A program made the translations under genes and the position numbers. A DNA stretch of 64,000 nucleotides from Eledone cirrhosa (lineage: Eukaryota): the NCBI GenBank assembly GCA_964016885.1, contig OZ024740.1, positions 166,966,001-167,030,000 on the forward strand, read 5' to 3'. A model generated the notes under the pieces. That model worked only from the letters and a program-made list of their open reading frames with translations. It had not been told where the DNA came from and made no database searches. The first letter of the stretch is position 1, and each line of letters begins with the position of its first letter. Positions 1-64,000 of the stretch are shown piece after piece.

Positions 1-391
1 AAGAGGGAGCAATTCCGTTCACAGTATTTCGTCATTATCTTTTGCCCGGCGTTTTCTTTTTATATAGTCATTAATTTTTGTTATCGCCAAACATTCCATT
101 GAGATAATGTTTTTTAAATATTTGTTTATATGATATCAGATTCTTCCTATCGCTCATTATATCTTTATGACATCGGAGGTCCCAAAAATATATATTTAAA
201 AATGCACTAAGAAAACCGCATTTAGGTTTCAGGTTTTATTTAGCATGTTTTTCTTCAACATATAACTTTGTATTAAGTGTTTACAGCACGACAACCTTAA
301 CATGAATATGTCATTTATCATAGCGTTCTCTAAATAAACAAATATATATTCTATGCACACATACACATATATATAAATACACTCACACAAA

Positions 392-447
<56 letters not shown>

Positions 448-452
<5 letters not shown>

Positions 453-608
453 ATACTTTGGGAGGGTCATGTTGCCAATAAGAAACACACGCACTAGGTG
501 TTTCATTTCAATTTATTATAATAAATTCATAAATTTAGGAATTTATAAATTTCCGGTTTCAACACACATTTTCAGATAAAGAATCTTGCTAAACAAATTC
601 AGAAACGA
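448..608. mobile_element. Rearranged pLTR end of the YVDD-type PLE family (448-552 minus, 553-608 plus)
   Basis: 448-552 is the reverse complement of the pLTR end at 50148-50258 (TTGGCAACATGACCCTCCCAAAGTATAACAATA). 553-608 matches the downstream extension CGGTTTCAACACAC...AAATTCAGAAACG at 28991-29044. Flanked by (TA)n. Confidence 0.75.
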
Positions 609-788
609 AATATATATATAATATATAGAATAGGACTAGAACTGTTTCATTCGGGAGAAATCATCAGGAAGCCGACTGTCCAAGTAATATGATGGTATTT
701 ATATCTTTTCTAGTGGTATTGAATACCTTACATACTGTGGTTACTCCCGATTGAACCCGGGATAAACTTATATATATATATATATATA

Positions 789-884
789 CAGGGTGTCCCC
801 CAATATGTATACACTCTTTGATTACCGGTACAGGAAATATTTATTAGAATGCTATTGAAGTATCTATACATGTTTAGGGACACC

Positions 885-887
<3 letters not shown>
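789..887. mobile_element. 99-bp Tc1/mariner-type MITE
   Basis: Terminal inverted repeats CAGGGTGTCCC...GGGACACCCTG (about 24 bp, imperfect) with TA on both sides, inserted in a (TA)n tract. Confidence 0.75.
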
Positions 888-951
<64 letters not shown>

Positions 952-978
952 CGTGTGTATGTGTATGTGTGTGCGTGT

Positions 979-1010
<32 letters not shown>

Positions 1011-1352
1011 ATGCGTGCGTGTGTGTGTGTGTGTATGTGTTTGCGTGTGTATGTATTTAAACAAAAACACGTTGCGGTATTATTGTCGGAGGTACCTTCA
1101 AATTGTAACACATATCTCATACATACTGAAGTACGTCTAGACACATTTACGTCTTGCAAGATGTAATTGACATAAGGCCACGTTTGTTAACGATCACGTG
1201 ATACCCTTCGAGATCTCATGTAAACACGACTTTCGTACGAACCGGGGATTTCTGTCGACCTATTAATACAAATCATATTTAATATTACTGCAATATTTTC
1301 CTTACGAATTAAAATGTTTGCTTTTTGTCCACGCTTCGCCATGTACAAATTG

Positions 1353-1411
<59 letters not shown>

Positions 1412-1421
1412 CGCGCGAGAG

Positions 1422-1529
1422 ACATGATGAGCCGCAAAAATATATACAGATCTTTTACATTGTGCATTCTAATAAATATTGCCAGTACAGGTCATCAGAG
1501 TGTATATACATTTTTGGAGGGTCACGCTG
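1422..1529. mobile_element. Degenerate second copy of the same MITE, opposite orientation
   Basis: The reverse complement reads CAGCGTGACCCTCCAAAAATGTATATACACTCTGATGACCTGTACTGGCAATATTTATTAGAATGC, aligning to 789-852. Confidence 0.6.
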
Positions 1530-1860
1530 TATATATATAGTATATATGAAAGAATGTATAATCATGTTATTTGACGGTGAGAATATGCATTTGTGTGATT
1601 TAGGTGAACATGAAGCAATATAAATAAACTACCGAAGGAAATGAATACCAAAAATATTACGATTAGTCGAAGTTATGTCAATTAGATGCAACCGTACGAA
1701 GCATGGTAGTGTTATATCATATATATTTGCGCTACAAACCACCCCCATGACATTGAACTACGTGGATTCATTCTTTTACAAATATATATATATAGATACA
1801 TTAAATATATATATAGTGACGAAACATAAGTCAATTGCATGAACTCATAATCCATTATTT

Positions 1861-1916
1861 ACTGCTATATATATTTCGCTGATAGCCATTGAATGGTTAT
1901 GACCTCATCAGGCAGT
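1861..1916 (-). ncRNA. Minimal type-I hammerhead ribozyme in a PLE pLTR remnant
   Basis: Minus strand ACTGC-CTGATGA-ggtcATAACCATtcaATGGCTATcagc-GAAA-TATATA-TA-GCAGT: helix I, both core boxes and a palindromic helix III. Homologous to 38796-38850. Confidence 0.75.
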
Positions 1917-2829
1917 TAGATATGTCAGCTCTGTGTTGTTTGTGTTGATGGTTTCAGAGCCTTGGGACATATGAGCTTGTTAGGGACAATTTAAAGTTGT
2001 CAGCAGGAATAATCTTAATTCTCATTGGTCAGTTTGTTGATGCTAGTAGGGATGGTATTTGACCTCAAAGAGGTAGGTGGCGTTGTAAAGTTCAAACCAT
2101 CAGGCAAGATGACAATAGTTCCATATGACTGATTTTCACAAAAAGCATTCCTGGTAAGATATATATTCAATTGAGGTTTATAGTATGAAATTCGAAACTA
2201 CAGGTCATTCTTAAATTGAAGAATTTATGTGGGGTGGTACTACTTAAAATTATGGTTAGAATCAAATACTTAGAAAGTTTACATATAAAAAGACTTATGT
2301 TGGTTGACTTGCAGATACACTCACACCCACATACACACACATACATCTACACACACAAATCCATACAGATGTGTATATATATATATGTATGTACGCACAA
2401 GTGCACATATATATATACATCAGAAGTCCCCAAATACAAGTATATGGCAGACATAAAACGAGGTGGGTGTTATCTTTAAAGAAAAGTAAAGTGGGTGTTT
2501 GGAAAAGTTATTGTTTAGACTAGACAAAAGTAGAGTGTGATATATATGTTCACAGCAATAGCTTGGGGGCTTTGGAGATTAGGCGAATCCCTTAGTACAG
2601 GTACACGCACCCACCCACACTTGTATACCTCCGGATGCGTGTGTATGTCTATATACACATGTGCACTCATACAAGAGAGCATACACAAATATACTCTTAA
2701 GCATACACTCGAACATTTTTCAAATGCAACCTGGGGTATTAGTATTTCGTTGCGTTGACATAAGTGTACATTCACGTGATCCCAGTATACACCCACAACG
2801 CACGGCTGCAGGCACGCATTCATGCGTAT

Positions 2830-3930
2830 AGGGTTAGTACCTTGGGATAATTGTTCTTCCTGTGTGGGCCACTCCCGGGGGGAGGGGTCCTCAGGTTAAA
2901 TAAACGTGGTTTTGCTGACTCCTAACCAGTAGATAATCAGGTGGACAATCCACCGTAGGAACCACAAAATATGGGTGGGTGTTGTTGCCATTGGTACGGG
3001 GTCTAGGAGGACCTACAGGGGGTGGGGGCGTTGTGGGAGGTCATAACCAGAGTTTATCCATATAGCTTGAGGAAAGTTCCCGTCCTTAGGTGTCTGCAGG
3101 TGCCGAATAAGTCGGCCCTTCTGTTTAATAGCTTGGTTCCGCCGTGAAGTATCTCGAGTGTCTCACTAAGACAGAGGTTGCAAATACCAGACCCACCTCT
3201 GTCTGGGGGAACCTTTCTAACCACGGACCAGACCAGAGAATGCGGGGTCTTTTCAAGTTTGAGCTTCCAGATCAATTCAGAAAGGGCCGTACATTTTCTC
3301 TTTTCTATTCTAAAAGAATGGCGATGGTTATACCACCTATCTTTGAAGCTCATCGCCGTGGATCCTATGAGATGGTGCCCCGAGTTAGGGGTTGTGACCT
3401 TGCACCTGTAGACTATGTTTTTCGTCATGCATTCATTAATAAGGGGGCATATTGATGGGTCTCTGCAATTGCCAGACTTTTTAAGCCGCTGCACATGTAC
3501 CGCGTGGTTACCATCATGCGGGGTTGGCTGGGTAGCCGCCGCTATCAGCACAGGGTCGTTGGGTTCCGCTGTGCCAGTTGAGCCTGTTCCGGATCTGCTG
3601 CGTCCCGCGTGCTGGTTCCGTTGGGTGGCTCCGTGGTTTACGGTAGTATTAGAGGCAGTGAGCCTACTCCTATTTATGCCGGCTATGTGCTGGGCTACGG
3701 AGGTGTGGTTGAGTAGGAAAGTTTCACCGTGTGCCTGTTGAATATTTTATGGTAGCTGTGGGCCCTGGGGAAACATTTATCCAGTACTCTAAAGAATGTT
3801 CTAGCCAGGCTGGTACGTAGACTCACCGAGTACGGGGGGTTATGCCATGTGACCTTCCTGGTCCTATTCTTTCGGGGTTGTTGGGTGTCCGCTGTGGTTC
3901 ATCGCAGGGTTGTGCACAAGTCAGGTCGAG
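2830..3930 (-). mobile_element. 5'-truncated Naiad-like PLE: linker + GIY-YIG + 3'UTR
   Basis: Upstream linker RKVTWHNPPYS..LARTFFRVLDKCFP (frameshifted), then ORF 3054-3551. A degenerate CTGAGGA HHR remnant lies near 2845-2900. Confidence 0.8.
3054..3551 (-). pseudogene. PLE GIY-YIG endonuclease fragment
   Basis: NCRDPSICPLINECMTKNIVYRCKV...LIGSTAMSFKDRWYNHRHSF...CNLCLSE...LLNRRADLFGTCRH: PLE Cys knuckle, IVY/xIG-type GIY-YIG and the CxLCxxE...CRH tail. Confidence 0.85.
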
Positions 3931-3982
3931 CTTATATATATATATATATAAAACATATAATTTGATATATATATATGTAATA

Positions 3983-4030
<48 letters not shown>

Positions 4031-4164
4031 AATTACAGTTGATCCATCAAAGTGATGCTGCGAAGCAAATGGAAGTCAAAGTTAATCTCGGCGTGATTGG
4101 AACTCGAACCGTAAAGTGTAGACTCCAGTATCTACTTTGGGGATGTATTAAGGAGAGTGTAATA

Positions 4165-4320
4165 ATAATAATGTTTTCTACTTTAGGCACAAGGCCAACA
4201 AATTGAAGGGAACCAGAAAGTCAATTAAATAGAGCCCAGCGCAATAGTGGTGTCTCATTTTATCGACCCCGTAAGGTGAACGGCAAATCTAACCGCGGCG
4301 GAATTTGAACGCAGAAGGTA
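4165..4320 (-). mobile_element. Octopus-type SINE, degenerate
   Basis: TTTATCGACCCCG...CGGCGGAATTTGAAC and TTTCTACTTTAGGCACAAGGCC are reverse complements of the SINE at 51973-52165. Confidence 0.6.
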
Positions 4321-4489
4321 TTAATAAAAAATAAGCAAACAACGCCTTACGTTAAAACTATCCAGTTACAGGTTGTGAGTACTCTGTACTATGGACAATT
4401 TTAACGTTCGGCGTTGTTTGACTCAACAAGAGGTTTCCTTAGTTAGGTAGCGAGTTTGCGTGAATTCCCATGCAGGTCATTCTTGGAGT

Positions 4490-5405
4490 AATAGTAGTGA
4501 AAGAGTGAAGAATAACATGGTCGGCTGTACAAAAAAGGATTTTATTTACAGTATTAACAATTGTTTCATTGATCAGGTGAGTCTAAAGGCCGCTGATCAC
4601 TCGAAATTGCGTCACTCTACCTTGAATGCAGTGTGTATCTCTGATAAAATCATCGGAATACTGGAGGGTGTAACACATGGCATTGATATTTATAGATACA
4701 TCGGAGAATCAAGTGAATGAAAACAATAACATCAATAATAAAAGATAATAAACAATAATAAACGTATAAAGAAGTAAAAATGAAAATAATAAAGATGTAG
4801 AAATAAGTAAAAAAAAAATACAAATTACGGTGACTGATAATAGTAGAAGTGGGGGTGCTAGTTGAAGTTATAATGTGTAAAATAGTGATGTGAGTAAAGA
4901 TAACAATAACACGAAAAGAAATACGTTATATGATATGCAGTGTATTGAGTTTATGAATTAGCAAAATAAAAATGCAAGAGATACAATAAAATATCAGAGG
5001 ATTAAATAAAAAATAAGAAGTAAGAGAGAAAGAGAAAAGGAACAGGAGACAGAGAATAAGGATTCGGGGATGAGACATAAAGGGTAGGACTAAGGTTTAT
5101 CTTAATGGAGGTGATTCGGCTATAGAGAGAGGGTGAAAGAAAGGTTGGGAGATTCATGATGTTGATTTAATGATCAGTTGGTGAGTTGACAGCTAATAAG
5201 AGTGGAGTGGTGTGAAGCTAGTACATTTAAATCCGGGTGGTTTTGATTGAATTCCGAGATTGCTGGATCGAATCATGTCGGTTGTGGTTTGTGGAAATTA
5301 GAGTGATCAGCGGCCTTTAGACTAACCTGATCAATGAAACAATTGTTAATACTGTAAATAAAACCCTTTTTGTACAGCCGATCATGTTATTCTTCACTCT
5401 TTCAC

Positions 5406-5441
<36 letters not shown>

Positions 5442-5505
5442 ATGAAGAGTGAAGAATAACATGATCGGCTGTACAAAAAGGGTTTTATTTACAGTATTAA
5501 CAATT

Positions 5506-5510
<5 letters not shown>
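4490..5510 (-). mobile_element. PLE 3'UTR/pLTR remnant with inverted partial pLTR copies
   Basis: 4490-4602 is the inverted repeat of 5301-5410. 5438-5508 is again inverted relative to 5340-5410, around a (TA)n tract. An HHR lies in the minus copy. Confidence 0.65.
4551..4661 (-). ncRNA. Hammerhead ribozyme with an 82-nt helix II domain (core CCGATGA, one mutation)
   Basis: Minus strand CAGTATT-CCGATGA-[ttttATCAG...CTGATcaat]-GAAA-CAATTG-TT-AATACTG. Confidence 0.6.
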
Positions 5511-5547
<37 letters not shown>

Positions 5548-6130
5548 AATATTTTAGTATCGTGAGAGAGTAGAGGTTTAAGGGGATAAGCGATATATAT
5601 AGTTAGTTGCCAAAAGCTGGTGCATTTGTGATCAATACGCGTGCCTACAGGGTTAAATATCGGAGGCGTTAATATTTAGTGGGCGAGAAAGTAAGCAGAG
5701 CGGTGACAAATGAAAGGATTACAAAGGAGAATACATACTGTTAGAACATGTTTATACAAAAGTACCTACATACGTTTCGCCCTAAAAGGGCTTCTCAAGA
5801 GCATACAAATCCAGAGACTGTTCAGTATAGTACCCAGAAGGGGTTTTAAGAAGATAGTCACATCGAAGTTCATTCTTGATTCAAACAGACATGGTCGTTA
5901 TTGTCACAGAGCAAGGGGATTAACTCTTACCGGTGTTTGAATAAATGTCCCCAAATGGCTTATTATCCGTTCACATGATGTTTGTTTTCAACTACCGTTT
6001 TATGGGTGCCACTTTACTGCTGCCTAGACCAGCCAGATCTGAGAGGCATAGTTGGTGTACAGATGTTTAGTTATGCAAACTGCCCGCCGGCGCGTAATGG
6101 TTTGGTGCAGGGGGACCCAGTTTATGGTGT

Positions 6131-6727
6131 TCAGGTCTCAACTGGGGTCCAACAATAGAATGACTGCTGCATTCTGTGTCTGCAGTTTATTACGGATTCT
6201 GCTATGCTGTTGATGAGCTCAGTGGGTGCTCTTACGATATGGTAAAGTTCCATGAGGCAGAGCTGGCCCTTCCTCTTGACGTTGTAGGGTGTTGCCCTGC
6301 TGACAATTTCCCAGTATGTGGAAAAGCTAATGTTGGAGTCTTTCAATGTTGTGATGTAATTGGCGAGTGGTGTTGAGTATCTAAGCTTCTTGTTTGTAAA
6401 AGAGTAGAGATACGTTCGAAATCTAGTTTTGAACGAGCCAAAGGTGGCCCCTATATAAAGATTGACGCTATTATGGCTAGTTACGGTGCACCTATAAATA
6501 ACATTGTCTGTCATGCAGCTTCCTCTGAACGAACAGCTTCTCTTGTCTCGACAGTTGCAGTGTCGGCTGCGGTCGCTGCCGCTACGGTGGCTCATAGTTC
6601 CCGACGTAAGGCTATTACTATCACTACCTATGTTATTGTCAACGCTACCACCACTATCACCGTAATTAGTACTATTATATCCTGTAGCGCGGGCGGTAGT
6701 ACCATTATTACTCCAACGCCACAGCAC
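6131..6727 (-). pseudogene. PLE GIY-YIG endonuclease fragment with an S/N/G-rich linker
   Basis: HCNCRDKRSCSFRGSCMTDNVIYRCTV...LYIGATFGSFKTRF...QLCLMELYHI...INCRH. Confidence 0.85.
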
Positions 6728-7203
6728 CTTCTGTTGCTGCCTCGCGACACGTACGGGTAAACCAGCATGTTCCCCAGTTTCGCCGCGGTTATGTCGGTTG
6801 CGTCAGTTGGAGCTGGCGTCGACGCTGTCGGGTGCTGCTAGGGAAATATTAAGGCTATTTGGGTTGCTGTCAAGTCTAGACCTATCGCTGCTGTGGTGCC
6901 GTGTTTTGGTGAGCTTTCTGTAATTAGTTATCCCTATGATGTCTACTAGATAAGGTGTAACGTCCTATGGTTCCATCCTCCCTACTCTCGGAGTGTGGCC
7001 TCTGACTTACCTAGTATATTCTACGAAGCCTTAGAGAAGAACTTCCCACCCAACCATAAGTACAGGAAAATCCCCAATAAGAACAATATTAAAATATCCT
7101 TCTCCACTGCACCTAATCTGTTTGAATCAAGAATGAACTCCGATATGACAATCTTCTTAAAACCCCTTCTGGGTTCTATACTGAACACTCTCTTGATTTG
7201 TAT

Positions 7204-7244
7204 GCCCTTGAGAAGCCCTTTTCGGGCGAAACGCACGTAGGTGC
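7204..7244 (+). ncRNA. Hammerhead ribozyme, U3:A8 core variant (second copy at about 5762-5803, minus)
   Basis: GCCC-TTGAGAA-GCCCttttcGGGC-GAAA-CGCACG-TA-GGtGC. The same TTGAGAA core is present in both pLTR copies. Confidence 0.6.
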
Positions 7245-7291
7245 TTTTGTATAAAACATGTTCTAACAGTACGTATTCTCCTTTGTAATCC

Positions 7292-7389
<98 letters not shown>

Positions 7390-7411
7390 GTATATATATA
7401 TATGTATATAT

Positions 7412-7828
7412 ATATGTATAAATATTTCGTATCTCCAAACAAATACGATTTTAGGAAGCCGTAGCTATGGAGGGTGGGGGGCTACCGCCCTCTGGTGATG
7501 TCCAGCAGAAGCAAGAGGGACAACCGTCTATGCATTTCAGGCTTAACTGGCCTTCGTCAGGACGGTCCCTCTCGCCGCTTGCGACTGGCGGACTAGAAAC
7601 AGGCGAGAATATATACTTCTCTCGTCTGTGTATATAAGGTGATTAATCTCATTTGCATATGAAGCTGCATTAGTTGGCTCAACTTATAATTAAAAAAAAA
7701 TCGGATTTCGCTTCAAGCATAGCTTTATACAATATGTATAAATATTTCGTATCTCCAAAGAATTACGGTTTTAGGAAGCCGTAGCTATGCAAACACCGGG
7801 GGGATAGACGGTTGTCCTCCTTACTTCT
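7412..7828 (-). mobile_element. Retrozyme-like non-coding element, 320-bp unit (about 1.2 units) plus a short inverted piece
   Basis: 7412-7469 is directly repeated at 7732-7789 (period 320). One intact HHR and no ORF. 7804-7828 is an inverted copy starting next to the HHR cleavage site. The 3' end abuts (TA)n. Confidence 0.75.
7523..7566 (-). ncRNA. Canonical minimal type-I hammerhead ribozyme
   Basis: Minus strand ACCGTC-CTGACGA-AGGCcagttaaGCCT-GAAA-TGCA-TA-GACGGT. Helix I extends to GAGGG/CCCTC. Confidence 0.9.
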
Positions 7829-7831
7829 TTG

Positions 7832-8008
7832 GCTGTTTGAATTAGTATGGTATAGACAAGTACATATGTTGTTGAGGTGTATAATATTGTCAATACTCTG
7901 ATATGCCCAGTTCCTGGTTGGGTTGTTATTTCACTGAGGAACTGGAATCATATCTGGAATCATATGATGAATTTTAATCATTTGACTTTTTATTTAACTT
8001 TATTTTAC
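7832..8008. mobile_element. Fragment of the pLTR family also at 38745-38970
   Basis: 7832-7955 is near-identical to 38848-38968. 7969-8005 is the reverse complement of 38746-38783. Confidence 0.7.
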
Positions 8009-8102
8009 ACTACTCCGGAGTAACCAAACCAACCTGCGCACTTCGTGGAGTGTTCCAGCCTGCATACTGATGTGTTGGTATACAACCAACGTAAACTCAA
8101 AA

Positions 8103-8136
<34 letters not shown>

Positions 8137-8967
8137 ACAACGCTTAAGCATATTTATTTATTGCTAGAGGTGGTGCTGTAATGGGCCAGCTTCAGCACTT
8201 GGTCATAGAAAAGAGGGGCGTAGGTGTAAACGCCCAAATCGTTGTCTTCGGTTTGCAGTGTGAGCCTATCCGTCCCTATGTCCATGAAGATTATGATTTC
8301 GAATACAAGCAGACCAAAATTAAATTCCGTCCTTCAAAGTGCCTTTAGAGGAAAGTTACTCGATATGGTTTGTAGCTCGAATATCCAGATAAAAGCTGCT
8401 TTTTCTCAGGATCCAGAGATCACTGCTACGGTACTACAGACGTTTGGTTTTATTGTCTAAGGAAAGAATTGCTGGAAATATTTTACGGGTAAGGCCAGGC
8501 GGCAGAAGGGCACGATATTTATTTTATTCGGGAGTTTATCGATATCCAACGACTCGTTACTACCTTTCCTCTTATTTACAATTTCGTCACTTCGTTTTTC
8601 TCATATTTCATACCATCACATTTTCTTTACTGCTGTTCTTGTCTGCCAGCTTCTGTTAATACTTCACCATCCTTAACTTAGTCTTCCTTTTTCTTAGCTC
8701 TCTTTTCTATTGCTAACAAAGACTAGTGTACGGAATGTCAAGATAATTTCCAATTCTATAAATTGCTATACTAATGTACCCTTATTCGATTATATATATA
8801 AATAAATGGGTAGGCGGTGATTTGGCAGAGTCATGAAGAAGTCGGAGAGAATGCCTTGTTAATCGGTTCGACTTTCTGGTCTCAGAATCAACTTATTATA
8901 TGGCTTTAAATAGAATATACATATAAACATTAATATTCTAGTCAATTAAGGTAGAAATTGACCCTAT

Positions 8968-9069
<102 letters not shown>

Positions 9070-9742
9070 TGAATATGTATATATGCTCTATCTACATTAG
9101 ACAGTTCGTTTGCATTTAGGTGATATTGTAAATATAGTGATATAGGAAATATAAAAATACAATAATCCTGAATAGTTCATACTGCCAACTTGATTAGCTG
9201 TTACTTCTTTCTATGATATTTCTAACATTGTTTTTATACTTCCTGTTAGCTTTATTGATTTGTTGTTTTGCAGCAAATGTTTGCTATTTTAAAGCGTTAC
9301 TATCCACCATTATGATTTATTTTTAGTCAAAGCGCAAACACAAACAAGAAGATGGGAAATCGAATATGATAAACTACATAAAAAGCAAATATGAAGTTAT
9401 ATGAATGTAGAATGCTAGGCCAATGCATTTCTCTTTCTAGGTGCATTTTGTAAATATGTAAGTATCTATTAATCAATGTATGTTTGTGCTTATGTGATTG
9501 TGTATGTATATATGCATGTCTGCATGCATGTATATGCTTAATGTATATATTGTGTATATATGAATGTCCAATGCATTTTTGTATATGAACGGATGTCTTA
9601 CATATGTATGTAAGTTTGTGTATAGGTATCAATGTACGTGCATTGAACCTCATTACTATGATTGTGAACTTCGTAAATTTAACACATGTATACGTGCATG
9701 TATCTATCTATCTATCTATCTATCTATCTCTCTCTCTCTTTC

Positions 9743-9858
<116 letters not shown>

Positions 9859-10038
9859 TTTTATATTCTTGTAAAAATGCGTGTCTGCTTATTTATGTGC
9901 GCCTACAGTCGCCCCTCACATATGTATGTATATATATATTTATATATGCAGAGGTTATATTTAATTTGTTGGGATTCAACAAGCTTAAAAATGTTTATAT
10001 CTGATATAAAGCACTCAACAAGTGAGTGGAGTAAATAC

Positions 10039-10360
10039 ACAATATATTAATAAATGGAAACTATATTTATAAGACTATATTTATTTCATTATATATATTT
10101 CAAGAGCAACCAAGGCTAATTATGGTGCGCTTTCATCAAATAAAATACAGATTTGTTTTATGAATAAATATTGACATACCCGGAAAAGAGACAGTCTTAA
10201 AGGTTGGAGGTTCCGGGTATGTCAATATTTATTTATTTATAAAACAAATCTGTATTTTATCTGATGAAAGCGCACCATAATTTGCCTTGGTTGCCCTTGA
10301 AAAATATATAATAAAATAAATATGATTTTATAAATATAGTTTCCATTTATTAATATATTG

Positions 10361-10361
<1 letters not shown>
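10039..10361. repeat. Inverted pair of pLTR ends (about 150-bp arms, 25-bp spacer), each arm with an HHR motif
   Basis: 10039-10185 versus 10211-10361. The same family occurs at 25333-25470 and 29885-30072. Confidence 0.8.
10254..10317 (+). ncRNA. Hammerhead ribozyme
   Basis: ATTTTAT-CTGATGA-AAGcgcACCAtaatttgcctTGGTtgccCTT-GAAA-aatata-TA-ATAAAAT. Confidence 0.7.
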
Positions 10362-10405
<44 letters not shown>

Positions 10406-10668
10406 GGAAAAAATGAAACGATATTTCATTTCCCACTCTTAGTACGGCTGTTACTTAAATATAAGTATGTACACGTACATACATATATGTATACCGACGT
10501 ACAGTAGTATGTATATATATATATACATACATGCACACATATATATATGCACGTATGGATTCACCGAACATTTATTATAATGCTCGGTGTGTTTGTAAAC
10601 AAACATCCCGTATTAAGCCGTAGTGTCTAGCAACCACCGTTGCTCGTTTGTTCAACACTGACAAAGGA

Positions 10669-10711
10669 ACGATGTACTAGTTTCAAGCTTGTTAGCTATC
10701 ATCAGCAACGT
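10669..10711 (-). ncRNA. Hammerhead ribozyme of the 422-bp unit
   Basis: Minus strand ACGTTG-CTGATGA-tAGCTaacaAGCTt-GAAA-CTAG-TA-CATCGT. Confidence 0.8.
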
Positions 10712-11405
10712 ATACCTTCCTGCCAGATTGTTGAACGTATATACTTACCTTATGCATATTAACGGCTGAGTAGCCCAATTTGCATATCGAGTGGGTTAAT
10801 CGGCCGGGTGCACCGAAAACGATAAACGGAAAAAATGAAACGATATTTCATTTCCCACTCTTAGTACGGCTGTTACTTAAATATAAGTATGTACACGTAC
10901 ATACATATATGTATACCGACGTACAGTAGTATGTATATATATATATACATACATGCACATATATATATGCACGTATGGATTCACCGAACATATTAACGGC
11001 TGAGTAGCTTGAAACTAGTACAGCGTTCCTTTGTCAGTGTTGAACAAACGAGCAACGGTGGTTGCTAGACACTACGGCTTAATACGGGATGTTTGTTTAC
11101 AAACACACCGAGCATTATAATAAATGTTCGGTGAATCCATACGTGCATATATATATGTGTGCATGTATGTATATATATATATACATACTACTGTACGTCG
11201 GTATACATATATGTATGTACGTGTACATACTTATATTTAAGTAACAGCCGTACTAAGAGTGGGAAATGAAATATCGTTTCATTTTTTCCGTTTATCGTTT
11301 TCGGTGCACCCGGCCGATTAACCCACTCGATATGCAAATTGGGCTTCTCAGCCGTTAATATGCATAAGGTAAGTATATACGTTCAACAATCTGGCAGGAA
11401 GGTAT

Positions 11406-11448
11406 ACGTTGCTGACGATAGCTAACAAGCTTGAAACTAGTACAGCGT
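11406..11448 (+). ncRNA. Hammerhead ribozyme of the 422-bp unit
   Basis: ACGTTG-CTGACGA-tAGCTaacaAGCTt-GAAA-CTAG-TA-CAGCGT. Predicted cleavage after GTA at 11442. Confidence 0.85.
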
Positions 11449-11651
11449 TCCTTTGTCAGTGTTGAACAAACGAGCAACGGTGGTTGCTAGACACTACGGC
11501 TTAATACGGGATGTTTGTTTACAAACACACCGAGCATTATAATAAATGTTCGGTGAATCCATACGTGCATATATATATGTGTGCATGTATGTATATATAT
11601 ATATACATACTACTGTACGTCGGTATACATATATGTATGTACGTGTACATA

Positions 11652-11711
<60 letters not shown>

Positions 11712-12129
11712 GCACGTAGGCGAGTTTTCGGCATTTGAAGCGTTGAGAATATATGTATATATACAAATATAACGAAAGTACTCAAGCGCAGAAATGCTAT
11801 AGAGATAGCTTATAAAATAGGATGAAGAACTTTAAAAGATGGAAAAAGAAGTTGCCATTATGTGATGTGAAGTATTGAATCTCTTATATTCCAGATACTT
11901 GCTAGACTCTTTAATCATATAGCTAAAGAGCTGTGTCAAGTCCCTCCCTGCCATTTTACTTGGATAACAGGACAACAGCATTCAGATATCAGCAGGCAGT
12001 AGAGATACTGATAGAGACATCCGTATATAAACATACTATGGAAAAAACCGAATTTTTCACTTTTGAAGCACTGAGAATGTGTATCTATATAAATATAAAT
12101 AAAGTGCACTAGCTCAAAATTGCTAAAAG

Positions 12130-12300
12130 GATATGTTATCACAATCATAATGTTGTTGGTTCGAATCCTGGACTGGGTTGTACATTGTGTTCTTGAGGAC
12201 AACACTTTATTTCACGTTGCCCTAGTCCAGTCTATAGAAATGAGTTGCGATGCCACATTGCCAAGCTCTATCGGCCAAATACTTTCCCGGGGGCAACATT
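12130..12300 (+). mobile_element. tRNA-derived SINE, degenerate
   Basis: B-box GGTTCGAATCC followed by TGTGTTCTTGAGGACAACACTTTATTTCACGTTGC, shared with 29072-29190. Confidence 0.65.
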
Positions 12301-13921
12301 CGTGGAGTAGTATGTGGTGACTAGCAAGTTTGGGCGCCTGCTGGTATTTCACAGACAAACATTGGCCTGGATTATGCATCTGAATGGATCTTATTGTGTG
12401 CTGATCCATGGTCATTCGTGTTCGAACGTACTTATGATGACGTATGTATGTGTGCGTGTGTGTATGTATGTATATATATTTATGCGCAGGCTTATGCATG
12501 TATGTGTATTGAATTATTGAGACAAGAATGACTAAAACTTTTAACAAGTATATGGCTATATCTCTCTTTAATGAGGTCTAACAGACTAACATATATGTCT
12601 AAACTTTAACCATTTGGCTTAAAGCTAGTATTGCATTGTCCTTATTTTTATAAAGTTATCGATTATATATTTCTATTTTCATAATAATTTCTTCCATCAC
12701 TAATTGGTTCCTTTGTTTATTAATTTCATGGTTAATTTCTGTTCATTTAATTTTTCCATTCACTACATTTCATGTGTCAGATTCTAGCGGTTTATTCTTG
12801 AAGAGTTTTGGAATCGAAATATGTTTATTAGTAGTGTCACTTTTGATTTTATGAAGTCCAACTTCTGTAGAGTAGAACAGAAACACATATTTACACGAGC
12901 AATTTTCACACGAAATGCACATGACTACAAATCTATCGTTAGAAAATGGGGGTCATAACTATGTTTATTTTCTATGTTAACGTAGTGTTTCCTTTATCTT
13001 TAAGATTTTGCTAGTGTATTACATTTCCTTGTCCCAAACCATTAAAACTGGCCTGTTGTCCTGACATATTATAGAGATTTTGAGAGGAGCATTCCTTGCG
13101 CATTATCTCTTAATATGAGTCAGTATGCCTTCTATGTCACTGTAAAACGTATATTGATTTGTCGACATCATACACCGTAAGAAAATATACAACGAATCAA
13201 GTAAAATAATTGTGACGCATTTAACTTAGACACAGATTAACTCAGACGCAACAAAGATTTCTACTCATTAGCCATCCCTGTCGGCTTTCGGTAGCGATGA
13301 TGGTAAGACACACAAATGGAAGTTTATTGCAGAGATCAGACAAAGCAGACTGGCAAATGCCCGGGAAATAAGAGGCAAGAAAAGATGACAACGGTTAGGA
13401 ATATTGTCGGGTAACTGCCTGGAAATACAAAATAATACGAACGACGAATAAAAAAGAGGATGGAACAAATATTAGTGTATAATCCTTATATTACACGCGA
13501 GAGGACGTCATAAAAATTACGAAAGAAAATAAATACACTTTGTTAGGACAGTGCTTGATCAATTACTCACAGCAGGCCAGGTTCGTGGACCAGGCAACAT
13601 GATTACAAGACAAAGTTCAAAATATGATATAGCAGAGGAAAGGGTTGCATCTGTGATATTATAGAGAAACCTATATTTCCAGGACAGTTACATATAAGCA
13701 AAAACCGAGAAACTGGAAATGGGATAGGTCAATGAATGAGAGGCAATAACGAAGAAAGGAAATGTAGATGAGCGACAGAATGCTCAAAATTGTATTCATC
13801 AAAGGAAGGGTTTAGAGAAGCAGCGTATCTTTAGATAATGCAATGGGTGAAACAAAAAGTTCGATGATCTGCAATTAACTATGGATGTCGTCTTAAGATA
13901 ATGAAGTTTGTATATATATAT

Positions 13922-14035
<114 letters not shown>

Positions 14036-14899
14036 ATTATACATATTAGGTCCGGTTTGCAGGTGGGTTTCATTTTCTAGCTGTATATAATTATATGTTA
14101 GGGCCTAATAGATTGCCATAAGATAGTCGTATTTGCATGCAGTCACACATGCATGTATGTATGATTTATTCGGGAATTTAGTCACGGGTGAATGAGGAAG
14201 CGGTATCACCATAGCTACTTCTGAGGTCCACTGAATCTGGTGGATGAGAAGAAAGTTGGGTATACTGAAACTGGTGAACTTTTGTATGCAAGCTACATAT
14301 CGACTTTCGTAAAAACACTTGAAAACAGAGTTGTGGTGTGAATCTGTGTGATGTGATAAGCCTATCATTAACGTAAACCAACACAGAATGTGAACTCATT
14401 ATGCCAAGAGAGTGTACAAACACCTCTACCATTTACTTGAATAGATTTCGATTTCAGGGTTCAGGAAATTAATTGGTGTATAGAATTAAGGAATGCAGCT
14501 GTTTCAATCATGCTTTCCAATATTTAATGGTTATAATCTACGTTTATTTATATCAAATTATGTCCATTAACATTTGTGATATATGTAATTACATCAGCAA
14601 ACTACGCATTAATAAAATCTATATATATTCTACCATGTACGATATGACGATATATTGTCTATATATAGATGTTATTATATAAAATGTCTATAAATCACTG
14701 CAAAGCATCATACTAAATTTCTTAAATGGCATATAACGTATCAGCTATCTATATATTCTATATGTTGCTGATAATAATGGTTTCTTTATTAGCCACATAG
14801 GGCTCGCATTAAGAAAATCTTAGGATGGTTGAGGGCAGTACATGGAGGCACAGGACAGTAATGTGGGGTTTTGCCGTGTAAAACAGGTTTTCTTTTTAA

Positions 14900-15960
14900 A
14901 TCAAGAAAAGAAAAACGTAATAATTCAAACAAAATGACTTATCAATATGAGGAATTCCGAGAATCATTCTTGGAGGATGCCCACAAAAATCCATCAATTT
15001 GACCATCAGGGCTAGTTCACCCTTCCAGTTTTCCTCCTCCAGTCTACAGGCGCATACGTAGAGCAAGCCCATTCACTCGGCCCATGCTCGCCTCTCTCAC
15101 CTACCTTTGAACAAACTCGATTGAAGTTAGCACTTCACTATCCACCCTGAATTTTCTCTTCAAGTGAAACCTAGAAAATTCAACCAGGGCTCCGCTGAAG
15201 CGGAAAATGTTCGTCTTCAAAGCTCTCATACGTTCCGCAACACGACCCCTTTCACCGTAGCCACCAGGCAGATGAAACTACCTACCCTTTTGGCTAAAGC
15301 TGTGGAGACATTCTTATCATCAGGCTATCGCATTTCTGCGAGTTAAATAGGTAGCTTCAGCACATGTTTGCTCATTATCATCCCCGGCATTCCAAATCAT
15401 CCACGCAGCGGGTATTGGCAGTAAATTAACCGGTAGATCATGCCATGCATTCCTTTCCCAAAAAGAAAATAGTAAACGATCAAGTGTAGTCAGACGTGGA
15501 CCAGGTCAAGATGTAACGGTCAGACGGTAGTAGATTATAAACCGATATACGCGTTCACCAACTCTGCATGAGCTTCCAGGGATATCTTCTACATGGTCCA
15601 ATTTTAGCTGTTACCTCGTCCCAGTTTTCTTACATTTGCCTCTCCAGGTGCTTACATTTCCAGGTTGATTTTTGCTGTTATCGCTCTGTACTCCCCGAGA
15701 GCGATGCTAATCTATTCCATATTTGCTGCTTGACCACACTACAGTGACGGCGGCAGCATATGCTAACACAGATCTTAGTTCAAACAGAACGCACCTCAAA
15801 GTTATCAATATGTATAGTAGAGGCTCGAGTTAATACATAAAACAAAGAGGACAGGAAACAACATAGCCGGAACGATCGCACATTGATGAACAGTTCCGAG
15901 AGTTGGCCGTTCACTCTCATAGCAGATCAGATGTCGCTGTACATTACAGTGATCTATCTT
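14900..15960 (-). pseudogene. Highly degraded L1/Tx1-like LINE reverse transcriptase
   Basis: My minus-strand reading gives VLAYAAAVTV (decayed AYADDVTV, near 15750), EYRAITAKINLE and IYYRLTV..PRLTTLDRLLFSFLGKG, in the order typical of L1/Tx1 ORF2. Confidence 0.55.
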
Positions 15961-17037
15961 ATGTATTGTATAAGGTGGAGGTCATCGTGGCAGGAGCTTT
16001 CCGGAATGGCACATTTTTGGATCTCCCATAACAGACAACCAACGCCCATTATAATCCATAATTAAAGGAGTTCCGACAGTGACAATCACTCGCTTTAGTC
16101 GTATGGTTTACGTTATCCAATGTCTATTACTACCTAAGAAGGTAAGGTCTTATATCAGAGAGATTTAGTACCATTTCTTGCAGGTTTAGTGGATATTGTT
16201 CTTGTTGGCGTCGTGGAAGATATAAAAACAACCATGTGCTGTCTTTTATAATAATAATGCATTTAGCAACCATATGAACATCTATTGTATTACTTTATAC
16301 TTCTGCATCTTCTATCATTTTTCAATTTGTAAATATAGTGTATAGAGATCTGGGAATGATATCAATTTTTGATATTCAAGCATATTAAGAAAAAAAGAAT
16401 CAAAATAATTCAACTTTTCTCTATTCACATTGTATTAATACCTATCGTTCATATTGCTATTTCGGATGAAAAACCACAGAGGTGGTATTAATAACATGCA
16501 CAGAAATGTATATCTTTGGTTTCCTTCATTAAAGCTCAGATGTTTCTCATGCGACAAATGATATATCCTTATGATTATTCCTTCTATATATTTTTCTCTG
16601 AGTTGTTTACATTTTACGAATTTCATAAATTGTAAATATTGAAAAAATAAATTTTCAAATAAATTGAAAATTTAGAGTATCTTTTCCAAAATACAACAAT
16701 AGAGTCTCTCATTTTGAATATTTGACTATCATCTAATAATTTCTGCTATATGTTACCGAATGTATATGTCATGAGATAATAATGTTTTCTGTTCCCATTT
16801 ATAGGTAATCATCTTGTTTATTCTTGCATAACCACAACACACCTTGTGATAAGTCACCTTCATACACTCTACAAGAAAATTCCGATCATAATATTCCTAG
16901 AATGTTTATTTGTTTATTTATATTTCTTGCGAATGCCAGAGGTTCTTTTCGTATAATTGTCTTAGAAATCTTTAACATTCAAATTGAAATAATGGGAGTT
17001 ATAAATATTTCAATCTCCAAATTGACATTGCTTAAAA

Positions 17038-17079
<42 letters not shown>

Positions 17080-18345
17080 GTGTGTGTGTGTGCGCGCGCG
17101 CATGTGTATCTGTGAGTGCGTGTGTGTGTATGTGACTGTAAATAAACATATATATATACGCGTATACCCGCGCACACAAAATGTTGTGGATGCAACAGGA
17201 ATAAAAACACACATATATATGTTTCTTTGTGTGTGTGTGTATGAGTGTAGTATAGATGTATATTTAAACTAATGAAATTGATGGTTATCGTATACCCTCT
17301 AGCTTCCACCAACCAGCACAAACTACTTCTGTGTCTTTCTATACCACCATAACATATACGACGAGGAAAGAGTTTGATTCGTTTGAGAGAAGCACAGCGT
17401 CCTATTTTATTCAAGATGCAAATTGGAAGTTCCGCAATTTATGTATCGTAGTTCAATAACTTGAGAAAAAAACAAAAGTTATCGCGAATTCTACATACAG
17501 ACAATTTACATCTTGTTCCTTGTTACATTTCTTGTACTTTCTCCTTTCAATTAAAACTTTATTAGCAAATTCGAATGATTGGTGCCTTGATATATATATC
17601 ATATATCACCTGTTACTGTCCTATTGAATGAATAGAGATAAACATACCCTCACACGTCTAACAGGTTTGAATACAGAGGAGCTGGACTCCCAATGTCATC
17701 GCCTCTATCTCTCTAGTTCTCCCATCTTTCATTAATAATACTTCAGTTTTCATTGATCGCTTCGCACAGAAGTGTTCACAGCTTTCGCTCCAACTTGAGA
17801 CAGCACCTACAATAGCGCCGCGTAAATCAATGGAATTTGCTTGACGGAAACTTTTGATTGTCGTATGTATGTATGTTTCAATGTATATATGTATATATGT
17901 ATGTATTATATATGTTAGTATGTATTATGTAGTTATGTATGTACGTATGTACATATGTACGTATGTAGTATCTTTACAACAGATTGGATTAAATTAAATT
18001 CATAAAGTTCGTGCTCAATAGAGACTTTACATTTAGATAAATCTTCACATTCAATTGTTTGCAAGTTTGAACAAATCATTATTCTTAGCCACCTATCTAT
18101 TTAATTGGACGGGCATCTTGAATAATTATGGATATGATTTTCATCGCAAAACAGATGCGAAAAATGTGAGAAGCAAAAGTTGTATATTGTTTAGGAATTT
18201 CATTGCAGAAATACTTGATACGATCAATATGGCTCATATGTGGAAAATACTGTCGAATCTTGGTTGATCGGGGCAGTTCCTATCGATAAACTAAGAGATG
18301 TAGGAATTCTTGGTCAATTTTCTCTAAGCTTTTGATGAATCTAAA

Positions 18346-18427
18346 CTCCCCTGAAGAGAATGGTGGATTCCTCAATTATTGGTAATTCCAATAAGCGTTC
18401 TTCCGCAAATGAAACCATGGTAGGGAG
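18346..18427 (+). ncRNA. Hammerhead ribozyme with a 53-nt helix II region
   Basis: CTCCC-CTGAAGA-[53 nt]-GAAA-CCATGG-TA-GGGAG. The downstream sequence 18425-18520 recurs degenerately about 350 bp later. Confidence 0.75.
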
Positions 18428-18943
18428 AAATTTATATAAACGGGTTTAGATAGAATATTGTTTTTGTCTATCTTGTTTGAACTCCCATAAAATCAATATT
18501 TCTCATTTGAATTTAATATATATTAAATATATGATTTTATTTCTCTGAGTGATTCCACTCATTGAAATGTATTAGAGACTAATTAATTTTGATTAGTATT
18601 AAACCGAAACTTAATTCGTCGAGTTGTACCAGATGGTCTTTTGGCTGCTCTTTCTAGTGGCATTATAAGCCTGTCGCATAGTCATAATATATTAAGAGAT
18701 TTTGTATCACTAATATTTCTACTACACACTGTCGTTTTTATTCAGTATGCTGCCTCATCAAATGAAACAGAGAGATGTTTATATAAGCGAGTTTTCTTAG
18801 GATAGTGTTCTAGTCTGTCTGACTTGTACTCCCATAAATACAGTTTTTTCTCACTTAAATTTCATATATAATATGCTGGGTTAGTTAGAATGTAGCTGTC
18901 GAAACGGCCAGAGCTCAGCCATCGGGTTCCAAACTCTTTTCCG

Positions 18944-18971
<28 letters not shown>

Positions 18972-18974
<3 letters not shown>

Positions 18975-19019
18975 CCCTGGATTCATATATGTATATATAT
19001 GTATATGAACCCGGGATTC

Positions 19020-19100
<81 letters not shown>

Positions 19101-19148
19101 CCCGGGATTCATATATGTATATATATATATATATATGAACCCGGGATT

Positions 19149-19151
<3 letters not shown>
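18972..19151. repeat. (TA)n array punctuated by four TGAACCCGGGATTCA motifs; continues at 25121-25278
   Basis: Four motif copies here and four (one degenerate) on the far side of the PLE, in the same orientation. Confidence 0.8.
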
Positions 19152-19188
<37 letters not shown>

Positions 19189-19189
19189 A

Positions 19190-20996
<1,807 letters not shown>

Positions 20997-21072
20997 TATA
21001 TAGGTATGATTGTGTGCATGTATGTATGTATATGTATGTGTGTATGGCTATGTTTGTGTATGTGTATGCATG

Positions 21073-21172
<100 letters not shown>

Positions 21173-21382
21173 TATGTATATATATATATATATATATATG
21201 TATATTTATATTTATATATATATATATATGTGTATATATGTGTGTGTGGTTGTATATATGTATGTGTATGTATGGAAGTGTTGATATTTATGTGCGTATG
21301 TATGTATGTGTATGTGTATATGTATGTGTGTATTTATATACACATATATGTGTATATGTGTGTGTGTATGTATGAGTTTATG

Positions 21383-21435
<53 letters not shown>

Positions 21436-21583
21436 ATGCTTTGTGTGTGTGTGTGTGTGTGTGTGTTTGCATGTGTGGTTTTATTTTATTTTTCCTTTCC
21501 TTCTTCTTTCTCCAGCTTCACTTTCATATAGATTGCATTTTTGTTTATAAAATCCATATTCAATAAACAGACCAGGATTTTTT

Positions 21584-21637
21584 CATTCTGAGGATTGAAA
21601 GAAAATTTTATTTCTTTTAAGAAACCACTGGTAAATG
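21584..21637 (+). ncRNA. pLTR hammerhead ribozyme (GUA)
   Basis: CATT-CTGAGGA-TTGAAAGAAAattttaTTTCTTTTAA-GAAA-CCACTGG-TA-AATG. Confidence 0.85.
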
Positions 21638-21846
21638 GAATAATTGCCTCTTGTTGTTTATTACATAACTATTAAGCTTTGTTACCTACACTCTTTTTTC
21701 CTGAACTTTTCCGACGGAATTACTTCATCTATACAGCTCCAACCGGGATTGATTGAAGCATATTCTATATTACATATACGATTGGCACTTTGCAGCCCGA
21801 TTAGTTGAGCACTCTACAGTTTTCAGGAATTTAACCAACATACACC

Positions 21847-23982
21847 ATGGACCTTTATGAATTGGATTATTCAATCAAAAATATACCTACTCCTTCCAAC
21901 ACAACTTATACCAAAATGCTTATAGATAAAATCGAACAAGTCATTAAAAGAATGAGATGGAAGGCAATGGTTTACGATGGACTATTCAGTGCTGATACTG
22001 ATGATTGTTTTGACATCAAATCCCGTAAATATCCACCTAGAATTAAAGACATGGCCAACTTCGAATTAGACCTTGTTAATCTAATTAGTGATATCAAATT
22101 TCGTAAGTATAATAATAACTTTCAAACTAAACTATCTAACGATATTTCTAATTTTAGGAATTCTACAAACACTTTTGTTCTTTCTGATAAAACTAAAAAT
22201 ATCTTTGAAGTTAATAGTACTTTGTATAACCAACTTTTAACTAATAGTATTACCAACAAATATCAATTAACTAATAATAATACCTACAATACTATCAATA
22301 AAGAAGCTAAAAACTAGCTAGTTCTTTAAAAATAGACAACCGGATTGAAAGCCTAGCTAAGCGTAAAGAATATATTACCCTTAAAGACCATAAATTGGAC
22401 TTTACTAATCGACCTAGTTGTAGACTGATTAACCCGGCTAAATCCGAAGTTGGCCTTGCAAGTAAAAAAAAATCTTTAGAAAAATAATTCTCCAAATTAG
22501 AACTAACACTGACCTATCACATTGGCTAAATAATTCCTCTGTTATTTCTTGGTTTAATAATATACAAGGTAAAAATAAGTGTAGATTTACCCAATTTGAT
22601 ATTGTCGATTTTTGCCCCTCTATTGCTGTTTCCTTATTAACTAATGCCTTAGATTTTGCAAGACCCTTCATTAATATTTCTAAATTAGAAGAAGACATTA
22701 TCTTTCATGCTAGAAAAACTTGACTCTTTACTAATTAAAATATTTGGGTTAAAAAGTCAAACCCTGAAAACTCTTATGATGTTGCAATGGGTTCATATGA
22801 CAGTGCGGATGTGTGTGACTTAGTAGGATTATTCCTTCTCCACACCCCCAAAGAGAAATTTCCTTCCCATAATATCGGTTTATACCGTGATGACGGATTA
22901 CCAGTTTCTCATACCACCAACGGCCATAACCTTGATAAATTCCGTAAAGATTTAATCAATACTTTTGCTAATCTTAACCTTAAAATCACTATAGATACGA
23001 ACCTTACTAATGCTAACTTTCTTGATATTAATCTTGATCTACTTACCGCCTCTTTTAAACCCTATCATAAACCTAATGAAATTCTTAGGTATATACACAA
23101 AGAGTCTTGCCATCCCCCAATAGTTTTTAATAATCTTATTCCTAACATTAGCCGTAGGATTTCTACCTTATCTTCGTCTATAGACATGTTTAATAAAGCC
23201 GCCCCTTATTATAATAAAGCCCTTAAGAACAGCGGTTTTACAGAAAATATTTCTTATTTACCTCCCCCCCCCCCCCCTAAAACTAACCACAATAACAGGA
23301 AAAGAAAAATGATTTGGTTCACACCGCCCTTCTCTCTAACTGTCAAAACTAATGTAGGAAGGAAATTCCTTGAAATCTTAGACAAACATTTTCCTCCTAA
23401 TCATAGATATTATAAGATATTTAATAGGAACGTAATTCAGATCACTTACTCTTGTTGCCCATCTATGAAGTCCAAGATCACCAGTTCAAATCATACGAGA
23501 ACAAATCCAGGATGCAGTTGCAGGAAGCCGGATGAATGCCCATTGCAGGGTAAATGTAACACCCAAATCTGTTGTTTATGAGGCTAAAATAACATCGGTA
23601 ATCAACAACCAGCCAGCCAGGAGTGAGCGATATATCGGTATGACCCAGGACAGGTTTAAAACCAGATTTTACTCACATGTCGCTTATTTTAAGCACTCCG
23701 ATAAACGAACATCAACGGCCCTCGCAAGTAAGGTGTGGGATCAAGGATAGTAACATCCCGTACTCTATCGATTGGTCTATCTTAGACCATTCCATGGAGT
23801 ACCAAAGAGGCACAAAGAATTGTTCTTTGTGTACCACAGAAAAATATATGATTTTGCTAAACTTGAGAGCCACTTCCGCTTGCCTTAACTCAAAGACTGA
23901 GATCTTCAGATGCTATCCTCATCTGAAATCACATCTGATCTGTAACTGGATTGACACTCCTATGATAAATCAACCGCCTTGA
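21847..23982 (+). pseudogene. PLE polyprotein (RT + GIY-YIG, about 710 codons), disrupted by several frameshifts and stops
   Basis: MDLYELDYSIKNIPTPS..KRMRWKA; QFDIVDFCPSI; MGSYDSADVCDLVG; GLYRDDG (YRDD at 22883-22894); NFLDINLDL; IWFTPPFS; CSCRKPDECPLQGKC; VVYEAK..YIGMT; CSLCTTEK. Confidence 0.93.
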
Positions 23983-24238
23983 ACTCCTTCCCTGCTCTTT
24001 ACTTCTGCTACGGTTTTTTTTATTTGCTGAATCCACTTTCTGTACTCTTGTAATTTTTTTCTCCCTTATCTCCCCTTATATTTCACCTTTTCCTATGTCT
24101 TCTACCCCCCCCCCATATATTCTTTTTGCCTTATCCTTCACATAACAATATGTATGTGTATGTATGTGTATATGTATATATATATATATGTGTGTGTGTG
24201 TATATATATACGTATATGTAGAGAGACCAGGTTTTTTT

Positions 24239-24293
24239 CATTCTGAGGATTGAAGGAAAAATTTCTTTGCTTTTAAGAAACCACTGGTGAATG
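24239..24293 (+). ncRNA. pLTR hammerhead motif with a GUG triplet
   Basis: CATT-CTGAGGA-helix II-GAAA-CCACTGG-TG-AATG. The same GTG is in the minus copy at 20578-20631. Confidence 0.75.
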
Positions 24294-24419
24294 GAATAAT
24301 TGCCTTATGTTGCTTATTACATTCCTACTATATATATGTATATGTAAGGTTCATATGAATTATCTAAGATTGAGTTTTAAACACACACATATATGTATAT
24401 ATGTATATATGTATATATG

Positions 24420-24452
<33 letters not shown>

Positions 24453-24768
24453 GTGTGTGTGCGTTTGTATTTGGTTGTGCGTGTTTATGATATGTACGTA
24501 TTTGTATGTGTATAATTGTATAGCTATGTATTTATGTGTGTGTGTATGTATACATATATATGTGTGTGTGTGTATTTTTATATATATATATATATGTGTA
24601 TATGTGTGTGTATAATTGTATAAGTGTGTGTGTGTGCGTGTTTGTGTATGTATTTGTGTATGTGTTGATATTTATGTGCGTATGTATGTATGTGTATGTG
24701 TATATTTATATACACATATATATATATATATATATATGTATATGTGTGTGTGTATGTATGAGTGTATG

Positions 24769-24811
<43 letters not shown>

Positions 24812-24968
24812 ATGTATGCTTTTGTGTGTGTGTGTGTGTTTTTGTGTGTGTTCGCATGTGTAGTTTTATTTTATTTTTCCTTTCCTTATTCTTTCTCCAG
24901 CCTCACTTTCATATAGATTGCATTTTTGCTTTTAAAATCCAAATTCAATAAACAGACCAGGATTTTTT

Positions 24969-25022
24969 TATTCTGAGGATTGAAAGCAAATTTTTTTGCT
25001 TTTAAGAAAACAGTGGTAAATG
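24969..25022 (+). ncRNA. pLTR hammerhead ribozyme (GUA; helix III mutated)
   Basis: TATT-CTGAGGA-TTGAAAGCAAAttttTTTGCTTTTAA-GAAA-ACAGTGG-TA-AATG. Confidence 0.7.
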
Positions 25023-25071
25023 GAATAATTGCCTTATGTTGTTTATTACATAACTAAATATATATATATAG

Positions 25072-25124
<53 letters not shown>

Positions 25125-25135
25125 CCCGGGATTCA

Positions 25136-25185
<50 letters not shown>

Positions 25186-25274
25186 TCCGGAATTCGTATA
25201 TATATATATATATATATGAACCCAGGATTCATATATGTATATATATATATATATATATACATGAACCCGGGATT

Positions 25275-25329
<55 letters not shown>

Positions 25330-25369
25330 GATATAAATAAATGGAAACTATATTTATAAAACCATATTT

Positions 25370-25431
25370 ATTTCATTATACATATTTCAGGGATACCAAA
25401 TTAAATTATGGTATGCCTTCATCAGACAAAA
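25370..25431 (-). ncRNA. Hammerhead ribozyme in a pLTR end (family of 10039-10361)
   Basis: Minus strand TTTTGT-CTGATGA-AGGcATACCA..TGGTATcCCT-GAAA-TATGTA-TA-ATGAAA. Confidence 0.75.
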
Positions 25432-26982
25432 TACAATATATAACAGTTTTACAAATAAGCTTTGACGTACCCTATTAAAATGCAACCATTGTTTTTGGAA
25501 GTCATCCGGATAGTGATTTGTTTATATTACTTTAATAAGTCATAGTGTCAAGGACAATTAGAAAAAGACGGAGAGAAAGAAAAAGACGGAGAGGAAGAAA
25601 AAACGTGGAGAAATATCGGAGAGAGAGAGATGCATGGAGAAAAAAAGAAATGGGTCCGAAAAACCATGGGTCCAGGAAACGAGAGACAGAGCGGGCGGCT
25701 GACCAACTAGCTCACAGCCAGCCGCCCTCAAAGTGTTGGCAACCGAAAACTGCCAGTGATATCTGGTAAGGGGGCGCAGGCCTATCATGTACTACCACCA
25801 CTCCGTCAAAGAAGAAGGGGAAGAAAGAAAGAAAGGGAGAAGAAGTGTAGTGTAAGGGTCAAACTACATTCATGTTAGAAAATGCCGCGAAAAAAATGCT
25901 ACCTAAAGAATCTATAGTGGGTGTCTGTATGGTCTAATGTGTGAACCGAAGATTGAGACGCTAAACTTATTTTGCGAGTTATAGGATGAAATAAATTAAA
26001 TTAAAAATATTATATTGCAAAATGGTAAATTGAAAAATAGAGGTAGCGAGATTTATTTATTTAACGAACTTACGGAGAGAGTCTTATGTGAAAATTTTTT
26101 TTTGTTTAACTCGATAAGATATTATGATGGGATATAGCGTAAAGATTTCCATTGGGAGTCCCAGCCAGCACACACACCACCAAGAATCAACCAGTCTCAA
26201 GTGGTATCGTCCAGCGAAAGAAATGGAAATTAGTTTTTCCGAGTACTCTAGGACCGTAGCTAACTTTGGCCCCGGGATCGCTAGCGGGAACCCCACAATT
26301 TCGACAGGCCATCGTCTATACCACGAATACTATTAAATCACACATTAGGGGTTTATTTACGTGTAAATAGAGGCATGATACAGCTAATAGTTGTGCCCAA
26401 ACCTGGAGTTTGTAGGTACAGGTATAATTAGGCGGCCAAAACAGGCGGCGCGGTGGGACTGAGGCAGAGCAAGCCACTCCGAGTAATTTCATTTACCGAA
26501 AGAGGAGAAATTTATTTTTCCGAGCACTCAAGGAAGGCTTAACTTTCCGAGTGCCCAGCGCGGAGCGGGAAAAGCCACCACACAAGTCAAACAATGAAAA
26601 GTGAAAATAGATCAAAATTATTTTTAATTATTTTAAAGTCCGAGTTAGTCCGGGTTATAGGTAGTGTGGTTCTTAGGTTGGTAGGGGGCTATGAAGGTGC
26701 ATAATGACCTGAGTAAGGAAAAAGTTACAAAAAAATACCAATACATTGATAAAAATACATTAATAAAATAATAGAAATAATAAAATAATAAAATATAAAT
26801 TAATGAGATAGTAAAAAAAATAAAGGTAAATTAGAGTCAATATAGATCAAGTTGTAGTAAGATAATTGTTTCTACTTTATGCACAAGGCCAGCAAATAAC
26901 CAGTACATTACTGGTACTAAGTTGTACATATAAATACAGATATAGAGGATGGATGAGATGGAATGGTAACAGATTGTAGCTA

Positions 26983-28718
<1,736 letters not shown>

Positions 28719-29045
28719 AGAAACAAAATGGCGTAGGATAGAAGAAAGGAAAGGCACAGAAACAAAGAAAGGAATCCCCAGTCACTGAAGAGGTCACAGA
28801 GTGTGTGACGAAAGGACTATGACTATATATAAACAACTCTCTGGTTGTGGAACCAGCCAACCAACCAGAAATTTATAAGTTTGTAGATTTGTAAATTTAT
28901 AAATTTATAAATATATAATAAATTGAAGTGAAAGCAACTGGTGCGTGTGTTTCTTATTGGCAACATGACCCTCCCAAAGTATAACAATATCGGTTTCAAC
29001 ACACGATTTCAGATAAAGAATCTTGCTAAACAAATTCAGAAACGA
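28719..29045 (+). mobile_element. Solo pLTR of the YVDD-type PLE with an HHR at 28780-28824
   Basis: Near-identical to 43648-43909. AGTCA-CTGAAGA-gGTCACAgagtgTGTGAC-GAAA-ggac-TA-TGACT. Confidence 0.85.
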
Positions 29046-29071
29046 TATATATATATATATATATATATTGT

Positions 29072-29190
29072 GAAGGCGTGTGGCGGAGTGGTTAGGGTAT
29101 TGGATTCGCAATCGTAGGGTTGTGAGTTCGATTCCTGGACCAGGCGATGCGTTATGTCCTTGAGCAAGACACTTTATTTCACGTTGCTCC
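29072..29190 (+). mobile_element. tRNA-derived SINE (3'-truncated)
   Basis: A-box TGGCGGAGTGG, B-box GTTCGATTCC, then GTCCTTGAGCAAGACACTTTATTTCACGTTGCTCC. Confidence 0.75.
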
Positions 29191-29287
29191 TTCTACCTGG
29201 AGTTGCGACCGATAGATAGTATTAGCAATTGGAAAGACCAACGGAAACATTGTTCCCTCGGTCCGATTTGACGAAAGTCGATCGAAA

Positions 29288-29334
<47 letters not shown>

Positions 29335-29658
29335 TATTGAAGTTTGCTTGAAGCATTGTGGAAGTTTGCTTGAAGTCGTTTGGAAGTCTCGACAATGCAA
29401 ATGGGTAAATCTCCTGGTAACAAGATCCGGTGGTGTAGAGAGAGATGTAAGTGGCGTGTATAAGACGTGTAGAGGAATGAAGGAAAGAGTATAAAGGATA
29501 AAATAAAAATAACACGAAAGAGAGTTACCTTGGGAGAGATTTAATTGTCCCTCTATATTTCGGATTCACATCCATCAACTGGTGGTTTTTCCGGGGTGGG
29601 GAAAGGTTGTCTGTCGGAAAGGTGCGAAACGTGTCCTCCGCTGTTTGTTATTTTGAAT

Positions 29659-29716
<58 letters not shown>

Positions 29717-29731
29717 ATATATTATATATAT

Positions 29732-29762
<31 letters not shown>

Positions 29763-29811
29763 GTATATATAATATATATATATTATATATATATATATAT
29801 ATATTATAATA

Positions 29812-29854
<43 letters not shown>

Positions 29855-29971
29855 TATATATATATATATTATACATATATGATATTAAATAAATGGAAAC
29901 TATATTAATAAAACCATATTTATTGTCGTATCAATGTCGTATCTATTTATTTATAAGACTGTTTATATTGT

Positions 29972-59560: not shown

Positions 59561-62500
59561 CATATATATATATATATATATCATATATATATATAATATA
59601 TATATAAATATATATAATATATATATATATATATAATATATAATATATATATATATATCATATATATATATATCATATATATATATATCATATATAAATA
59701 TATCATATATATATATAAAATATATATATATATAAATCATATTTATATATCATATATATATATCATATATATTTATATATCTTATATCATATATATATAT
59801 CATATATATATATGATATATATATATATCATATATATATATGATATATATATATCATATATATATCATATATATATATATAACTTATATATATATATATC
59901 ATATATATATATGTATATCATATATATATATATCATATATATATATCATATATATATAATATATATATCATATATATATATATCATATATATATCATATA
60001 TGTATATATCATATATATATATATCATATATATATATATATCTTATATATATATATCATATATATATAATATATATATCATATATATATATCATATATAT
60101 ATATATCATATATATATAATATATATATCATATATATATATATCATATATATATATAACATATATATATATATCATATATATATATATATATATCATAAA
60201 TATATATATCATATATATATATATGATACATATATATTTATCATATATATAATATATATATATATCATACATATATATAAAATATATATATATAATATAT
60301 CATATATATATATAATATATATATATATCATATATATATGTGGAAAAATACATTCAGTGCTTGAATTGAATTGCATCAATGTTTACCCTAATATATATAT
60401 CATATATATATATATATTATTTATATATATATATCATATATATATATATATGATATATATATATATCATATATATATGATATATATATATAATATATATA
60501 TCATATATATATCATATATATGTATCATATATATATATATATATCATATATATATCATATATATATCATATACATATATATCTTATATATATATATCATA
60601 TATATATATATATGTCATATATATATATATCATATATATATATATCATATATATATATAATATATATATATATCATATATATATATATATCATATATATA
60701 TATCATATTTATATAAAATATATATATATATATATCAGATATATATATATAACATATATATATATCCTATATATATATCATATATATATATATCATATAT
60801 ATGTATATTTCATATATATATAATACATATATATATATCATATATATATATATAATATATATATATAATATATTATATATATATATAATATATATATATA
60901 TATCATTTATATATGTGGAAAATACGTTGAGTGCTTGAATTGAATTGCATCAATGTTTCCCCTAATATATGTATATCATATATATATATATATCATATAT
61001 ATATATATATCATATATATATATATCATATATACATATATATGATAAATATATATATCATATATATATATGATATATATATATATCATAGATATATATAT
61101 ATATATATGATATATATATCATATATATATGATATATATATATAATATATATATGATATATATATATATATCTTATAAGTATGATATATATATATATCAT
61201 ATATATATATATATCATATATATATCATATATATATATATCATATATATATATGATATATATATATATAATATATATATGATATATATATATGCCATATA
61301 TATATGATATATATATATATCATATATAATATATATATCATATATAATATATATATCATATATATATATATCATATATATATCATATATAATATATATAT
61401 ATATATATCATATATATATATATATCATATATATATAATATATATATACATCTTATACATATATAATATATATATATAACATATATATATTTGTATATCA
61501 TATATATATAATATATATATAATATATATCTATATATAATATATATACATATATATCATATATCATATAGATATCATATATATATATATATAAATATATA
61601 TCATATATATATATATATATATCATATATAAATATATATCATATATATATATATCATATATATATATATATATATATTATATATACATATCATATATATA
61701 TATTTCATATATGTATATATATATCATATATATATATCATATATATACATCATATATATATATATAATACATATATATATATCATATATATATATAATAT
61801 ATATAATATATATCATATATATATATATAATGTATATATATAATATATCATATATATATATATATATCATATAGATATTTAGATATATCATATATATATA
61901 TATATATCATATATATATATATATGATATATCATAAATATATATATCATATTTAATATATATCATATATATATATATATAATATATATATATATATCATA
62001 TATATATATATAATATATATATATAATATATCTTATATATATAATATATATATATATCATATATATATATAATATATATATAATATTTCATAATATATCA
62101 GAACAAAAGATGGTTAAAAGAGTTCCATGTATTTTATTATACGCATTGCTTTATTGTACTACAATAAAACTCACATCCTACATATAATATATCATATATA
62201 TATATATATCATATATAAGTAAGATGTATGGTAGGTCGTATGTGAATCGCGATGATCAGGTCTGACTTACCAAATATGTGACGGTAGCTAGTTAACCTCT
62301 ATGCGTATACGCAGAGCAGAAATATTAGTGAAAAAGAACAAAGGAACTATTATGACATTATAACAAGTTTAATAGTTCCTTTGTTCTTTTTCACTAATAT
62401 ATCATATATATATATATAACATATATATATATATATATCATATATATATATATATCATATATATATATATAACATATATATATATATATATATATCATAT

Positions 62501-64000
62501 ATATATATCATATATATATATCATATATATTTATATATCATATATATATATATATAATGTATATATATATATATCATATATATATATCATATATATATAT
62601 ATCATATATATATCATATATATATATATCATACATATATCATATATATATATATCATATATATATATATATATATATCATATATATAGATATATAATATA
62701 TATATCATATATATATATATCATATATATATTATATATATATCATATATATATATCATATATATATGATATATATATATCATATATATATATCATATATA
62801 TATATATCATATATATATCATATATATATATATCATACATATATCATATATATATATATCATATATATATATATATATATATCATATATATAGATATATA
62901 ATATATATATCATATATATATATATCATATATATATTATATATATATCATATATATATATCATATATATATGATATATATATATCATATATATATATATC
63001 TTATATATATATATCATATATATATATATATCATATATATATATCATATATATATATCATATATATATATATCATATATATATATAATATATATATATAT
63101 ATATCATATATATATATATATATCATATATATATATATATATCATATATATATATATATATCATATATATATATATATAACATATATATATATATCATAT
63201 ATATATATCATATATATATATATATATCATATATATATATATATCATATATATATAATACATATATATATATCATATATATTATATATATATATATATCA
63301 TATATATATATATAATATATATATGTAATATATTATATATATATATAATATATATATATATCATTTATATATGTGGAAAATACGTTGAGTGCTTGAATTG
63401 AATTGCATCAAAGTTTACCCTAATATATATAACATATATATATATATGATATATATATATATCATATATATATATATATATATCATATATATATATATAT
63501 ATCATATATATATATGATATATATATATATCATATATATATATATATATTTATGATATATATATATAATATATATATGATATATATATATAATATATATA
63601 TGATATATATATATAATATATATATGATATATATATATATATATCATATATATATGATATATATATATAATATATATATGATATATATATATATATCATA
63701 TAAGTATGATATATATATATATCATATATATATATATCATATATATATATATCATATATATATCATATATATATATATCATATATATATATATCATATAT
63801 ATATATATAATATATACGATATATATATATATGTCATATATATATGATATATATATCATATATAATATATATATCATATATAATATATATATATATATCA
63901 TATATATATATATCATATATATATCATATATAATATATATATATATCATATATATATATATCATATATATATACATCTTATACATATATAATATATATAT
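58168..64000. repeat. (TA)n-derived satellite with ATC/GAT interruptions and higher-order duplications
   Basis: Direct reading. A 50-bp island is repeated at 60340, 60915 and 63373. A 31-bp-arm hairpin lies at 62322-62400. Confidence 0.9.

Follow-up and report, generated by a model that had tools for sequence, protein, structure and literature searches.

What kind of event could place a non-coding 422-bp repeat in the genome of Eledone cirrhosa as two nearly identical arms lying head to head, each with its 3' end in a (TA)n tract? The insertion occupies positions 10401 to 11654 of the window, the stretch of 64,000 nucleotides that was analysed, and comprises 1.4 units on the minus strand and 1.55 units on the plus strand. 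Its features are as follows, with unit position 1 set at 11021 of the window.

10353-10402, no strand: (TA)n target, left side; doubles as the 3' end of another hammerhead element (10032-10368)
10400 to 10458, minus: tail of ~59 nt, the interval separating the two end sites (unit 217-275); the other end of the locus lacks it
10401-10991, minus: minus arm, unit 104-422 followed by 1-275; 592 nt, 3' end at the distal site, tail present
10665 to 10717, minus: type I hammerhead, minus copy (core 10705-10675), with a helix I mismatch
10989-11008, minus: junction filler of 20 nt, a copy of 10755-10774 (unit 323-342), with short microhomologies on both sides
11006-11654, plus: plus arm, unit 408-422, then 1-422, then 1-~216; 656 nt, 3' end at the proximal site, tail-less
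11006 to 11030, plus: 3' half of a second hammerhead (GAAA, helix III, GUA at 11020, helix I 3' strand)
11021 to 11442, plus: a complete monomer from one cleavage site to the next; GC 38%, non-coding
11228 to 11295, plus: internal copy of the two end sites, with a predicted short hairpin (proximal site) and a predicted long hairpin just before the distal site; bounds approximate
11400 to 11452, plus: type I hammerhead, plus copy (core 11412-11442), with GUA at 11442
11654-11709, no strand: (TA)n target, right side

The repeat period is 422 on both strands, and the arms differ at four places in all (three substitutions and one 2-nt microsatellite deletion). The longest open frame in the doubled unit, which has 38% GC, is 64 codons. 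The preliminary description had counted 1.4 minus and 1.5 plus units with one hammerhead per unit, near-identical copies and 3' ends that both sit on (TA)n, all of which was borne out. It had also taken the plus arm to span exactly one monomer, from 11020 to 11442. A motif scan placed the GUA ends at both positions as claimed, and the monomer is contained in the arm; the arm, however, begins 14-15 nt upstream of 11020 and extends ~216 nt beyond 11442, so that it is not exactly one monomer. The tail is the counterpart of the tail of Penelope-like elements (PLEs) as given in the available text of PMC11167929, and the junction filler, which the preliminary description lacked, was presumably made by a template jump.

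The (TA)n tract that holds the retrozyme forms the right end of a second, unrelated head-to-head hammerhead pair (10032-10368), whose 139-nt arms are 92% complementary and whose cores are both slightly damaged; intact relatives of this pair are found at other loci. A splice-donor-like AG|GTAAGT is present in family A, that of the present unit, at 11345-11360 (unit ~345-358), where family B has GAAAGT; PLE terminal repeats are known to contain introns. Two public sequencing runs labelled as other organisms (X6 and X7) hold contigs with family-A pieces at about 99% identity. The joint of this locus was uncovered in four other sequencing runs, which contain many other minus-to-plus joints of the family; its absence there proves nothing.

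The plus-copy hammerhead has a bulged helix I, a 4-bp helix II with an AACA loop, U·U at 10.1-11.1 and a 2-bp palindromic helix III. The minus copy carries two changes that co-occur nowhere else in the genome, one of them the helix I mismatch. The motif had been called minimal, a term that did not hold: minimal PLE-type hammerheads lack helix III and have a helix II of 7-8 bp and a short helix I, whereas here helix II is short (4-5 bp), helix I measures 6-7 bp plus an extension, and a 2-bp helix III with a palindromic loop is present. These dimensions are those of the canonical motif as defined in the available text of PMC4209133 (helix I of ~6 bp, helix II of 4 bp, helix III of 1-2 bp and a small palindromic loop), where such motifs are described as cleaving poorly alone and well as tandem dimers. 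The conserved G10.1-C11.1 pair of the canonical type I hammerhead is retained as G-C in family C and replaced by U·U in families A and B, a change that may weaken cleavage. Among Xenopus retrozyme dimers, eight of nine are reported not to cleave in vitro (10.64898/2026.07.22.740005).

A hammerhead-like motif appeared in none of 2000 shuffles of one unit, scanned with stricter settings that detect the plus copy and miss the mismatched minus copy, while Rfam returned no match at gathering score over the whole window. Across ten aligned copies of related families (nine distinct sequences, mutually related), 91.5% of helix cells are paired, compared with 32-51% in slid controls; 6 of 17 pairs are changed on both sides, a count of covarying pairs matched in 108 of 500 shuffles. 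The two ends of the monomer are predicted to form a long stem that extends helix I and would keep them together for ligation. Nine further hammerhead-like motifs, belonging to other families, were found in the window by motif scan.

7529-7560, minus: hammerhead-like motif
19293-19338, minus: hammerhead-like motif
21588-21633, plus: hammerhead-like motif of PLE family H
25377-25425, minus: hammerhead-like motif
29979-30028, plus: hammerhead-like motif
38801-38845, minus: hammerhead-like motif of an 894-codon PLE family
44896-44936, plus: hammerhead-like motif
45082-45137, minus: hammerhead-like motif
48614-48669, minus: hammerhead-like motif

To what size of family does the unit belong? In 2,996 Mb of genome, a 34-base hammerhead pattern had 13,211 exact matches and a subfamily-specific pattern 1,600, with none for the reversed controls. 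A looser pattern without the U at 10.1 matched at 10,797 more places, mostly family C among the 100 matches listed. Exact end junctions numbered 409 and 1,242, counts that are not comparable because the two patterns differ in haplotype breadth. Hundreds of head-to-head insertions of the 422-base repeat are present in the genome. Family B (466-538 bp) can be aligned along the unit and family C is 62% identical to it over 200 bases; a more distant relative with a different hammerhead, 63-74% identical to the unit, was seen at L039 (900-1420) and L270 (2840-3130). The loci described below are a sample and no census, drawn from the best matches and, for several patterns, from the first positions along contig C1. 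Among the sampled copies, none takes the form of a pLTR attached to a PLE ORF, and the 1,600 subfamily matches show the unit to be far from single-copy. Together with the mapping of ends, the match counts support the earlier account of a young, high-copy, non-coding hammerhead retrozyme with a PLE-style inversion.

The unit shares with metazoan non-LTR retrozymes a tandem arrangement of 150-450-bp repeats, each with a single type I hammerhead, a non-coding sequence, low GC, the lack of an LTR, and many dispersed copies with a target duplication of more than 4 bp where one is present. Two consecutive complete hammerheads, which define an active retrozyme in the available text of 10.64898/2026.07.22.740005, are found at many sister loci; this locus has one complete hammerhead per arm plus the 3' half on the plus strand. 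The locus is a genuine, young retrozyme of known class whose PLE footprint is well supported, and the element itself is a further member of an already described class.

Where the arms end was assessed on 193 arms of at least 90% identity lying away from a stretch edge. The 3' ends fall at unit 271-276 in 92 arms, at 211-223 in 81 and elsewhere in 20, many of the last being alignment chains broken by microsatellite growth. The spacing of the two sites, measured between the ends of the microhomologies, is 59 nt. A script gave 63 head-to-head rows, from which three duplicates were removed (L065, a tandem copy; L114 and L154, double-counted). Of the 60 inverted insertions that remained after curation by hand, 54 have one end of each kind, 50 called by the script and four by hand (L081, L089, L131 and L156); the exceptions are L161 (219/219), L097 (275/283), L056, L140a, L150 and L153. 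When only insertions with both ends at or adjoining a site are considered, 54 of 56 are one of each (p = 4e-14 against independent choice). In L084 and L131, copies of family C have their ends at the two corresponding positions and carry similar hairpins at the same ends as family A, both judged by eye.

Target duplications were sought in 51 pairs. In targets that are imperfect repeats, five measure 13, 13, 13, 14 and 15 bp and a sixth 21 bp; 38 pairs are uninformative, being pure repeats, and seven lack an anchor. The duplication at the present locus is among those that cannot be read because its target is pure (TA)n. Some very short insertions conceal a tiny second arm. Very short insertions at L107, L118 and L120 (~1050-1250 or 6000-6160) are bordered by few-base copies of the proximal start site, repeated between TA runs, which looks like repeated abortive priming and is reminiscent of telomerase-like repeat addition. 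A coupling of arm lengths (rho 0.29, p 0.04, 51 rows with one duplicate) was weak and was not used as evidence.

Two start sites are also known for a PLE protein. When purified, this protein, as described in the available text of PMC11167929, cuts AT-rich DNA, extends both strands and starts at two internal RNA sites, and the genomic tail corresponds to the sequence that separates them; a dimeric form of the protein is predicted, and uncleaved RNA is the main substrate in vitro. Two observations of that study run counter to the reading given below: no difference in start site between the two strands was seen, and cleavage was unnecessary for insertion. PLE tails of 30-40 bp, often at one end, and inverted copies are likewise on record (PMC8557442, PMC3846280). 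In the genome under study, autonomous PLE family N has ORFs of 1277-1290 codons with RT and GIY-YIG domains (Pfam, window copy), and the Atlas neighbours of its protein are RT/GIY-YIG proteins. Its end sites lie 55-60 nt apart; at 20 loci, all 14 two-ended insertions have one end of each kind and six show one end only. The ends of family H (714 codons) are ~60 nt apart, and a third PLE family has a tail of ~96 nt (by eye). The 59-nt spacing of the retrozyme fits family N or H, candidate helpers that both have a ~60-nt tail. Family N, found at 41222-43400 of the window as a broken copy and at L217-L219, is very young, since dozens of copies share an identical RT-segment score and open frames reach ~1290 codons.

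The retrozyme insertions thus share with endonuclease-bearing PLEs two internal start sites for the RT, a tail at one end and head-to-head inversion (PMC11167929, PMC8557442, PMC3846280), together with a target duplication, a preference for AT-rich (TA)n targets and a hammerhead upstream of the start sites. Unlike these PLEs, the retrozyme has no ORF and its tail is ~59 nt rather than 30-40 bp. The one-of-each rule is near strict and countable in the retrozyme, whereas the available text of the PLE papers has the tail as optional or often one-ended.

Among 120 PLE loci, none had a terminal repeat that the unit matched. Clear unit matches occur at 11 PLE loci, and the nine viewed are separate insertions, bounded by TA tracts or far from the ORF. 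No pLTR match for the unit emerged from protein searches and 40 larger stretches, which covered PLE families other than Naiad and Poseidon. When 131 retrozyme loci were screened with the PLE proteins of the window, no RT and GIY-YIG ORF was found between or beside the repeats; the PLE matches that were viewed near retrozyme loci lie downstream of the units, two of three split off by a TA tract. At L043 (3400-5050), 1.9 retrozyme units are joined directly, with no TA tract, to an inverted piece of PLE ORF, a chimera that could have arisen either when the RT switched between helper and retrozyme RNA or through a later deletion.

Were both arms copied from one RNA? Across 52 inverted insertions, 55 of 1,327 polymorphic-site comparisons between the two arms of an insertion are discordant (4.1%), compared with 13.8% when different insertions are compared. 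Rare variants at 106 loci (leaving out L038, L065, L148 and L158 as old or duplicated) comprise 26 that are fixed in all covering units of their own insertion, 14 mosaic and 236 singletons; 16 of the 26 fixed variants, in 11 insertions, are on both arms. Two insertions were followed genome-wide. In L069, A344T is present in all nine covering units on both arms; L069 holds eight of the 17 genome matches, and the other nine are lone units of other haplotypes in arrays or copies otherwise without A344T. In L141, a four-change haplotype is present in three units on both arms, and all three genome matches are in L141. No source array with either haplotype exists in the assembly. A circular or multimeric RNA template, as first suggested, is supported by these private haplotypes and sharpened toward one monomer copied repeatedly.

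The 5' ends bear on the form of that template. Only one of 166 arm 5' ends falls at the cleavage site, where 2.75 are expected (seven broken-chain arms dropped); run-off at a cleaved 5' end was rejected on this count, which also lends no support to a special significance of the span from cleavage site to cleavage site. The 5' ends at unit 404-412 are not in significant excess (7 against 3.5 expected, p 0.07). The site is read through in 126 of the 166 arms, and exact joins are found at 310 of 313 unit junctions, which fits a ligated circle or a multimer left uncleaved better than jumps between cleaved monomers. In young two-armed arrays each arm has several units that are nearly identical, every unit having 0-2 private changes, and arms reach 12.7 units; arm length alone is no proof of rolling-circle copying because older arrays (L158, L038) grew in place. 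Overall, the evidence for repeated copying of one RNA is fair as judged from these sequences, with the qualification that a source array may be missing from the assembly and that gene conversion can act between inverted arms. Among older insertions, L158, L038, L070-L071 and L035-L036 have become satellite-like arrays, with higher-order periods of two and four units.

Two further ideas were set aside. That the arms of this locus derive from two different RNAs was suggested by a difference between the arms at unit 326, where T seemed to be a family variant; that T is found in 12 of the 12 best-match loci and in 2 of the 80 remaining loci reflects search bias. The hammerhead variant of the minus arm is unique, which makes later mutation or RT error likelier than two RNAs. 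Editing of the template from A to I was considered because A>G accounts for 9 of 26 fixed and 28 of 236 singleton changes (p 0.005), yet A>G and T>C show no strand bias (p 0.56, four old or duplicated loci dropped). Clusters of A>G fixed in all units of both arms were noted in L141 (5446-5867), L139 and L138. Two public runs presumed to be RNA yielded only AT-rich scraps.

The locus is one insertion of a non-coding, high-copy hammerhead retrozyme, and we consider it likely that the endonuclease and RT of a PLE made it by priming each DNA end at one of two fixed sites on a single RNA, probably a 422-nt circle. Of the parts of this reading, priming of PLE type at two sites is very probable from the mapped ends; one RNA for both arms is probable, if less firmly so; and a circle is the form of that RNA to which we lean. 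Transcripts of tandem copies would self-cleave as hammerhead dimers at GUA, and a host ligase would circularise the monomers, as PMC7229834 argues for other retrozymes. Staggered cuts ~13-15 bp apart would then open both strands of (TA)n, each DNA 3' end priming at one site through 2-5 bases of TA microhomology. A dimeric RT would copy the RNA repeatedly from both ends, and the 5' ends of the two cDNAs would be united by microhomology. Here, the copy begun at the distal site would have run for 1.4 units, skipped the hammerhead to add a further 20 bases and met, within helix II, the 1.55-unit copy from the proximal site.

The same two-site priming by a PLE could have used a linear, uncleaved multimer transcribed from a source array of uniform units, or two RNAs stemming from a single dominant source, with the hammerhead in a minor role. 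We think this unlikely. The reading through of the cleavage site by most arms agrees with it, as do the mosaic arrays, a common A317T haplotype (20 of 114 loci, many of them young arrays) and the role of uncleaved RNA as the main substrate of a PLE in vitro (PMC11167929). A multimer would need a source array with the haplotype of L069 or L141, however, and none exists in the assembly; 5'-truncated copying can only shorten arrays, yet arms reach many units; and the helices covary across families, if only to a degree also reached in 108 of 500 shuffles, which sits poorly with a minor hammerhead. More doubtful still is expansion of short insertions in DNA, by unequal exchange, with gene conversion between inverted arms spreading the private variants. 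Higher-order periods in L158 and L038 speak for such growth, as do C89T, present in the minus units of L158 and absent from its plus arm, and the long, diverged single-strand arrays (L070, C12); young two-armed arrays would nonetheless require two expansions plus conversion before mutations accumulate, and the fixed ends would be left unexplained.

The second arm could instead have been copied from the first cDNA after it folded back, or have begun by self-priming on an antisense template, an origin that PMC3846280 puts forward for Penelope. A fold-back copy would carry the same haplotype, and four of 60 joints (L052, L083, L140 and L158) are palindromic with equal 5' ends. Most joints, though, unite unrelated unit positions, the longer arm can be either, and at the target the second arm terminates precisely at the other fixed site and is accompanied by a duplication; we consider this origin very improbable. 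Least credible is that the unit is the pLTR of an autonomous PLE and the copies its truncated ends. All pLTR traits are present in the unit (hammerhead, tail, TA target), Xenopus retrozymes are related to pLTRs (10.64898/2026.07.22.740005) and the L043 copy adjoins a PLE fragment without a TA tract. Each unit is nevertheless preceded upstream by another unit and never by the 3' end of an ORF, and young PLE families have other hammerheads. For the present copies, identity with a pLTR is thus largely refuted, and remote pLTR ancestry is likely. The reading that we retain is priming of one RNA at two fixed sites by PLE machinery.

The family resembles metazoan non-LTR retrozymes in its non-coding tandem units with one type I hammerhead each and no LTR, its GC under 45-50%, its thousands of copies and the presence of PLEs in the same genome (PMC7229834; 10.64898/2026.07.22.740005). 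It differs from those described in that its insertions are mostly two-armed with two fixed 3' sites, in its U·U at 10.1-11.1 and in being known here from DNA alone; at 422 nt it is slightly above the described retrozyme RNAs (170-400 nt) and within the 150-450 bp range. A circular RNA template and a PLE helper have been proposed for retrozymes (PMC7229834), and the co-occurrence of retrozymes with PLEs and their kinship to pLTRs are reported in a study that calls the insertion mechanism unresolved (10.64898/2026.07.22.740005). The words inverted and rolling do not occur in the available main text of PMC7229834, nor does tail in that of 10.64898/2026.07.22.740005. No report of fixed two-site, one-of-each retrozyme ends or of single-template haplotypes was found in a literature search of mainly open-access papers.

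In twin priming of LINE-1, both target strands prime to give an inverted insertion with both 3' ends outward; the second primer acts at variable internal places and the arms barely overlap. Both strands are likewise primed in the retrozyme, but at sites that do not vary, and each arm is a copy of the same stretch, in many cases made several times over.

Competing models exist for how the PLE tail and PLE inversion arise, and the retrozyme family leaves countable footprints of insertion and of both features. As the RNA, the two start positions, the target and the candidate helper ORFs can be named, the model is open to a direct test in the in vitro assay that exists for PLEs. We give an even chance to a broader proposal, in which each inverted insertion records a single asymmetric reaction: a PLE RT dimer on one circle, at two sites ~59 nt apart, with both subunits rolling and with the U·U ribozyme deliberately slow so that the circle is kept intact. 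If true, this asymmetric reaction on one circle would explain the PLE tail, head-to-head inversion and the birth of retrozyme arrays in a single step.
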